From a virus, in IMG/VR virus record IMGVR_UViG_3300020601_000959, positions 5,188 to 69,187 of that record: a stretch of DNA of 64,000 nucleotides; one strand, given 5' to 3'. Positions 1 through 64,000 of this stretch are shown here, piece after piece (positions within the stretch are counted from its first letter, which is position 1; the number at the start of each line of letters is the position of its first letter). The notes below the pieces were generated by a model. That model did no database searches. It had not been told where the DNA came from and worked only from the letters and a program-made list of their open reading frames with translations. A program made the position numbers and the translations under genes.

Positions 1-1
1 G

Positions 2-1279
2 TCTGCTCGCAAACCAATGTTTAGAACAGTTAATGGTAACGCTCAACCTGGAGTTTACACAGGCTTAGCAGACACAGTGTCTGTGACAGCAGCAAATACA
101 ACACAAGCTCGTCATATCTATATTGAAGACATGTCGCTCAATAATAACAGAGCGTCCGAAGTCTTTGTTTTAGATGAATGTGCTAGAAGCACATTTAGAA
201 ATTTAAAAATTACAGGAAAATGGCCAGAAGGGCAAGGTTCAGGGTTTGGCGGCGCAGACTATGGAAACGCTAGTGAAGCAGATATATGTGCTTTTGAATT
301 TATCGGGACTTCAAACGCACAATGTATTGAGAACCGTTTTGAAAACGTAATGATAAGAAATGTTTATGCTGCCTGTCGAAGCACTCATGATTCCAATAAA
401 AACATTTTTAAAAACGTAGATGTTAATACTACGGCTGTAGGATTCCAATGGGGTATAGGAAGTTTAGCACCATTAGATGGTTTCTCAACAGGTCCTAGTT
501 CTAATATTATCGAAGATTGTAAATTTGATTTAGTGAGTCAAATTGGTATAGAAATAGAAAACGGTGAATATAATAAAATTAAAAATAGTTATTTTTACAC
601 AGTTGGCAATACTAGTGGTGATGCTTTAGGCGGTAATGACTCGAATCCAGACAATCCAACTGGTTTTGGTTCAGAGGCGTTAGCATCTCACAATATTATT
701 TTGTTTACCAATAATTTTACAAATACTAGCGAAAATAATTATTTTCAAAGAACGGCTCAACTGAGTCCTCATAGAAGTTCAGGAGATAGCACTATTCTTG
801 ATCCTTTTCTACTTACGGATTATATTGCCGAAGTCGGCGGCAAAGTAAACTACACAAACTACAACCAAACTGAACGTCCTATTGGTTACACATTAAATGA
901 TGTAGGCGATGATACGGTTGACATTATAAAATTGCCGTGCTATAATGATGGTACTGTTACACTTTATTACCAATATGAAGGTGAGAGAGTAAATGGTACA
1001 GATCCAGACTTATACATTAGACAAGCAGGTACAATGGAATTACATTTTTTAGAAGGTGATAGCCAATTAACAGTTTCGCAGGACTTTACGTTCCAAGGTG
1101 ATGCTGCTTATAGTGATCCTAATTTTGCGTTCTCGGCTCTTTTAGATGAGATAGAATCAAACCCAGGCCAACGTAGTATTATTATACAATGTAAAAATTT
1201 ATTTCCAAGTACAAATGACAAGTTTAATTGGTATTATAGTGTGAAATCTAGTAACTCAACAACTGACATAAATCCTTAA
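2..1279 (+). CDS. Virion structural protein with right-handed beta-helix-like repeats (5' partial)
   Basis: Frame is open from the window edge; Asn/Ile-rich parallel beta-helix-like repeats (NIIEDCKFD, NKIKNSYF, NRFENVMI). Confidence 0.55.
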   Translation, partial: SARKPMFRTVNGNAQPGVYTGLADTVSVTAANTTQARHIYIEDMSLNNNRASEVFVLDECARSTFRNLKITGKWPEGQGSGFGGADYGNASEADICAFEFIGTSNAQCIENRFENVMIRNVYAACRSTHDSNKNIFKNVDVNTTAVGFQWGIGSLAPLDGFSTGPSSNIIEDCKFDLVSQIGIEIENGEYNKIKNSYFYTVGNTSGDALGGNDSNPDNPTGFGSEALASHNIILFTNNFTNTSENNYFQRTAQLSPHRSSGDSTILDPFLLTDYIAEVGGKVNYTNYNQTERPIGYTLNDVGDDTVDIIKLPCYNDGTVTLYYQYEGERVNGTDPDLYIRQAGTMELHFLEGDSQLTVSQDFTFQGDAAYSDPNFAFSALLDEIESNPGQRSIIIQCKNLFPSTNDKFNWYYSVKSSNSTTDINP

Positions 1280-1282
1280 TAC

Positions 1283-1708
1283 ATGTTTGATAAAAACCCT
1301 GAGGATCGGCTTCGTGCCTGGTCTGATTTTAGAAATAATTTAGAGAGCGAGCCTGACCCTTTTACATGTGCGGTCAAATTATATAATATGGCTCCTCTTT
1401 CAGCATACAGCATTGACCCAGATAGTCCTAATAGCTGGCCTAATCCTTGGGAATTGTTAAATGAAAACGAGTATGATGAACTGGGATATATACTTGGTAT
1501 TGGATACACTTTAGGGTTAACTGATCGTTTTTCTGAGTGTCCAATTGAGATACATATAACACAAGACAAAGAGAAATCCCGCCAGTATTATTTGTTACAC
1601 ATAGATGATAAAGTTATTGGATTCGATAGACAGGGTCCTGTTTGCCGCAAAGAATTACCGACCACACTTTTTGTCGAATCAATACATAAGCTACGGCTTG
1701 ACTACTAA
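1283..1708 (+). CDS. Hypothetical phage protein
   Basis: 141 aa ORF in operon context, preceded by CATAAAT. Confidence 0.6.
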   Translation: MFDKNPEDRLRAWSDFRNNLESEPDPFTCAVKLYNMAPLSAYSIDPDSPNSWPNPWELLNENEYDELGYILGIGYTLGLTDRFSECPIEIHITQDKEKSRQYYLLHIDDKVIGFDRQGPVCRKELPTTLFVESIHKLRLDY

Positions 1709-1732
1709 ATAGAAATTAAAAAGGATAAGATA

Positions 1733-4042
1733 ATGATTCAAGTTACCAAACGCGATGGACGCAAAGAAACTCTCGATATTGAAAAATTACACAAAGTTGT
1801 TTTTCACGCATGTAATGATATTACAGGAGTTAGTCCAAGTGAGGTAGAAATCAAAAGTCAAATCCAATTTTTCAATGGTATGAAAAGTAGTGAGATCCAA
1901 GAGACTCTTATCAAAGCAGCAGCAGATCTTATCAGTGAAGAAACACCAAACTATCAATATGTTGGCGGTAGACTAATTAACTATCATCTACGCAAAGAAG
2001 TGTATGGTGGCTATGATCCGTGTCACATTAAAGAACTTGTAGAGCGTAACATTGAACTTGGTTTCTATGATCCAGAACTTATTAATTATTATGACGACGA
2101 CGAATGGGAAAAGATTAACAATTTTATTAAACACGAGCGTGATGAGAATCTAACCTATGTTGCTATGGAACAACTTCGTGGTAAGTATCTTGTACAAAAT
2201 AGAGTTACAGGACATATATTTGAAACACCGCAAATGTGCTATGCTTTGATAGCGGCTGTACTGTTCGCAGACTATGACAAAGAAACTAGACTTAAATGGG
2301 TAAAAGAGTATTATGACGCAGTTAGTCTACATGATATTAGCTTACCTACTCCTGTTATGGCTGGCGTTCGCACGCCACAACGTCAGTTTAGTTCTTGCGT
2401 CCTTATCGAATCTGATGATAGTCTTGATAGTATCAATGCTACTACTAGCAGTATTGTTAAGTATGTAAGTCAAAAAGCAGGCATTGGCATCGGCGGCGGT
2501 AAGATCCGTGCTATTGGTTCACCAGTGCGTAAAGGCGATGCTTATCACACAGGCATTATTCCATTTTATAAAATGTTTCAGTCGGCAGTAAAGTCATGTA
2601 GTCAAGGTGGTGTGCGTGGCGGAGCAGCAACTATCTACTATCCAATTTGGCATTTAGAAGCAGAAGAAATGCTAGTGCTAAAGAACAACAAAGGCACAGA
2701 AGAAAACCGTGTGCGTCATATGGACTATGGTGTACAGTTCAACAAACTAATGTATGAAAGACTTATTACAGGCGGCGATATAACTCTTTTCTCGCCTAGT
2801 GATGTACCTGGCTTGTACGATGCTTTCTTTGCGGACCAAGATAAGTTCCGTGAGCTATATGAAACAGCAGAACGCAACACAAGACTAAGAAAGAAAACAG
2901 TAAAGGCAAGCGATTTGTTTAGTGCTTTCATGGAAGAGCGTAAGAACACAGGACGTATCTACTTACAGAATGTAGACAATGCTAACGAGCATGGTAGTTT
3001 CTTACCAGAGATAGCGCCTATTAGACAATCAAATTTGTGTGCTGAAATTGATTTACCAACAAAACCGTTGTCGTCGTTTGATGATCCAGAAGGTGAAATT
3101 AGTTTGTGTACATTGAGCGCAATCAACTGGGGCAACATTAAACAAGTAAGTGACTTTGAAAGAGTGTGCCGTTTGGCAGTGCGTGGACTAGATGCTTTGT
3201 TAAGCTACCAAAACTATCCTGTCATAGCAGCACAACTCAGCACAGAAAAACGCCGTCCGTTAGGTGTTGGTATTATCAACTTTGCCTACTGGTTAGCAAA
3301 GAACAATCTTGACTACCAAAACATAGACAGTGACGGATTGGCATTAGTAGACGAGTTCGCTGAAGCATGGAGTTTCTATCTAATCAAAGCAAGTGCTGAC
3401 TTAGCAACAGAACAAGGTGCGCCAAGTGGTAACATGGAAACAAAGTATGGACATGGCATTACACCTAACCAAACATATAAAAAAGATGTAGACGAACTAG
3501 TTAAACATCAAGAACGTATGGACTGGAAAGGATTGCGCAAGCAATTAAAAGAAACAGGTATTCGCAACAGTACACTAATGGCACTTATGCCAAGTGAAAC
3601 ATCAGCACAAATAGCAAATGCCACAAATGGTATTGAACCGCCTAGAGCCTACATTAGTGTAAAACAATCAAAGCATGGTGTTCTCAAGCAAGTAGTACCA
3701 GAGTATAAACGCCTAAAGAACAAGTACGATTTGCTATGGGACCAACAGTCACCAGAAGGTTATCTAAAGATAATGAGTGTGCTACAGAAATACATTGATC
3801 AAGGTATTAGTGTAAACACAAGCTACAATCCACAGTTTTATGACGATGAAAAGATTCCAATGAGTACGATGCTACAGCACATGTTGATGTTTTATAAATA
3901 CGGTGGGAAGCAATTGTATTATTTCAACACACATGACGGACAGGGAGAACTTGATGTTAGTAAGATGATGTCAAAAGAATCATTGCCTGAATTAGAATCA
4001 ACAGTTGAAGATGATGAATATTGCGAAACTTGCGTAATCTAG
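1733..4042 (+). CDS. nrdA: Ribonucleotide reductase class Ia alpha subunit
   Basis: N-terminal ATP cone (VTKRDGRKE), QFSSCVL, QSNLCAE, MPSETS, C-terminal CETC. Confidence 0.98.
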   Translation: MIQVTKRDGRKETLDIEKLHKVVFHACNDITGVSPSEVEIKSQIQFFNGMKSSEIQETLIKAAADLISEETPNYQYVGGRLINYHLRKEVYGGYDPCHIKELVERNIELGFYDPELINYYDDDEWEKINNFIKHERDENLTYVAMEQLRGKYLVQNRVTGHIFETPQMCYALIAAVLFADYDKETRLKWVKEYYDAVSLHDISLPTPVMAGVRTPQRQFSSCVLIESDDSLDSINATTSSIVKYVSQKAGIGIGGGKIRAIGSPVRKGDAYHTGIIPFYKMFQSAVKSCSQGGVRGGAATIYYPIWHLEAEEMLVLKNNKGTEENRVRHMDYGVQFNKLMYERLITGGDITLFSPSDVPGLYDAFFADQDKFRELYETAERNTRLRKKTVKASDLFSAFMEERKNTGRIYLQNVDNANEHGSFLPEIAPIRQSNLCAEIDLPTKPLSSFDDPEGEISLCTLSAINWGNIKQVSDFERVCRLAVRGLDALLSYQNYPVIAAQLSTEKRRPLGVGIINFAYWLAKNNLDYQNIDSDGLALVDEFAEAWSFYLIKASADLATEQGAPSGNMETKYGHGITPNQTYKKDVDELVKHQERMDWKGLRKQLKETGIRNSTLMALMPSETSAQIANATNGIEPPRAYISVKQSKHGVLKQVVPEYKRLKNKYDLLWDQQSPEGYLKIMSVLQKYIDQGISVNTSYNPQFYDDEKIPMSTMLQHMLMFYKYGGKQLYYFNTHDGQGELDVSKMMSKESLPELESTVEDDEYCETCVI

Positions 4043-4071
4043 TTGACAACTAGAATAAATTATGCTACAAA
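4043..4071 (+). promoter_or_regulatory. Sigma70-type promoter for nrdB
   Basis: TTGACA 4043-4048, 17 nt spacer, TGc-TACAAA. Confidence 0.5.
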
Positions 4072-4090
4072 TATAAAAAAGGATACACAC

Positions 4091-5218
4091 ATGAGCGTTT
4101 TTGATACAACGAACAAAACTGATCACACCAAAGTTCTAGCGTTTCTAGATCCATCGGGCGGTCCAACTATTCAACGTTATGATACGTTGAAATACAAAAC
4201 ATTTGATAGCCTAACAGACAAACAGCTAGGATTCTTTTGGCGTCCAGAAGAAGTTGATATCTATAAAGATGCTAAAGACTTTAAAGCTCTCACCGAACAT
4301 GAGCAGCATATCTTTACAAGTAACTTAAAACGTCAAATTTTATTAGATAGTGTACAAGGTCGTGCTCCAGTTGAAGCATTTGCTCCAATTGTATCCTTAC
4401 CGGAGTTAGAAAACTGGATCCAAACATGGACCTTTAGTGAAACAATTCACTCACGTAGCTACACACATATTATCCGTAACGTCTACAGCAACCCAAGCAA
4501 AGTGTTTGACGAGCTTATGGACATTGAAGAAATTGTAGACTGTGCTGGAGACATTTCAAAGTATTACGATGACTTGATTGAACAAAGCATGTGGTACAAC
4601 TTGCTGGGTGAAGGTACCCACACAGTCAATGGCAAAAAGAAAACAGTTGATTTATATGAACTAAAGAAAAACTTGTGGCTTACATTAATGAGCGTAAATA
4701 TTCTTGAAGGTGTTCGTTTCTATGTGTCATTTGCGTGTAGTTGGGCGTTTGCTGAACTGAAGAAGATGGAAGGTAACGCTAAGATTATCAAGCTGATCGC
4801 CCGTGATGAAAACTTACACTTGGCAAGTACACAGATGCTTTTAAAAGTACTAAAAACAGATGATCCAGACTATGCTAAAATTGCTGAAGAAACAGAAGAG
4901 GAATGTATTCAAATGTTTGTTGACGCCGTTGATCAAGAAAAGGCATGGGCAGAATATTTGTTTAAAGATGGTAGTATGATTGGGTTGAATACAGAGTTGC
5001 TAGGACAGTATATTGAGTTTATTTGTACTCGTAGAATGAGCAATGTAAATTTAAAAAGTCCATACAACCAAAAAACAAATCCTTTGCCGTGGACACAGAA
5101 ATGGATCAGTGGCGCAGATGTTCAAGTGGCGCCACAAGAAACAGAAATTACAAGTTACGTGTCAGGGGGTACAAAACAAGATGTGGGCCAAGATACATTC
5201 AAAGGCTTCAGCCTATGA
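4091..5218 (+). CDS. nrdB: Ribonucleotide reductase class Ia beta subunit
   Basis: FFWRPEEVD, ETIHSRSY, EGVRFYVSF, RDENLH, VAPQETE; start moved to ATG 4091 after AAGGA. Confidence 0.97.
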   Translation: MSVFDTTNKTDHTKVLAFLDPSGGPTIQRYDTLKYKTFDSLTDKQLGFFWRPEEVDIYKDAKDFKALTEHEQHIFTSNLKRQILLDSVQGRAPVEAFAPIVSLPELENWIQTWTFSETIHSRSYTHIIRNVYSNPSKVFDELMDIEEIVDCAGDISKYYDDLIEQSMWYNLLGEGTHTVNGKKKTVDLYELKKNLWLTLMSVNILEGVRFYVSFACSWAFAELKKMEGNAKIIKLIARDENLHLASTQMLLKVLKTDDPDYAKIAEETEEECIQMFVDAVDQEKAWAEYLFKDGSMIGLNTELLGQYIEFICTRRMSNVNLKSPYNQKTNPLPWTQKWISGADVQVAPQETEITSYVSGGTKQDVGQDTFKGFSL

Positions 5219-5466
5219 TAGAGATATGGGGTAAGGACAATTGTATATATTGTACTAGAGCAAAAGCTCTATGTGAGACACGAGGCTATACATTTACCTA
5301 CAAAATGTTAGGAACAGATTTCATGCGTGAAGAAGTTCTTGAAGAATTTCCAGGAGCAAGAACCTTTCCACAAATTAAAGTAGGTGGTAGGGCTGTTGGT
5401 TCTTATAATGACTTCGTAAAATATTTAGAAGATACAGGATACAATGGAACTGGGCATAGTCTTTGA
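5215..5466 (+). CDS. Glutaredoxin
   Basis: CIYC active site and ARTFPQI motif; ATG overlaps the nrdB stop. Confidence 0.93.
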   Translation: MIEIWGKDNCIYCTRAKALCETRGYTFTYKMLGTDFMREEVLEEFPGARTFPQIKVGGRAVGSYNDFVKYLEDTGYNGTGHSL

Positions 5467-6128
5467 GTTTTATATTTCATAGTACTGAACAAGACGGCGT
5501 TTTGTTTTACTTTCATAAGTGCGGAACTACAAATATTACTACACCAATGCCTGATAGATCAGTCTATAACTTAATTGGATCTAGTGTTTACACAATGAAA
5601 GGTCAAACTGCCTACGAACACTACGCCATGCGCTATGTAAATTTTGATCAAAAGAAATATGTGCTGGTAAGGCATCCTATGGAAAAGTTTATAAGTGGTT
5701 ACCATCATTATCTATCGCTAATTAAATCTAATCTTGATAACAAAAAAGAATGGATGTCAAAACTTTTAAATAAGAAATTTGGAGAATATGATATTAATTT
5801 ACATTGTGAGGCAGTCCGTAAACTGTCTGTATTAAATGAAACTTATGATCATGATTACGGCCATCATTGCTTAGACTTTTATCTACATTGTGTAGAGGAT
5901 ATGGGAGACCATATAACAGACGACATGGAAGTAATTAGACTAGGTGGCAATTACGAACAACTTAAAAATACATCGTTGTATGAATTATTAGAAGGTAAAC
6001 ATAAAAATCAGACGCAATCACATATCAAGGAATCAGCTCCTTTGAATTGGACACCTGAAAGTTATAATTATATTACTAAGAAGTATAAGAAAACTATGAA
6101 AAGACTAGGATACAAATATGATCATTGA
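5463..6128 (+). CDS. Sulfotransferase family 2-like protein
   Basis: HKCGTT (5'PSB-like) and VRHPMEKFISGY (3'PB-like) motifs. Confidence 0.6.
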   Translation: MSFIFHSTEQDGVLFYFHKCGTTNITTPMPDRSVYNLIGSSVYTMKGQTAYEHYAMRYVNFDQKKYVLVRHPMEKFISGYHHYLSLIKSNLDNKKEWMSKLLNKKFGEYDINLHCEAVRKLSVLNETYDHDYGHHCLDFYLHCVEDMGDHITDDMEVIRLGGNYEQLKNTSLYELLEGKHKNQTQSHIKESAPLNWTPESYNYITKKYKKTMKRLGYKYDH

Positions 6129-6408
6129 AACACCATACAAAGCAAACGATACTGTTACTATCAAAACTACAGGAGGCGATGAAATTGTTGCCCGGTTTGT
6201 AGAGGAAAATGATAAATCAGTTACAGTATCAAAACCCTTAGCATTAATGGCAACACAACAAGGCATGGGACTTGCTCCTTATGCGTTTACCATTCCACAG
6301 GATAGCAAAGTACACATAAATAAAAGTGCTGTTGTATTCATTTGTAAAACTGATCCCGAAATGGGCAAACAATATATGACAAGCACCACAGGAATTCAAA
6401 TGGCTTAG
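6118..6408 (+). CDS. Small Sm-fold-like conserved phage protein
   Basis: VTIKTTGGDEIVARF...VSKPL pattern typical of T4-like phage Sm-like proteins. Confidence 0.5.
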   Translation: MIIETPYKANDTVTIKTTGGDEIVARFVEENDKSVTVSKPLALMATQQGMGLAPYAFTIPQDSKVHINKSAVVFICKTDPEMGKQYMTSTTGIQMA

Positions 6409-6416
6409 GGGTTTTA

Positions 6417-6767
6417 ATGGGCGGCAAGGTTGCTAGAAAAACAGATACTACTACAACAGGACATAGTTGTGACACTACAACTACCCTTAACAATGGTCAA
6501 GGTAGTGTGTTTGCGGAAAACCAACTTGTAGCAAGAATCGGCGACCCTACGGTATCACATGATGTTCCAACAGTAATTCAAACAGGAACGGACGAAGACG
6601 GCAATCCAACTTTTTCAACAGTGTGTCTGCCTCATACAGGATCAGTAACAACAGGCAATGGAACTGTTTATGCTGTTGGCAAACTCATTACATTCCTAGG
6701 TGAAACTGTTTCTTGTAGCAGCGGATCAATTACAAGTTCAGCAAACACAGTTTACGTAGAAAATTAA
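6417..6767 (+). CDS. PAAR-repeat spike tip protein (gp5.4-like)
   Basis: VARKTD, GH-C, VARIGD, GSxxVF repeats. Confidence 0.85.
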   Translation: MGGKVARKTDTTTTGHSCDTTTTLNNGQGSVFAENQLVARIGDPTVSHDVPTVIQTGTDEDGNPTFSTVCLPHTGSVTTGNGTVYAVGKLITFLGETVSCSSGSITSSANTVYVEN

Positions 6768-6771
6768 TCAC

Positions 6772-6799
6772 TTGACATTATCCATACTTGTGTTATAAT
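6772..6799 (+). promoter_or_regulatory. Sigma70-type early promoter
   Basis: TTGACA-16-TATAAT. Confidence 0.7.
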
Positions 6800-6831
6800 G
6801 AAGCACAACTTAGGCAATTAGAGAGGCATTT

Positions 6832-7338
6832 ATGAAAATTTATCTAGATATGGACGGCGTTATAGCTGACTTCTTTGGAGGACTACAGAACTACTATGGT
6901 GTAGATCATTGGAAGAACTTACCAGATAAAGAAGAAAGCATTTGGGCACTAAAATACACAAACTTCTTTGATACACTTGAACCATTTCCAACAAGTGCTA
7001 GGCTTGTTAACACAGTAAGAGAACTTGCTGGTGATAATTATGGCATTTGTTCTAGTCCGTTGCGTGGAGATAAGGACAATAGTAGTTACTGGAAGCGTGT
7101 ATGGTTAACAAGACATAACTTTTTGCCAAGCCGTGTGCCAAACATTATCTTTACTGGATACAAACCAAAGTATGCTATTGAAGATATTACTGGTATGCCC
7201 AACATTCTAGTTGATGATAAACCTAGCAATATTGATAGTTGGAAGGCAAAGGGTGGTATTGGTATTAGATATCAAGCTAACGAAGATAGTGTTGATGATC
7301 TAATTGAGAACTTAAGAACTTTATACGTAGGTGATTAG
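6832..7338 (+). CDS. HAD-family 5'(3')-deoxyribonucleotidase-like protein
   Basis: IYLDMDGVIADF, LVDD, WKAKGGIGI motifs. Confidence 0.85.
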   Translation: MKIYLDMDGVIADFFGGLQNYYGVDHWKNLPDKEESIWALKYTNFFDTLEPFPTSARLVNTVRELAGDNYGICSSPLRGDKDNSSYWKRVWLTRHNFLPSRVPNIIFTGYKPKYAIEDITGMPNILVDDKPSNIDSWKAKGGIGIRYQANEDSVDDLIENLRTLYVGD

Positions 7339-7520
7339 TGGAACAAAAAAACTTGCACGAACAGATAGTTCTTGCTTTTGACATTTATATGAAAGAAAGT
7401 GAGAAGTTTGAAAGCGGAGTAAAAGCCTCTGCTGTTCGTGCTCGCCAAGCCTTATTTGAAATGAAAGATCTGCTTGTACTTCGAAGAAAAGAAATACAAG
7501 AAAAGAAAAGAGAAATGTAA
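7338..7520 (+). CDS. Histone H1-like (Hc1-type) small protein
   Basis: KASAVRARQAL...RRKEIQEKK pattern. Confidence 0.55.
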   Translation: MEQKNLHEQIVLAFDIYMKESEKFESGVKASAVRARQALFEMKDLLVLRRKEIQEKKREM

Positions 7521-7543
7521 TAAATACAGTAGAGGATAATAAA

Positions 7544-7807
7544 ATGGAAACACTTTCAGATTTAAGAAAATATATTTTGTCAAACTACGGTATTCAACCG
7601 CATGTGTCTAATGATGATGAATTAACGTACAGAGCAATAACCTTTTCACGTAAAGTTACACCAGGTGTTGGTTTCCATGATCCTGGAGACATGTGGGCAG
7701 TTAGACGCCACGGCAAAACAGAAGATTTTATGAGAACAGAAGAATTAGAAAAAGCAGTAGATGCGGGCGGCAGCCTTTTGTACTGGTTTTTTCCTGAAGG
7801 CTCTTAA
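7544..7807 (+). CDS. Hypothetical protein
   Basis: ORF with GAGGA RBS and upstream ATAAATA. Confidence 0.6.
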   Translation: METLSDLRKYILSNYGIQPHVSNDDELTYRAITFSRKVTPGVGFHDPGDMWAVRRHGKTEDFMRTEELEKAVDAGGSLLYWFFPEGS

Positions 7808-7849
7808 TTCAGTGTTAGCGCTCTATTGTAACATTTTTGTAAATACATT

Positions 7850-8056
7850 ATGTTGCGAAATGATCTCAAAGAAGAATACCGCATTTTCTACATGGTGAAA
7901 GGCCACCTCAACGCCTCCCCTGAAACAGTATTGGACAGCTATAACGGCTATTTTAAACGCCTATGGTATGATGGTGGCGATGGCGCACCCCTTTACGATT
8001 ACAGTGAACAGTTCGAAGAAGCATGGAGTAAACACAATGGTCTCGAAACAATTTGA
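7850..8056 (+). CDS. Hypothetical protein
   Basis: ORF in operon context. Confidence 0.5.
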   Translation: MLRNDLKEEYRIFYMVKGHLNASPETVLDSYNGYFKRLWYDGGDGAPLYDYSEQFEEAWSKHNGLETI

Positions 8057-8255
8057 AGCTTTAACTGAGGACGAGCTACAGTTTATGGAAAAACTATTGG
8101 CCGAAGCATTAGGTAAAGAAATAGAGCAAGATAAAACTTGGCAAAATAAGAATGGATATTCTAGACCATTTCAAAAACAGCGCAAAATACTGAACTGTCT
8201 TAACGCAATCAAATCACAAAAAAGAGTACAAAAGTTACGTGCTACTAAATGGTAA
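8037..8255 (+). CDS. Hypothetical protein
   Basis: ATG 8037 after GGAG; basic C-terminus. Confidence 0.55.
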   Translation: MVSKQFEALTEDELQFMEKLLAEALGKEIEQDKTWQNKNGYSRPFQKQRKILNCLNAIKSQKRVQKLRATKW

Positions 8256-8262
8256 TTAAAGG

Positions 8263-8293
8263 TTGACAACCTTTAAATTTTATGTTATAAATA
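8263..8293 (+). promoter_or_regulatory. Composite early/late promoter for tmRNA
   Basis: TTGACA 8263-8268, 17 nt, TATAAATA 8286-8293. Confidence 0.7.
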
Positions 8294-8294
8294 A

Positions 8295-8515
8295 CCTGTA
8301 GGCGTTATAAAGCGTATTTGGACTCCGGGGCGGTACCGGACGCCTCCACCATAAACACATTTACTGAGTGTGTTTTTGATGGGGGCGACATAGGATTCGA
8401 CAGGTAGGCTAGTTTACAAAACACAAATGCAAACGATAACTTTGCACCATCTGGATTTGCCTTAGCGGCCTAATCACAGGGGGTATGGGTTCCACCTAGC
8501 AACAGAACGGGCCTG
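8295..8515 (+). ncRNA. ssrA: Permuted (two-piece) tmRNA, tag ANDNFAPSGFALAA
   Basis: Acceptor piece ending CGCCTCCACCA (8351), intervening hairpin AAACACAT/GTGTGTTT, coding piece starting GGGGGCGACATAGGATTCGAC (~8381), tag reading frame 8429-8473; outer ends approximate. Confidence 0.93.
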
Positions 8516-8541
8516 TTTTCCAACTAACAAGGGAGAAATAT

Positions 8542-9834
8542 ATGTTAGAAAAACTATTTGGGTTGTCAGCAGCAGGAACTACTGTAAGAACAGAAGTAAT
8601 GGCTGGTTTAGCAACCTTTCTTACAATGGCATATATTACTGTAGTCAACCCAGCTATTCTTTCAACTGAAGGATCAGGTATGGGTTTTGGTGCTGTGTTT
8701 ACAGCAACCATTATTGCCGCAGTAATTGGCACATTGATAATGGGTCTCTGGGCTAATTGGCCAGTAGCACTCGCACCAGGTATGGGACTTAATGCGTTCT
8801 TTACTTTTGGTGTTATCTTTGGTATGGGATATACCTATCAACAGGCACTTGCCGCTGTATTTGTAGCTGGTATTGTGTTTATTGGACTTAGTGTAACACC
8901 AGCACGTAAGTATATTATTAACAGCATTCCTAAGTCTATGAAACTTGGTGTTGGCGCAGGTATTGGCCTGTTTCTTGCCATTATTGGTTTGAAAAATGCT
9001 GGCATTGTAGTTGACGATCCTGCTACACTAGTAGGACTTGGAGACGTAACTAGTTGGCCAGTATTGCTAACAGGTTTAGGCTTTGTAATTATGGCAATCC
9101 TAGACAAGCGTAAAGTTCCAGGCGCAGTGATTCTTGGTATTCTAGCTGTATCAGCTATTGCTTGGATCACAGGTATTGCGGACCTAGGCGGAGTAGCTGG
9201 TGCTATTCCAAGTCCTGAACATGCCTTTAGTATGGACTTTAGTGCTCTATTTACAGCAGGATTTATTGGAGTTGCTTTTGCCTTTTTGTTTGTTGACTTT
9301 TTTGACACAGCAGGAACACTTACAAGTGTTGCTAACCTAACAGGAAAAGTTAATGACGATGGCGAAGTAGAGCAAATTGATCGTGCTTTACTTGCTGATT
9401 CAGTAGCAACTACAGCAGGTGCGTTAGTAGGAACATCAAACACTACTTCATACATTGAAAGTGGAGCAGGTATCAAAGAAGGTGGTAAGACAGGACTTAC
9501 AGCAGTAGTTGTCGCTATCTTGTTCGGTGCTTGTTTATTCTTAGCGCCACTAGCACAAAGCATTCCAGCTTATGCTACAGCGCCAGCACTAATCTTTATT
9601 GCTACATACTTTTTACGCAACATCGCAGATATTGACTGGGATGATGTAACTGAGTATGCTCCAGCAGTATTGGCAGCAGTGTTGATGCCACTAACATTTA
9701 GTATCGCACACGGCATTGCTATTGGCTTTGTAGCTTATGCGCTAATCAAAGCATTAAGCGGTCGTACAGACGATCTAAATGGCGGTAGCATTGCTATCGC
9801 AGCTATCAGCGTTATCTATTTTATCGCTGTATAA
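8542..9834 (+). CDS. NCS2/AzgA-family purine (guanine/hypoxanthine/adenine) permease
   Basis: EVMAGLATFLTMAYI, LAPGMGLNAFF, DFFDTAGT, YIESGAGI, PLTFSIA. Confidence 0.95.
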   Translation: MLEKLFGLSAAGTTVRTEVMAGLATFLTMAYITVVNPAILSTEGSGMGFGAVFTATIIAAVIGTLIMGLWANWPVALAPGMGLNAFFTFGVIFGMGYTYQQALAAVFVAGIVFIGLSVTPARKYIINSIPKSMKLGVGAGIGLFLAIIGLKNAGIVVDDPATLVGLGDVTSWPVLLTGLGFVIMAILDKRKVPGAVILGILAVSAIAWITGIADLGGVAGAIPSPEHAFSMDFSALFTAGFIGVAFAFLFVDFFDTAGTLTSVANLTGKVNDDGEVEQIDRALLADSVATTAGALVGTSNTTSYIESGAGIKEGGKTGLTAVVVAILFGACLFLAPLAQSIPAYATAPALIFIATYFLRNIADIDWDDVTEYAPAVLAAVLMPLTFSIAHGIAIGFVAYALIKALSGRTDDLNGGSIAIAAISVIYFIAV

Positions 9835-9841
9835 TGATAAT

Positions 9842-9878
9842 GGCCGGCTTTGATAAATCAGAGTCGGCTGTTCTTTTG
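9842..9878 (+). terminator. Probable intrinsic terminator
   Basis: GGCCGGCTTTGA-TAAA-TCAGAGTCGGCT then GTTCTTTT. Confidence 0.6.
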
Positions 9879-9894
9879 ACTAAAGGAAAATATT

Positions 9895-10299
9895 ATGCCT
9901 TATATGACATCAGCAAATTTATTTGAAGTCGGAGACTTTATTAGCCATGCCGGAAACAAACTTGCGTGGAAGATTGAATGTGATGCTATACGACCTGAAT
10001 GGTGGGACGGACTAGCACGTATGATAATGGACTACCAGACGGAGCCATTCAGCAAGGTAGTTGGAATACCAAGAGGTGGACTACCATTACAAAGTGCCAT
10101 GGAAAAATATGTAACGCCAGGCGATCATCCTTGGATGGTAGTAGACGATGTTTACACAACAGGCACAAGTTTTAGAGAATTCTGTACTACAAAAGATACA
10201 ATGTTTGCCTATAAGTGGACTATCTTTGCTCGTAAACCAATTGAGTATAACGAGCCAACTGATATCAGAGCATTATTTACGATGCCTGCTACAATTTAA
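9895..10299 (+). CDS. Type I phosphoribosyltransferase
   Basis: GIPRGG and VVDDVYTTGTS PRPP-binding motif. Confidence 0.85.
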   Translation: MPYMTSANLFEVGDFISHAGNKLAWKIECDAIRPEWWDGLARMIMDYQTEPFSKVVGIPRGGLPLQSAMEKYVTPGDHPWMVVDDVYTTGTSFREFCTTKDTMFAYKWTIFARKPIEYNEPTDIRALFTMPATI

Positions 10300-10370
10300 C
10301 ACACTTCGGCGGGCTTGACTTTTGTGGTTTATCCTGCTATATATTAATACATACACACAGGAGAATTATT

Positions 10371-10730
10371 ATGAAAAAAGTTAAACCCATTGGTTGGGCA
10401 ACTACAATATCAGAGCTTGTAAAGATTCCACGTGAAATGTGGGACAGTGTAATGACAGTAGAAAAGTCACCACTACGTCACTTAGATCCTATGGTAGGAC
10501 ACATGATCTTCCAGTGTTTATTTTTTATCTGGAGTGGCATCTTTGCCCTAATGGTAGGAAGTTATATGGCGTTTGGAATTAGCGCAGCCTTTCATTTACT
10601 TTTAATTAGTGGTATTACAATTACGGCTGTAACATTCCGCCAAGCAGAACGCAACCCTGATTCATTAAATGAATTGGTAAAGTCAGGTCGTAAATATGAT
10701 GGACGTGCAAATGGTGGTGAGCATGAGTGA
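10371..10730 (+). CDS. Hypothetical membrane protein
   Basis: Two hydrophobic segments; AGGAGA RBS; upstream TTGACT...TATATA promoter. Confidence 0.65.
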   Translation: MKKVKPIGWATTISELVKIPREMWDSVMTVEKSPLRHLDPMVGHMIFQCLFFIWSGIFALMVGSYMAFGISAAFHLLLISGITITAVTFRQAERNPDSLNELVKSGRKYDGRANGGEHE

Positions 10731-10881
10731 GCAAACCAATTATTGTACGACAAAGGGATTGCTACCAGCATTTCTTATTATCATGTTTTTTATCGTAGGA
10801 ATACCTTTCCTTCTTGTTGACAATGCCAAATATTGTAAACAAAGTATTATTCCTTGTTATCCTTGGGTAACACCTGAGTAG
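10723..10881 (+). CDS. Small membrane protein
   Basis: Single TM segment with conserved-looking Cys residues; start approximate. Confidence 0.5.
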   Translation: MSEQTNYCTTKGLLPAFLIIMFFIVGIPFLLVDNAKYCKQSIIPCYPWVTPE

Positions 10882-10883
10882 AG

Positions 10884-11060
10884 ATGTGGGTAGGAAGAGA
10901 TAAAGAAGGCAAACTTATTTGTATGTCTCCACGTAGATCGGAGGCATACGAACTTGCTGAATCTAAAGCTGGCAAGGATAATTTTGTTGTAGAAGAAGCG
11001 TTAGATCAAGCAGAGCTGTTTGAAATCTATCGTTCATATTATGGAACACGGTCAGTATGA
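10884..11060 (+). CDS. Small hypothetical protein (58 aa, absent from ORF track)
   Basis: MWVGRDKEGK...GTRSV fills the gap; stop overlaps next ATG (ATGA). Confidence 0.6.
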   Translation: MWVGRDKEGKLICMSPRRSEAYELAESKAGKDNFVVEEALDQAELFEIYRSYYGTRSV

Positions 11061-11278
11061 CAGATGAAGTTAGAGCTGCCGCACAGGCAGAAGCAGAACG
11101 CACATTTGAACAGTTCATGATGTGGACAAAAAGAGTAACACTATGGAGTATATTCTTTTTGTTAGTTGTCGTTGTTGGTTGTAACAGCGGCGTAGAAACT
11201 GGACCTAACGCAACTGGTTCAGGTTATAATGGGGAACAATATTCTCCATCAAATCTCAATGTAAAGGATAAAAAATGA
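11057..11278 (+). CDS. aa3-type cytochrome c oxidase subunit IV-like protein
   Basis: EAERTFEQFMMW followed by a TM helix resembles the alphaproteobacterial subunit IV pattern (E-x-T-F-x-x-F). Confidence 0.6.
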   Translation: MTDEVRAAAQAEAERTFEQFMMWTKRVTLWSIFFLLVVVVGCNSGVETGPNATGSGYNGEQYSPSNLNVKDKK

Positions 11279-11706
11279 AGTATAGAATCGCAGCAATAGG
11301 CGCATTATTTGCGTTATCGTTTGCTTTACCAACAGGTGTGTTGGCAGCAGATATGACTATTGACATGTTAAACAAACGTGATGACGGTGCTAAGATGGCG
11401 TACAGCGAAGACATCGCACGTATTGATGTAGGCGACACCGTCACATGGGTACCAACATCAAAAGGTCACAATGTTGAGTTTATCGCAGGACCAGATGGTT
11501 GGGAAGCACCAAAGAAATCCAAACTAGGCAAAGAATATGCCTACACATTTGATACACCAGGTGTGTATTTGTATCAGTGTACACCACACAAGTCAATGGG
11601 TATGATTGCCGTTGTGGTTGTGGGTGATGGTGATAACGATATCTCGGGAACTAAAGTACGTGGCAAATCTAAGAAAAAACTTGCTGAGATCTTGGAACAA
11701 CTATGA
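11275..11706 (+). CDS. Pseudoazurin (blue copper protein)
   Basis: Signal peptide; MLNK, GHNVEF, YQCTPHKSMGM type-1 copper ligands. Confidence 0.92.
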   Translation: MKYRIAAIGALFALSFALPTGVLAADMTIDMLNKRDDGAKMAYSEDIARIDVGDTVTWVPTSKGHNVEFIAGPDGWEAPKKSKLGKEYAYTFDTPGVYLYQCTPHKSMGMIAVVVVGDGDNDISGTKVRGKSKKKLAEILEQL

Positions 11707-11726
11707 CATCGACGAGGTAATAGAAC

Positions 11727-11951
11727 TTGAAGTTTTTGATTATAGTAACTATGGCAGTAGCAGATCCGTTTATAGTTCCAATACTAGAGTTTAACTCTAA
11801 AGACGAATGCGTTAAATATGTTATGAATCCTAACAACAGCGACAGACTGGCTGTTGAAGTAATCGCAAAAGCAGGATTTAATGATGAGATAACCGCAGTA
11901 TTATGTTTGCCAGAAAACCAAAAAGTTGTGGAGATACCAGATGAAGCCTAA
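11727..11951 (+). CDS. Small hypothetical, possibly secreted protein
   Basis: Hydrophobic N-terminus, FNSKDEC...C motif. Confidence 0.5.
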   Translation: MKFLIIVTMAVADPFIVPILEFNSKDECVKYVMNPNNSDRLAVEVIAKAGFNDEITAVLCLPENQKVVEIPDEA

Positions 11952-12159
11952 CAAAAAGTTTGATCTCAGTGTGCGAGATATTGAAATTATTGAGCAAGCA
12001 CTAAGAGCCAAAGCAGGGCGCAGAGGAATGGCAATTGCGCAAGGTGAAACATCGCCTCAACTTAGAGAAGAAATGCTCGAGATACAAAAATTACTCGGCA
12101 GATTACACGACCAAAAAGTTTGGTACAAACCAAAAAATAAATTTGTACCAGGTGGATAG
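11941..12159 (+). CDS. Hypothetical protein
   Basis: MKPNKKFDLSVRDIEIIE...LHDQKVWYKPK. Confidence 0.6.
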   Translation: MKPNKKFDLSVRDIEIIEQALRAKAGRRGMAIAQGETSPQLREEMLEIQKLLGRLHDQKVWYKPKNKFVPGG

Positions 12160-12300
12160 TGTTGCTCATTGAACACACTCACCACAAAAGTGTATTAGGA
12201 TTGCTGCGGCGCAGTAACAAGATACATAAATAGAGTGTGGGCCGGAATAGTACTCCGAACCCACTTTTTTTACACATAAAATTTGAAAAGGAAAAATATT

Positions 12301-13086
12301 ATGCGCAAGGTATTTACCACACTAGCAGTGTTTTTAACTGCGGGAACAGCATTTGCTGAAACACCAGCACCAGCACCATCAATTTTGACAGGCGAAGTTG
12401 AAATGAAATTCGCACAAGACGCAAATGATGACTGGGGTGGAACAATGGGTCTAGAACTAGATATCAATGCTACTGGTTTAGCAAACGTTGATTTAGACTT
12501 CAGTGCTACAGATGGCAATGCTGTAACATTAGACAGTTGGACAGTTGGTACAACAGTCAATAGTATTGGAATTGCTATGGGTGACGATAATGGCTTAATG
12601 CCAGACGCCGAAGGTAACCAAACATTAACAGCGCCAACAATGACTGAGTCAGTAGCAATTACAGCAGGCGCGGCATCAGTAGCTGTTGGTTTTACAGACT
12701 GGAACACAGACATTACAGACATTAGTAATGTACAAGGTGCTTATACTTTTGGTGTAGGTAGCTTGAGTGTCACAGCAGCTGGCGACTATAACATGGATTC
12801 AGAAAACACAGTGCTAGGCGCAGGTGTATCTGGACTAGATTTAGGAATGGCTTCAATTGGTGGTGCTATGTCATATGACTTAGACGCCGAAGCAATTGGT
12901 TATGAAGGTACCGCAACAACAGGTGGCCTAACAGCATACTTGAATGGTGATGACACAGACACACTACAAAACGTAGGTGGCGAGTATACATACATGTTAA
13001 GTGGAGCAGAGCTTGAAGCAGGCGTAAACTACAACTTGGACTCAGAAGAGTTCACACCAACTGTAACAGTAGGATTTTCTTTCTAA
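12301..13086 (+). CDS. Porin-like outer-membrane beta-barrel
   Basis: Signal peptide (AFA-E), acidic alternating beta strands, C-terminal VTVGFSF. Confidence 0.75.
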   Translation: MRKVFTTLAVFLTAGTAFAETPAPAPSILTGEVEMKFAQDANDDWGGTMGLELDINATGLANVDLDFSATDGNAVTLDSWTVGTTVNSIGIAMGDDNGLMPDAEGNQTLTAPTMTESVAITAGAASVAVGFTDWNTDITDISNVQGAYTFGVGSLSVTAAGDYNMDSENTVLGAGVSGLDLGMASIGGAMSYDLDAEAIGYEGTATTGGLTAYLNGDDTDTLQNVGGEYTYMLSGAELEAGVNYNLDSEEFTPTVTVGFSF

Positions 13087-13105
13087 GTTACATAAGATAT
13101 TAAAG

Positions 13106-13131
13106 AAGGTCGCCTAGTGCGGCCTTTTTTT
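13106..13131 (+). terminator. Intrinsic terminator after porin
   Basis: AAGGTCGC-CTAGT-GCGGCCTT followed by T tract. Confidence 0.85.
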
Positions 13132-13165
13132 ATGACTAAATATACACATATAATGAGGGTTATAT

Positions 13166-13507
13166 ATGTGGCAAAAAATTAAGAAAAAACTGAATATTGA
13201 TTCCATAGTTGATGTCTCAGTAGACTTATTTTTAATTTTGTTCGATGTGTTAAGTTCACCTATCTTGATTGTTATGAGGCTTTTAAGATGGTTTGTTGGT
13301 AAGTATATGTTAGACGGGTTGAAGAACAAAATAAAAAAATTAATACACTGGACAACAGGTAAACATCCATTACTACAAATATGGGTTTGGACATTAACAA
13401 TATGTGTAGTGGCAGTAATCCTTGTATTGATGTGGCTTTTTGGACAAGCGTTCGGAGAAGTAATAATGGAACTATGGGGCGACCAAGCGTTAAACTTGGA
13501 TGAATAG
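13166..13507 (+). CDS. Hypothetical membrane protein
   Basis: Two hydrophobic segments. Confidence 0.6.
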   Translation: MWQKIKKKLNIDSIVDVSVDLFLILFDVLSSPILIVMRLLRWFVGKYMLDGLKNKIKKLIHWTTGKHPLLQIWVWTLTICVVAVILVLMWLFGQAFGEVIMELWGDQALNLDE

Positions 13508-13523
13508 CAATGAGGGTAATAAC

Positions 13524-14003
13524 ATGCAAAACAACGAATATGACGTGACAGTCATTAAAGTAGTCGACGGAGATACAGTAGATGTAGATATTGATTTAGG
13601 ATTTGGCGTTTGTTTAAAAGACGAACGTGTAAGAATAATGGGTATTGATACACCAGAGTCACGTACTAGCGATAAAGTAGAAGATTTGTTTGGCGAAGCA
13701 GCCAAAGCAAGACTTAAAGAACTTATGAAAGACGGCGGTAAACTAATTACTACTGAAGATAAAAAAGGTGAAGATATGAAAGGCAAGTTTGGTCGTATCT
13801 TAGGAGACTTCAAAGTAAATTACAATGGCGAGATGAAAAGGGTTACTGAGATTATGGAAGCCGAAGGACATTGTGTTCCCTACTTTGGCGGATCAAAAGA
13901 CGATACTCAAGCCGCACACATGGCTAACCGTGAGCGTTTACTTAACGAAGGCATTGTAAGTCGCGAAGACTATGATGCCGCAGTAGCTAAAATGACAAAA
14001 TAA
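13524..14003 (+). CDS. Thermonuclease (SNase-like) family protein
   Basis: VVDGDTVDV, RVRIMGIDTPES, GKFGRILG. Confidence 0.9.
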   Translation: MQNNEYDVTVIKVVDGDTVDVDIDLGFGVCLKDERVRIMGIDTPESRTSDKVEDLFGEAAKARLKELMKDGGKLITTEDKKGEDMKGKFGRILGDFKVNYNGEMKRVTEIMEAEGHCVPYFGGSKDDTQAAHMANRERLLNEGIVSREDYDAAVAKMTK

Positions 14004-14006
14004 AGG

Positions 14007-14034
14007 TTGACATTCGGTAGTATTCTGTTATACT
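14007..14034 (+). promoter_or_regulatory. Sigma70-type early promoter
   Basis: TTGACA-16-TATACT. Confidence 0.65.
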
Positions 14035-14065
14035 GTTTATAGATTAAACAAAATGGAGTACCGTT

Positions 14066-14422
14066 ATGACAATGTCTTTAGTAGGTCCTTACCTCACTAC
14101 AACACGTTATAATCGCAAACAGAAAAAATCTAAAAATAAGAGACTACAGAAGGCACAAGCCGAACACGAGCAGTGGCTTGCGTCTATGGGTGTTGGTAAG
14201 TCAAAGGCACAACACACTAATGAAATACCAGATTACAAAACTAGAGATACAGCACCATTAAGCAACAACATAGCAGGACATGGTCCAGCAAAAGAGTCTA
14301 TGGTTTATTCAGGCGAACGTAGGTTGCTTGGTATTGCTACAATGCACAAGAGTAATATGGTACCAGTATTCGCAGACAAAAAAGAAGATGCTAAAGACAT
14401 CGCTGCGATGCGCAGAAACTAA
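14066..14422 (+). CDS. Conserved hypothetical phage protein
   Basis: IATMHKSNMVPVF motif; GGAG RBS. Confidence 0.65.
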   Translation: MTMSLVGPYLTTTRYNRKQKKSKNKRLQKAQAEHEQWLASMGVGKSKAQHTNEIPDYKTRDTAPLSNNIAGHGPAKESMVYSGERRLLGIATMHKSNMVPVFADKKEDAKDIAAMRRN

Positions 14423-14445
14423 GTAAAACAACAATTGAGGTAGAT

Positions 14446-14928
14446 ATGAAAAAGTTCTTACTAATCGTAGGAGTAATCCTTGGCAGCACAGGAGTGTCAG
14501 CAACCGAAAGTTATTCATTTGATTTGAATAAGTTTCCACAAGAACATTGCTTGGCATTGAATGTGTATTATGAAGCAAGAAGCAGTAATTTAGCAGATAA
14601 ATATGCTGTGGCAGATGTGGTTTTGAATCGTGTGAACGACAGACGTTTTCCAAACACCATCTGTGGAGTAGTCAAAGACGGCTACAAGAAAGGAAGAAGA
14701 GATTGCCAATTTAGCTGGTATTGTGATGGTAAGTCAGATGACCCACAAGACCGAGACCGTTGGATTGAAGCGCAAACCATAGCATGGTCAATCAGCAAAT
14801 GGGACAAGCACAGAGGATTAACCGAAGGTGCTACCAACTATCATGCTACATATGTGAATCCAAGATGGGCTAAAAAGCTACAAATGGTGGGTAGAATAGG
14901 TGCGCATATATTCTACCGATGGGAGTAA
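14446..14928 (+). CDS. Cell wall hydrolase (SleB/Hydrolase_2)
   Basis: CLALNVYYEAR, VVLNRV, CQFSW, GATNYHA, IGAHIFY. Confidence 0.92.
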   Translation: MKKFLLIVGVILGSTGVSATESYSFDLNKFPQEHCLALNVYYEARSSNLADKYAVADVVLNRVNDRRFPNTICGVVKDGYKKGRRDCQFSWYCDGKSDDPQDRDRWIEAQTIAWSISKWDKHRGLTEGATNYHATYVNPRWAKKLQMVGRIGAHIFYRWE

Positions 14929-14942
14929 TTAAATACAATACT

Positions 14943-17156
14943 ATGTTTTTAGGAATACTTGTGCTAATAACGGCGCTGACAATCAGTGCCGTAGCAATAT
15001 ATTACAGCGTTAGTGGTTTAGTCGCAATCTTTGCGGCTGCCGCATTGCCAATCATTATCATGGGCGGCGCTTTGGAAATTGGTAAACTGGTCACGGCAGT
15101 GTGGCTACATTGGTATTGGGATCGTGCCAAGTGGTGGTTGAAAACCTACTTGAGCATCAGTGTCCTAGTGCTGATGTTTATTACCAGCATGGGTATTTTT
15201 GGCTTCCTATCAAAAGCACACATTGAGCAAACCAGTGCTGCCGAAGAAGGCATCGCACAAATCGAGCGCATTGAACAGGAAGTTGTCAGGATTGAAGATC
15301 TTATTCTTAGAGCAGAAACTAGGATACAAGATGCTGAAGCCAGTGTAGGTGAGGGCAATGCTGCCACACAAGCACAAATTGACAAAGAACAAGAAAGGAT
15401 AGACAGTGCTTACATTCGTATTGAGCCTGCTATTGCGGAACAAAATCAAATCATACAAACGCAACTTGAAAGACTCGAAGACCGAGTAGGTGTTTATGAA
15501 GAAGAAATTGAAAGTTTAGACAGCGAACTAGAGCGTCTAAAATCAGTAGTAGCAGACTACAGAACAGAGATGGAAAACACCAGTGTAGCAAGTATCGAAG
15601 CACAGGTAGAACCATACAACAAACAGATAGAACAACTTGATGCTGACCTTGAACGTATTAATAAACAAGCAAATGAATACGAACAGCGCATCACAGACTT
15701 ACAAATAGATACCAGTGCTATAGAAAGTTTAAAAACTAGAGTTGCTGCCATAGAAGAAAACATTGTGGTTGTGACCAATAAACTACAAAGCAACGAGCGT
15801 GAAAAAATCAAAGAAGGACAAGCAGTAATTGGTGTAACCAGTGATGGCTTGTTTGGCGGCAATACAACTAGAGCATACAATGCTTGGTTAGAAGCACAGA
15901 GAGCACGTATAAGCGAGCTACAAGCACAGGAAACAGGCCTACGCACACAAGCACAGTCAACACTAGATGCCGAAAGAGATCGTTTGACTGAGCAGGTAAA
16001 AGATTTGCGTGGCGAACAAACCAACAACATACTACAGCGCAAGCAAAGTCTACTAGATGCTATAGACAGCATTCGTAGTGGCGCAGTAGATGAAGCCAAG
16101 ACACAGAGAGCGACGATACAAAGTAAGATTGATACAATCTTGGACACAGATATTCCTGCTAATAGGAGCGCAAGGCAAACTGCTCAAGAGCAAATCACTG
16201 CCTTGCGTCAAGCAGATGATGCTCGTATCAACGCTGCCAGACAAAGCATAAAAGATCTAAGAGCAGGCGCAGAAGCACAAATTGCTGCCAGCAACGATCT
16301 AATACAGAGATTGCGCAACAGCCTCACAGTAGGCAAAGACGCAGATGTTGAAGCTATCATAGACGCTCAACAAAAAAAGATTGTAGAATTTAATAATACT
16401 ATTGACAGTTTGACTGAAGACAAGTATACTCTACAAGCTGAATATAGAAAACTAGAAGCAGAAGTAGGACCTATCAAATATCTTGCTGAATTTGTATATG
16501 GAGAAACAAACCAAGATATACTAGAAGAGGCAGTGCGTTGGGTTATCATAGTGATAATTTTTGTGTTTGACCCACTCGCCGTGCTACTGCTAATAGCCAG
16601 CCAGGCAACTTTTGAGATGCGTAGTCGCAGCCCTAAGAAGGATGATTTTGCTGACTACGAACGTGCGAGGGCACAGCGTATTCTCGAGAACCCAGGTTGG
16701 CCACCAGAGGACAACAACAATGATAAAAGCAATGATAATATCAATGATGAACATACACAATCCGGAAGCGAAAGTAGACCTAATGAAAACCAATCCACCG
16801 ACGATACCGAAACCAGCGGAGCCAGCGAAACCAACCTTCACAGTGGAGAGGATGAGGCAGATATTACCGTCGATAGAACCCCAGATAATGGAGGAGACTC
16901 TTCCGAAGGATTGGCTGAACGAGAACTAACCAAAGAAGAAAAAAAAAGAGCTGAAGAAATTGCTGAATTAGAAGAAACTGAAGCGTTTAAAGAAGCTAAG
17001 AAAGCATGGAAAGTTGATCATCCAGAACAGAGAATTAAGTACTGGAAAGATCAATATATAAAAGGTAAGGTTACTACCTTGCCATGGTCAGAGTATGTTC
17101 AAAACGATGAACAAGATGAAAACAGTCTTTGGAATAAAATAGGTAAAAATGAGTGA
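14943..17156 (+). CDS. Membrane-anchored long coiled-coil protein
   Basis: N-terminal TM bundle, ~430 aa coiled coil with DGLFGGNT, EVGPIKY...FDPLAV TM, acidic tail. Confidence 0.75.
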   Translation: MFLGILVLITALTISAVAIYYSVSGLVAIFAAAALPIIIMGGALEIGKLVTAVWLHWYWDRAKWWLKTYLSISVLVLMFITSMGIFGFLSKAHIEQTSAAEEGIAQIERIEQEVVRIEDLILRAETRIQDAEASVGEGNAATQAQIDKEQERIDSAYIRIEPAIAEQNQIIQTQLERLEDRVGVYEEEIESLDSELERLKSVVADYRTEMENTSVASIEAQVEPYNKQIEQLDADLERINKQANEYEQRITDLQIDTSAIESLKTRVAAIEENIVVVTNKLQSNEREKIKEGQAVIGVTSDGLFGGNTTRAYNAWLEAQRARISELQAQETGLRTQAQSTLDAERDRLTEQVKDLRGEQTNNILQRKQSLLDAIDSIRSGAVDEAKTQRATIQSKIDTILDTDIPANRSARQTAQEQITALRQADDARINAARQSIKDLRAGAEAQIAASNDLIQRLRNSLTVGKDADVEAIIDAQQKKIVEFNNTIDSLTEDKYTLQAEYRKLEAEVGPIKYLAEFVYGETNQDILEEAVRWVIIVIIFVFDPLAVLLLIASQATFEMRSRSPKKDDFADYERARAQRILENPGWPPEDNNNDKSNDNINDEHTQSGSESRPNENQSTDDTETSGASETNLHSGEDEADITVDRTPDNGGDSSEGLAERELTKEEKKRAEEIAELEETEAFKEAKKAWKVDHPEQRIKYWKDQYIKGKVTTLPWSEYVQNDEQDENSLWNKIGKNE

Positions 17157-17541
17157 TATTACAGTAGTAACACCACCTGATGTTTTTGTTACAGATTTAT
17201 ACAGTATTTTATTAATACATCCTAAACCTGAAATAAAGCAAGAGCTAAGTGCTATTCTTGAAACAGTAAGCACACCAATTGTAATATATATGTATGAAGA
17301 AAATGACACGCTAGAAATACCGTGGCTTTTAGATTCTGTACAAAAAACTGACATGGTGTTTATTGATGTAGATAATTGTGATCCTATCGTAAGAAATCTT
17401 GCTAGTTATATAATTGGCAAAACTAAAACTTTTTACTTGACAAACGACACAAAGACCCCTTATAATATAATTAATCATAACCGTGTATATGATTTTAATT
17501 GGCTTGAAGCCACTATCAAAAGAGGATTAAATGAAATTTAA
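17149..17541 (+). CDS. Hypothetical protein
   Basis: ORF in operon. Confidence 0.6.
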   Translation: MSDITVVTPPDVFVTDLYSILLIHPKPEIKQELSAILETVSTPIVIYMYEENDTLEIPWLLDSVQKTDMVFIDVDNCDPIVRNLASYIIGKTKTFYLTNDTKTPYNIINHNRVYDFNWLEATIKRGLNEI

Positions 17542-17761
17542 AAAACGTGACGACGGACCGCAAGGGTTGCGTGTGGAAGTTAGAGATAACGATATTACAA
17601 AAGCATTACGCAAGTTTAAAAAGAAACTAGCAGATGATGGCTTATTACAAGATTTACGTAAAAGAGAATTTTACGAATCAAAAGGCACCAAAAGGCGCAA
17701 AGCAAAAGAAGCAGCAATCCGCAGATATAAAAGATTAAGAGCCAAACAAGCTGATGTATAA
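17531..17761 (+). CDS. rpsU: Ribosomal protein bS21
   Basis: VEVRDNDITKALRKFKKK...LRKREFYESK..KRRKAKEAAIRR. Confidence 0.9.
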   Translation: MKFKKRDDGPQGLRVEVRDNDITKALRKFKKKLADDGLLQDLRKREFYESKGTKRRKAKEAAIRRYKRLRAKQADV

Positions 17762-18401
17762 ACATCTTTATGCTCTTGGGTGTAGTTGGACTGAAGGCAC
17801 AGATGATAATGATAACAAGGCAGGTTGGGTAGGAAGGCTTGCTGAACAACTTGGTTGTGTAGGATTCACTAACTTTGGTGGCAGTGGCGACAGTAACTGG
17901 CAACAGTATCAAAACTTTATAAAACATATCGAAGCAAATGATGCTATAGCTATTTTTGGTTTGACTGCCTTCAGTAGAACAGTTGGATCTAATGGTAATA
18001 CTATCTATGGTGGAGACTTTGATAAACAATATCTATTAAAGTATTATAACAGTGACTTAATCAAATTCCAAACTCACACATTAATACACAGCTTTCAACA
18101 GCTTTGCCAAATGAATAATATAGATAACTTGACTTTTATTAGTTTTGATGATTTAGATTTGTTAGATAAAGATTATAACTACTTGGACTATAGAAAAATA
18201 ATTACCGATACAACTATGCGAGATTATATTAACGGCAGCAAAAATATAGGCGGTGATGTAAACGATACTAGTAAGCACATAGGCAAACCAAGTACAAAGC
18301 ATAGAGTAAATGTAGAATACTTTAGTAAAGATGGTCATCCAAATGCTAAAGGTTACACAAAATGGGCTGACTATCTATTTAGGAGAATAACATGCGGTTA
18401 G
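17754..18401 (+). CDS. SGNH/GDSL-like hypothetical protein
   Basis: [21 protein letters not shown]. Confidence 0.6.
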
Positions 18402-19480
18402 AAGAAGACATAAAATTAGACTACAAGGATGTACTAATACGTCCAAAGCGTAGTACATTGAAAAGCCGTAGTCAAGTTAGACTTGAACGAAAGTTTAATT
18501 TCCGTAACAGCAAAGCGTATTACGAAGGTGTGCCTATTATGGCTGCTAATATGGATGGCGTAGGTACATTTGAAATGGCAGACAAACTTGCCGAAGGCGG
18601 ATTGTTTACCTGTCTAGTTAAAACATATAGTGTAGAAGATATTGCTAGTTATTTTAATGCTGACATTCCAGAGAGATTAGACAATGTTGCTATGAGTATT
18701 GGTTCAAGTGATACTGACTTTCACAAGCTAGTAGATGTACAAGCAAAAATAGAGCATAAACTTAAATATGTTTGTATGGATATTGCGAATGGTTACAGTG
18801 ATCATTTTGCGGCAAGAGTCCGTAAGGTACGTGATCAATTTCCAGGTTTAACTATTATTGCTGGCAATGTTGTGACAAGAGAAATGACAGAGGAGTTGAT
18901 TCTAAGTGGAGCAGATATTGTTAAAGTGGGCATTGGTCCCGGGTCTGTGTGCACTACTCGCATACAAACTGGTGTTGGATATCCGCAGTTATCGGCAGTT
19001 ATCGAATGTGCAGATGCCGCCCATGGACTTGGGGGTCACATTATTGCTGACGGTGGGTGTACTTGCCCTGGAGATGTCGCTAAAGCCTTTGCTGCCGGCG
19101 CAGATTTTGTTATGCTTGGCGGCATGCTTGCTGGGCATGATGAAGGCGGCGGCGAAGTAATTACTAGAAAGTTTATTACAGATGAATTTCAGGATGATGG
19201 AAGGACTCGAAAGTTTAATGAAAAACATTTTGTACAGTTCTACGGTATGAGTAGTGACGCAGCAAACACCAAACACTTTGGCGGATTAAAAGATTATCGT
19301 AGTAGCGAAGGACGCGAAGTCTTAGTGCCATATAGAGGAAGTGTTGCTCATACAATACAAGATTTATTAGGCGGCATTCGGTCTGCTTGTACATACACAG
19401 GAGCAATGAAACTTAAACAATTAAGTAAGTGCGCTACGTTTGTGAGATGTACACAACAATTTAATAGTGTGTACGCATGA
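18392..19480 (+). CDS. guaC: GMP reductase
   Basis: [48 protein letters not shown]. Confidence 0.96.
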
Positions 19481-19992
19481 TAACAGAAAAGTATCTAAAG
19501 TTATATCAGCAAATGCATAATGATGGATATTTTGCTGGCGATTATGTAAACGAAAGACTATGGGGTACATTTGAAAACTTTTTTATTGAAAGTGAAAGCA
19601 AAACTTTACTAGACTTTGGATGCGGCAAAGGATTGTATTGGAAAAACTATATGTGGCACAGTAATCCTGAGCTTACTTGTTATGATCCAGCATACGAACC
19701 ATTTAGTAAACTACCCGAAGGCAGATTTGATATGATTATGTCAAAAGATTGCCTAGAACATATTCCAATGGAACAACTTGAAGAATGTGTACAATGGTTT
19801 TATAAACACACTAACAAAGTTACTGTACACTATATATGTGAAACTTTGGCAACTAAAAACTTACCAAATGGAGAAAATACTCATTGTACAGTGATGACTG
19901 TTGCTGAGTATGCTGAACTATTTCAAAAATATGCTACACCTGGCATTGAGACTATTTTATTCACTGGTCCAAAAGAAATAGTTAGATTCTAA
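19477..19992 (+). CDS. Class I SAM-dependent methyltransferase
   Basis: [20 protein letters not shown]. Confidence 0.8.
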
Positions 19993-19993
19993 C

Positions 19994-20024
19994 TTGACAA
20001 AAGTTGAAAAATATTGTATAAATA
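19994..20024 (+). promoter_or_regulatory. Composite early/late promoter for hsp20
   Basis: TTGACA-17-TATAAATA. Confidence 0.7.
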
Positions 20025-20025
20025 A

Positions 20026-20082
20026 TAATGAGCGCCGAAAGGGCTCATTAACATATCTTGCTTATAAAGGAGAAATGACATG
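20026..20082 (+). promoter_or_regulatory. ROSE-like RNA thermometer
   Basis: 5' hairpin TAATGAGC...GCTCATTA, then TCTTGCT (20056-20062) able to pair with SD AGGAG (20068-20072) of a small heat-shock gene. Confidence 0.7.
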
Positions 20083-20526
20083 ACAAGATTTACCACCCTA
20101 AACCTACCTGACTTTCACAGAGCTACTATTGGATTTGATAGAATGTTTGAAGACCTCAATAGAGAGTTTACAAACACAAAGTCACAAGGTTATCCACCAT
20201 ACAATGTAATCCAAGAAAATGATGATGAGTATACAATCTCATTGGCCATTGCTGGATTCTCAATGGATGATTTAGACATTACACTAGAAAAAAATGTCTT
20301 AACAATCGAAGGTACATCACCTGAAGTTCCAGAAGGTAAAAATTATCTTCACAAAGGTATTGGCAACAGAAACTTCCGTAGACAGTTTACACTAGCTGAA
20401 CATATCGAAGTTGAAGGTGCTGAACTAGAAAACGGTATGCTACATATCAACTTGGTTCGCAATGTTCCTGAAGCGCAAAAACCAAAGAAAATTAGTATCC
20501 GTGAAGTAGGAACGATTGAAGGTTAA
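20080..20526 (+). CDS. Small heat shock protein Hsp20/IbpA
   Basis: IGFDRMF, YPPYNV, LAIAGF, YLHKGIG, LENGML. Confidence 0.96.
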   Translation: MTRFTTLNLPDFHRATIGFDRMFEDLNREFTNTKSQGYPPYNVIQENDDEYTISLAIAGFSMDDLDITLEKNVLTIEGTSPEVPEGKNYLHKGIGNRNFRRQFTLAEHIEVEGAELENGMLHINLVRNVPEAQKPKKISIREVGTIEG

Positions 20527-20532
20527 CAAGTG

Positions 20533-20557
20533 TGGGGGGAGTCACATCCCCCCATTT
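20533..20557 (+). terminator. GC-rich hairpin/terminator after hsp20
   Basis: TGGGGGGA-GTCACA-TCCCCCCA-TTT. Confidence 0.6.
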
Positions 20558-20568
20558 AAGGATATAAT

Positions 20569-20871
20569 ATGACAACTGAAGTAGTAATTGACGAAAAAAT
20601 AAAAGTAGAAATCAAAGAACCAAGTATGTATAAAGTCATTTTTTTGAATGATGATGCTACTCCAATGGATTTTGTTATTGCCTTGCTTGTTGAAGTTTTT
20701 AGACATAGTGAACAAACAGCAGTAGAAATTACGAACAAAATTCACGAAGAAGGATCTGGTGTTGTTGGAGAGTATACATACGAAGTAGCCGAACAAAAGG
20801 CTTTGGAAGCAACCAGCGTATGTAAAGAAAACAATTTTCCATTACGCATCAGATTAGAAGAAAGTACATGA
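20569..20871 (+). CDS. clpS: ATP-dependent Clp protease adaptor ClpS
   Basis: PSMYKVIFLNDDATPMDFV, IHEEG, EVAEQK, FPL. Confidence 0.93.
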   Translation: MTTEVVIDEKIKVEIKEPSMYKVIFLNDDATPMDFVIALLVEVFRHSEQTAVEITNKIHEEGSGVVGEYTYEVAEQKALEATSVCKENNFPLRIRLEEST

Positions 20872-21407
20872 GTAGTAAACTTAAAGAACTTACATGGGAA
20901 AACCATAGCAAAGCTGAACGAACAGAACACGCTCGTAAATTATTAAAAGGTATGACTCCTGAAGAGTACCACCGTTATATTTACAACCAATATGTTATGT
21001 ATGCCGTGCTAGAAAATCAAGCAGTTGTATACGGAGCAATGGACGAAATTGAATACATTGCTAGAGCAGATGCTATTAAGAAAGACTTAGAAGAACTTGA
21101 ACAAGAATACAACATCGAACGCAAAGGCGAATTGCTATGTCCTGTTGTTTCAGACTATGTAAATTATATTTTAAGTTTAACTGAATACGATGATTTTATG
21201 GCACATATCTACGTACGACACTTTGGTGATATGTATGGCGGACAAATGATTGCTAAACGTAATCCTGGCTCTGGCAAGATGTATGAGTTTCACGATGTTG
21301 ATGAACTCAAAACAAAAGTTAGAGCAAGACTTCATGATGGTATGGCAGACGAAGCAAATTTGTGTTTTGAATATGCTATGAAACTATTTGAGGAGTTAGA
21401 ACAGTGA
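20868..21407 (+). CDS. Heme oxygenase (HemO/Ho1-type)
   Basis: LKELTWENHSKAE and AHIYVRHFGDMYGGQMI. Confidence 0.9.
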   Translation: MSSKLKELTWENHSKAERTEHARKLLKGMTPEEYHRYIYNQYVMYAVLENQAVVYGAMDEIEYIARADAIKKDLEELEQEYNIERKGELLCPVVSDYVNYILSLTEYDDFMAHIYVRHFGDMYGGQMIAKRNPGSGKMYEFHDVDELKTKVRARLHDGMADEANLCFEYAMKLFEELEQ

Positions 21408-22096
21408 GTATGATTTGGGAAAAACTAATTGAATGCCAAGATAAAATTATTGAAACATTTGATTATCATGCGGATGAAATTGAAGAACCAGGTTTAGCTG
21501 ACTTTAATCAGCCAGACAATGGTTGGATCAACAGAGTGTGGAGCAACGAGTATATTCGTAGAGCACACATTGATGTTGTAGATGCCCGTGAGTCAAAAGG
21601 CTTATGGATGATGCACGTGTGTATCTTTCCACAATTACATAACGATGCTCCAATTTACGGTTTTGATGTTATTGCTGGCAAGAATAAAATGACAGGTGCC
21701 TTTCACGACTTTAGTCGCAGTGCTGATCCTGAACATCCAATGATACAAGGATACTATGACAGTGTAGATCATTTTGTGCCAAAGAAACAACGTGAATTAC
21801 CAGAATGGGCAACTAACATTTTCACAGGAAAGATGTTGGCTGCTGGTAATGTAAATGACGAAGCAGAATGTACAGAAATTATCCGTATTGCTTTAGAAAA
21901 TCTAAAAACATATATGTGGGAAGTCAAGGACTTTAACCATACGGCAGACGAAGCTGCTGTGGCAAAGGCACAAGATTATTATTGTCATAATCAGCAACAA
22001 AATCCTCATACACCTGCGGTTATGAAATCACTGGGACTACCAGAAGAAGATGTAGAAATTTTCTGTAGAGATATGTTGTTTCCAAAATTGGCATAA
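21404..22096 (+). CDS. pcyX: Ferredoxin-dependent bilin reductase (PcyX/PcyA-like)
   Basis: RRAHIDVVD, MMHVCIFP, PIYGFDVI, ELPEWA, QQQNPHT; directly after heme oxygenase. Confidence 0.8.
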   Translation: MSMIWEKLIECQDKIIETFDYHADEIEEPGLADFNQPDNGWINRVWSNEYIRRAHIDVVDARESKGLWMMHVCIFPQLHNDAPIYGFDVIAGKNKMTGAFHDFSRSADPEHPMIQGYYDSVDHFVPKKQRELPEWATNIFTGKMLAAGNVNDEAECTEIIRIALENLKTYMWEVKDFNHTADEAAVAKAQDYYCHNQQQNPHTPAVMKSLGLPEEDVEIFCRDMLFPKLA

Positions 22097-22104
22097 ATAA
22101 CTTT

Positions 22105-23178
22105 ATGCGTTACTCAGAAATCAAAGAAGCTGCTGGCAATAAACTAAAACATGGATCAACTCGCGGACATATGGGCGAGTATCTAATAGGCAGTGCCGTT
22201 GTTGCTAAATTAATTGCTGGTGCTAATAATATTACAACAGATGATGTAATGTCTGTAATGAATCAAACTAGTGCTACTGAAAATTTAAGTCAAACTTTTA
22301 CAGGTAACGAAGGCGATGAAATTGAGTTTATTAATATCATCAAAAACAAAGCCAACATAGCAGATGCTAAAGACGTACAAGCATTAGCCAGTGTAATGAC
22401 CAGTGAACTACAAGGTGCTGTAAAATTTGCCAATAGTGATATCTATGCTAAAAAATGGGCTAGAATATTTGCTGAAAATGGCAAGCCAGATAAAATTGTT
22501 GTAAAGGCAGCTGGCGAAGAAGACCAAAGTGGAACTAAAGCAGATATCTTTTTAATCTATACAAAAGAAGATGGCACTGAACGTGTAATCAAAGGCTGGA
22601 GTTTAAAAACTGGTAGCAATCTTATTGGGCAAGCCTCTCCAAGAACATTTGCTAATATGGAAGTGTTTTTTAAAGAACTTGGGGTAACACTAACACCAAT
22701 TGATGACTATGAGTCACAACCTGAAAGACATGTCGTTAGTGTGATGCAACAAGTAAGCAATAGTTTAAACCAACTAACAGCCGGTGATGATCCACAAAAA
22801 GAAGCGCAGCTTATAAAAAATGTCGCTGGTTTTATGGATGAACATTTAACAAAAAAAGATCCAAGGGTTTATATTGTTAATTTAGGCAAGGGCGATTATA
22901 CTGCACAAACAATGCGTACGATGCGTAATAATCTTGCTACTGTTAACTTAGAAACTTCTTTAGTAACTACTGGTAGACCTTCGTTATATGTTCATACAAT
23001 TGGAAATGTAAGAAACTTTTTGTTTATGATAAGATATAGTTATACTAGCCCAAAAGTTAGACCCGATGGATCAAAAAGAGCAGGCAGACACAAACTGGTT
23101 GTTGAAACAGGTCCTTTGTTTAAGACTTTGGGCACTATTTCAAGCAAAGATATAGAAAGCGAAGAAAAAACTAACTAA
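22105..23178 (+). CDS. Hypothetical protein, possible PD-(D/E)xK nuclease fold
   Basis: GEYL, KADIFL...WSLK spacing; preceded by CATAAATA late promoter. Confidence 0.45.
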   Translation: MRYSEIKEAAGNKLKHGSTRGHMGEYLIGSAVVAKLIAGANNITTDDVMSVMNQTSATENLSQTFTGNEGDEIEFINIIKNKANIADAKDVQALASVMTSELQGAVKFANSDIYAKKWARIFAENGKPDKIVVKAAGEEDQSGTKADIFLIYTKEDGTERVIKGWSLKTGSNLIGQASPRTFANMEVFFKELGVTLTPIDDYESQPERHVVSVMQQVSNSLNQLTAGDDPQKEAQLIKNVAGFMDEHLTKKDPRVYIVNLGKGDYTAQTMRTMRNNLATVNLETSLVTTGRPSLYVHTIGNVRNFLFMIRYSYTSPKVRPDGSKRAGRHKLVVETGPLFKTLGTISSKDIESEEKTN

Positions 23179-23186
23179 ATAGTTTT

Positions 23187-23663
23187 ATGAGATATTTTAT
23201 TTTTACGCTGATAGCATTTACTTTCATGGTAAGGGCAAGTATTGCTGGCGCAGACTTAGTACACAATTTTAAATCACCTGCTTTTAATGGACAGGGATAT
23301 AGTGGTCATATGCTTAGTTTAGAGCAATTAACGTTTAATCGTAAAGCAGATTTAGAAGATGAAGCAAAGCGTGAAGAAGAACGTATAGAACGTGAATTAG
23401 AAAATACTACTCTTAACAAATTTATCCGCAACTTAGAATCACGTATCTATGCGACACTATCTAAACAAATGGTTGATAATATGTTTGCTGCCTGCGGAGA
23501 CGAAGATCAACCAGCATGTAGTAATACAGGAACTACAGAAGTAGAAGGTGCTACTATTACATGGACCAAAGATGAAACTGACGGTAGCATTACTCTTGTT
23601 ATAGATGGCGAAGATGGATATACAGAAATTACTATACCAGGTTCAGGGGAGTTTAATTTTTGA
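23187..23663 (+). CDS. csgF: Curli assembly component CsgF
   Basis: Signal peptide, LVHNFKSPAFNG, FIRNLESRIY, EITIP; upstream of csgG. Confidence 0.85.
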   Translation: MRYFIFTLIAFTFMVRASIAGADLVHNFKSPAFNGQGYSGHMLSLEQLTFNRKADLEDEAKREEERIERELENTTLNKFIRNLESRIYATLSKQMVDNMFAACGDEDQPACSNTGTTEVEGATITWTKDETDGSITLVIDGEDGYTEITIPGSGEFNF

Positions 23664-24442
23664 AGTATCTAGCTTTTTTATCTTTTTTGTTACTGACAGC
23701 TTGTGCCTACAAAGGCAATTTACCTAGTGTGTTGGACAAAGGACCAACTATACAAGAAAATCCTATGGTCGAACAACTTAATGACTTGAAACCTCTTAAC
23801 GGTCCGGTAATGACTGTAGGAGTTTATGAATTTAGTGACAAGACTGGACAGCGTAAGCCAGCAGAAAATGTTGCTAATCTTTCAAGTGCTGTTACACAAG
23901 GTGCCGAAGCATGGGTAATTGATGCCTTATTACAGGCAGGAAATGGCACTTGGTTTGAAGTTGTAGAACGTGGCGGAATGGATCACGTGATCAAAGAACG
24001 TCAACTAATACGCAACACAAGAGAAAATTACGAAAAAAACAATCCTACATCTTTGGCACCAATGAAGTTTGCTGGCTTGTTACTTGAAGGTGGCATAATT
24101 GGCTATGATAGTAATATAGAAACGGGTGGCAGCGGAGCAATGTATCTTGGTGTTGGTTCAGCAGTTGAATATAGAGTTGATACCGTCACAGTAGCTATGC
24201 GTCTTGTAAGTGTTAGTACAGGAAGAGTTTTAGTAAGTGTAGCAGCTCAAAAGTCAATAGCAAGTTATAGACAAGGTGCTAGTGCTTTCAAGTTTTTAGA
24301 TCTTGGTACAGAAGCATTAGAAGTAGAAACAGGATACACTGTGAACGAAGCAACAAATTATGCTGTTAGAGCTGCTATCGAACAAGGTGTTATAGAATTA
24401 ATATATCAAGGTGCTGAACTAGAGCTGTGGAAATTTAAATAA
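23660..24442 (+). CDS. csgG: Curli secretion channel CsgG (lipoprotein)
   Basis: Lipobox LTAC, VYEFSDKTGQRKP, SSAVTQGA, WFEVVER, ERQLIR, EGGIIGYDSN. Confidence 0.93.
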   Translation: MKYLAFLSFLLLTACAYKGNLPSVLDKGPTIQENPMVEQLNDLKPLNGPVMTVGVYEFSDKTGQRKPAENVANLSSAVTQGAEAWVIDALLQAGNGTWFEVVERGGMDHVIKERQLIRNTRENYEKNNPTSLAPMKFAGLLLEGGIIGYDSNIETGGSGAMYLGVGSAVEYRVDTVTVAMRLVSVSTGRVLVSVAAQKSIASYRQGASAFKFLDLGTEALEVETGYTVNEATNYAVRAAIEQGVIELIYQGAELELWKFK

Positions 24443-24719
24443 TACAATATTTCTTCATCTTAGCTAATAATGTTTCTCTTTTTATTCCTAAATCTTTAGC
24501 AGCATGTGTTCTGTTGCCAGCGTTTTCCTTTAAAGCATCTACAACTTTTTGAAAAATAATTTCATCTATATCGTCGTGTAAGCAATAGCCTTCTTGTTTT
24601 TCTGGTTCTGTATTATCTGCTACAGGCCATAAGTTATCAAATGTTTCCCAAAATACTTGTTGTTCGGTGTGTTTTTGTTTTGCTAATGCTAATGCGTTCA
24701 TTACTGTTGATTTTTTCAT
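24435..24719 (-). CDS. Fis-type helix-turn-helix protein
   Basis: ALKENAGNRTHAAKDLGIKRETLLAKMKKY. Confidence 0.85.
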   Translation of the reverse strand: MKKSTVMNALALAKQKHTEQQVFWETFDNLWPVADNTEPEKQEGYCLHDDIDEIIFQKVVDALKENAGNRTHAAKDLGIKRETLLAKMKKYCII

Positions 24720-24731
24720 AATATACTCACT

Positions 24732-24751
24732 TTACTGTAAAAATATTTACA
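24732..24751. repeat. 20-bp operator-like repeat, copy 1 (TGT-N10-ACA)
   Basis: TTACTGTAAAAATATTTACA, identical to 27669-27688. Confidence 0.8.
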
Positions 24752-24822
24752 CTAAATACCTTTGTATTTATAAAACAATAGGCTATGTATAAATACGTTT
24801 GGCGGAAGCCGGAGGTGAAAAA

Positions 24823-25560
24823 ATGAGGGCAATTTTATATAGTTTTTTCATATCAATACTTCTCACTACAGCTACATTAGCAAATGAGATTTATATCACT
24901 CAGATAGGTGATACACTTGATTTGGATATAACGCAAGATGGAACAGATAACCAATTTGGTAATTCTACCACCGATGTAAACCTAGATGGTGATGATATGA
25001 CCTTTAGTATTACTCAAACAGGAAATACTAACGTCATTGAAGCAGACATTCAAGGTAACACATACACTGGTACGTGGGTATTCACAGGAAATAGTAATAA
25101 CGTAGATTTAACATGTGATCAAACTGCGGGTGTAAATTGTGAAAATGTAACACTAAACATTACAACTACAGGTAGTAGTAATGACTTTCAATTAGCAATT
25201 GGTGAAACAGCAGACGCTGACGGAGCACAAGTTGACTTTTCAATAGACGGTGATGGTAATGTCCTGGCCAGCACTATTAACGGAGCAAGCGCAGTTTTGA
25301 ATATTACAGTTGATAATAGTGCTACAGCAAGTACAGCTACAGTATCAGATTCTGGTGGTAGCTATACAGCAGGATCAGGTGGTAATGTCATTCTTACAAC
25401 TCAAAGCGGAGACGGCGACACAAGTGGACATAGTATAACATTAGACATCACAGGTGGCGGCAGTGTTTATGAAATAGATCAAAGTGGCATAAAAGATAAC
25501 ACTGTAGACGGCACATTCTCAGGTGATGGACAAGATGTTAAGATTACTCAGTCTGATTAG
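24823..25560 (+). CDS. Curlin-like secreted repeat protein 1
   Basis: Signal peptide, NEIYITQIGD, repeated I-x-Q-x-G-x-x-N units. Confidence 0.7.
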   Translation: MRAILYSFFISILLTTATLANEIYITQIGDTLDLDITQDGTDNQFGNSTTDVNLDGDDMTFSITQTGNTNVIEADIQGNTYTGTWVFTGNSNNVDLTCDQTAGVNCENVTLNITTTGSSNDFQLAIGETADADGAQVDFSIDGDGNVLASTINGASAVLNITVDNSATASTATVSDSGGSYTAGSGGNVILTTQSGDGDTSGHSITLDITGGGSVYEIDQSGIKDNTVDGTFSGDGQDVKITQSD

Positions 25561-26641
25561 TTGCCTATTAGCAACCCCAGTATATAGTAGTATTGGCACA
25601 ATAGCAGAACATAAAGGTTCTAGCACAATTCAACGTGAAGCAGAAAAATACAATGGCGAAGTAGGCCTTGGTCTTGAAATGAATGACAAAGTCGTTACAG
25701 GAAAAGGCTCTCTCCGTATGGACTTTTTAGACGATACCCGTGTTGATGTTACAGAACATTCACGTATGACAATAGATGAATTTATTTACGATCCAAATTC
25801 AGGAACTGGTTCGCTATCAATGAAAGCAACTCTAGGCGCAGTGCGTTATGCTAGTGGACAAATAGCAAAGAACAGCAGACAAAGAGTAAACATCAGAACA
25901 CCAAGTGCTACAATCAATGTGCGTGGTACAGACTTTATGATGATCGTAGATGAAATAGGTGGATCAATGATTACACTACTGCCAAGTTGTGATGCGGCAG
26001 GACTATGTGTTGTAGGAGAAATATCAGTTGAGTCTGACGTTGGACAAGTTATAATGAATCAAGCATTCCAAACCACTATTGTCAAGCATAGAGGTGCTCA
26101 TCCAGGACCAAGTATAGTATTAGACTTGCCAGAAAACATGCTTACAGCAATGTTAATTGTACGCAAAGTATCCCCTTACACAGAAGAAATATTAAGACAA
26201 TATCCAAACACTGATTTATTAGATATTGATTTTTTAAAATTTGACGAACTGGATAAAGATCCACTTGTAGAAGGTATCAAAAACATTTGGGTCACAGAAT
26301 TAGATAATATGACATATTTAGACCCTGTATGGGTTGACGAAATGGAAAGGCAATTGGCTGCTATTTTAGCACAATGGTTTGATGAACTCTCAGCACAAAA
26401 CATAGAGTTTTTTGAAGAAAAGTTTTTAGGTTTAGATCCTGAAACAAATATTTTTTATGACGAACCTTTTCCTAACTTCTTATTAAGTAGACGAGAAGGC
26501 GATCAGCATTATTTCCAGTTAACTTTAAGTCAAAATAATAGTTATAGCATAGATATGGAACAAGGAGCATTTTATGAATTTGGTTACCGTGTTGGCGTCG
26601 GCGGCGCTAATCGTATTACTATCACCCAACGTAACTTTTAG
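25535..26641 (+). CDS. FecR-domain protein
   Basis: FLDDTRV, IDEFIYDP, GAVRYASG, IRTPSATINVRGTDF. Confidence 0.85.
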   Translation: MLRLLSLISCLLATPVYSSIGTIAEHKGSSTIQREAEKYNGEVGLGLEMNDKVVTGKGSLRMDFLDDTRVDVTEHSRMTIDEFIYDPNSGTGSLSMKATLGAVRYASGQIAKNSRQRVNIRTPSATINVRGTDFMMIVDEIGGSMITLLPSCDAAGLCVVGEISVESDVGQVIMNQAFQTTIVKHRGAHPGPSIVLDLPENMLTAMLIVRKVSPYTEEILRQYPNTDLLDIDFLKFDELDKDPLVEGIKNIWVTELDNMTYLDPVWVDEMERQLAAILAQWFDELSAQNIEFFEEKFLGLDPETNIFYDEPFPNFLLSRREGDQHYFQLTLSQNNSYSIDMEQGAFYEFGYRVGVGGANRITITQRNF

Positions 26642-27632
26642 TAATGAAATTTATGTTAATCAAGTAGGTGACGATATTGATCTCACCATTACACAGGATG
26701 GAGAAAATAACAAGATTGGTGATTTGAATAATCTATCAAACAAAGGTTTGCTAGGAAGTCTTGGTCCTTCTACATTTTCTTATACACAAACAGGTAACAA
26801 CAATACGCTTGGATTTTACAATGCTGATATAGGAGATAGTAGTAGCACTCTAACACAGACTGGCGATAATAATGATGCTGTAATAGATTGTCAAGGCGAA
26901 GACTGCACAATGACCGTTACACAACTAGGTGATGGCAATGATGCTCACGCTGAAACTGGCAGTAGTTACAATGATGTTGGCAATACAATTACTGTATATC
27001 AAAAAGGTGATTACAACGAATCTTATGCAGAAGCTGACGGAATCAGTAATGACGTAGACAGTTATCAAGAATCAGACAATAACTTTAGCCGTGTTGTAGT
27101 AACAGGCGATTACAATGCTGTCAATGCTTGGCAAGGCAAGCACGATGATGGAACTGTTGATACAGACGAAATTGGTGATCACGAAGTATACTGGACTGTC
27201 ACAGGCGATAATAATATGCTAGACAGTTATCAAACAGACACCAACAGAGGTGGTGGAGGTGGCGCTGGACATCACATAGCAAATGTTGTAAATGGTGACA
27301 ATAATGGTGTAACGCATACACAAATGGGCAAAGCAGGACACGATGGCTTTATTGAAATACAAGGTGACAACAATGATGTTACACTAGAGCAAAGAGGCAA
27401 TGGTGGTCAACAATGGGCAGACATAGTGCTTACAGGTGATGATCATAGTGTTGATGCTAGTCAACGTGGAACTATGGCACATTCATTTGAAATTGATCTT
27501 ACAAACAGCGGCGGTGCTTATTCAGTGACCAGCAATCAAACAACCAACAACACAGCCACAAGCAAGACCTACAGCCTTACTGGTATTTGTACAAACACAG
27601 CAGGTTGTGCTATAACAGTTTCACAAAATTAA
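26574..27632 (+). CDS. Curlin-like secreted repeat protein 2
   Basis: Signal peptide, NEIYVNQVGD, many TQxGxxN repeats. Confidence 0.75.
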   Translation: MNLVTVLASAALIVLLSPNVTFSNEIYVNQVGDDIDLTITQDGENNKIGDLNNLSNKGLLGSLGPSTFSYTQTGNNNTLGFYNADIGDSSSTLTQTGDNNDAVIDCQGEDCTMTVTQLGDGNDAHAETGSSYNDVGNTITVYQKGDYNESYAEADGISNDVDSYQESDNNFSRVVVTGDYNAVNAWQGKHDDGTVDTDEIGDHEVYWTVTGDNNMLDSYQTDTNRGGGGGAGHHIANVVNGDNNGVTHTQMGKAGHDGFIEIQGDNNDVTLEQRGNGGQQWADIVLTGDDHSVDASQRGTMAHSFEIDLTNSGGAYSVTSNQTTNNTATSKTYSLTGICTNTAGCAITVSQN

Positions 27633-27668
27633 ATTGTAATATAACTTGAGCAAATTAGTCACTAAATA

Positions 27669-27688
27669 TTACTGTAAAAATATTTACA
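27669..27688. repeat. 20-bp operator-like repeat, copy 2
   Basis: TTACTGTAAAAATATTTACA immediately after a CTAAATA late-promoter-like box. Confidence 0.8.
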
Positions 27689-27702
27689 GAGGGCACTGAT
27701 TT

Positions 27703-27825
27703 TTGGAAAATGTTCTGGTTTACTTTCTTGTAGGTTTCCTAACAGCTTTTGGCTGGTGGGCAGCTGGCAAGGTAACAAACAATATCGACTCTCATTATGA
27801 ACAAAGGCAAGATAATGGGAATTGA
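27703..27825 (+). CDS. Small single-TM protein (40 aa, absent from ORF track)
   Basis: TTG start after GAGGG; MENVLVYFLVGFLTAFGWWAAGK... Confidence 0.5.
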   Translation: MENVLVYFLVGFLTAFGWWAAGKVTNNIDSHYEQRQDNGN

Positions 27826-28153
27826 AGCACTTACATTAAGTATTGGGTTAAGTTTACATCTTGGCTTTGACAATAACTATAACAGTGTACATCCTCACAT
27901 GAGGTTTGAACACGAAAATTATATAGTAGGAACTTATTATAACAGTGTAAGGAATAATTCAACATATGTTGGATATAGACATGAATTTAATAATTTTGGA
28001 TTTGAAGGAGCAGTAGTTACAGGCTATAACAACAAATACTCACCAATGGCTCGTATTACTTATGATCATGAAAACTTTAGGATGTTTGCTCATCCTGGTT
28101 TTGAAAAAGATAATGTAGGCGTAGTTATTGGATTAGAGTTTATGATTAAATAA
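27815..28153 (+). CDS. Small outer-membrane beta-barrel-like protein
   Basis: SLHL, YYNS, YVG, GAVVTGY aromatic-rich strands. Confidence 0.5.
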   Translation: MGIEALTLSIGLSLHLGFDNNYNSVHPHMRFEHENYIVGTYYNSVRNNSTYVGYRHEFNNFGFEGAVVTGYNNKYSPMARITYDHENFRMFAHPGFEKDNVGVVIGLEFMIK

Positions 28154-28205
28154 CATGGTCCGCGGCGTGAGGGCGCAACCGGCATCTAAACAACGAGGGT
28201 AAAAA

Positions 28206-30044
28206 ATGAAAAATATAACGATTGTCAGCGTAATGGCAGCACTTTTAGGAACGACGGCTCTAGCCGATACATCAAGTATGAACTCAAGTGTAACAGGAAT
28301 GGGTATACTTGAAAACGATTATGTAAAAGCAGGCGTCAATGGTACAACAGGTACATTCGGCTCAGGCGGAGGCACTCGTCCAGGACTACAGTTTGATAGC
28401 ACAGGGTCAGGAACATTTCCAGCAGATTCAGAGCAAGGTGACTATCTAACACCAGGTTCACCATTTGATGGATTTGCTTTAAAAATTGACGGCACAAATT
28501 CATCAAACAACAACACTGGTTCAAACGCATGGACAGATGCTGATGGTTTAACAGATACCACAGATGGGTTTGTATGGACAGGCACAAATTCAGCACACAG
28601 TGGTTGGGAAATAGAAAACACTTATAGTTTAGGTGCTACAGCAGAACATATCGAGATTGGTACAGATATTACTGCTGGAAGCGATGCTGCTGATGTATAC
28701 TTTGGACGTTTTATTGATCCAGATGCTATGCCAGAAACAGGCGACACCAGTGCTACAGACAACGTGCTAGGTTATGGCGTCATTCCAGATAGTAATGTAG
28801 CATTTGCTGAAGCAACAGTTTCACGCTATGCGTTAGGATTGTATTCAACAGATAGTAATGTAGATGCTGGTATTAGTGGGTGGAGTACAGAAGCAGATGC
28901 GTATACAGAAAATACTGTAGATGGTGATGGATCAAACACAAACACAGGAGACAATACTATTGGTCTTACTTGGCATTGGACAGGTGTTAGTACAGGTGAC
29001 ATATTAGAAGCAAACTATGCTTACATCTTTGGACCAAGTGCTTTTGATGCTGCGGATTCTGCTATTACAGCAGGTGCAGGTGGCGGCGCTGATGTTAGTT
29101 CGTGGGGAACACTAGAAGATGTTGGTAGTGCTACAGACGCAGCAAGCGGTCCAACTGTGGTAGGAACAGGCACAAGTAGTGTTACAAGTCACACAAGTAC
29201 AACAGCAGATGGCGTACAAACTATTGCTAGAGAAAAAGCAACAGCAACTTGGGACATTTACAGTGACGGTACTTTAGGAACAGCAAGCACAAGCACAGAA
29301 ACACTGTCGAGTTTTGTTGGACGTATGGATACAGGCAAAAAAATTGGTCGTGCTGTAGACTTACACAGTTTAGGTTTTGCTGACTATGTAGCAGGTAGTC
29401 GTATTACATCAGATCTAGGAGATGGATGTAGTGCTGAAAGTCGTGTGTTAGGCGTGGGTGGATCAACTACTACAGATGATCTACTTACAATCGAAGGTGG
29501 GATCAACAGAATCACTACCAGTGCTGACGCATGTAGTACAGGAGATATGACCACACTACATATGGGCGTAGGCGCAAGCAAATCACTAGATGAATACACA
29601 GTGCGTGGCACAGTTAATCGTGCTAGTCAAGATACAACCTATGAGAGACACATTGGTGACTTTACTAACCAAGGTGAATATTCAACAACTGATACTTGGG
29701 TAAATGTTGAAGTAGAACCAAACACAGGTCAAATTCGTCCAGTTTTAGGTATTGTAGCAGGCAAGCGTTCAACTGATGCTTATACTGAAACAGGAAGCAT
29801 ACAAAGTGCTTTATCTCACGCAGCAATTGATGAAACATATCGTTATGCTACATTAGGTGCTAACTTTGATTTTGATCTTGGAACAGCTCACATCAGCAGA
29901 AGCACAGAAGGTACAACACGTATCGGCATTGGTGTTGACAAGCACGTTACAGAAAATGTAAAGTTTGTAGGTGACTTACAAAGAAGTATCAATGATAATG
30001 CAAGTACTAACATGCTAAGTATAGGACTTAAAATTCTGTTTTGA
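28206..30044 (+). CDS. Autotransporter-like secreted protein
   Basis: Signal peptide, Gly/Thr/Asp-rich passenger, C-terminal beta-strand region (YTETG) ending GLKILF. Confidence 0.6.
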   Translation: MKNITIVSVMAALLGTTALADTSSMNSSVTGMGILENDYVKAGVNGTTGTFGSGGGTRPGLQFDSTGSGTFPADSEQGDYLTPGSPFDGFALKIDGTNSSNNNTGSNAWTDADGLTDTTDGFVWTGTNSAHSGWEIENTYSLGATAEHIEIGTDITAGSDAADVYFGRFIDPDAMPETGDTSATDNVLGYGVIPDSNVAFAEATVSRYALGLYSTDSNVDAGISGWSTEADAYTENTVDGDGSNTNTGDNTIGLTWHWTGVSTGDILEANYAYIFGPSAFDAADSAITAGAGGGADVSSWGTLEDVGSATDAASGPTVVGTGTSSVTSHTSTTADGVQTIAREKATATWDIYSDGTLGTASTSTETLSSFVGRMDTGKKIGRAVDLHSLGFADYVAGSRITSDLGDGCSAESRVLGVGGSTTTDDLLTIEGGINRITTSADACSTGDMTTLHMGVGASKSLDEYTVRGTVNRASQDTTYERHIGDFTNQGEYSTTDTWVNVEVEPNTGQIRPVLGIVAGKRSTDAYTETGSIQSALSHAAIDETYRYATLGANFDFDLGTAHISRSTEGTTRIGIGVDKHVTENVKFVGDLQRSINDNASTNMLSIGLKILF

Positions 30045-30086
30045 TAAATATCGCTAGTAGAGGGCATCTACTAGAAATGAGGGCGA

Positions 30087-30551
30087 ATGATAGATCCAGT
30101 ATCAGCCATAAGTATGGCCACAGCAGCCTACAATGGTATCAAATCAGCAATTAATACAGGTAAAGAAATCCAAGACATGGGTTCACAACTTGGACAATGG
30201 GCAAGAGCAATATCAGATGTTGATTATGCTCATGCTAAAGCAGAAAAGCCACCGTGGTACAAAGCATTAGGCGGTGGCGTAGAATCCAATGCTATGGAAG
30301 TATGGATGCATAAGAAAAAAGCTGACGAAATGCGTGAGGAATTGCGTTCATATATCAGCTTGTATTATGGACCTAGTGCTTGGAAAGAAATTGTAAACAT
30401 AGAAGCACAAATGCGTAAAGAACGTAGAGAGCAAGCATACGCAGCACAAGAACGAAAAGAATTTATTATAGCATGGGTAATAGGATTACTTGTTTTTGCT
30501 GTAGGCGCAGCAGGTCTGTATGGCTTTATTTGGGTACTTCTTCAAGCATAA
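30087..30551 (+). CDS. Conserved phage membrane protein
   Basis: MIDPVSAI...; C-terminal TM helix. Confidence 0.65.
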   Translation: MIDPVSAISMATAAYNGIKSAINTGKEIQDMGSQLGQWARAISDVDYAHAKAEKPPWYKALGGGVESNAMEVWMHKKKADEMREELRSYISLYYGPSAWKEIVNIEAQMRKERREQAYAAQERKEFIIAWVIGLLVFAVGAAGLYGFIWVLLQA

Positions 30552-30561
30552 TAAATACTAG

Positions 30562-30933
30562 ATGTTGAAGTGGATACTTGAAAGACTGCTTAAAGATTAT
30601 GTAGATGAGTTAGTAGATAAACGTTTCAAAGAGAAAATGTATGAAAGGTATTATGAAACCAAACAACAAGAACTCAGAGAAAGAATCCAACGACTACGTC
30701 GAAGTATTTCATCACCAACACAAAGGGTTCAAACTGAGACAAAAAGAGAGGAAAAGCCCAGTAGTGTATTGGAGGTACCCAGATCTGAAGAACCCAGAGT
30801 ACGGAAGAAGAATAATAAGAAGGTAGACAACAGAGACTGGTTTGAAGATACTATGAAAGAAGTAGAAAAAGCAAGAGCAAAACGTGAAGAAATGGATAAA
30901 CTAAAAGCCAAACTCACAGGGAAAACAAGATGA
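30562..30933 (+). CDS. Hypothetical charged protein
   Basis: ORF after ATAAATA, overlapping cyclase start. Confidence 0.55.
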   Translation: MLKWILERLLKDYVDELVDKRFKEKMYERYYETKQQELRERIQRLRRSISSPTQRVQTETKREEKPSSVLEVPRSEEPRVRKKNNKKVDNRDWFEDTMKEVEKARAKREEMDKLKAKLTGKTR

Positions 30934-32975
30934 GAAAAATTATATTTTCACCATTATGGAGCCTATTAGTATTAGCAGTACTAAGTTATCTATTCTATTT
31001 AAACCCGCCGTTTTTAGAAAGTGTTAAATTACGGTACTTTGACTCGCTGATTGTGAATCAACAGCCAGTTGAAAACAACATCTATACAGTGAATATTGAT
31101 GAGCCAAGTTTAGAGGCATACGGACAATGGCCGTGGCCGAGAGGTGATTATGGTAGCCTTATAGAGGAGATATATGCCAGAGGCGCTGGACTAGTAGTGT
31201 TCAATGTATTGATGTCTGAAACAGATCGTCAGGGCGAGGACGTTATGCTTGCCCTGACTATGAGCAATTATCCAGTTATTGTCACAATGCTGGGCTCCGA
31301 AGAAAATAAAAATGAACCAATCAATCCTGGTGCTACTATAGTAAACAGTGATTACATTTATACTATCCCAAGCGTTCCAGGAATCATAGCAAATGTTCCT
31401 GATATCGAAAATAACGCCATTGGGTCAGGCATTACAAACTCTTGGCCTGAAATAGATGGTGTAACAAGACGCATACCATTAGTAGTAGAATCTGGCGGTA
31501 CATTGTATCCAAATGTTACAATGGAGGTATTGCGTGTACTAGCAGGTGATCCAAGTTTCCAAATCAAACTATCACCGATGGGTGTAGACAAACTACGCAT
31601 ACCACAATTTGGTGTTATACAGACTAGCCCAACAGGTGAAGTATGGATTGACTGGAGTCAACAATCAAAGTCATATAGCGCAGTAGACTTACCAGATGAC
31701 TTTGCTGGCGGCATAGTATTTGTAGGACCAACAGCAGCAGGGCTTACACAGCCATTAGCAACAGCAGCAGGTTCAGTGTTCCCACACGAAGTCCAAGCAG
31801 CAATGCTAGGAACAGTTTTTAATGAATCAAACATAAGCAGACATCCTGACGCAGAAGCATGGGCTGAACTAGCAGCGTTAATAACGGCAGGCGTATTTTT
31901 AATTGCACTCGCCCGATGGACATATGTTGGTATAGCCTTCTTTGTATTGTCAGTAGGCGGTTTTATTGGAGTTAGTATATATGTATTCAATACACAAAAT
32001 ATTCTTATTGATGGCGCTACTATCAGTGCTTTCCTCTTGCTCGTGGGTCTCAAACGATATGTGCTCAAGTTCCTCGACGAGTTCCTGCAAAAGCAAGCCA
32101 TTAAAAAACAATTCGAAGGATACGCCAGCCCAGCAGTGGTTAAACTATTACAAGAATCTCCAGAGCTTGTTAAACGTGGTATAAAGAAAGATGTGAGTAT
32201 CGTGTTCAGTGACTTGCGTGGATTTACACCATTAGGTGAATCATTTGGAGACGATGTACAAGGGCTAACAAGAATAATGAATGGCTACATGGATGCCATT
32301 ACAGAGCCAGTGCTTGACGCAGATGGCATGATTATAAAGTATATTGGTGACGCTAGTATGCACATACACAACGCACCAATTGACGACAACAGACACGCAC
32401 ACACCGCAGTAGAAACAGGACTTAAAATGTTGAAAGCAGTGGAGAAGTTTAATGAAGAAGTTATTATACCCGAAGGTAGGCCACCTGTCGGTATGGGTGC
32501 CGGCATTAATACTGGGCTTGGTTATCTGGGCGAAATGGGCAGCAGCAAACGACACAGTTATGATGTACTCGGAGACGCCGTCAGTACAGCAGCTCGTGTT
32601 GAAAGCAAATGTAAAGAATACGGATGTCTATTACTTGTTGGAGAAAATACATACGAAGCAACAAAGGAAGACTTCTTCTATCTCAAAGTAGACGATTTAC
32701 AAGTAAAAGGCAAAAGTGTAGGATTAAGCATTTATACTGTATTAGATAATCCACAACATGCCTGGAAAAAAGATCAATACAGACACGAAAAAATGATGGA
32801 AGCATATAAAGCACAAGACTTTGATGAAGCTTATAGAATAAGTGCTGCATTGACAAATTGTTTTGATTTCAAAATGACAGGCTATTATAAAATGTGGATG
32901 GAACGTTGTGAATATATGAAAACACAAGACTTACCATCAGATTGGAATGGTGTATTTGTAGCCACAAGTAAATAG
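30930..32975 (+). CDS. CHASE2-domain class III adenylate/guanylate cyclase
   Basis: IDEPSL, GQWPWPR, DGVTRRIPL; TM helices; FSDLRGFT, KYIGDA, GINTG, YDVLGDAVSTAARVE. Confidence 0.93.
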   Translation: MRKIIFSPLWSLLVLAVLSYLFYLNPPFLESVKLRYFDSLIVNQQPVENNIYTVNIDEPSLEAYGQWPWPRGDYGSLIEEIYARGAGLVVFNVLMSETDRQGEDVMLALTMSNYPVIVTMLGSEENKNEPINPGATIVNSDYIYTIPSVPGIIANVPDIENNAIGSGITNSWPEIDGVTRRIPLVVESGGTLYPNVTMEVLRVLAGDPSFQIKLSPMGVDKLRIPQFGVIQTSPTGEVWIDWSQQSKSYSAVDLPDDFAGGIVFVGPTAAGLTQPLATAAGSVFPHEVQAAMLGTVFNESNISRHPDAEAWAELAALITAGVFLIALARWTYVGIAFFVLSVGGFIGVSIYVFNTQNILIDGATISAFLLLVGLKRYVLKFLDEFLQKQAIKKQFEGYASPAVVKLLQESPELVKRGIKKDVSIVFSDLRGFTPLGESFGDDVQGLTRIMNGYMDAITEPVLDADGMIIKYIGDASMHIHNAPIDDNRHAHTAVETGLKMLKAVEKFNEEVIIPEGRPPVGMGAGINTGLGYLGEMGSSKRHSYDVLGDAVSTAARVESKCKEYGCLLLVGENTYEATKEDFFYLKVDDLQVKGKSVGLSIYTVLDNPQHAWKKDQYRHEKMMEAYKAQDFDEAYRISAALTNCFDFKMTGYYKMWMERCEYMKTQDLPSDWNGVFVATSK

Positions 32976-32978
32976 AGT

Positions 32979-33638
32979 ATGCTCGGTTATAGTATTTTTA
33001 AGAATTTTTTTGGTAAGCCTACTGCGGAAGAAAAACGTACAACAAATGACATAAATGTTATCTGGTGTCATGGTGCTAACCAAACAAGTCTCAGTTTTAA
33101 ATATCTACAAAGTAAGACTAATTTTACAAATGAAATATTAGTAAATTACAACAGTATGAATCGCTTCTACGAAAACTTAGAAATGATTGGTGATACTTGT
33201 AAAGGTAAAGGTCCGCACTTTGTTGTAGGACATAGCATGGGCGGATTGTATGCTATACATCTTACCAAGTATGTGCGTGTCATAGGAGGTGTTAGTATTA
33301 GCACTCCGTTCCGTGGCAGTAGTACAGCAGATTGGGCAAAGTATATTGTTCCAAGCTATCCATTGTTTAAAGATATTGGCAGGAGAAGTGATCCTATACG
33401 TGAAGCAAATGAAATTGAACTGGATATACCTTGGACACAAGTAGTAACAACAGCAGGGTCAGTTCCGTATCACAACGGACCTAATGATGGTGTTTGTACT
33501 ATTGAATCAATGCGTCACAGAACTGACATGAAGCACATAGAAGTTAATCACACACATTATGAAACTATGGTAAGTGATCAAGTTGGTGATATTATAAAAC
33601 AAACATATGAGCGTGTAACACAATTACAAAAGCAGTAG
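32979..33638 (+). CDS. Alpha/beta hydrolase (lipase/esterase-like)
   Basis: CHGA, GHSMGG, STPFRGS, NDGV, H. Confidence 0.85.
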   Translation: MLGYSIFKNFFGKPTAEEKRTTNDINVIWCHGANQTSLSFKYLQSKTNFTNEILVNYNSMNRFYENLEMIGDTCKGKGPHFVVGHSMGGLYAIHLTKYVRVIGGVSISTPFRGSSTADWAKYIVPSYPLFKDIGRRSDPIREANEIELDIPWTQVVTTAGSVPYHNGPNDGVCTIESMRHRTDMKHIEVNHTHYETMVSDQVGDIIKQTYERVTQLQKQ

Positions 33639-33963
33639 TGTAATGTAGTGCTTGGTCTAATGCTTGTAATCGCCAAAACCTAGCTTCGTCACGTTTCCAA
33701 TTGAACTTTGTATAGAACACTGTTTTGCCCCAATCAACATGCCAATGTATAATGTAATCAAATATACTATAGATCACTGCCCAGGCAGGTGATACAAAAA
33801 ACAAACACACTACAAAGTTTACGCCAGCATGATGTGCGTAGTGTCTATGTCCGTTATCAAAGTAACGTATTTTGCTGTGAGGTTTTTTGATAAATGTTTG
33901 TAGAAACAAATCAGCAAAGGCATGTTTAATTATAAGGGCAAAGAAAAATACTATTTCAATCAT
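33592..33963 (-). CDS. DUF3307-like membrane protein
   Basis: KHAFADLFLQ, HWHVDWGK, DQALH. Confidence 0.75.
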   Translation of the reverse strand: MIEIVFFFALIIKHAFADLFLQTFIKKPHSKIRYFDNGHRHYAHHAGVNFVVCLFFVSPAWAVIYSIFDYIIHWHVDWGKTVFYTKFNWKRDEARFWRLQALDQALHYTTAFVIVLHAHMFVL

Positions 33964-34186
33964 TAACCTTGCTCTCATGTTTTAACAAAAGAGCATTAAC
34001 TTCGTCTGATTTCATAAGCCAGCCGTTTTCGTTTACAATAAAAACATCACCTGGTTTGTAAAGAACAGTTTCTTTACCGCCGGTTTTCTTTCCATCTTTA
34101 GTCCAGCCCATAACTTCTCCAAGCCAGTCGCCCTTGACTCTGAAGTGAGGTCCTGCTTGTTCTATCACATAGTCCATCCAAATCAT
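33956..34186 (-). CDS. Hypothetical protein
   Basis: ORF in minus-strand operon. Confidence 0.55.
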   Translation of the reverse strand: MIWMDYVIEQAGPHFRVKGDWLGEVMGWTKDGKKTGGKETVLYKPGDVFIVNENGWLMKSDEVNALLLKHESKVND

Positions 34187-34440
34187 ATTGCTTTCTCCGA
34201 GTGTTTGAGAATAAAATGTGTGGCTTCTTTTGATTCAGGAAGTATGACACTTATATCGCATTTACAATAGATATCATCTGGCAACGTTCTACTACCGCTA
34301 CGTGTTAGCTTCCATTCCCAATTATTTTCTTCTATTGTTTTGTAAACATCTGTGCCAACTTCACGTTGGATCCACATCTGTTCCATATGTGTTTCTTTGT
34401 GCGTCCATTTATATTCACAACTGCCTAAATATAGTTCCAT
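34183..34440 (-). CDS. Hypothetical protein
   Basis: ORF in minus-strand operon. Confidence 0.55.
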   Translation of the reverse strand: MELYLGSCEYKWTHKETHMEQMWIQREVGTDVYKTIEENNWEWKLTRSGSRTLPDDIYCKCDISVILPESKEATHFILKHSEKAI

Positions 34441-34448
34441 AAAGATAC

Positions 34449-34574
34449 TTATTTAGATTTTGAATTCTCGCAATCACATTTGACACATACATCATTTATA
34501 CATTCTTTACAGTCTGGAGCGTAACAATGACACTTATGCCCACAACTTTTACAAGTTCTAGGCGCTCCTTTCAT
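34449..34574 (-). CDS. Cys-rich metallothionein-like peptide (41 aa, absent from ORF track)
   Basis: MKGAPRTCKSCGHKCHCYAPDCKECINDVCVKCDCENSKSK; TAATG coupling with upstream gene. Confidence 0.65.
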   Translation of the reverse strand: MKGAPRTCKSCGHKCHCYAPDCKECINDVCVKCDCENSKSK

Positions 34575-34735
34575 TATGTCAATGCCTCTAGTAGTTCTTG
34601 TTTTAGATATTCTTTGCCTTTTAAAAACTCTTTGATATGGTCGTTGTTTTCTTTTGTATCCAACGGCATAGCTGTGCCTACCATTTCTGTGTCAGCTGGT
34701 AGTATGTCAGCTATCGTCATCCCCTTTTCGAACAT
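34574..34735 (-). CDS. Small hypothetical protein
   Basis: AGGAGG RBS before ATG run. Confidence 0.5.
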   Translation of the reverse strand: MFEKGMTIADILPADTEMVGTAMPLDTKENNDHIKEFLKGKEYLKQELLEALT

Positions 34736-35054
34736 CATCATTCCCTCCTGTGCTATTAGACTGGACATTACCAGTTTTGTATTCATCCACCAGGCGTTGT
34801 AATTCGTCCTGTCTCTGTGGATTTAATTTTGCTCTGTATTCCAAAACCATTGACAGTTTTTGATTAAGTCTAATCATGTCATTATCTAACATGCGAACAC
34901 GATCGACTAGTTTTATTAGAGTACCCATTGTCTCACCAATTACTGGATCAATAGTTTCAGTTACCCATTTCCATATAAAATAGATAAAGTAACCCATGCC
35001 CATTGCGGCAATAATTGGAAATCCATATTCGCTTACAGCAGCCGCAATATCCAT
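34707..35054 (-). CDS. YvrJ/holin-like membrane protein
   Basis: YGFPII, TM helix, LDNDMIRL; paralogous to 35233-35511. Confidence 0.55.
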   Translation of the reverse strand: MDIAAAVSEYGFPIIAAMGMGYFIYFIWKWVTETIDPVIGETMGTLIKLVDRVRMLDNDMIRLNQKLSMVLEYRAKLNPQRQDELQRLVDEYKTGNVQSNSTGGNDDVRKGDDDS

Positions 35055-35249
35055 TTATTCTCCAAACATGTCCATAAGTTCAGGGCCAAAGTTACCAGCA
35101 GCCCATCCAAGAGCTACTATTGCTACCACGCCCATTACTAACCATTTCATTTTGAAATCGTCTACATCCATTCTTAGTGCTACTAGTTCATTTCCTAGTA
35201 TTCTCACACTTACTTCTAGTTTACCTTTATCATCAGTCGCGTCTGGCAT
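35055..35249 (-). CDS. Small membrane protein
   Basis: GKLEVSVRILGNELV plus TM helix. Confidence 0.55.
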   Translation of the reverse strand: MPDATDDKGKLEVSVRILGNELVALRMDVDDFKMKWLVMGVVAIVALGWAAGNFGPELMDMFGE

Positions 35250-35511
35250 CTTCTTTTCCTTCGTTTGCTGCTAACCTATCTACATTAGGTCTAACGTTCA
35301 AAGTATAACTTAACAACGCATCAATCTTAATAAGATCGTTGTTCATAGTTTGAACTCTATTATCTAATTGTCCTATGATATTTTTTAGAGTTGTAACTCC
35401 TCCGGTTACACCTGCTAGAATAAATTTCAATGTAAGGAAAACAAAACCGCCTGCTGCTAAGGCTCCTGCTATCGGAAAGCCTACATCCCCTACTAAAGTT
35501 AAAAAATCCAT
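35233..35511 (-). CDS. YvrJ/holin-like membrane protein
   Basis: VGFPIAGA, TM helix, MNNDLIKID. Confidence 0.55.
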   Translation of the reverse strand: MDFLTLVGDVGFPIAGALAAGGFVFLTLKFILAGVTGGVTTLKNIIGQLDNRVQTMNNDLIKIDALLSYTLNVRPNVDRLAANEGKEDARRD

Positions 35512-35546
35512 GTGCGCCCTCACGCTCTGCTACAAACATATTTAGC

Positions 35547-35575
35547 TTGACAAACAAATAAAATGGCTATATAAT
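35547..35575 (+). promoter_or_regulatory. Sigma70 consensus promoter, back-to-back with a minus-strand CTAAATA box
   Basis: TTGACA-17-TATAAT. Confidence 0.75.
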
Positions 35576-35595
35576 AAGTATTATTGGAGGAAAAA

Positions 35596-36273
35596 ATGGC
35601 TACTACAGAAGAAAAACAAGAACTAGTTGAAGATCTTAAAGGTCCTAGATATTACACAATACGCATTAGAGGTTACGGTTGCGAATGTGGTTATCTTTCA
35701 TTAACTAAAGATCAATACGATTATTGGAATAAACTAAACGAAGATGATACAAACTTAGTTGCTAGTTATTTTTTAGATCCTGATGATTTTGATGAAGTAG
35801 TAATTCCCGATGGTTCTGCTTTTTTGTATGACGAAGAAGGAGAATACAACCAAATGTGGTATGATTGTGACAAATTAGTCGAACATCAATATGGTGTTGA
35901 TTTCAGCAGTGCTATTATAGATATAGACGAAGTTGCTGGTCCTGATTGGGGTGATGCTGTAATAAAAGAAGTTGTAAGCGAAGATTTACCTGAGTGGACT
36001 GAAAATAATAGTATTCCTGTAGATATGGAAGTTACTGAAGCAGATGAACCTGAATATACTGTACAGATTTTTAATGCTGAGAAAGGCACGTTTTTTGATG
36101 GTATAATTGAAACTACAGGAGAATTTGATCCAAAACAATTAAAAATTTATACTATGGAATATTGGAACGGTGATGACACTCTAACTAGTGTTACCTATAA
36201 AGGTGAGGAAGTTGACAACAATGGCGGCGATACAATGAGCAAAGGTTCTAGTGTGTATTTTTGGAGAAACTAA
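35596..36273 (+). CDS. Acidic hypothetical protein
   Basis: GGAGG RBS; very Asp/Glu-rich. Confidence 0.65.
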   Translation: MATTEEKQELVEDLKGPRYYTIRIRGYGCECGYLSLTKDQYDYWNKLNEDDTNLVASYFLDPDDFDEVVIPDGSAFLYDEEGEYNQMWYDCDKLVEHQYGVDFSSAIIDIDEVAGPDWGDAVIKEVVSEDLPEWTENNSIPVDMEVTEADEPEYTVQIFNAEKGTFFDGIIETTGEFDPKQLKIYTMEYWNGDDTLTSVTYKGEEVDNNGGDTMSKGSSVYFWRN

Positions 36274-36455
36274 TGAAGTGGAAGGTTGTTACACAAAACG
36301 ATCATTATATTGTAGAAAGCAATAGTAGTAAGGATGCTGTTGCTATTGTAGTAGATAAACACAAAGATAAGTCTACAATTAAATCTGTGACAATTGAACC
36401 AAAAAATATAATTGGAAAGACACGTAGACTATGGAGAAATACATTTGGTAAATAA
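36273..36455 (+). CDS. Hypothetical protein
   Basis: TAATG coupling. Confidence 0.5.
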   Translation: MKWKVVTQNDHYIVESNSSKDAVAIVVDKHKDKSTIKSVTIEPKNIIGKTRRLWRNTFGK

Positions 36456-36633
36456 TTATGAATATAAAGTAGAAGACATATTTGAAGATATCGAAGGTGA
36501 TGATAAAAATGTGTTGATGAACATCCCTCCTGAAATTAGAGAACAGTTGGGGTGGAAAGAAGGCGATGTGCTTAGTGTTAAAATAGAGAAAGGAATCATC
36601 GTTTTAGAAAAAAAAGAGAATGACGAAAAATAA
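36445..36633 (+). CDS. AbrB/MazE-like DNA-binding protein
   Basis: IPPEIREQLGWKEGDVLSV; start uncertain. Confidence 0.7.
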   Translation: MVNNYEYKVEDIFEDIEGDDKNVLMNIPPEIREQLGWKEGDVLSVKIEKGIIVLEKKENDEK

Positions 36634-36838
36634 AGATATTATAGAAGTAGAAGGCGACATAATAGATGTGTTGCCTAACCAAACATTTAAAGTCCGATTA
36701 GACAATGAACATTTAGTGGTATGTTATACAGGCGGAAAGATGCGCCAGTTTAAGATAAGACTAGTCGCTGGAGATAGAGTAAGGATAGAAATGACTCCTT
36801 ATGATCTAGAAAAAGGACGTATCACACGCAGATTATAG
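36620..36838 (+). CDS. infA: Translation initiation factor IF-1
   Basis: IEVEG, LPN..FKVRLDN, GKMR...I....GDRV..EMTPYDL.KGRI. Confidence 0.95.
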   Translation: MTKNKDIIEVEGDIIDVLPNQTFKVRLDNEHLVVCYTGGKMRQFKIRLVAGDRVRIEMTPYDLEKGRITRRL

Positions 36839-36894
36839 GTTGACAATATGCTAGTTTATGCTATTATATAGTTATAGGCAGCACAGAGGCAACA

Positions 36895-37293
36895 ATGATA
36901 TACGTTCAAGGCGGCACAAAAGCTCAAAAAATGTATGCTTACAGCATGGCTGAATTTGTTTGTAACAAATTCAATATAAATCCTGACATTGAAATAAGTT
37001 TTAGACGTTTGACAAACGATCGTAGTCTTGGTGGTTGTATTCAAGTTGACAATGGCGAATATGAAATTGATATTAAACGCAGTCTCCGTTTGCGTGATAT
37101 GCTTACAACTCTAGCACACGAATTAGTACATGTTAAACAGTACGAGCTAGGGCAACTAAAACAAGAAAGCGAAAATGAATTTGATTACTGGGATAAACCT
37201 AGTGAAATTGAAGCACATGGCAGAGAAACAGGATTGTTTGTAACATGGGCAGAACAAAACAAACTAGCACATAAGAAATGGACACAGATATGA
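36895..37293 (+). CDS. Zn metallopeptidase-like protein
   Basis: TLAHELVHVKQ, PSEIEA; own TTGACA promoter at 36840. Confidence 0.75.
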   Translation: MIYVQGGTKAQKMYAYSMAEFVCNKFNINPDIEISFRRLTNDRSLGGCIQVDNGEYEIDIKRSLRLRDMLTTLAHELVHVKQYELGQLKQESENEFDYWDKPSEIEAHGRETGLFVTWAEQNKLAHKKWTQI

Positions 37294-37976
37294 GTACTCA
37301 ATTGTATAATGCTGGTATCGAAATATTAGCAATGGGCTATTATAAAAATGAAAATGCTCGCAGTGGCGACTACAATCCTGGGCATGAGGATGCTGTTGCT
37401 AGTGTGTTAGACACACATGGATTCAAAGGATATACACAAAACGATTTTCCAAACCTTCAACGTTCTCATTTGAAGCAATGGTGGGAAAGTGATTTTATTG
37501 ATGACACAGGATTAGCGTTAGCACTAATAGAACTACCAGCAGGCAGTTATGTTCTACAGCCAGGTGGTACCCAAAGTTTTCCAGACATTCTTGTACGTGA
37601 TTTTTGTGGAAGATTTGTAGCATTAGAATGTAAAAGCGGCAAAGGTACACATCCTATGTGGAACGATAGCACACCTAAGCCAGGAGCAGCTTATATAATG
37701 AGTAGTGGTAAACTTAATCAAACTACTTTGTTTATGGGCGAAGATGTAATTACACCTGAACAGCAAAAAATTATTAACGAAGGCTTAATACAATTACAAC
37801 AACTTGCTGATAATATTAGTAGTCAAGTAAAAGAACTTGACAAACACAACAGAGGCTTTATAATTAGTAGTCGTAAACAGTTTTTTCAACAAGGTGGTAA
37901 AGAAAAGACTAATTATTTTACACACAATAGTAGACAACAGTGTGAACAAAATGTATTGGAGTTTTTGAGTGCTTAA
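37290..37976 (+). CDS. Putative restriction endonuclease (PD-(D/E)xK)
   Basis: QPGGTQSFPDILV...LECKS...MWN; adjacent to an MTase. Confidence 0.6.
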   Translation: MSTQLYNAGIEILAMGYYKNENARSGDYNPGHEDAVASVLDTHGFKGYTQNDFPNLQRSHLKQWWESDFIDDTGLALALIELPAGSYVLQPGGTQSFPDILVRDFCGRFVALECKSGKGTHPMWNDSTPKPGAAYIMSSGKLNQTTLFMGEDVITPEQQKIINEGLIQLQQLADNISSQVKELDKHNRGFIISSRKQFFQQGGKEKTNYFTHNSRQQCEQNVLEFLSA

Positions 37977-38892
37977 ACCTGTAAATGAAAATTTACACAC
38001 AGTAACTATAAAAGACATAGAAGATCACAAGTTAATCACAGACGATGAACTCAATAGAGATCTTAAGAATCTAAAAAGATTTACCGCAGAAGAAAATGCT
38101 AACAACTTCTACGGTAATCCTTTCTTATATCATTTCCAATTTAAAAACTTGTTAAAATGTCGTAGAGATAAAGGTAAAACTATCTACGACATTCACAACG
38201 ATAGCGAAGCGTGGAATAAACTTATAGACAGTACACGTAAACGTAATCGTGGAGGCAGAACACCAGCAGGTAATGTATATGAGTGTTTTAGAATAAACTT
38301 AGGCAGTATTGTAATGTTTAAGAGTACAACAGCCAAGTATCTTTATAAAAAATATAATGTTAAACATGTATTAGATCCAACCGCCGGCTGGGGTGGCAGA
38401 CTGTTGGGTGCTTGGGCATTGGATATTGATTATACAGGAATAGACACAAACACAGAAATGCGTGATGCGTATAATTATATGATACAATATCTCGACAACT
38501 ACAGCGACTTTGGTAATAGTTTGATACAGGAGCAACGTAACTCAACACAGCGTATGATATGGCAAAGTTGCTTAGATGTAGATTTTAGTGCTATAGATTA
38601 TGATTTTGTGCTTACATCTCCGCCTTATGTAAACTTAGAAATATACGAGCATATGACGCCTTGGGAACAAGACGAAGACTTTTATGTGAACTTTTTTATT
38701 CCACTTTGGCAAAAGTGTGTAAATAATATTAAAACAGGAGGCAATGTGTGCTTTAATATTTCTCCTAAAATGTATGATGATGCTATAAAGCATGGATTAA
38801 CACCTTGTGACGATGAAGAAGACTTGTTACAGCAACTAGGACAACAAAAGGGCAAAAAGAAACAAGATAAAATTTATATTTGGAAATGTTAG
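37969..38892 (+). CDS. DNA amino-methyltransferase (SPPY, N4-C/N6-A)
   Basis: VLDPTAGWGGR motif I, YTGID, LTSPPY motif IV. Confidence 0.85.
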   Translation: MLKPVNENLHTVTIKDIEDHKLITDDELNRDLKNLKRFTAEENANNFYGNPFLYHFQFKNLLKCRRDKGKTIYDIHNDSEAWNKLIDSTRKRNRGGRTPAGNVYECFRINLGSIVMFKSTTAKYLYKKYNVKHVLDPTAGWGGRLLGAWALDIDYTGIDTNTEMRDAYNYMIQYLDNYSDFGNSLIQEQRNSTQRMIWQSCLDVDFSAIDYDFVLTSPPYVNLEIYEHMTPWEQDEDFYVNFFIPLWQKCVNNIKTGGNVCFNISPKMYDDAIKHGLTPCDDEEDLLQQLGQQKGKKKQDKIYIWKC

Positions 38893-38968
38893 GTTGACAA
38901 TAGACTCTAGTCCTGCTATATTAAGTTATAGAAAATTGTTACCAAAGATAAAGGCACTGGTGAAGGCA

Positions 38969-39652
38969 ATGACATCTTATAAAACTGAACATCTTATTGA
39001 ACTTGCTTATGCGGCATATCGTGTTAACAACGGTTATGAAAAGCAAACTCGTCGTTACAGCGAAGGACAACCTACAACTTTTAGCAATAAAGAACTGATC
39101 GCATTCACAGCTCACGGTGAATGGAAACCAGAAGATTTTGTTCCTCTCACTATTAAGGAAGAAGATCGTAAGGCAGCTAAAGAAGGCGAAAAGCATATGC
39201 GCCGCTATACAATGTTAGCGTTAGGCGACCTGCCGCAGTTTGAATCAGATTTATTTGCTGCCTATAGCAGTGACGAAACTAACATTGGTAGAGTAGGATT
39301 AATTGCCTACTTACCAGCGTTTGTTGATAGAGAACTAGCAAACAAAGAATATAAATTACGTTTGAAAACAGAGTTCTCAGAAAGTAAACACCTCAAAGGA
39401 GATAGGCTTGAGCCTACTGAGGTAGAAATATTGAAGGTCATTACATTAAACAGTGACTGGATAACGGAACCAGCATTTATGCACTTTGGTGCTATTGGTA
39501 AAGACTTGGTGTGCTTTACTGTAAAAAATAAATATGCTGTAGGAGATACGTATGACATTGTCGCACGTATAAAAGGGGAGGATCTCGAGCGTGATTCAAA
39601 TACACCAATGACACGCTTAAATTATGTAAAGCTCAGAAAACAGGAGATCTAA
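38969..39652 (+). CDS. Hypothetical protein with possible C-terminal OB fold
   Basis: Promoter TTGACA-17-TATATT at 38894-38922; TRLNYVK ending. Confidence 0.6.
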   Translation: MTSYKTEHLIELAYAAYRVNNGYEKQTRRYSEGQPTTFSNKELIAFTAHGEWKPEDFVPLTIKEEDRKAAKEGEKHMRRYTMLALGDLPQFESDLFAAYSSDETNIGRVGLIAYLPAFVDRELANKEYKLRLKTEFSESKHLKGDRLEPTEVEILKVITLNSDWITEPAFMHFGAIGKDLVCFTVKNKYAVGDTYDIVARIKGEDLERDSNTPMTRLNYVKLRKQEI

Positions 39653-39653
39653 T

Positions 39654-39899
39654 ATGAATCGAGTTACAAAAAAATTCTTAGGCAAAGTATTGCCTCCATT
39701 TGGTATCATGGGTTATGTAATGGTTGTAATGACCTTAAGCACTATGGCACCAACACTAGCATTACAAATTGGTATTCCAATTGTATTTTTACTAGTGCCA
39801 CTTTTTGGTTACATGTTCTATGAATCATGGAAAGATGCTAAACGTGAAGTGGAATGGGAAGATAGAGACTTACTAAGGGACATTGAAAGTAATGTTTAA
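39654..39899 (+). CDS. Small membrane protein
   Basis: Two TM segments, AGGAG RBS. Confidence 0.6.
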   Translation: MNRVTKKFLGKVLPPFGIMGYVMVVMTLSTMAPTLALQIGIPIVFLLVPLFGYMFYESWKDAKREVEWEDRDLLRDIESNV

Positions 39900-41105
39900 T
39901 TACTACAATATTTGGTTAGTTGATGCCGATGGACGCAAAATTAAGCACATCGACACAGTCAAATGTCTAAGCAAAAGCACTGCGGAACAGCAGTGCTTTA
40001 TGCGCTATGGTTCTGCGAGTAAATACAGTGGATGGGGCAGAGACAACTTTAAGGCAGAAGTAGCATGAATATGATGATGTGGATTGGGCTCACGTATATA
40101 GCAGGTTCTTATGCGGGATTTTTATTAGGACGTGGTAAACTTGAAGACGCAATTGATTTAACTATTGATTCATTGATTAACAATGGTTTTTTGCGGCACA
40201 AAAAAAATAAAGATGGCGAAGTAGAAATTATGAAGTGGAATGAAAATGAGTCATGATTATCTAGGTATTGAAGATACTTTAGACGAAGACGATTATGCTG
40301 TAGTTATTGGAAAAGACGGCAGTCTAAAAGGACTGTACATTCCAACGACAGATGAAGAAGCTGAAGTTCCAGAATCAGTTTGTTATTTTCTTAAAAAATA
40401 CTGGGGTATCGATGCTAATGACCCAGAAACATTTCCAACGATACATTGATGACACCTATAGAAATATTTGAATACAAGTTACGTTGGAAACCTGGCTATG
40501 TTGTAAGGTTACACAGTGATGTAGTAGACAAGGGCAAAACTTGGTGTCGTAGAAATTTACAAAGACATCAGTGGAGTATGACAGATTGGACAGGACCATA
40601 CGAACATACTTTTCACTTTGAGGATAAAACAGCAGGGCAAAACTTTGAAATAGAGATGGCCCCGTATGCGAACCAAGAATCTGTCTGAACAACAAATTTA
40701 CGAAATGGGTAAGGCATGGAATGACGCCATCGAAGGCAATCCACTACCTTTTATTACTAACGAAGAGCTAGAATCTAAATATCCAAAGCTAAAACGTTTG
40801 GGAGATAAGTACCGTAGTGAATTAGAAAAATATAGAATATGGGAAGAACTTAAATGACATCTACAAGAACTGAAGCTATCGCACTACTAATTGATTTAGC
40901 TAACCAGATGGAAATCCAAGATAATATAGATTGGGGATTATTAAACATCAAAGAAGCTGATGCGTATGAACTTATGGCTAACAGTGTAGTTGATCAATTT
41001 AATAGTGTAAATCCTGAATATCACCACACAGTGATGATGGCTACTATTGTAAAATTGCTTGTAGAAAATTTTGTGTTAAATCTTAGGATAAGAGGCCAAG
41101 GATGA
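39892..41105 (+). CDS. Run of six small coupled hypothetical ORFs (39892-40068, 40065-40256, 40240-40449, 40446-40688, 40666-40857, 40854-41105)
   Basis: Overlapping start/stop coupling; no recognisable motifs. Confidence 0.55.
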
Positions 41106-41632
41106 TACACAAAGGACATATCAAACCCTCTTGGGATATCGAAGAGTTCAAATCTTTAGACTACAAGTTTGACACTCACAAAGACAATGACTTACTCAAC
41201 GAGTTTGCCAGTGTTGGGCATAGTAAAATGTATATGACATTATACAATTACTTCCAGCCAAATCCTTTACCGCCAGTGGTGTTTGATTATATTGTTCCGC
41301 AGTTTGAAATTACTAATGTTAGTGTAGCAATCAACTTGTTTACACCTGGACAATATCTACCGCTACACGGAGATTTATACGGCAAGTATAAAACATTTCA
41401 CGGATTGAAAAATCAAAACATTAGACGCTTTGTTGTAATGCTAGAAGACAGTGTGCCAGGACAAATCTCGCAAGTGTGTGATCAAACATATGGCAAATGG
41501 CGTGCTGGTGATTGGTTTGGTTGGGACAATGATGATCCACATGCTGTATACAACTTCAGCACCGTATGGCGCTATGGTATACAAATCACTGGTGTGCCTA
41601 AAGAAGAACAAATGGATTTAAATTTAGGTTGA
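41102..41632 (+). CDS. 2OG-Fe(II) oxygenase/cupin-like protein
   Basis: PGQYLPLHGD (HxD) and distal PHAVYN, RYGIQITG. Confidence 0.65.
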   Translation: MIHKGHIKPSWDIEEFKSLDYKFDTHKDNDLLNEFASVGHSKMYMTLYNYFQPNPLPPVVFDYIVPQFEITNVSVAINLFTPGQYLPLHGDLYGKYKTFHGLKNQNIRRFVVMLEDSVPGQISQVCDQTYGKWRAGDWFGWDNDDPHAVYNFSTVWRYGIQITGVPKEEQMDLNLG

Positions 41633-41659
41633 CAAATACCAAATTTGCTGTTATAAATA
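41629..41659 (+). promoter_or_regulatory. Composite early/late promoter
   Basis: TTGACA-17-TATAAATA. Confidence 0.7.
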
Positions 41660-41687
41660 ATGTGTATTAACATCTAAGGATAGGCAA

Positions 41688-42188
41688 ATGAAAAGGTCAC
41701 TTTCTACAGTAGCAGCCCTCGCACTAATGGCTACCACAGCATCAGCTGAAACAAGGTATGCTACTATTACAAATATTAAAACTAATTATCAGGAAATTAC
41801 AACCAACCAACCAGTAAACATCTGTAGCGATGTTGAAGTGCCAATCTATGGCAACACTGGCGGAGGCGCATCAGGTGGTGATGTGCTAACTGGTATGATT
41901 ATTGGTGGTTTGCTAGGCAAAGGTGCTACAGGCAAAGACAATGGCGCTGCCGCAGGTGCTGTAATTGGCGGCATTATCGCTGCTGATCAGAATAAAGGAC
42001 AACGTGTAATCACAGGTTACAGAGTCGAACGCCAATGTAGACAAGAAAATCGTTACACCACACAACGTCAAGTCAAAAACTATCGTATCACATACGAATG
42101 GGATGGTGTGCGAGCAAGTAGTTATACCTACAATAGATATAACGTAGGTGATCGTATTCCAGTTTCAGTGAGCATTGTAGCACAATGA
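41688..42188 (+). CDS. Glycine-zipper 2TM envelope protein
   Basis: Signal peptide, GMIIGGLLG...GAVIGGII, PVSV end. Confidence 0.8.
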   Translation: MKRSLSTVAALALMATTASAETRYATITNIKTNYQEITTNQPVNICSDVEVPIYGNTGGGASGGDVLTGMIIGGLLGKGATGKDNGAAAGAVIGGIIAADQNKGQRVITGYRVERQCRQENRYTTQRQVKNYRITYEWDGVRASSYTYNRYNVGDRIPVSVSIVAQ

Positions 42189-42406
42189 GTGGATACAAAA
42201 TTGATGAGGTAATAGGTTTACTATACCAAATCAATCTGCGTCTAAAGCGTATCGAAGACCATATGGAACTTGACGAGCAGGAACTAGAAGACATTCTTAA
42301 ACAATTAGATGAAGAATTATCTACACCTCCTGCTCAAACCAAACCTAAGTTGACTGTGGTCAAAGATGAACCTGATGATAACGTGTTTGAGTTTATACCT
42401 CGGTGA
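42185..42406 (+). CDS. Hypothetical protein
   Basis: ATGA coupling; KLTVVK..NVFEF tail; stop lies inside tRNA-Ser. Confidence 0.55.
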   Translation: MSGYKIDEVIGLLYQINLRLKRIEDHMELDEQELEDILKQLDEELSTPPAQTKPKLTVVKDEPDDNVFEFIPR

Positions 42407-42491
42407 CGTGGCTGAGTGGTCGAAAGCACCTCCCTGCTAAGGAGGCGTACCTTAACGGGTACCCAGGGTTCGAATCCCTGCGTCACCGCCA
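42402..42491 (+). tRNA. tRNA-Ser(GCT)
   Basis: GGTGACG/CGTCACC acceptor, CCTCC-CTGCTAA-GGAGG, long variable arm, TTCGAAT, G-CCA. Confidence 0.96.
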
Positions 42492-42508
42492 GTATAAATA
42501 CTCGTGTT

Positions 42509-42584
42509 GCCCCTATAGCTCAGCTGGTAGAGCAACTGATTTGTAATCAGTAGGTCCGCGGTTCGAGTCCGTGTGGGGGCACCA
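42509..42584 (+). tRNA. tRNA-Thr(TGT)
   Basis: GCCCCTA/TGGGGGC, ACTGA-TTTGTAA-TCAGT, TTCGAGT, CCA; TATAAATA at 42493-42500. Confidence 0.96.
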
Positions 42585-42596
42585 TTAGGAGGACAA

Positions 42597-43193
42597 ATGT
42601 CATTATATATCAATCGTACTGCTACTCAAAAAGGATTAACCTTTGTCCACATTCCAAAGTGTGCTGGGTCTAGCATAAAATATGCTTTGAAAGAAGCATT
42701 TCCTGAAGCAGTTGATACAAATTTTCATCACAACATTGGAAACAAAAATTTAAAAACATACTGGTCGTTTGCTGTGTTTAGAGACCCAATACAACGTGCT
42801 CTAAGTATGTATAACGAAGTATTTAACGTTTTATCAAGTCGTCCAAAAACATTAGAAAAAATTACAAAACTTTCAGCAAACGATATATACGACAATATTA
42901 CGTTTGATATATTTGTACAACAATGGTTTAATCAATCAATAAATGGTATTAAACCTAGCAAAGAACAGGTAAGATACATTAGCAATGACAGTGGAATAGT
43001 AGTAGATAAAGTTATTCCGTTTCATAAACTTACTGAACAATGGGCTGAAATTGAGGATTTTTGTAAAAAAGACATTCCTCTGCCAAAATTACGTGTTGGA
43101 AAATTTAAAACAATCAAAATGGAAGATACAACAAAGACTATACTTGAACAGTACTATGCTAAAGATATTCAATACTGGAACACAATAAAATAA
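42597..43193 (+). CDS. Sulfotransferase family 2-like protein
   Basis: FVHIPKCAGSSI, FRDPIQRALSMY, YYAKD; start after AGGAGG. Confidence 0.8.
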   Translation: MSLYINRTATQKGLTFVHIPKCAGSSIKYALKEAFPEAVDTNFHHNIGNKNLKTYWSFAVFRDPIQRALSMYNEVFNVLSSRPKTLEKITKLSANDIYDNITFDIFVQQWFNQSINGIKPSKEQVRYISNDSGIVVDKVIPFHKLTEQWAEIEDFCKKDIPLPKLRVGKFKTIKMEDTTKTILEQYYAKDIQYWNTIK

Positions 43194-43196
43194 CTT

Positions 43197-44699
43197 ATGC
43201 GGCACATCATAATATTCAATCAAAGTATAATGGGAAGAAGAAGCAGCGGAGCATACAAGGCTGCGGAAAGTTTTCGTGACCGTGGATTTGATACAGAAAT
43301 TGTAGAATTTTTAGAACATTGGAACTTTGAAGATTTAAAAAGTTATCTAAGAAAAATAATTCATCACGATACTGTTGGTTTTGGATTTAGTTATACATGG
43401 ATGACTAGCGGTAAAGTCAGAGAACTTACAAGTTGGCTACAAAATAATTATCCAGGTAGAAAATACTTTGCTGGAGGCCAACAACCTTTTCAAGAATACG
43501 AAGGATTCGAATTAGTTTGTACAGGATTTTTTGAAAAGGCTGCTGATGATATCATCGATTATCTTTTTAATGATAAAAAAGAACCGCCAAAACACAAAAT
43601 GATACACAACGGTAGAACTATGTTGATAAATGGTGATACTGACTATCCGTCTCATAGTATGCCAGACTTGACTGTGCGTTACTCTTACAGTGATTATATA
43701 TCACCACATGAAGCACTGACAATTGAGTTAAGTCGTGGTTGTAGGTTTAAATGTAAATATTGTAGCTATGCTTTTTTAGGATTGAAAAACAGCACATACA
43801 GAAACAAAGAAAATGTAAAAGCAGAATTAATTTACAACTACGAAACCTATGGAACTAAAAATTACATTATAGCTGACCCTACTGTAAACGATGACGATGA
43901 CAAGTTACGCATGTTGGGAGAGGTAGTATCGGAGTTACCCTTTGTGCCTAATTTTTCAGCATTTGTTAGAGTTGATTTAGTTGTAGTTAGACCTTACCAA
44001 ATGGAACTAATGGCAAAGGCACGTATTTGGGCACATTTTTATGGTGTCGAAACCTTTCATCCAGCAGCAGCTAAAGCAGTTGGTAAAGGCATGCCGCCAC
44101 AAAAAATAAAAAAATGTCTAAAAGATATGCGTAAATATTTTTTAGATCATCTTGGATTGTATAGAGGAACAATAGGATTAATTGCTGGATTACCAGGGGA
44201 AGATAAAAAAAGTTGGCAAACCACACAGCGTTGGATGAAAAAACATTGGAAAACAGAATCATGGCATTGGTGGCCTTTAGATATAACAGATGATAGCGAC
44301 AACGATAATATCAACAGCTTGTTCAGTCGTAATCCAGAAAAGTACGGTTATCGTCCTATGAAAGACAAAAATAAAATAGATCTTATCAAACATCAGTTTT
44401 CTCAATTTGGTAAACTTACACATCATAAAGTAGACGATGAATACTTTTTTTGGCAAAATGATACCACTGATTTCTACGAAGCAGTCTACTGGTGTAGTGA
44501 AATGTTCCAACCTGAAAATATTTTTACCTATGATGGAAATTTTTACTTAATGAATAGATTAAGTAGTGTTGATAAGTTACAAGATGCTTTAAAATTAAAA
44601 CTTAACATATGGGATGGCAAAACAATAGATACATCTACAGATCCTGAATCTCATACAATTTATGTAAAACGCAAGATAGAAAGCAAGCATAACCAATGA
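43197..44699 (+). CDS. B12-binding-type radical SAM protein
   Basis: ELSRGCRFKCKYC, GVETF, GLIAGLPGE. Confidence 0.85.
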   Translation: MRHIIIFNQSIMGRRSSGAYKAAESFRDRGFDTEIVEFLEHWNFEDLKSYLRKIIHHDTVGFGFSYTWMTSGKVRELTSWLQNNYPGRKYFAGGQQPFQEYEGFELVCTGFFEKAADDIIDYLFNDKKEPPKHKMIHNGRTMLINGDTDYPSHSMPDLTVRYSYSDYISPHEALTIELSRGCRFKCKYCSYAFLGLKNSTYRNKENVKAELIYNYETYGTKNYIIADPTVNDDDDKLRMLGEVVSELPFVPNFSAFVRVDLVVVRPYQMELMAKARIWAHFYGVETFHPAAAKAVGKGMPPQKIKKCLKDMRKYFLDHLGLYRGTIGLIAGLPGEDKKSWQTTQRWMKKHWKTESWHWWPLDITDDSDNDNINSLFSRNPEKYGYRPMKDKNKIDLIKHQFSQFGKLTHHKVDDEYFFWQNDTTDFYEAVYWCSEMFQPENIFTYDGNFYLMNRLSSVDKLQDALKLKLNIWDGKTIDTSTDPESHTIYVKRKIESKHNQ

Positions 44700-45481
44700 G
44701 AGTTGATCAAAAAACAAACATGTTTCAATTAGCTTGCTACATAGGCGGACCATTGGTGTTGATTTTTAACTTCAACGCAGCATACTTATTTGGTTCGTGG
44801 TTATTTTCATGGATAGTAGTACATGTTGGAATCAGTATGGGATTACACCGTTGTTTTTCACACAAATCTTGGGAACCAAAAAATAAGTTTATTCTTGTGG
44901 TGTTACATTTCTTGTCTGTAATTAACACAGTTGGTCCTAGTATTCCGTGGACTGCTACACATAGAGTACATCACAAATATTCAGACACTGATAAAGATCC
45001 GCACTGTATTAAAGATTCTACTGTATGGCAAAAATTTAAATTATGGCATAATTTTGTTCCTTATCATCATGTAAGTCCAAGGATAGTGATTGATTTACTA
45101 AGAGATCCGTATCATAAATTTTTTAACAAGTATTATTTTCATATGTTAGTTGGCTGGGGACTGTTATTATTTGCTATTAGTCCTGACCTGTTTATGTATG
45201 GATATCTAGTAAGCACAATGTTTTGTTTACATACCATATCGTGGATTACAGTAGGTGCCCATATGTTTGGCCATAAAGATACTGACACACACGATGATTC
45301 TAAAAACACATTTATTATGGGGTTATACTCTTGGGGAGAAGGCTGGCACAACAATCATCATGCGGCGCCATGGAGTTATGCGTTTGGATGGAACCGTAAG
45401 CAACCTGACTTTGGCAAATGGTTGATTGAAAAATTAGCAAAACCTGATTCGCTTAAAGGTGTGAATTATTATGATAAATGA
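44696..45481 (+). CDS. Acyl-CoA/fatty acid desaturase (delta-9 type)
   Basis: His boxes HRCFSH, HRVHH, GEGWHNNHH. Confidence 0.92.
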   Translation: MRVDQKTNMFQLACYIGGPLVLIFNFNAAYLFGSWLFSWIVVHVGISMGLHRCFSHKSWEPKNKFILVVLHFLSVINTVGPSIPWTATHRVHHKYSDTDKDPHCIKDSTVWQKFKLWHNFVPYHHVSPRIVIDLLRDPYHKFFNKYYFHMLVGWGLLLFAISPDLFMYGYLVSTMFCLHTISWITVGAHMFGHKDTDTHDDSKNTFIMGLYSWGEGWHNNHHAAPWSYAFGWNRKQPDFGKWLIEKLAKPDSLKGVNYYDK

Positions 45482-46115
45482 AATTGTATCTTCGGGTAGA
45501 GTAAGATTACATGTATTTGATCATGACAATGTTGAATTTGAAAAAGTAAGACAACAGTGCCTACAAGAAGATAATTGGCTACGTGAAAATTACACAAAAG
45601 ATCGTTGTGTAATTGAAGATCACAAATTGTTTTGGATCGCTTACTTAGACGACAAACTTTGGCATTTCAGCGGTTTGCTTGAATTATCTCCACATGTAGC
45701 TAGAATACTCAACAGAACTTATATGTTTCCTGAATGGCGTAGTCCAAGACAAATTACATATCATCATGATCAACTAGCTAACCATGTAATTCCATTGGTA
45801 GAACAAGTGTTAGGCTTTGAATATGATTTACTGTTTTTCAGTATGCAAAGACGCAAGCGTGGATATCAAATTGAAAAACAACCTTGGTGGGAAAATGTTA
45901 AACGTAGTTGGATGAGCGTCACAGACAAATGGCAATCGTTTGATGATGGGCTAGTTAGAATATATCCAGACGAACAAGAAAGTTGTTATCAAAATGTGAT
46001 TTATAAAAGCAATGGATATACATTAAAGGACTGGGGTCCGCGAATTATTACATATAATGAATATATAGAAAAATTTTACAAAAAAGATGAAGATTTTTTT
46101 GTTTCTTGGCAATAA
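45471..46115 (+). CDS. Hypothetical protein (possible GNAT-like)
   Basis: ARILNRTYMFPEWR. Confidence 0.5.
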   Translation: MINEIVSSGRVRLHVFDHDNVEFEKVRQQCLQEDNWLRENYTKDRCVIEDHKLFWIAYLDDKLWHFSGLLELSPHVARILNRTYMFPEWRSPRQITYHHDQLANHVIPLVEQVLGFEYDLLFFSMQRRKRGYQIEKQPWWENVKRSWMSVTDKWQSFDDGLVRIYPDEQESCYQNVIYKSNGYTLKDWGPRIITYNEYIEKFYKKDEDFFVSWQ

Positions 46116-46120
46116 AATGG

Positions 46121-46149
46121 TTGACAACGGTGTAATAGTTTGCTATATT
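46121..46149 (+). promoter_or_regulatory. Sigma70 promoter for the ncRNA/tRNA region
   Basis: TTGACA-17-TATATT with extended TG. Confidence 0.75.
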
Positions 46150-46180
46150 ATAAACATAACAAAGACGACGGTCCTAGTTA

Positions 46181-46366
46181 GATAGTGCAAGGAAACGATG
46201 CTTACCCAGGCATTAACTTGACTCACACGCTGTGGTGGCGCTGTAAGACTTTGGAGACAAAGCATTGCAGAAAAAGTAGGATTAACCATTCTATTGTGAG
46301 GTTCCGTGTTGTTTTGAGCCTGATGGGGCATAACGCGGTTGTTGGTAATCAGTAGTCCAACCTATC
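46181..46366 (+). ncRNA. Highly structured ~190 nt RNA of unassigned family
   Basis: Closing GATAG/CTATC, CTCACA/TGTGAG multiloop, CTTTG-GAGA-CAAAG, CCGTGTTGT/ATAACGCGG, GTTGG/CCAAC; no credible ORF. Confidence 0.7.
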
Positions 46367-46395
46367 ACATATAAATACAACGAAGGAATTTTAAC

Positions 46396-46458
46396 ATGTT
46401 CAAGACTAACACAATATGTATAATATGTTGGCCACCAGGAGATTGGGGTATGTCTTGA
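46396..46458 (+). CDS. Attenuator leader peptide MFKTNTICIICWPPGDWGMS
   Basis: TATAAATA 46370-46377, AAGGA RBS, 20 codons incl. ATA x3, TGT x2, TGG x2, CCA x2, overlapping the antiterminator. Confidence 0.75.
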   Translation: MFKTNTICIICWPPGDWGMS

Positions 46459-46521
46459 CATGACTTTATAAAAAAGTTATTTCAACAGCCCCTAGCATTA
46501 AATTTGTTAGGGGCTTTTTTT
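46430..46521 (+). terminator. Attenuator: alternative 1:2, 2:3 (antiterminator) and 3:4 (terminator) hairpins
   Basis: Terminator AGCCCCTAGCA/TGTTAGGGGCT plus T tract (46487-46521); antiterminator GGGGT..TTGA..ATGACTTT/AAAGTTAT..TCAA..GCCCC (46445-46492). Confidence 0.8.
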
Positions 46522-46523
46522 AT

Positions 46524-46599
46524 AACTACACTACACCTTACTGCAATAAGGTGTCGTTGCAGAGACAGAGGCCTCGAAAGGGCTAAAGATAGTGTAGTT
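46524..46599 (+). ncRNA. Compact structured RNA element before tRNA-Trp
   Basis: 10-bp closing stem AACTACACTA/TAGTGTAGTT, CACCTTA/TAAGGTG hairpin whose loop CTGCAA complements TTGCAG, and a GAAA-loop hairpin. Confidence 0.6.
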
Positions 46600-46616
46600 T
46601 TAAAAAAAGTTTTTAA

Positions 46617-46701
46617 GCAGGTGCGCTACAGTCGGAGAGGTAGGCTGGTCTCCAAAACCAGTGCGTTAGCTGAGCGAGTTCGAATCTCGCCACCTGTGCC
46701 A
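46617..46701 (+). tRNA. tRNA-Trp(CCA) with enlarged variable arm
   Basis: GCAGGTG/CACCTGT, CTGGT-CTCCAAA-ACCAG, GCGAG-TTCGAAT-CTCGC, G-CCA. Confidence 0.88.
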
Positions 46702-46703
46702 AT

Positions 46704-46781
46704 CGGGGCTTGGGAAAGTCTGGTCAATCCGCCTGTTTTGGGAACAGGAAATCGCTGGTTCGAATCCAGCAGCCCCGACCA
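46704..46781 (+). tRNA. tRNA-Pro(TGG)
   Basis: CGGGGCT/AGCCCCG, CCTGT-TTTGGGA-ACAGG, TTCGAAT, A-CCA. Confidence 0.93.
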
Positions 46782-46787
46782 AATAAT

Positions 46788-46862
46788 GCGCTTGTAGTTC
46801 AGTGGTAGAACCGTCCGCTCATAACGGATCAGTCGGGAGTTCGAATCTCTCCGGGCGCACCA
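46788..46862 (+). tRNA. tRNA-CAT, probably Ile2 (lysidine, reads AUA)
   Basis: GCGCTTG/CGGGCGC, GTCCG-CTCATAA-CGGAT; no C1:A72 mismatch or GGG/CCC of initiator; body resembles alphaproteobacterial Ile2. Confidence 0.8.
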
Positions 46863-46884
46863 TATTTCCTTAATAAATATTGGC

Positions 46885-47037
46885 ATGTTCAAAGCAACCA
46901 AAGAAACTATTTGGCATCTCACATGTATAAAATGTAAAAACTGGTTCACATATGCTACAATGGAAAAAATGTGTATAGACAGGTACACGTTTCATTGTCC
47001 ACATTGTGGATCAAAGGGTAAAGTTACTCCGGAGTGA
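46885..47037 (+). CDS. Zinc-ribbon protein (50 aa, absent from ORF track)
   Basis: CIKC...CPHCG; ATAAATA upstream. Confidence 0.65.
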   Translation: MFKATKETIWHLTCIKCKNWFTYATMEKMCIDRYTFHCPHCGSKGKVTPE

Positions 47038-47039
47038 TA

Positions 47040-48245
47040 ATGTCAAAATGTATTGTACCATGGACGCAAATTGAAATTTGCGCTACAGGATTCTGCCGCC
47101 CGTGTGCTGAATATGGAACTGATTTAAAATGGGATGACGGTAAACGAATAGATTTTAATGATAAAAATACAACTTTAGATAAAGTTCTTAAATCAAACGA
47201 CTATAAAACTTTACGTGATCAATTTAGAAATAATGAAAAACCAGAGGGCTGTAGAAAGTGCTGGAAACTTGAAGAACAAGGATTGAAAAGTAGAAGACAG
47301 CGAGAACTAGAAGCGCATGAACAACATCTTGATTTAATCTCTACAGATGAAACAAAAATAGTTTTGTTTGACATAAAGCTAGGTAACCATTGTAATTTAA
47401 AATGTAATATTTGTAACAGCGAATACAGCAAGAAATGGGAAAAAGATGAAATGGATTGGTATGGACAAGTCATCAATCCAAGTTACGGAAAAGACTGGTT
47501 AAGCAATCCACAGCATTGGCAGGATATAAAGAAACAATGTGACAGTTTAGAAGTTTTATATCTTAGCGGCGGCGAACCCTTTCTTACTAAACATAATGAC
47601 GAACTTCTTACACACCTAATTGATATAGGTAGAGCGAAGGATGTTTGGATCAAATATCATACCAACGGAACCTATAAACTTACTGAAAAACTTATAAATC
47701 AATTTAAGCAATTCAAACGTATACAATTGATGTACAGCATTGATGATATAGGTAGGCGTTATGAATATCAAAGACCTCCGGCTAAATGGCATCGGGTAGA
47801 ATCAAATTTTATACATGCGTTAGAACATGGTTTTATTGATACAAAAATTTGTTATACAGTGAGTTTGTTTAATAGTCTTAGCGGACAAGAGATGGAAACG
47901 TGGTGTGCTAGTGTTGGTTTTAATTTAGATAACCTAGAAGTAAATTTTGCTAGAGATCCTATACACTATGATTTAAGTATGCTCGGCGACGAACAAAAAA
48001 CTATGTTACTAAACAAACTAGGACATGGTAAAATTGATACTGAAGTATCAAAATACATTAAAAGTTCACATCAACCCACATTTGATGAGACTGGATGGCC
48101 AGTAAAATCAAAAAAAGAACTTGACAACTTGCGTAAGTATGTTATAAGTAAGGTAGACAGTAAGAGCAACATGTCTCTTATGGATGTCAGTCCTGAAATA
48201 GAAAAAGTGGTAAATTATGATGAAAACTTGTGTATTACAACGTAA
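47040..48245 (+). CDS. Radical SAM/SPASM-twitch protein
   Basis: CIVPW, CRKCW, CNLKCNIC, SGGEPF, HTNG. Confidence 0.88.
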   Translation: MSKCIVPWTQIEICATGFCRPCAEYGTDLKWDDGKRIDFNDKNTTLDKVLKSNDYKTLRDQFRNNEKPEGCRKCWKLEEQGLKSRRQRELEAHEQHLDLISTDETKIVLFDIKLGNHCNLKCNICNSEYSKKWEKDEMDWYGQVINPSYGKDWLSNPQHWQDIKKQCDSLEVLYLSGGEPFLTKHNDELLTHLIDIGRAKDVWIKYHTNGTYKLTEKLINQFKQFKRIQLMYSIDDIGRRYEYQRPPAKWHRVESNFIHALEHGFIDTKICYTVSLFNSLSGQEMETWCASVGFNLDNLEVNFARDPIHYDLSMLGDEQKTMLLNKLGHGKIDTEVSKYIKSSHQPTFDETGWPVKSKKELDNLRKYVISKVDSKSNMSLMDVSPEIEKVVNYDENLCITT

Positions 48246-48638
48246 CGAACGTTCCATTACTGTAGATTTAACAACAAATGGCGCTGTATTCAACGAATAC
48301 GAAATGTTAGATTTTGAAACATCTAAAGAGTTTCATGATAAAACTAAAGCAGAACAATATTTTTTGGGTTTGAAAATTAAAGGATTCAAAGAGGCACTTG
48401 CGTCATGAAGATCTACGATCTCACAGCAGAACAATGCAAAATGCTTGATCAAATGTGGCAATGTGATAGTGCTGAAGAAATCTATGATTTTTTTCAATCA
48501 CTTGACAAAGACAAATATCTCATGGCGTTGACACTTCATGAACTGATGCTACAAGAACTCCAAGAGCAGGATGAAGATCCAAGCAACAACGTTACACAGG
48601 CACGTAATATGTTGTATGATATAGGTGTTAAATGCTAG
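48217..48638 (+). CDS. Two small hypothetical ORFs (48217-48408, 48405-48638)
   Basis: Coupled ORFs. Confidence 0.5.
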
Positions 48639-48952
48639 ATGATCACGCAGCAAATCTGTTTAAGAAAAATATAAACATGATGGTGCCATGGTATCTCATG
48701 GCATCATACGCATATTACGAACAAGATGATGCTATCTTATCAGATGGCTTCTTTGACGACATGGGCAAAACCATGTTGGCAGTTTGGGATGACATTGAAC
48801 ACTTCCATAAAGAACATATCACTTTAGACGATTTGAAAGCAGGCACTTTCTTAGGAAAGTATCCAAGTCGTGTCAAAGATGGACTGGCAAGTTTACGTGA
48901 AGCATACTACACAAAAAGCGGAACAGTCAGAAAAAAGCCCCATATCAAGTAA
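48632..48952 (+). CDS. Stand-alone NAD-dependent DNA ligase domain Ia-like protein
   Basis: ASYAYYEQDDAILSDGFFD matches YY...P..SD..(Y/F)D. Confidence 0.6.
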   Translation: MLDDHAANLFKKNINMMVPWYLMASYAYYEQDDAILSDGFFDDMGKTMLAVWDDIEHFHKEHITLDDLKAGTFLGKYPSRVKDGLASLREAYYTKSGTVRKKPHIK

Positions 48953-48990
48953 CTTTGATAAAACAATAATATATAGTTACAGGAGGTAAC

Positions 48991-50169
48991 ATGGCAAAAG
49001 GTGTAGTTAAACGTAAAAAACCAAGAGCAGCACGTAAGGCAAACGAATGGGAACTGATCAAAGAAGACTGGCCTTGGCAAAAAGCTCAATACTATATCCA
49101 TTATGAAATTGACAGTAAACAATGGTTAGTAAAAGTAAAAGATTATATAAAAGCAAACTATGATAAAAAAGTAGTTAGTGCTATTAATAGACTTCCGGAT
49201 TGGAAAGTAGGCGGCAAAAGTCATTATGCTACAGCAGCACATTTTGAAACACATTGGCCGGACAAAGTTATTGAAGGATACAAGGGCGCATTAAATCGCT
49301 GGATACTAGGGTTGGCAGAAGAAGGTGCCAAAATAGTAGAAGAAAAGAAAGCAGAAGAAAAAACCAAAAAGAATGTGTATGTGCCAAGCATACAAGAACG
49401 TATCCGCGAGCAAGCAATTGATGTTTGCGAAGACATAGACACATGGTTAGATGGTTTTATCACTGACAAGAAAAACTTTGATCCTAAGGGATTTGACTTT
49501 GCTAAACATTTTGCCAAGCACAAAGTAACACAAGCACATGCTAGAAAAATAATTGGTTTTTATGCTGGCGAACTTGAGGAAGCAAGGGTAATACAAAAGC
49601 TGCCAACGCCTGGTGAAATCAATCGTTGTAAGGACGAGTTTGAAAAAGACCAATTACAGCAGCTACGCGAAGGCTACAGCCACCTTACTAAAAAGGACGC
49701 TAAAGCATACTTGACAGCATTAGAGCTGCTACACGGCGCTTGTAGCGTGGTTATAGACGCTGCTAAAGCAACACGTAAGCCACGCAAGAAAGTAGCGCCT
49801 AGCAAAGAGAAATTGGTAGCCAAAGTCAAGTATTGTGAAAAAGATGATAAGCTACAATTGGTTAGTGTTAATCCGTTAGAACTGGTTGGCGCTACAGAAG
49901 TTTGGGTATACAATATCAAGACACGCAAACTAGGCAAATACATCGCAGATGAAGCTGCTACAATACAAGTAAAAGGCACTACACTTTTATATTACAATGA
50001 AAAAACCAGCATCCAAAAAACCCTACGCAAACCTGCCGAAACACTCAAAGAGTTCAAACAAGCGGGCAAGGTCCAATTGCGTAAATTTATGGATAACATT
50101 AAAACAACTGATATAAAACTAAACGGTAGGCTAAACGCAGACACAATTATTCTAAAGGCAACACAATGA
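48991..50169 (+). CDS. Conserved basic phage protein
   Basis: AGGAGG RBS; SIQERI, YNIKTRKLG, KTLRKP, NGRLN. Confidence 0.7.
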   Translation: MAKGVVKRKKPRAARKANEWELIKEDWPWQKAQYYIHYEIDSKQWLVKVKDYIKANYDKKVVSAINRLPDWKVGGKSHYATAAHFETHWPDKVIEGYKGALNRWILGLAEEGAKIVEEKKAEEKTKKNVYVPSIQERIREQAIDVCEDIDTWLDGFITDKKNFDPKGFDFAKHFAKHKVTQAHARKIIGFYAGELEEARVIQKLPTPGEINRCKDEFEKDQLQQLREGYSHLTKKDAKAYLTALELLHGACSVVIDAAKATRKPRKKVAPSKEKLVAKVKYCEKDDKLQLVSVNPLELVGATEVWVYNIKTRKLGKYIADEAATIQVKGTTLLYYNEKTSIQKTLRKPAETLKEFKQAGKVQLRKFMDNIKTTDIKLNGRLNADTIILKATQ

Positions 50170-50501
50170 ACAAGGTAGCAGATACTGTGGCAGCTCTAAA
50201 GGGCATCCCCACACGAGAAGAATTACAAAAACTATTAGTTGAAGAAGTGGTTTACATTACGTTTAAGAAACTGGATGGTGCTGAACGTAGAATGCAAAGC
50301 ACACTAATACCAAGCATGTTACCGCCAGCACAACGAGATGACAAACTTAGTCAAACCAAAATACGCAATCTAGAAGAAAAGGTATTTGTGGTTTGGTGTG
50401 TGGATCGCAGTGCTTGGCGCAGTTTCCGCTATGACAGAGTTACAGCAGTAGAAGTAGATCATATGTATGGCAATGGAACTGAAGACACTGCCAATTATTA
50501 A
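50166..50501 (+). CDS. SH3/WYL-like phage protein
   Basis: ITFKKLDGAERRM...WRSFRYDRV. Confidence 0.7.
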   Translation: MNKVADTVAALKGIPTREELQKLLVEEVVYITFKKLDGAERRMQSTLIPSMLPPAQRDDKLSQTKIRNLEEKVFVVWCVDRSAWRSFRYDRVTAVEVDHMYGNGTEDTANY

Positions 50502-50541
50502 CTCTGTATATTAAGCAATATGTTAGCGCAATAAATACTGT

Positions 50542-50856
50542 ATGAAAAATATTACACTTGAAGCATTGGAGCGTCAAGTATTGTTATGGAATCGAGCAGC
50601 AATACTGGCGCCCATTTTTTTTACTGGCTTGCTTATGGTCGCTTGGCTACTGAGTTTTTGTAGCACACAAACACTGTTCTTCATTGCTTGTGGATTGTAT
50701 TTCCTCACAGCAGTTATTTGGTGGTGGTGGACAATGAAAAGTATCCATATGTTGGTAAAGATTTTGTCTAGCACAAACAAGGGTATAAAAGAAGTTAGTG
50801 TAGAACTTAAAAATATTCGAGAAGAACTAAAGGTTGACAACCAATCTGATAACTAG
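50542..50856 (+). CDS. Membrane protein
   Basis: Two TM helices, WWWW, coiled-coil tail. Confidence 0.65.
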   Translation: MKNITLEALERQVLLWNRAAILAPIFFTGLLMVAWLLSFCSTQTLFFIACGLYFLTAVIWWWWTMKSIHMLVKILSSTNKGIKEVSVELKNIREELKVDNQSDN

Positions 50857-50869
50857 TATTATAAAACTA

Positions 50870-50928
50870 AGAGGACTAATGTGTTCGCCCCTCTATAAAC
50901 ATTCCGCACACTCCAGTAGCCAAGGAGT
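50870..50928 (+). promoter_or_regulatory. preQ1-I-like riboswitch
   Basis: Promoter TTGACA(50834)-17-TATTAT; AGAGG...CC-CCTCT-ATAAA; AATG/CATT pseudoknot; ACTCC/GGAGT hairpin over SD; upstream of queD. Confidence 0.65.
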
Positions 50929-50933
50929 ATAAT

Positions 50934-51383
50934 ATGAGTTACTACAGTACAAAAACATACGGGCACAACATAGGATTGAGTGCTTGCTTTAGACAACCTA
51001 AAGCACATAGCCATTGTAAATTTTTACATGGATACAGTTTACAATTTAAATTTACATTTGCGGCAAGTGAATTAGACGAACGAAACTGGGTCGTAGACTT
51101 TGGCGGATTAAAACCACTCAAAGCATGGCTTGAAGATACATTTGATCACAAGGTTGTGCTAGATGCGGATGATCCATTTATGTATCATTTTGAAACACTT
51201 GCGCAAGCAAAACTTGCTGAGCTTACAATCCTAGATGGCGTAGGCGTAGAGAAGTTTGCTTATCATGCTTGGAAGTTTGCTAACGATCTTGTTAAAGAAA
51301 TGACAGACGGACGTTGCTGGTGCGAGTCTTGTGAATGTGCAGAGCATGGAGCCAATAGTGCCATCTACAAAGCATTGGACTGA
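50934..51383 (+). CDS. queD: 6-carboxy-5,6,7,8-tetrahydropterin synthase (QueD/PTPS)
   Basis: HSHCKFLHGY, WVVDFGGLK, FDH, EHGANSA. Confidence 0.88.
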   Translation: MSYYSTKTYGHNIGLSACFRQPKAHSHCKFLHGYSLQFKFTFAASELDERNWVVDFGGLKPLKAWLEDTFDHKVVLDADDPFMYHFETLAQAKLAELTILDGVGVEKFAYHAWKFANDLVKEMTDGRCWCESCECAEHGANSAIYKALD

Positions 51384-52191
51384 ATCCAAAGAAGTACGCA
51401 GGGCAAGAAAGGCACTAGAAAAAGCTAAAAAAGCAGAAGAAGAATCTAGTGCTAAACCTGTTGTAGAAAAAATTCTAAATAAAAAAACCAATAATAGACA
51501 CATAGTATGCCTTAAATGGGGCGATAAGTATACGTATGATTATGTTAACAAATTACATAATATGTGTAAAAGGCATGCTCAAGAAGACTTTGAGTTTCAT
51601 TGTTTTACAGAAAATGCCACAGGTATACAAAAAGGCATAAAAATCCATAATTTGCCTAAAATTAAAAAACTACAAGGTTGGTGGTTCAAACCTTGGTTCT
51701 TTAGCAATGAACTCCCATTCACCGGCACACTTTTGTTTCTTGATTTAGATATAGTAATATGTAATAATATTGACAGATTTTTTAATTACAAACCCGAAAA
51801 AGATTTTCTAATCATTAGAGACTTTAATAGATCAATAAGAAGTAATTGGGACAGAGTAAATAGTAGTGTGTTTAGACTTACGGTGGGTAGCAGAGCACAT
51901 CAATGGGATAATTTTTTAAGTCAAAAAGATGATACTATAAGACGTATGCCAGGAGATCAAGATTGGATGTATAGAAATACAAAACCATATTGGTATTGGC
52001 CAGACGAATGGGTAAGAAGTTACAAATGGGAAATGCGTGACAGGCGTGATCTAGAACTTAAAAACGGAGTTAGGCAATTCAAAACAATTGGCTATCCAAC
52101 AGTAGAAAAAGAACAGAGTATAGCTGTGTTTCATGGTAAACCTAATCCAGCAGACTGTAAAGACCCATGGGTGTTAGAAAATTGGCAATGA
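51331..52191 (+). CDS. Glycosyltransferase-like protein (GT-A, DxD)
   Basis: CLKWGDKY, GWWFK, FLDLDIVI, NSSV, GDQDW, FHGKPNP; true start probably downstream. Confidence 0.8.
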   Translation: MNVQSMEPIVPSTKHWTESKEVRRARKALEKAKKAEEESSAKPVVEKILNKKTNNRHIVCLKWGDKYTYDYVNKLHNMCKRHAQEDFEFHCFTENATGIQKGIKIHNLPKIKKLQGWWFKPWFFSNELPFTGTLLFLDLDIVICNNIDRFFNYKPEKDFLIIRDFNRSIRSNWDRVNSSVFRLTVGSRAHQWDNFLSQKDDTIRRMPGDQDWMYRNTKPYWYWPDEWVRSYKWEMRDRRDLELKNGVRQFKTIGYPTVEKEQSIAVFHGKPNPADCKDPWVLENWQ

Positions 52192-52364
52192 ATCGTTTAA
52201 AAGATTTTAAACTATGGTATAGACATCTTAGAAAAGAAGGTAAACGCATGTACGGAGACAATCAGGTTGACATAGCATGGTATGCCAAGTATAATGTAAT
52301 TAATTGTGCTTTATGGGCATGGTATAATAGTAAGCACAACACATTGGATGGAAAATATAAATGA
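52188..52364 (+). CDS. Small hypothetical protein
   Basis: ATGA coupling. Confidence 0.5.
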   Translation: MNRLKDFKLWYRHLRKEGKRMYGDNQVDIAWYAKYNVINCALWAWYNSKHNTLDGKYK

Positions 52365-53458
52365 TGAATGATTTGAAATTTACCAACGCAGGAGATTTTC
52401 TAAAATCGCAGCAAAGACGTATTGGATTTGCTTGTAAATATCTACACCCTGATCAAACACAGAAGAATAAAGTGCTCGAAGAATTACAGCGTCCACTTAC
52501 AGAAAAGTGTACAACAGTCGCTTGGCTAAATAGACAGAGTAGAGACGTTGCTGAACAAAGGCTGTGGGACATTATGGAACACAACGCAGCAGCAGCGAAA
52601 AGGTTAGTAGAATATGTGGGAAGCCTTCCTGAACATCTTCGTATGGTCCGACTGGGTAGCAATCAGCTTCCTTGTGCTACCGAGCCTAGCTGGCGCTATT
52701 TTTGGTCTCGTCCAGATGTGGTGGCGTACTGTGAGAAGCACTACGCAAAAGTCGGTGACGCAGCCAGACGCTTGGATGTTAGGCTCTCAATGCACCCAGG
52801 ACAATTTACAGTCCTTGCTTCGGATAACGAAGAAATTGTAGAACGGAGCATAGAAGAATTTGAATATCACGCCACTCTCATCAGGTATATGGGCTACGGT
52901 AAGAAGTTCCAAGACTTTAAGAACAACGTCCACATCTCCGGCCGCAAAGGTCCCCAAGGTATCAAAGACGTCCTCCCAAGACTATCGCCAGAAGCAAGAA
53001 ATACTATCACGATCGAAAACGACGAAAACAAATGGGGTCTCGAGGCTAGCCTAGAACTTGCTGATGATGTTCCACTGGTGTTAGATATACATCACCACTG
53101 GGTAAACACAGGAGAATACATTGAACCAGATGATGACAGAATTTACCGTATTATCGATAGTTGGCGTGGTGTGCGTCCTGCTATGCATTACAGCCTTTGC
53201 CGTCCGGAGTACCTTGAAGGACATAGATCTAATGTTAGACCAGATATGGAAAAACTTTTAGAAGCAGGCTTCAAAAAACAAAAACTTAGAGCACACTCAG
53301 ATTACTGCCATAATGATGCGTGTAACGACTGGGCATTAGAACACTGGGAATGGGCTGACATTATGGTCGAAGCTAAGATGAAAAACTTGGCAAGTAGACA
53401 ACTACTACAAAGATATTATATGAACAAGGATCCGTTTGCTGGCAAACTAGCAGCATAA
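52361..53458 (+). CDS. uvsE: UV damage endonuclease
   Basis: IGFAC, RLSMHPGQF, IENDE, LDIHHH, RAHSD, IMVEAKMK. Confidence 0.93.
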   Translation: MMNDLKFTNAGDFLKSQQRRIGFACKYLHPDQTQKNKVLEELQRPLTEKCTTVAWLNRQSRDVAEQRLWDIMEHNAAAAKRLVEYVGSLPEHLRMVRLGSNQLPCATEPSWRYFWSRPDVVAYCEKHYAKVGDAARRLDVRLSMHPGQFTVLASDNEEIVERSIEEFEYHATLIRYMGYGKKFQDFKNNVHISGRKGPQGIKDVLPRLSPEARNTITIENDENKWGLEASLELADDVPLVLDIHHHWVNTGEYIEPDDDRIYRIIDSWRGVRPAMHYSLCRPEYLEGHRSNVRPDMEKLLEAGFKKQKLRAHSDYCHNDACNDWALEHWEWADIMVEAKMKNLASRQLLQRYYMNKDPFAGKLAA

Positions 53459-54057
53459 TGTTTTTAAATGACACGCAAAAAATAGTAATATCAGTGCCTA
53501 TGAAATGCGGTACTGAAACTTTTGCTGAAATATTTAAACATGACAAAAATTGGATTGACATTTATAAAAATAAAACTTTAGATGATATTGAATTATCAGG
53601 ATTAGATAAAACTTTAAAAGTTTTTGAACTTACAGATAGAAATTTAAATAATTATACTCATTATGTAATTGTTAGACATCCAGTACAATGGATTGTAAGT
53701 GGTTTTAGATTCTTACAATCATTCAAACAAAATAGGAAATTATTCAAATACCATACTGATTTCTACAAGCATTTAAAAGATGTAAAAAAAGAACGTGATT
53801 TGAATGTTACTGTGTTTAACTTATTTTGGAGCGATCATTGTAGTGTAATGCCCGATCGTTACTGTAACGAAAATGCGCTACCAAGACAAATTGAAAACTT
53901 GGATGCTTTTTTAAATGAATTAAACATAGATACAGAAATTCCTATATTAAACAAAACAGGATCTCATATTCCATACCCTGATATAAATATTCGATGTAGA
54001 ACATTACTACAAGACATATGTAAGGATTACTGTCAACAATATGGTTACACTTTTTAA
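53458..54057 (+). CDS. Sulfotransferase-like protein
   Basis: VPMKCGTET, VRHPVQWIVSG. Confidence 0.6.
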   Translation: MFLNDTQKIVISVPMKCGTETFAEIFKHDKNWIDIYKNKTLDDIELSGLDKTLKVFELTDRNLNNYTHYVIVRHPVQWIVSGFRFLQSFKQNRKLFKYHTDFYKHLKDVKKERDLNVTVFNLFWSDHCSVMPDRYCNENALPRQIENLDAFLNELNIDTEIPILNKTGSHIPYPDINIRCRTLLQDICKDYCQQYGYTF

Positions 54058-54712
54058 TTTAAAAAGAGGCATTGGAATAATAGGTCCATGTAAAAGTGGC
54101 AGCAGTAGTCTACAACGTAATGGTATGAATGGCAACTATTTAGATTTAGGATGGGCTCAAGGACCTGAATCAAGAGCGTTCCAGAGAAAAAGTCTTAATC
54201 ACATCGAATTTAAACCTAAAGTACAAGACCTTCAGTGGTATATTTTATCACGTAACCCTGTTCACTGGTATATGAGTGGACGATATATGGTAATGACTAC
54301 TAGAAAAGATGTACATCTATTTTCAGCCGAGGTCCGTTATATAAATTTAGTTGACTTTTTTAAACATGTACAAGAGTGGACACTAGAAAAAATATCAGTA
54401 AATAGTAAAGTTGAATACCAAAATAATTTTATTACTCATTGTGTTATGAGTCCTTATCAAATAAAAAAGTCAATTGTAAATAATACCAAAAAACTTAGTA
54501 CTATAAATATTGAAAATAAAAATCAAAGATATCTAATTACAAAATTAATAAGTGGCAATTTTCCTCATGTGAACAAAACATCATTCAAAAATAAAGAAAT
54601 TATTTGTGATAAAAGTGCCGATATTTTAAAAGACCTTTGTAAAGATTGGGCAAGCGCAGAAGGATATAATATTGAAGAATCAATTGAGAATTGGAACATA
54701 AATACAGCATGA
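54041..54712 (+). CDS. Sulfotransferase-like protein
   Basis: PCKSGSSS, SRNPVHWYMSG, PHVN. Confidence 0.55.
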   Translation: MVTLFNLKRGIGIIGPCKSGSSSLQRNGMNGNYLDLGWAQGPESRAFQRKSLNHIEFKPKVQDLQWYILSRNPVHWYMSGRYMVMTTRKDVHLFSAEVRYINLVDFFKHVQEWTLEKISVNSKVEYQNNFITHCVMSPYQIKKSIVNNTKKLSTINIENKNQRYLITKLISGNFPHVNKTSFKNKEIICDKSADILKDLCKDWASAEGYNIEESIENWNINTA

Positions 54713-54960
54713 GAAGTAGTAAATTTATAAGATCAATGTATGCTCGAACAACACCTAGTGTATCTGAAAAAAATCCTAACAGAGTTTTAGGAGGATTAAA
54801 AGGACACGGTGCTGATCATTATAGTGTATTAGGTGAAGATGGCACACAACGTGAAGTGCCTACTAGAGCGTATGTCCAAGGTTTAGAAGAAAAAATTAGA
54901 GCGCAGGATACACGTATATTAACTCTAGAGAAAAAAGTAAGGAAATTTAGCAATGATTAA
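54709..54960 (+). CDS. Hypothetical protein
   Basis: KNPNRVLGGLK motif, coiled-coil end. Confidence 0.55.
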   Translation: MRSSKFIRSMYARTTPSVSEKNPNRVLGGLKGHGADHYSVLGEDGTQREVPTRAYVQGLEEKIRAQDTRILTLEKKVRKFSND

Positions 54961-55117
54961 AAAATGGATTGATGCTCGATTAAAAGAACGAACCTCATGG
55001 GACGGAGCAGCACTTATTGCGCTCGGACTTATGGTTTTATTTTTAGCACCACTAGCAAAGATTGCGGCAGGTCTTGCGATAGCATATGGAATTTGGACTA
55101 TCTGGAAACAGGACTAA
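54953..55117 (+). CDS. Small two-TM protein (54 aa, absent from ORF track)
   Basis: MIKKWIDARLKERTSWDGAALIALG...IWTIWKQD. Confidence 0.65.
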   Translation: MIKKWIDARLKERTSWDGAALIALGLMVLFLAPLAKIAAGLAIAYGIWTIWKQD

Positions 55118-55597
55118 ATGAAATTACAACAGCGTATTGTAATAAAAGCCAACGATATGGTGGATTGTTGGCGAACTGAGAATAGCGGACAATGTAGCAC
55201 TTGTTATCGTAATTGGCATGACAAAGGAAAAAGTTTTGAGGAAAGTTTAAAAACTATACCTGAAGATGATTTGAGTATTTTGTTAGAAATGTTTACCGAT
55301 ATTGAACACGAAGTTTATTCTGATCCAAACAAAATACAAGAAGTATATGGAGATTCTTGGAACTTGCCTTCGGGAGAAAAAACCAGTGACAAAAGCCGGA
55401 TGCCTAGGACTATTGTAATTATAGAAAACAATGTTCCAAACGCTGTGATTGCTGGTAGAGTTATTTTTGCTGGAAACGTTTTAGGACATTCATCTGGTGT
55501 ATTATTGCGAGATAAAATCATAGTCGGTTTGAGCTATAAAGACAGAGGCGGCAAAGAACCAAAAGATGTAGACAAACATGTTTGGTGGGAAGAGTGA
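55118..55597 (+). CDS. Hypothetical protein
   Basis: ORF in operon. Confidence 0.5.
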   Translation: MKLQQRIVIKANDMVDCWRTENSGQCSTCYRNWHDKGKSFEESLKTIPEDDLSILLEMFTDIEHEVYSDPNKIQEVYGDSWNLPSGEKTSDKSRMPRTIVIIENNVPNAVIAGRVIFAGNVLGHSSGVLLRDKIIVGLSYKDRGGKEPKDVDKHVWWEE

Positions 55598-56142
55598 TAT
55601 TTTACAGCAAGCAAAGAAATTTATCTGTAGTAACTATAGCAAAAAATGGTAGTGAAACAATTATCAAATCTATACGTGATGATTTTACCCAAGTCAAAAA
55701 TCCTAAAAACAAACAATTAGTAATCATTAGAGATCCATTATCTAGATGGATTAGTGGCATAGTAGAACAAAGTTTGTACGGTCCGCACGTTAAAGGATTA
55801 CGATCAATTGAGTCAATGCTCAAAAGTTGTGCTATAAAAGTTTTTCAAAATAATGTAGCACATGAAGATTACCATACAGAACCTCAAGTTAGTTTCTTGT
55901 ACGATTTGCCAACAATATATTATTATATGACACCAACAGTTTTTGAGGATATTAATCGTGATCATAACATATTTAAAGGCATTACACATTTACATACTAG
56001 CACAGAAGGCAAAAGATTAGAATATACACAAGCATTAAAGAACTGGGTAGTAGCCAATCAAAAAGCAGTTGATGATTGGGCAAAAGTTGTATATCAAGAC
56101 GATTACAATCTTATAGAAAATTCACATTTTGTTAATAGGTAA
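55594..56142 (+). CDS. Sulfotransferase-like protein
   Basis: IAKNGSET, IRDPLSRWISG, HTEPQ, YQDDY. Confidence 0.65.
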   Translation: MIFYSKQRNLSVVTIAKNGSETIIKSIRDDFTQVKNPKNKQLVIIRDPLSRWISGIVEQSLYGPHVKGLRSIESMLKSCAIKVFQNNVAHEDYHTEPQVSFLYDLPTIYYYMTPTVFEDINRDHNIFKGITHLHTSTEGKRLEYTQALKNWVVANQKAVDDWAKVVYQDDYNLIENSHFVNR

Positions 56143-56409
56143 TGTACTACTGGCTTTAAGTTGCCAGACTTTTCGTTTGTCTACACCTTTTTGTTGAGCA
56201 AACTTTTTAGCATCACAGTTTTCACAAACATGAAAATAGTTATTTGTAAGTCTTTTAGGATCCATGGAACCACGTTCTCTTGTGAATTCAATATCGCAGC
56301 TATCACAACGTAAAACTACCATTGTTTTTTTACGACAATAACCGTGTTGATTGCCAAGTTTACTACGGCGCATGTGCCAAGTATCAATTAAAAATTCTTT
56401 TATAAACAT
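56122..56409 (-). CDS. Zn-binding hypothetical protein
   Basis: CDSC...CENC. Confidence 0.6.
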   Translation of the reverse strand: MFIKEFLIDTWHMRRSKLGNQHGYCRKKTMVVLRCDSCDIEFTRERGSMDPKRLTNNYFHVCENCDAKKFAQQKGVDKRKVWQLKASSTLPINKM

Positions 56410-56465
56410 AACTATATTTACATTAAGATTATAAAAAGTAACGATAAATATTAGAAAGGAACACT

Positions 56466-56828
56466 ATGAGCATACTAACTTTAACTCCAGCAGCAGAAAA
56501 ACAAATAGATCTTTTATGCGAAGAGAACGAAGCCTATGGCATTACTCTTAACATCAAAGGCGGTGGTTGTGCTGGATTTGAGTACGAATGGGGTACTATT
56601 GCTAATCCAACAGACCTAGAAAAAGATGATGAAGTAGTTAAAACAGCAAACGGATGTGCGTTTGTTGTTGGCGCACATAGTTTAATGTTTTTAATCGGTA
56701 CTGAAGTAGACTATGTTAAAAGTCTAGTTGGTGCTAACTTTGAAATTAACAATCCAAACGCACACAGTAGTTGTGGTTGCGGAGTAAGTGTTAATTTTGA
56801 TATGGATAATTTAGTACCACAATTTTAA
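56466..56828 (+). CDS. Fe-S cluster assembly A-type carrier (IscA/HesB)
   Basis: LTPAA, GGGCAGFEY, NPNA..SCGCG.S. Confidence 0.92.
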   Translation: MSILTLTPAAEKQIDLLCEENEAYGITLNIKGGGCAGFEYEWGTIANPTDLEKDDEVVKTANGCAFVVGAHSLMFLIGTEVDYVKSLVGANFEINNPNAHSSCGCGVSVNFDMDNLVPQF

Positions 56829-56840
56829 AGGAAATAAAAG

Positions 56841-59800
56841 ATGGCAAAGCAAGAAGTTGATATTGGCGTAGAGGGTAATGATGGCACAGGCGACAGTATC
56901 CGTGAAAGTTTCAAAAAGGTAAACGAAAACTTTACCGAATTATATGCTATTTTTGGACTTGGTGGTCAAATTAGTATTACTGATCTAAATGATACACCAG
57001 CATCTACTACTGGTGAAGCAGGCAAAGTTCTATTAGTAAATCAAGCAGGAACCGGCATAGATTTTTACGAACTGGTAAGTGATGCTGGAAATTCAGATCC
57101 TAATGACGGGCAAAACACAGTAGCATTTAGTGTTGATGGCAACAAATTAAAAATTAGTGTTATTAACGTTAATATTGAATCTGATCCTGCTCCGATCTTA
57201 AGTAATCCTTTAAAAATGGGTGCTGCTCTAGCCTATGGTGAAACCACTTATGATAAAGTTATAGTTGACAGTGAAAGACAAACACTCATTGATAACTGGA
57301 ATCTAGTACACGAACCAGACGTTGAGATTGATAGGATGATTGCTCCTACTGGATTAAACCAAAGACAATTTATTGAAAAAAACACCCCTGGCATGGGTCC
57401 AAGAGTAGCAGACATGCCAACAGACGCATCTGGCTATACAAAAACTATTGCTAGTTATAATGTAGCCGGAAGAGTAAATATGCCAGCACACGGCTTTACA
57501 GAAGCTGTGACAGGCAGCAGATGGAAATACAGTTCTGATACTACAGACGCTACCAACTTGGTTACTGACCAATTTTATTATGTAAGAAGAGAAAATGCTG
57601 ATCAATTAACACTTCACCCAACAGCAGCAGATGCTTTAGATAACACAAACCAAATTGTGCCAAGCGGAGGCACTGGTGTACAATCTCTAATAGATGCATC
57701 ATATAACGATACCTTAGAAGGATTTTGGACAGAAGATGCTATCCTTCCAAGAAAAGAAATAGTTCGTAGAACTGGCGATACTATGACAGGTGCTCTAACA
57801 TTACATGATCATCCTGCTCCATTGGCAGGTGCCGGCACTCCAAACACTGCTGATGACTTACAAGCAGCTACAAAGTATTACGTAGACAGCCAACAATATA
57901 CACTTAGCGAAAATGTCTATGTAAGCACAAAAGGTGACGATGCACAAACACAAACACCTCCAGGTAGAGAAGGACGTAGTGAAACTTATGCTTATAGAAC
58001 TATAGCAGCGGCATGTGCTAGAGCAGCTCGATTACAAGAAGCAGCAGATATTGATGTAGGACCTTATGTACAAACATTAACATTCACTGATGGTACAGGT
58101 ACTAACAACGGCTACGTTGATAACTTTTCAAATATTGGATATACAGCAGTTAGTGCTGAAGTAACAACAGTAGCAAATACTATCGCATCAAACCGTCAGA
58201 CAGTTATTGACGATACAATAGCAGCTATTGCTACAACTTATCCAGATTTTGTTTATAATGAAGCAACTTGTAGACGAGACTTAGGTTTAATTTTTGATAG
58301 TATTAGACTGGATATTCTAGCAAGTACTGTAAGTATCAAGCATAATTTTTTAACTAGATATGCTGGATTAAGATATTATGCTAATGCTAGTGGCGAAATT
58401 GCTATCGCTCAAGGAGCAGGCGGACAATACGCACAAACTAGATTTGCTATTGTAACAGCACAGATTGCTATGTTAGCTTTGATTAACACAGCACTAGGAG
58501 GCAGTGCTACAGGTAACCAATGGTATCTTGCTACTGATGCTAGGTTTGATGATATTTTAGCTATGATAGACACAACTACATCAGATGTTGCTATTGTAGA
58601 AGCAAGTAATGATTATCAACTGTATATCTATAGTGGATCTAACAAATTTTTAACGCAAGCAGGTGACCCAGCAAATGGCGCTGATGCTAATATTGATATT
58701 TTTCCAGGTAAAATTGTTAGAGGTAAGAAAAGTGGAGCAGTTGGTGTAATCAACAATTATACCCGAGGTGCTGACACAGTAGGCACTCCTACATATGATA
58801 CATTATCACTTAAACTACTTTTACCAATTGAATTTATTGATGAAGAAGAAATTGAATATGGTGCCTTTGTTAAAAAATCACAAATTAGTGTTAGAATCGA
58901 ATCAGGTACATATGAAGAACAATTGCCTATTAAACTACCTGCGAACGTTAGTATCAAAGGTGACGAATTTAGACGAGTAATTATACGTCCAGCACCTGGT
59001 CCAAGTTTAAGTGAAGCTGCTAATATATATTTTTACAGAGACGCTACAATTGACGGCTTAACAACCGCAACAGCAGGTGAGGCTTATGTTAGTGATCTTA
59101 CACTAGCAACAGAAGGTTACTTTGGTCGACATTATTTGACAGATCCTACTAGTCCTATGAATATTAGTACTTTTGCGGCGTCTAACCCAGGAAACTTTAA
59201 CCAAGCAGCAGATTTAATTAGACTTAATAGACAATTTATTATTGACAGGACTATTAGCTTTATTACTACAACTTATCCTTCGTTAGTTTACGACGAAGAC
59301 AAGTGTCGTAGAGATACAGGTTATATTGTAGATGGCATTATTAAAGACTTGATCAAAGGTGGTCGTGTCAATAGTGCTGTAAATCAAAAATCGTATGCCG
59401 CAAATGTTGTACCTGGTCAAGAAACTGAAACAGAAGCAGCTATTAATAACATCGCTGTTATTATAACAAGTGTACTAGCACAAACAGCATACGCCGGAGC
59501 CGGTGGTGATACTGGTAGAGTAACAAACAGCAGTCTAACAGCAGAAGCAGCAGCAAATACAAATGCTGGCGAGTTGGTAAGTTTTGTTTCTTATGCCTTT
59601 AACGGATCTTATAATCCAGCACTTGATAATAATGAAATGGACATGTTCCTATGTAACGATAACACAATTATTAGAAACGTTACAGCACAACGACAAGGTG
59701 GCTTTATGATGGTTCTTGATCCAGAAGGATCAATTTTAACTAGATCACCGTATGCCCAAACATGTTCTAGTTTTTCTAGAAGCACAAATGAAAAAGCATT

Positions 59801-62800
59801 TAGAGGTGGTATGTTTATTGATGGCTATGTTTACAACATGCCAATGACAGTCATCCAAAATGGTAATACAGATCCATTTAGAATACAAGTTGAAGCGCCA
59901 AGCACAAGTGGATTAGGTATTAGAAAACCACTAGTTCCGTGTAGTTTCTTTGAGTATGGTAGACGCTATCAAGTTAATGCCATTGTTGATTATGTGCCGA
60001 ATAATGGTAGTGGAGTAGCAACTGCCACACTTGTTTTAGATCCAAGAGCAAATAGTGGCAACGGTTTAGACGACGATATGGATTCAGCAGGCGGTCCAGT
60101 TCCAATCATCCTTCAAGGTGCTGGTAACAAATCTATGTTGGCAAACGACTACACACAAATTAACGATCTAGGATATGGTGTTATTGCTAACAATAATGCA
60201 CTAACAGAACTTGTTAGTGTGTTTACATATTATGCTCATACTGGATATTTGTCTAGAAACGGGTCACAGATTCGATCACTAACAGGTAATAACAGTTATG
60301 GTAATTTTGGTATGGTTGCCGAAGGTAGCGATCCAGATGAAGTAGCAAGAGATGTTACTTTAGCACAAGACTTAACACAACCAGTAAAAATGTTTGTTGT
60401 TGATCAAGAAGTTGAAATCACAGGTAATTCCAATGGTATTGCTAGAAACGATGTACTTAGACAATACAATACAACGACTGACAATATTGCTAGGGCTACA
60501 GTAATCTTCAACGACGATAATAGTACAAATAGTACGATTAGTGTAAACAGATACATTGATTTCCAAACATCATATGAATATACATTTAATGCTACAGACG
60601 AAATAACTGTAAACTCACCTACAAACGGCACCTCCTTGTTATCTGGTACTAGATATGTCATTGGTACTATTGACGGATCAGACTGGACAACAGTAGGCGC
60701 AGCAAGTAATACTGTAGGATTAGCATTCACAGCAAATGCTACAAATGCTGGCGGCACAGGTGTTGCGTATCAAAGTTTTGGAGTTCCAGTTTCTGTAAAT
60801 AACGTTGGCTTAGGAGGAACCAAGAACCAAGCAAGAGCATTCATTTACGATTGTACAGTTCTTCCGTTGAACGCATCTCAACTAGAAATACACCATGACG
60901 ATCCTGATGAAACTTTCCAGCCATACGAAGTTATTAACGTAAGTGATACTGGAACAGTTATTCCAGTAGATTATACTGATACAACATTAGCAGATGATCT
61001 TGGATCAACATCAGATTTTGCGAACAAAGTATGGAGATTAGAATTTACATCTGGTACTGGCGGCGCAGTATCAACCGAAAGCACTGGTCTTCAGTTTAAT
61101 GTAAACCATGCTCAAATGGCTGTTATGACAAGCCAACAAAACTTATTTGTAAATGGTATTAGTAGCGATGTTGTCACAAGACCTTCTACTGCTTTGATTT
61201 TTGATGAACAAGAAATTGTTACCTATAGAACATTAGCATTTGAAAACCTAATTACTCCAGGCTATCCAGCAGTAGGATCTCAGACCCGTATTACAATTGA
61301 TGATAATTTTGATTATGTAGATCTAGTAGTATCAAACGATTTTGCTGGACAAGCACCTGGTACTTATAGTTTAAGTGGCGGCACTACATTAGGTGATACA
61401 CAAGGTGATCAACACATTGCTGTATCAACTGTATTAAGTGCTAATGATACAGCAAGGCTTAACAGTAGTGATATTGATATGATTTTTTCTTGGAAAGGTA
61501 AAGTACATGTCATTACAAATTATCAAGTTGTAACAGATAGTGGTTCGGGCACACAATTTGGTATCATAAGTTTTACAGACAAATATAGTATTCACGATAG
61601 TTATGTAGGAAGCGGTATTGCTGGTCAGGTAAGTGGCCCAACTGGTGATAACATTACTTTACAAGTAGGTTTACAAGAAGCCGAATCGGGTAATGTTACT
61701 GTAAATATTAGTACATGTCGTGCTACATCACATGACTTCTTGGATATTGGTACAGGCGGATACAACACCAGTAACTATCCTGATAGAGTTTTTGGCGGTC
61801 CTGTACAACAACCAGTAACTGATGAACAAAGTATCGATAGTGAAGGCTTTGCCAGCAAGGCACAAGTACAAGAACGTACTAGAGGAAGGGTGTTCTTTGC
61901 GTCAACCGACCAAGATGGTTTCTTCCGTGTTGGTAGATTCTTTACAGTTGACCAAGGTACTGGTAGAATTACATTTAACGCAGCACTTGTTCTAACAAAC
62001 ATTGATGGTATTGGCTTCAAACGAGGTGTGCGTGTCAACGAATTTAGTGCTGATGATACATTTACAAATGCTACAGCAGATTCTGTACCAGTTGAAACAG
62101 CAGTTGAAGGTTATATCGACAGACGTTTGGGTATGGATCGAAATGGTACAGCACTAGCAGGTGCTCAAATCATACCTCAAGGTACTGGTGGTTTCTTAGC
62201 ATTAAGCGGCACAGTTCCAATGGCAGGCGACCTACGCATGGGCGGACAGCAAATTAATGACCTTGCTACACCAACTAGCGGAAGTGACGCAGCAACAAAA
62301 GCATATGTAGACGCAGGAGACGAAGCATATGATACACTTGAGGAACTTGAAGACACTAATATCGATGATGAACAGGCTTTAGCAGATAACCAATTCTTGG
62401 TATATGATGCTACATTGTCAAAATGGACCAACGCAGCATATGATACAAATGTGGGCAACAGTGATTTTGTTGTAACATACAACGAAAGCAGTAATGTTCT
62501 AGAAGGTCAAATTACAGCAGGTGCTATTGTAAACGCTGACATTGCTGCTGGTGCTAACATTGCTCAAAGTAAATTAGCGTTGGCTTTTGCTTCTGCTGCC
62601 GCAGATGCTGCTACTGCTGTTGAAGGCATAGCCAGTTTTGATAGTGCTAACTTTGAAGTAGATGGAAACGGATTTGTAGGCATTAAAGACAGTGGTATTA
62701 GTAATGATGATCTTGCGGGTAGTATTGCCAACGGTAAACTTGCCAACAGCAATATTAATATTTCAGATGGCGGTTCAGCAACATCATTATCACTAGGCGA

Positions 62801-63695
62801 TACACTTACTATTCAAGGTACAGGAAGTGAAATTGATGTTTCAAATAGTAGTAACACAATTACAATTGGATTGCCAAACATTATAACTGCTGATCTAAAC
62901 GGTGACGTTTACTCCTCAAATGGAACTAGTAAAGTATTAGAAGCTGGAAGTGATGGAACTGATGCTACATTTACCGGTAACGTTACTGGTGATGTAAGTG
63001 GCAATGCTGGCACTGCCGATCAAGTATTGACTGTAAGAAATTCTGGTAACACAACACAATATTTAACGTTTGTTAATAGTAACAACGCCACAGGTGCGTA
63101 TGAATCTTTGCGTACTGATGCTGGTATAACTTACAATCCAAGCACTAATGCTATGGTTACTGGAGGAGCATTGACTATTGACGGAAACTTCCTAGGTGCT
63201 ACAAATACAAGTGGTAATACTACAGGCGACAACGCTACTAGTATAGGAAGTAGCACAAGACGCTTCAACACAGTGTACGCTACTACATTCAACGGTGTAG
63301 CAACTGAAGCATTGTACGCTGACTTAGCTGAAAACTATAAAGGCGATGCTGTATACGAACCTGGAACAGTATTAGTATTTGGCGGTAATGAAGAAGTTAC
63401 TACTACTGATGTTAAAGGTGATAGAAGAGTAGCTGGTGTTGTAACCACAAATCCAGCACACATCATGAATAGCGCATTAAAAGGTGAACATGTTGTTGGT
63501 GTAGCACTACAAGGTAGAGTTCCTACGAAAGTGCTTGGTCGGGTAGAAAAAGGAGACTTGCTAGTAACCAGTGCTCGACCGGGAGTAGCTATAGTAGACA
63601 ATGATCCTAAAATTGGTACTATTATTGGTAAAGCTCTTGAAAGTAAAACTGATGATGGCTACGGCACAATTGAAGTTGTAGTAGGGAGAGTATAA
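56841..63695 (+). CDS. Giant virion structural/tail fibre-type protein (2284 aa)
   Basis: N-terminal NDGTGDSIR..F.KVNENF.ELY (gp9/gp10-like), CRRD repeats, AATKxYVD, C-terminal YADLAE...GRVP..V.G...KGDLL. Confidence 0.8.
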   Translation: MAKQEVDIGVEGNDGTGDSIRESFKKVNENFTELYAIFGLGGQISITDLNDTPASTTGEAGKVLLVNQAGTGIDFYELVSDAGNSDPNDGQNTVAFSVDGNKLKISVINVNIESDPAPILSNPLKMGAALAYGETTYDKVIVDSERQTLIDNWNLVHEPDVEIDRMIAPTGLNQRQFIEKNTPGMGPRVADMPTDASGYTKTIASYNVAGRVNMPAHGFTEAVTGSRWKYSSDTTDATNLVTDQFYYVRRENADQLTLHPTAADALDNTNQIVPSGGTGVQSLIDASYNDTLEGFWTEDAILPRKEIVRRTGDTMTGALTLHDHPAPLAGAGTPNTADDLQAATKYYVDSQQYTLSENVYVSTKGDDAQTQTPPGREGRSETYAYRTIAAACARAARLQEAADIDVGPYVQTLTFTDGTGTNNGYVDNFSNIGYTAVSAEVTTVANTIASNRQTVIDDTIAAIATTYPDFVYNEATCRRDLGLIFDSIRLDILASTVSIKHNFLTRYAGLRYYANASGEIAIAQGAGGQYAQTRFAIVTAQIAMLALINTALGGSATGNQWYLATDARFDDILAMIDTTTSDVAIVEASNDYQLYIYSGSNKFLTQAGDPANGADANIDIFPGKIVRGKKSGAVGVINNYTRGADTVGTPTYDTLSLKLLLPIEFIDEEEIEYGAFVKKSQISVRIESGTYEEQLPIKLPANVSIKGDEFRRVIIRPAPGPSLSEAANIYFYRDATIDGLTTATAGEAYVSDLTLATEGYFGRHYLTDPTSPMNISTFAASNPGNFNQAADLIRLNRQFIIDRTISFITTTYPSLVYDEDKCRRDTGYIVDGIIKDLIKGGRVNSAVNQKSYAANVVPGQETETEAAINNIAVIITSVLAQTAYAGAGGDTGRVTNSSLTAEAAANTNAGELVSFVSYAFNGSYNPALDNNEMDMFLCNDNTIIRNVTAQRQGGFMMVLDPEGSILTRSPYAQTCSSFSRSTNEKAFRGGMFIDGYVYNMPMTVIQNGNTDPFRIQVEAPSTSGLGIRKPLVPCSFFEYGRRYQVNAIVDYVPNNGSGVATATLVLDPRANSGNGLDDDMDSAGGPVPIILQGAGNKSMLANDYTQINDLGYGVIANNNALTELVSVFTYYAHTGYLSRNGSQIRSLTGNNSYGNFGMVAEGSDPDEVARDVTLAQDLTQPVKMFVVDQEVEITGNSNGIARNDVLRQYNTTTDNIARATVIFNDDNSTNSTISVNRYIDFQTSYEYTFNATDEITVNSPTNGTSLLSGTRYVIGTIDGSDWTTVGAASNTVGLAFTANATNAGGTGVAYQSFGVPVSVNNVGLGGTKNQARAFIYDCTVLPLNASQLEIHHDDPDETFQPYEVINVSDTGTVIPVDYTDTTLADDLGSTSDFANKVWRLEFTSGTGGAVSTESTGLQFNVNHAQMAVMTSQQNLFVNGISSDVVTRPSTALIFDEQEIVTYRTLAFENLITPGYPAVGSQTRITIDDNFDYVDLVVSNDFAGQAPGTYSLSGGTTLGDTQGDQHIAVSTVLSANDTARLNSSDIDMIFSWKGKVHVITNYQVVTDSGSGTQFGIISFTDKYSIHDSYVGSGIAGQVSGPTGDNITLQVGLQEAESGNVTVNISTCRATSHDFLDIGTGGYNTSNYPDRVFGGPVQQPVTDEQSIDSEGFASKAQVQERTRGRVFFASTDQDGFFRVGRFFTVDQGTGRITFNAALVLTNIDGIGFKRGVRVNEFSADDTFTNATADSVPVETAVEGYIDRRLGMDRNGTALAGAQIIPQGTGGFLALSGTVPMAGDLRMGGQQINDLATPTSGSDAATKAYVDAGDEAYDTLEELEDTNIDDEQALADNQFLVYDATLSKWTNAAYDTNVGNSDFVVTYNESSNVLEGQITAGAIVNADIAAGANIAQSKLALAFASAAADAATAVEGIASFDSANFEVDGNGFVGIKDSGISNDDLAGSIANGKLANSNINISDGGSATSLSLGDTLTIQGTGSEIDVSNSSNTITIGLPNIITADLNGDVYSSNGTSKVLEAGSDGTDATFTGNVTGDVSGNAGTADQVLTVRNSGNTTQYLTFVNSNNATGAYESLRTDAGITYNPSTNAMVTGGALTIDGNFLGATNTSGNTTGDNATSIGSSTRRFNTVYATTFNGVATEALYADLAENYKGDAVYEPGTVLVFGGNEEVTTTDVKGDRRVAGVVTTNPAHIMNSALKGEHVVGVALQGRVPTKVLGRVEKGDLLVTSARPGVAIVDNDPKIGTIIGKALESKTDDGYGTIEVVVGRV

Positions 63696-64000
63696 TGGCA
63701 CAGAAAACTATAAACACTGGCACACAAGAAAACAGTGGAGACGGAGATCCAATACGTATAGCGTTTGATAAGGTAAATGAAAACTTTACTGAACTATATA
63801 ATGATATTGATAATGTGAGCCAGTCTGGTATTATACAAAACCAAGAATATGAAATCGACATTAATGGTAGTGTTACATCGGCAACAAGCACTTTGTTGGT
63901 AGACGGAGTCAATGGTGTTATACCTGGAGCCAATATTACTGGTGTGATACCAGGTTACATTAGTTTAGTTACTTTACAAACTGAAGTAGCAGCAAGCACA
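63695..64000 (+). CDS. Virion structural protein (3' partial)
   Basis: MAQKTINTGTQENSGDGDPIRIAFDKVNENFTELY, same N-terminal motif as the preceding gene. Confidence 0.75.
   Translation, partial: MAQKTINTGTQENSGDGDPIRIAFDKVNENFTELYNDIDNVSQSGIIQNQEYEIDINGSVTSATSTLLVDGVNGVIPGANITGVIPGYISLVTLQTEVAAST

Follow-up and report, generated by a model that had tools for sequence, protein, structure and literature searches.

The window—the whole 64,000-nt stretch of viral DNA analysed here—contains a locus that we consider likely to be a ribosome-mediated, leader-peptide transcription attenuator of the trp type, whose output would be the phage's own operon of tRNA-Trp, tRNA-Pro, and a tRNA with the anticodon CAU. 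As judged from its sequence, this uncultured marine phage probably makes those three tRNAs only when the codons of a short leader are read slowly. The genes downstream of the leader are tRNAs only, with no amino-acid-biosynthesis or synthetase gene among them; and it is in tRNA genes as the regulated output that the new aspect lies, the kind of output being no mechanistic requirement of the attenuator class. The sequence elements, the alternative folds, the conservation of both, and the co-variation of leader codons with downstream tRNAs are observations, and are presented below.

Leader, alternative folds and tRNA genes

The order of elements proposed in the initial annotation—a Shine-Dalgarno (SD) site, a 20-codon open reading frame (ORF), mutually exclusive 1:2, 2:3, and 3:4 structures, a terminator, and three tRNA genes—was found complete at the following coordinates:

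46383–46387, + strand: SD site AAGGA, 8 nt before the ATG
46396–46458, + strand: leader ORF (open reading frame) of 20 codons plus TGA, MFKTNTICIICWPPGDWGMS
46420–46437, + strand: control window ATA ATA TGT TGG CCA CCA, with the invariant codon TGG at 46429–46431
46395–46462, + strand: 1:2 structure (anti-antiterminator), a three-way junction, −22.3 kcal/mol, RNAalifold consensus of 27 variants
46445–46492, + strand: 2:3 antiterminator, 19 pairs, −17.8 kcal/mol
46487–46522, + strand: 3:4 intrinsic terminator with T tract, −18.7 kcal/mol
46524–46601, + strand: optional structured spacer element from terminator to tRNA-Trp, −27.4 kcal/mol, z = −3.1
46617–46701, + strand: tRNA-Trp (anticodon CCA), putatively the first regulated gene, Rfam tRNA 41.8 bits
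46704–46781, + strand: tRNA-Pro (anticodon UGG), Rfam tRNA 63.1 bits
46788–46862, + strand: tRNA with anticodon CAU, Rfam tRNA 62.6 bits, called Met by ARAGORN in default mode

The short ORF and its ribosome-binding site stand upstream of the putatively regulated genes, an intrinsic terminator separates the two, and the control codons are cognate to the product, in that TGG does not vary and the first gene encodes tRNA-Trp. Moreover, the antiterminator excludes the terminator and, according to a geometry that assumes standard ribosome footprint sizes, would be blocked by a ribosome at the stop codon but not by one at the control codons. The core of the ORF, ATA TGT ATA ATA TGT TGG CCA CCA GGA, occupies 46414–46440, and the CCACCA of the control window doubles as strand 1b. 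That window holds one Trp codon, a second one, at 46444, being located within strand 2; since classical trp leaders carry tandem control codons, the sensitivity of a leader with a single Trp codon in the window may be low.

Computed folding recovered all three alternatives, as had been anticipated. The ribosome-free fold of 46372–46525 (MFE −45.4 kcal/mol, z = −5.98; 0 of 200 shuffles as stable) consists of the terminator plus a three-way junction sequestering AUG and UGA, which junction is made up of an outer stem holding those two codons, a hairpin A at 46412–46430, and a hairpin B at 46431–46449, and contains the GCC.ACCA/UUGGGGU hairpin of the initial annotation. With the ribosome footprint masked at ATA, TGT, or TGG and the transcript ending at 46503, the MFE structure is the 2:3 antiterminator, in which the last ORF codons (GGGGUAUGUCUUGA) and an inner hairpin are engaged with the terminator's 5' arm, the GGGG of the ORF pairing with the CCCC of that arm. 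Dinucleotide shuffles of the upstream strand yielded −8.0 ± 2.5, and only 1 in 2000 reached the native −17.8. The terminator stem, for its part (46487–46515), comprises 11 pairs—6 of them G-C—and a 7-nt loop, and is followed by 7 T.

From these elements we infer translation of the ORF, ribosome stalling, regulated read-through, and a physiological trigger. Transcription would start at a sigma70-type promoter, running through a manA RNA, and/or at the motif TATAAATA (both described below), whereupon a ribosome would load onto the 20-codon leader. Were this ribosome to wait with UGU or UGG—or with AUA just before—in its A site, strand 1 (CCACCA) would be covered and the GGGG-UAUGUCUUGA strand would be free, which strand could then pair with the terminator's 5' arm (2:3), so that the terminator would be blocked and the RNA polymerase would enter the tRNA genes. 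Upon fast decoding, a ribosome at the UGA would cover strand 2 and the terminator (3:4) would form, which outcome would likewise be expected with no ribosome at all, through the 1:2 junction. In this way the tRNAs decoding the control codons would regulate their own supply by negative feedback. The additional suggestion of a Pro-Pro-Gly stall dependent on EF-P found no support: P-P-G occurs in 1 of 39 leaders, that of this window, and a ribosome paused on Pro-Pro would be expected to cover strand 2, thus favouring termination.

The initial annotation had also considered a promoter downstream of 46521 from which the tRNAs might be transcribed independently. None is visible: the promoter scan gave no promoter-like site after that position, between the terminator and tRNA-Trp, and among the related leaders described below 21 of 29 have a tRNA gene that begins 1–3 nt past the T tract, which proximity leaves no room there for a separate promoter. 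The spacer element, found in two sequence forms in 11 distinct contexts, is absent from 21 of the 29. The tRNA-Trp of the window measures 85 nt and has an unusually long variable region. A second tRNA pair, Ser(GCU) plus Thr(UGU), is located at 42402–42584, directly after a 73-aa ORF and without an attenuator.

Related leaders and the codon-to-tRNA correspondence

Homologous leaders, whose existence the initial annotation had made a test of its proposal, were found in viral and metagenome contigs at no fewer than 45 loci (at least 45, with 30 distinct variants, 27 of them in the alignment), and these retain the ORF together with its ribosome-binding site and the three alternative structures. 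The reading frame is preserved in all 30 variants, with 18–20 codons, and an SD-like site lies 5–16 nt before the ATG in 29 of them. In the 27 variants, the reading frame contains 0 stops and the two alternative frames contain 23 and 29; within the ORF there are two indel sites, both of 3 nt, and outside it indels measure 1–3 nt. The leaders retrieved by a pattern lacking TGG CCA contain those two codons in 10 of 10 instances, and in 27/27 variants the TGG is separated by either 13 or 16 nt from the GGGG of strand 2.

The conservation extends to the folds. The 2:3 hairpin is the MFE structure in each of the 27 aligned variants (−16.8 to −23.2 kcal/mol), whose terminators range from −14.1 to −18.9 kcal/mol and are conserved, 2 stem positions having changed on both sides. 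Although the core of the 2:3 helix is invariant in the 27-variant alignment (A2), divergent leaders found by way of their tRNA-Trp (for example L218, L222, L241, L256, L265, L294, and L259) keep the 5' strand of 2:3, roughly between −17 and −5 relative to the stop codon, and there the change is compensatory, from GGGG:CCCC to GAGGGC:GCCCUC or GGAGGG:CCCUCC.

A conserved ORF, SD site, and terminator would also be found if the mini-ORF encoded a small protein, or if the terminated RNA were an sRNA, with the tRNAs being produced by constitutive leak-through and their linkage to the leader reflecting inherited synteny of tRNA-Trp. The trpL of Sinorhizobium, whose leader peptide and attenuator RNA are both reported to act in trans, furnishes a precedent that makes such a second role possible even if attenuation is real. 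As an explanation of the locus we nevertheless consider this quite improbable, in view of the lack of any sign of amino-acid selection: the entropies at the three codon positions are equal (0.41, 0.49, and 0.44), which equality fits a leader rather than a folded protein; the C-terminus of the peptide is variable (S/F, M/T/L); and the C-to-T change underlying S/F, present in 4 of 27 variants, retains the RNA pair as G-U. Also opposed to that explanation are the conservation and compensation of the 2:3 alternative, the abutment of the tRNA on the T tract in those 21 variants, and a co-variation of the codons with the downstream tRNAs that persists among loci having an identical tRNA-Trp.

That co-variation, foreseen in the initial annotation, concerns the codons around the Trp codon and the other tRNAs downstream, and through it the reading of the locus as a ribosome-sensing, trp-type attenuator with codons matching the tRNAs behind gains its comparative support. 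After removal of eight loci whose called ORFs were unlike the module, 49 of the 57 non-Trp downstream tRNAs had a cognate codon within W-4 to W+3, which count, the leaders being related, does not represent independent events; shuffled tRNA sets averaged 34.8 with 44 as the highest value, and 0/10000 reached 49. The loci L168, L171, L197, and L198 have an identical tRNA-Trp, different leaders, and concordantly different tRNAs. For ATA in the control window versus tRNA-Ile(UAU) or the CAU tRNA downstream, the counts were 9/0/4/26 (Fisher p = 3.4e-6): every CAU tRNA (5/5), like every tRNA-Ile(UAU) (4/4), follows a leader that has ATA in that window. This distribution lends indirect support to the earlier guess that the CAU tRNA of the present operon is an AUA-reading tRNA of the Ile2 type, which we regard as probable, rather than a tRNA-Met. 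The matching of Cys and Pro is largely non-informative, because their codons are nearly universal regardless of the tRNA—a Cys codon is present in 12 of 16 leaders without tRNA-Cys and a Pro codon in 24 of 29 without tRNA-Pro (p = 0.21)—and because CCACCA is also a structural strand. Mismatches were likewise found: the tRNA-Arg(ACG) of L302 with no CGN codon, two cases of tRNA-Gly(UCC) with neither GGA nor GGG in the control window (0/2), and four leaders with ATA but without an Ile tRNA.

Might such an ORF, with the same three structures, sense the general speed or availability of ribosomes, as under global translation stress, instead of particular tRNAs? Slowing anywhere at about codons 9–12 would yield the same fold, and the extra tRNA genes of the Anabaena trn operon are inducible by general translation stress; but the TGG is invariant and stands at a fixed distance from strand 2, and its neighbours vary with the tRNA genes behind, which variation would be needless for a sensor of that kind. 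We accordingly rate a general-stress sensor as slightly less probable still than a small protein or sRNA, and retain the attenuator responding to specific tRNAs.

As to the distribution of the module, in 29/29 distinct variants whose sequence extends 208 nt or more downstream, tRNA-Trp(CCA) comes before any other tRNA; by size, the 19 distinct tRNA-Trp sequences form two classes. Many phage tRNA-Trp genes are without such a leader: among 78 distinct upstream contexts 15 match the standard-leader pattern and 63 do not, leader-like ORFs being present in 9 of these 63. The exact 28-base leader pattern had 0 matches in viral contigs, and the pattern of the leader's 3' part had 0 in bacterial and archaeal genomes, so that no cellular counterpart was found at that stringency. 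When the phage records were searched with 46100–47100, the 11 records obtained corresponded to tRNA parts of unrelated phages only, none covering 80% of the query. The 214-aa gene upstream was followed into ten of the more distant among the 41 loci returned (L123–L132, 36–71% identity); since a tRNA, manA, and a leader are absent from all ten, the block 46116–46884 is an island.

Parts of the stretch occur as contigs in four metatranscriptome runs, with the flanking coding DNA at similar depth. One such contig, exact over 46454–46612 (X1 record 5), bridges the terminator, which constitutes weak evidence in that DNA carry-over is possible. Uncovered parts and contig ends near 46523–46526 coincide with strain differences and are uninformative on transcript ends, and contigs from RNA libraries can reveal neither the ends nor the levels of transcripts.

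Candidate promoters and the manA RNA upstream

Three further elements precede the leader:

46121–46149, + strand: putative sigma70-type promoter (TTGACA, 17 nt, TGnTATATT), 11/12 matches, extended −10
46161–46371, + strand: manA RNA motif, Rfam RF01745, 58.0 bits versus a gathering score of 55.2, full model 1–192
46370–46377, + strand: T4-type late-promoter-like motif TATAAATA, as a sequence motif only

The first of these is the probable early start of the entire leader transcript, although promoter-like sites as a class numbered 12 in the scan versus 12.1 in shuffles, i.e. showed no excess. A TTGAC −35 box lies directly upstream of the leader in 28 of the 30 related leaders. The late promoter of the initial annotation was confirmed in part: TATAAATA is present, but it is not the sole candidate, since the sigma70-type promoter and manA lie upstream. 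The exact motif occurs at most 50 nt from the ATG in 16/30 distinct variants, mostly overlapping a sigma70 −10 element, and its counterpart in L002 is GATAAATA. A further sigma70 promoter that could be drawn inside the 2:3 hairpin (TTGAC(A/G), ~17 nt, TAT(T/A)TT) is not favoured, because its spacer is the hairpin loop, of varying length across variants, and because a transcript begun there would still include the terminator.

The manA RNA and its sigma70-type promoter, directly upstream of the leader, had been overlooked in the initial annotation. The motif is full-length, scores above the gathering threshold, and has the conserved stems; in this window it lies in the 5' leader of the mini-ORF. 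Among the 30 variants, only here and in L002 does manA stand between promoter and leader, the manA of L002 differing from that of the window by a two-sided loop-loop change, from GUGGUG/UAACCA to GUAGUG/UAACUA.

This arrangement invites the idea of an RNA-only switch that works without translation, either by binding a tRNA in the manner of a T-box or with manA as the sensor and the hairpins as its expression platform. In support of that idea, the UGGC of the leader—part of the invariant and self-complementary UGGCCA—could pair with the GCCA 3' end of tRNA-Trp, and manA is directly upstream here and 8–50 nt ahead of tRNA genes in 9 other loci. We consider it very unlikely, since the SD site and ATG are conserved together with a frame that has no stops and only in-frame indels, 28 of the 30 leader variants are without manA, and no T-box or other Rfam family reached threshold on the leader. 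In the Rfam search of 46372–46535 no leader family attained its threshold, the best sub-threshold matches being terminator-driven (SdsR, 30.3 bits versus 38; trpB, 25.4 versus 59; His_leader, 19.3 versus 49); T-box gave no match at E-values up to 5, and the leader does not qualify as a member of that class.

Another explanation would dispense with the ORF, taking it as a product of chance—perhaps left over from the 5' end of the 46885–47037 gene—and the hairpin as the plain terminator of the manA transcript. Of 20 distinct contexts of the same manA subclass, 15 have a terminator at most about 15 nt behind manA, the one in L041 being similar to that of this window; and short repeats (17 nt, 82%; 13 nt, 92%) tie the start of the leader to the start of the ORF 46885–47037. 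But the unit of ORF, hairpins, and terminator occurs with its own promoter and without manA in the 28 variants just mentioned, on which grounds we rejected the manA-terminator idea and, the leader being found at many loci with a promoter of its own, dropped the gene-remnant idea as well, so that a chance ORF is exceedingly improbable. The reading as a translated attenuator is the one carried forward below.

Significance and comparison with known systems

Why and when phages express tRNA genes has been debated for decades; the roles proposed include codon compensation, the replacement of degraded host tRNAs, and the escape from tRNA-cleaving defences. If the attenuator reading is true, the phage would gauge the speed of decoding codon by codon and top up only those tRNAs that are limiting, which would be the simplest possible feedback on the decoder itself and would extend classical attenuation from amino-acid operons to tRNA genes. 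The leader codons would then constitute a readable "label" of which tRNAs matter to a phage, and the attenuator a compact and portable part for sensing tRNA availability. We propose more tentatively, as a rather unlikely extension, that these leaders act as programmable sensors of the tRNA pool—the codons beside the fixed Trp choosing the tRNA genes—whose trigger is the loss of host tRNAs in infection, through tRNA-cleaving defences or phage-induced decay, and not amino-acid starvation, with manA as a second input here; a triggering by anticodon nucleases is speculative. This extension would, if true, link manA to tRNA-supply control; and the new context of that orphan RNA, upstream of tRNA genes, may in any event help to identify what manA senses.

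The manA RNAs, in the original description (Weinberg et al., 2010, PMC2864571), accompany sugar, nucleotide, chaperone, and photosynthesis genes. The present element shares with them the setting in a T4-like marine phage and the position in a 5' leader, and differs in that the "gene" behind is a 20-codon leader that would gate tRNA genes.

With the trpL of enterobacteria and the his, phe, leu, thr, and ilv leaders, the locus shares the SD site, the short ORF with one or more control codons, the 1:2 structure that forms without translation, a 2:3 structure whose 5' strand lies next to or over the stop codon, and a 3:4 intrinsic terminator; the mixing of codons for several products is shared with the thr and ilv leaders in particular. 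It departs from that class in that a phage carries it, frequently with early and late promoter motifs that overlap, in that its one fixed Trp codon has codons for the other tRNAs on either side, and in its predicted output, since trpL and its kin regulate biosynthetic enzymes, whereas here the loop would close on the decoder itself through tRNA genes. To our knowledge, all described leader-peptide attenuators regulate amino-acid-biosynthesis or synthetase genes, and we found no description of one acting on tRNA genes in the literature searched, which omits most subscription journals. In pheST, the aminoacyl-tRNA synthetase genes are attenuated via a Phe-rich leader peptide, and so what is under leader-peptide control belongs to the decoding apparatus and not to a biosynthetic pathway, as would be the case here; the output of pheST is, however, a protein, the synthetase, whereas here the tRNA would itself be the output and no coding gene lies downstream. 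T-box elements bind uncharged tRNA directly, possess no translated ORF, and control synthetase and amino-acid genes. What they have in common with the present locus is a terminator/antiterminator switch reporting the state of one specific tRNA, but here the ORF and the SD site are conserved and a T-box match is absent.

The trn operon (L-array) of Anabaena sp. PCC 7120, finally, offers a parallel in its supernumerary tRNA genes, which are silent until translation is impaired (PMC8421152). The terms "attenuat" and "leader peptide" have 0 occurrences in the two papers on that operon (PMC8421152, PMC10272220). Its control is exerted at the promoter level, via direct repeats and a repressor, and the operon is cellular, whereas the present element is phage-borne.

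Layout of the tRNA block and its leader

The window, which represents 64 kb out of a 69-kb viral contig with a CheckV completeness estimate of ~24%, encodes a ribonucleotide reductase and several radical-SAM proteins. A permuted tmRNA gene of the alpha-proteobacterial type is located at 8259-8517 of the window (85.9 bits), and a 681-amino-acid ORF (30930-32975) combines a CHASE2 sensor domain with an adenylate/guanylate cyclase domain.

Features of the leader and tRNA block
46121-46149, +, putative sigma70-type promoter (11/12 matches, extended -10)
46161-46371, +, manA RNA (RF01745; 58.0 bits vs a gathering score of 55.2)
46370-46377, +, TATAAATA motif, resembling a T4-type late promoter (sequence read)
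46383-46387, +, AAGGA, Shine-Dalgarno (SD) site (sequence read)
46396-46458, +, leader ORF of 20 codons, MFKTNTICIICWPPGDWGMS (sequence and ORF call)
46487-46522, +, strong intrinsic terminator (11 pairs, 7 T)
46524-46601, +, structured spacer of ~80 nt (fold)
46617-46862, +, tRNA-Trp(CCA), tRNA-Pro(UGG) and a CAU tRNA, in that order (tRNA calls)

Each feature reported in the initial annotation was present at the position assigned to it, and all the elements of that inventory were found again; the manA RNA and its promoter had been overlooked. The block comprising manA, leader, and tRNAs (46116-46884) constitutes an island, in that in 10 relatives of the upstream 214-amino-acid gene (36-71% identity) coding sequence directly follows the gene and tRNA genes are lacking. 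The start of the leader resembles that of a 50-amino-acid zinc-ribbon-like ORF located 3' of the tRNAs (46387-46403/46416-46428 vs 46876-46892/46923-46935), both ORFs starting with MFK and containing a CxxC.

The manA RNA lies within the 5' leader of the attenuator. A tRNA gene was found within 600 nt in 13 of 122 manA pattern matches, and in nine further viral loci, all with manA of the common subclass (L006, L011, L019, L024, L029, L056, L073, L074, L101), a tRNA gene for Asn, Gly, or Tyr follows manA by 8-50 nt, which context is absent from those named in the consulted portion of the 2010 manA description (PMC2864571). Two manA loops change together between the window (46235-46240, 46285-46291) and the related locus L002 (3762-3767, 3811-3817), from GUGGUG/UAACCA to GUAGUG/UAACUA; this co-change fits a loop-loop pairing, marked "pseudoknot?" in a figure legend of that description (PMC2864571). 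For the manA subclass ending in CCTATCAC, an intrinsic terminator lies no more than ~15 nt from the manA end in 15 of 20 distinct contexts (L007, L016, L032, L033, L037, L041, L060, L066, L067, L082, L084, L092, L108, L118, L122), followed by a GATAAATAC motif and then by a structured 5' UTR belonging to a gene whose product starts MGRP; the manA of this subclass looks like a self-contained terminated RNA.

Alternative folds and conservation of the leader

Folded without a ribosome, the leader RNA forms a three-way junction (46395-46462) followed by the terminator (MFE -45.4 kcal/mol, z = -5.98), with the AUG and UGA of the ORF both inside the outer stem of the junction, whose third arm is the GCC.ACCA/UUGGGGU hairpin previously proposed as the pairing of strands 1 and 2 (1:2, the anti-antiterminator). 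We modeled a stalled ribosome by setting the covered stretch unpaired and ending the transcript before the 3' arm of the terminator; the 2:3 antiterminator that had been read at 46445-46492 then becomes the minimum-energy fold, in which the 5' arm of the terminator pairs with the last ORF codons (GGGGUAUGUCUUGA), together with an inner hairpin. Its energy was -17.8 kcal/mol vs a mean of -8.0 +/- 2.5 for shuffles of the upstream strand, 1 in 2000 of which reached the native value; the terminator alone was computed at -18.7 and the 1:2 junction at -22.3 kcal/mol. With the ribosome placed on the stop codon, the 2:3 pairing was lost in the computation and the terminator remained.

Three close relatives (L002, L003, L121; upstream gene 95% identical) share this arrangement, with a leader that differs from that of the window by 7 bases, all amino-acid-changing. 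Because the whole block was missing where the upstream gene was more distantly related, we searched by DNA pattern: the 3' part of the leader retrieved 11 metagenome loci and the 5' part 33 viral contigs, which, with the window, brought the total to 45 loci, among which 30 leaders were distinct. All 30 retain an ORF of 18-20 codons, and 29 have an SD-like sequence 5-16 nt ahead of the ATG; this conservation of ORF and SD rules out T-box control. Over 27 aligned variants the leader frame contained 0 stops vs 23 and 29 in the other two; the two indel sites within the ORF were both of 3 nt (1-3 nt outside), and variation was equal across the three codon positions (0.41, 0.49, 0.44). The frame is therefore kept with no protein-like selection on the peptide, which, as judged from these alignments, is the look of a leader peptide. 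TGG CCA stands at the matching place in 10/10 leaders retrieved with the 3' pattern, which does not cover those codons, and is preceded by TGT in 9/10. A TTGAC -35 box lies directly upstream in 28/30 distinct leaders and TATAAATA in 16/30; in the window and the L002 type, and in these only, manA takes the place of that box. The fusion of manA into the attenuator leader is specific to the window and its close relatives.

In each of the 29 distinct variants whose downstream sequence extends for at least 208 nt, the first tRNA gene 3' of the terminator is tRNA-Trp(CCA); in 21 of these the gene begins 1-3 nt past the T tract, leaving no space for a promoter between. Next in order comes Cys(GCA) (14 variants), Pro(UGG) (5), CAU (4), or Ile(UAU) (2). 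Ordinary forms of 74-75 nt and longer forms (85-88 nt) with an extended variable region are both found among the 19 distinct tRNA-Trp sequences; the longer build, with discriminator G and unusual for a tRNA-Trp, is that of the window (46617-46701) and of L175, L177, L165, and L191. A structured element of ~80-95 nt, highly conserved but optional, separates terminator and first tRNA in the window (46524-46601; no match in an Rfam search) and in L121, L165, L181, L197, L198, L206, L219, L252, L253, and L308; it occurs in two sequence forms, each with a long closing stem followed by AAAAAAGTT(T)AT, which motif recurs in the inner hairpin of the leader.

In the reverse search, starting from a tRNA-Trp pattern and inspecting upstream contexts, many phage tRNA-Trp genes had no such leader: the standard-leader pattern matched 15 of 78 distinct contexts, leaving 63 unmatched, nine of which contain leader-like ORFs. 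In six (L218, L222, L241, L256, L265, L294) C-W is replaced by W-C or C-W-C; L259 is another of the nine. The remaining two, L206 and L252, have a 31-codon ORF (..YSWCF..) in which 51 nt separate the Trp-Cys codons from strand 2, and their tRNA-Cys precedes tRNA-Trp; as leaders these are uncertain, fitting the attenuator geometry poorly. A wider ORF scan over the collected loci added L219, L225, L231, L236, L253, L275, L302, and L308; the L275 leader, shortened to 15 codons with a TAG just before strand 2, is outside the simple geometry.

The RNAalifold consensus of the 27 variants is the 1:2 junction plus terminator, and the segment from the ORF GGGG to the 5' arm of the terminator folds as 2:3 in 27/27, GGGG pairing with CCCC, at -16.8 to -23.2 kcal/mol vs -14.1 to -18.9 for the terminators. 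As the 2:3 core is invariant in this set, covariation was drawn from divergent leaders: in L256, L265, and L259 the ORF 3' end is GAGGGC or GGAGGG where the terminator arm is GCCCUC or CCCUCC, and the 5' strand of 2:3 in divergent leaders is always at ~-17 to -5 relative to the stop codon. The TGG-to-GGGG spacing is 13 or 16 nt in the 27 variants. With UGG in its A site, a ribosome of the usual footprint size would reach ~12 nt past the first base of that codon, covering CCACCA (strand 1) and leaving GGGG free; since one or two codons later GGGG would be covered, UGG and the codons just before it would be the last stall positions to open the gate. A pause on Pro-Pro would favor termination, and the suggestion of an EF-P-dependent stall at P-P-G is not supported, the leader of the window being the only one of 39 to contain that motif.

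Parts of the window were present in four metatranscriptome runs, in contigs without ends, strand, or level: an exact contig (library X1, record 5; 46454-46612) spans the terminator, reaching 33 letters beyond it on one side and 91 on the other, and a 4.2-kb contig of a relative (library X2, record 13) extends from the leader into tRNA-Trp, DNA carry-over being possible throughout.

Leader codons and downstream tRNAs

The count covers 39 distinct combinations of a leader with the tRNA set behind it, after we had dropped eight loci whose called ORFs were unlike the module (L217, L296, L249, L213, L215, L226, L248, L306). For 49 of 57 non-Trp tRNAs a cognate codon lay between W-4 and W+3, W being the Trp codon, vs 34.8 on average and at most 44 upon shuffling the tRNA sets among leaders (49 reached by 0/10000; related leaders, kinship ignored), so that the co-variation of leader codons with tRNA content proposed as a check was present. 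Over the whole ORF the count was 52/57, reached by 1/10000 shuffles.

The signal came chiefly from ATA: with that codon between W-4 and W+3, 9 combinations had tRNA-Ile(UAU) or a CAU tRNA and 4 did not, vs 0 and 26 without ATA (Fisher p = 3.4e-6, related leaders, kinship ignored). The p values were 0.008 for Ser(UGA), 0.038 for Gln(UUG), and 0.022 for Cys(GCA), the association not being significant for Pro, Tyr, Arg, and Gly in the 39 combinations; Cys and Pro codons occur in most leaders, whatever the downstream tRNAs. Mismatches included L302 and two Gly(UCC) cases. At four loci with identical tRNA-Trp (L171, L168, L197, L198), the leaders differ and the other tRNAs differ concordantly.

Leaders and tRNAs at individual loci
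L294, leader ..SYIWCPTY.., tRNAs Trp, Tyr, Pro, Cys, Ile(UAU)
L218, leader ..NFRWCPPR.., tRNAs Trp, Pro, Cys, Arg(ACG)
L253, leader ..ITYWPL.., tRNAs Trp, Tyr; no Cys
L171, leader ICIICW, CAU tRNA
L168, leader TQLCW, Gln and Cys tRNAs
L197 and L198, leader ITCW, Cys tRNA

ATA-bearing leaders precede all the CAU tRNAs (5/5) and all the tRNA-Ile(UAU) genes (4/4), and CAU tRNAs occur behind no other leaders, which distribution indirectly supports the earlier guess of an AUA-decoding Ile2 species for the CAU tRNA of the window.

Comparison with known attenuators

The window element displays the structural features by which the class of trp-type attenuators can be recognized in sequence, and we consider it likely, on these grounds, to be a ribosome-mediated attenuator of that type acting on the phage's own tRNA operon. 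The leader matched none of the Rfam leader families, and the literature searched yielded no description of tRNA genes under a leader-peptide attenuator. The nearest published case found comes from Anabaena, whose inducible trn operon is under promoter-level control (PMC8421152); attenuation and leader peptides go unmentioned in both of the Anabaena trn papers (PMC8421152, PMC10272220). Compared with the known trp-type attenuators, the mechanism would be classical, whereas the kind of gene regulated differs, being here tRNA genes; what is new is that target, together with the modular way in which codons are matched and the location in a phage.
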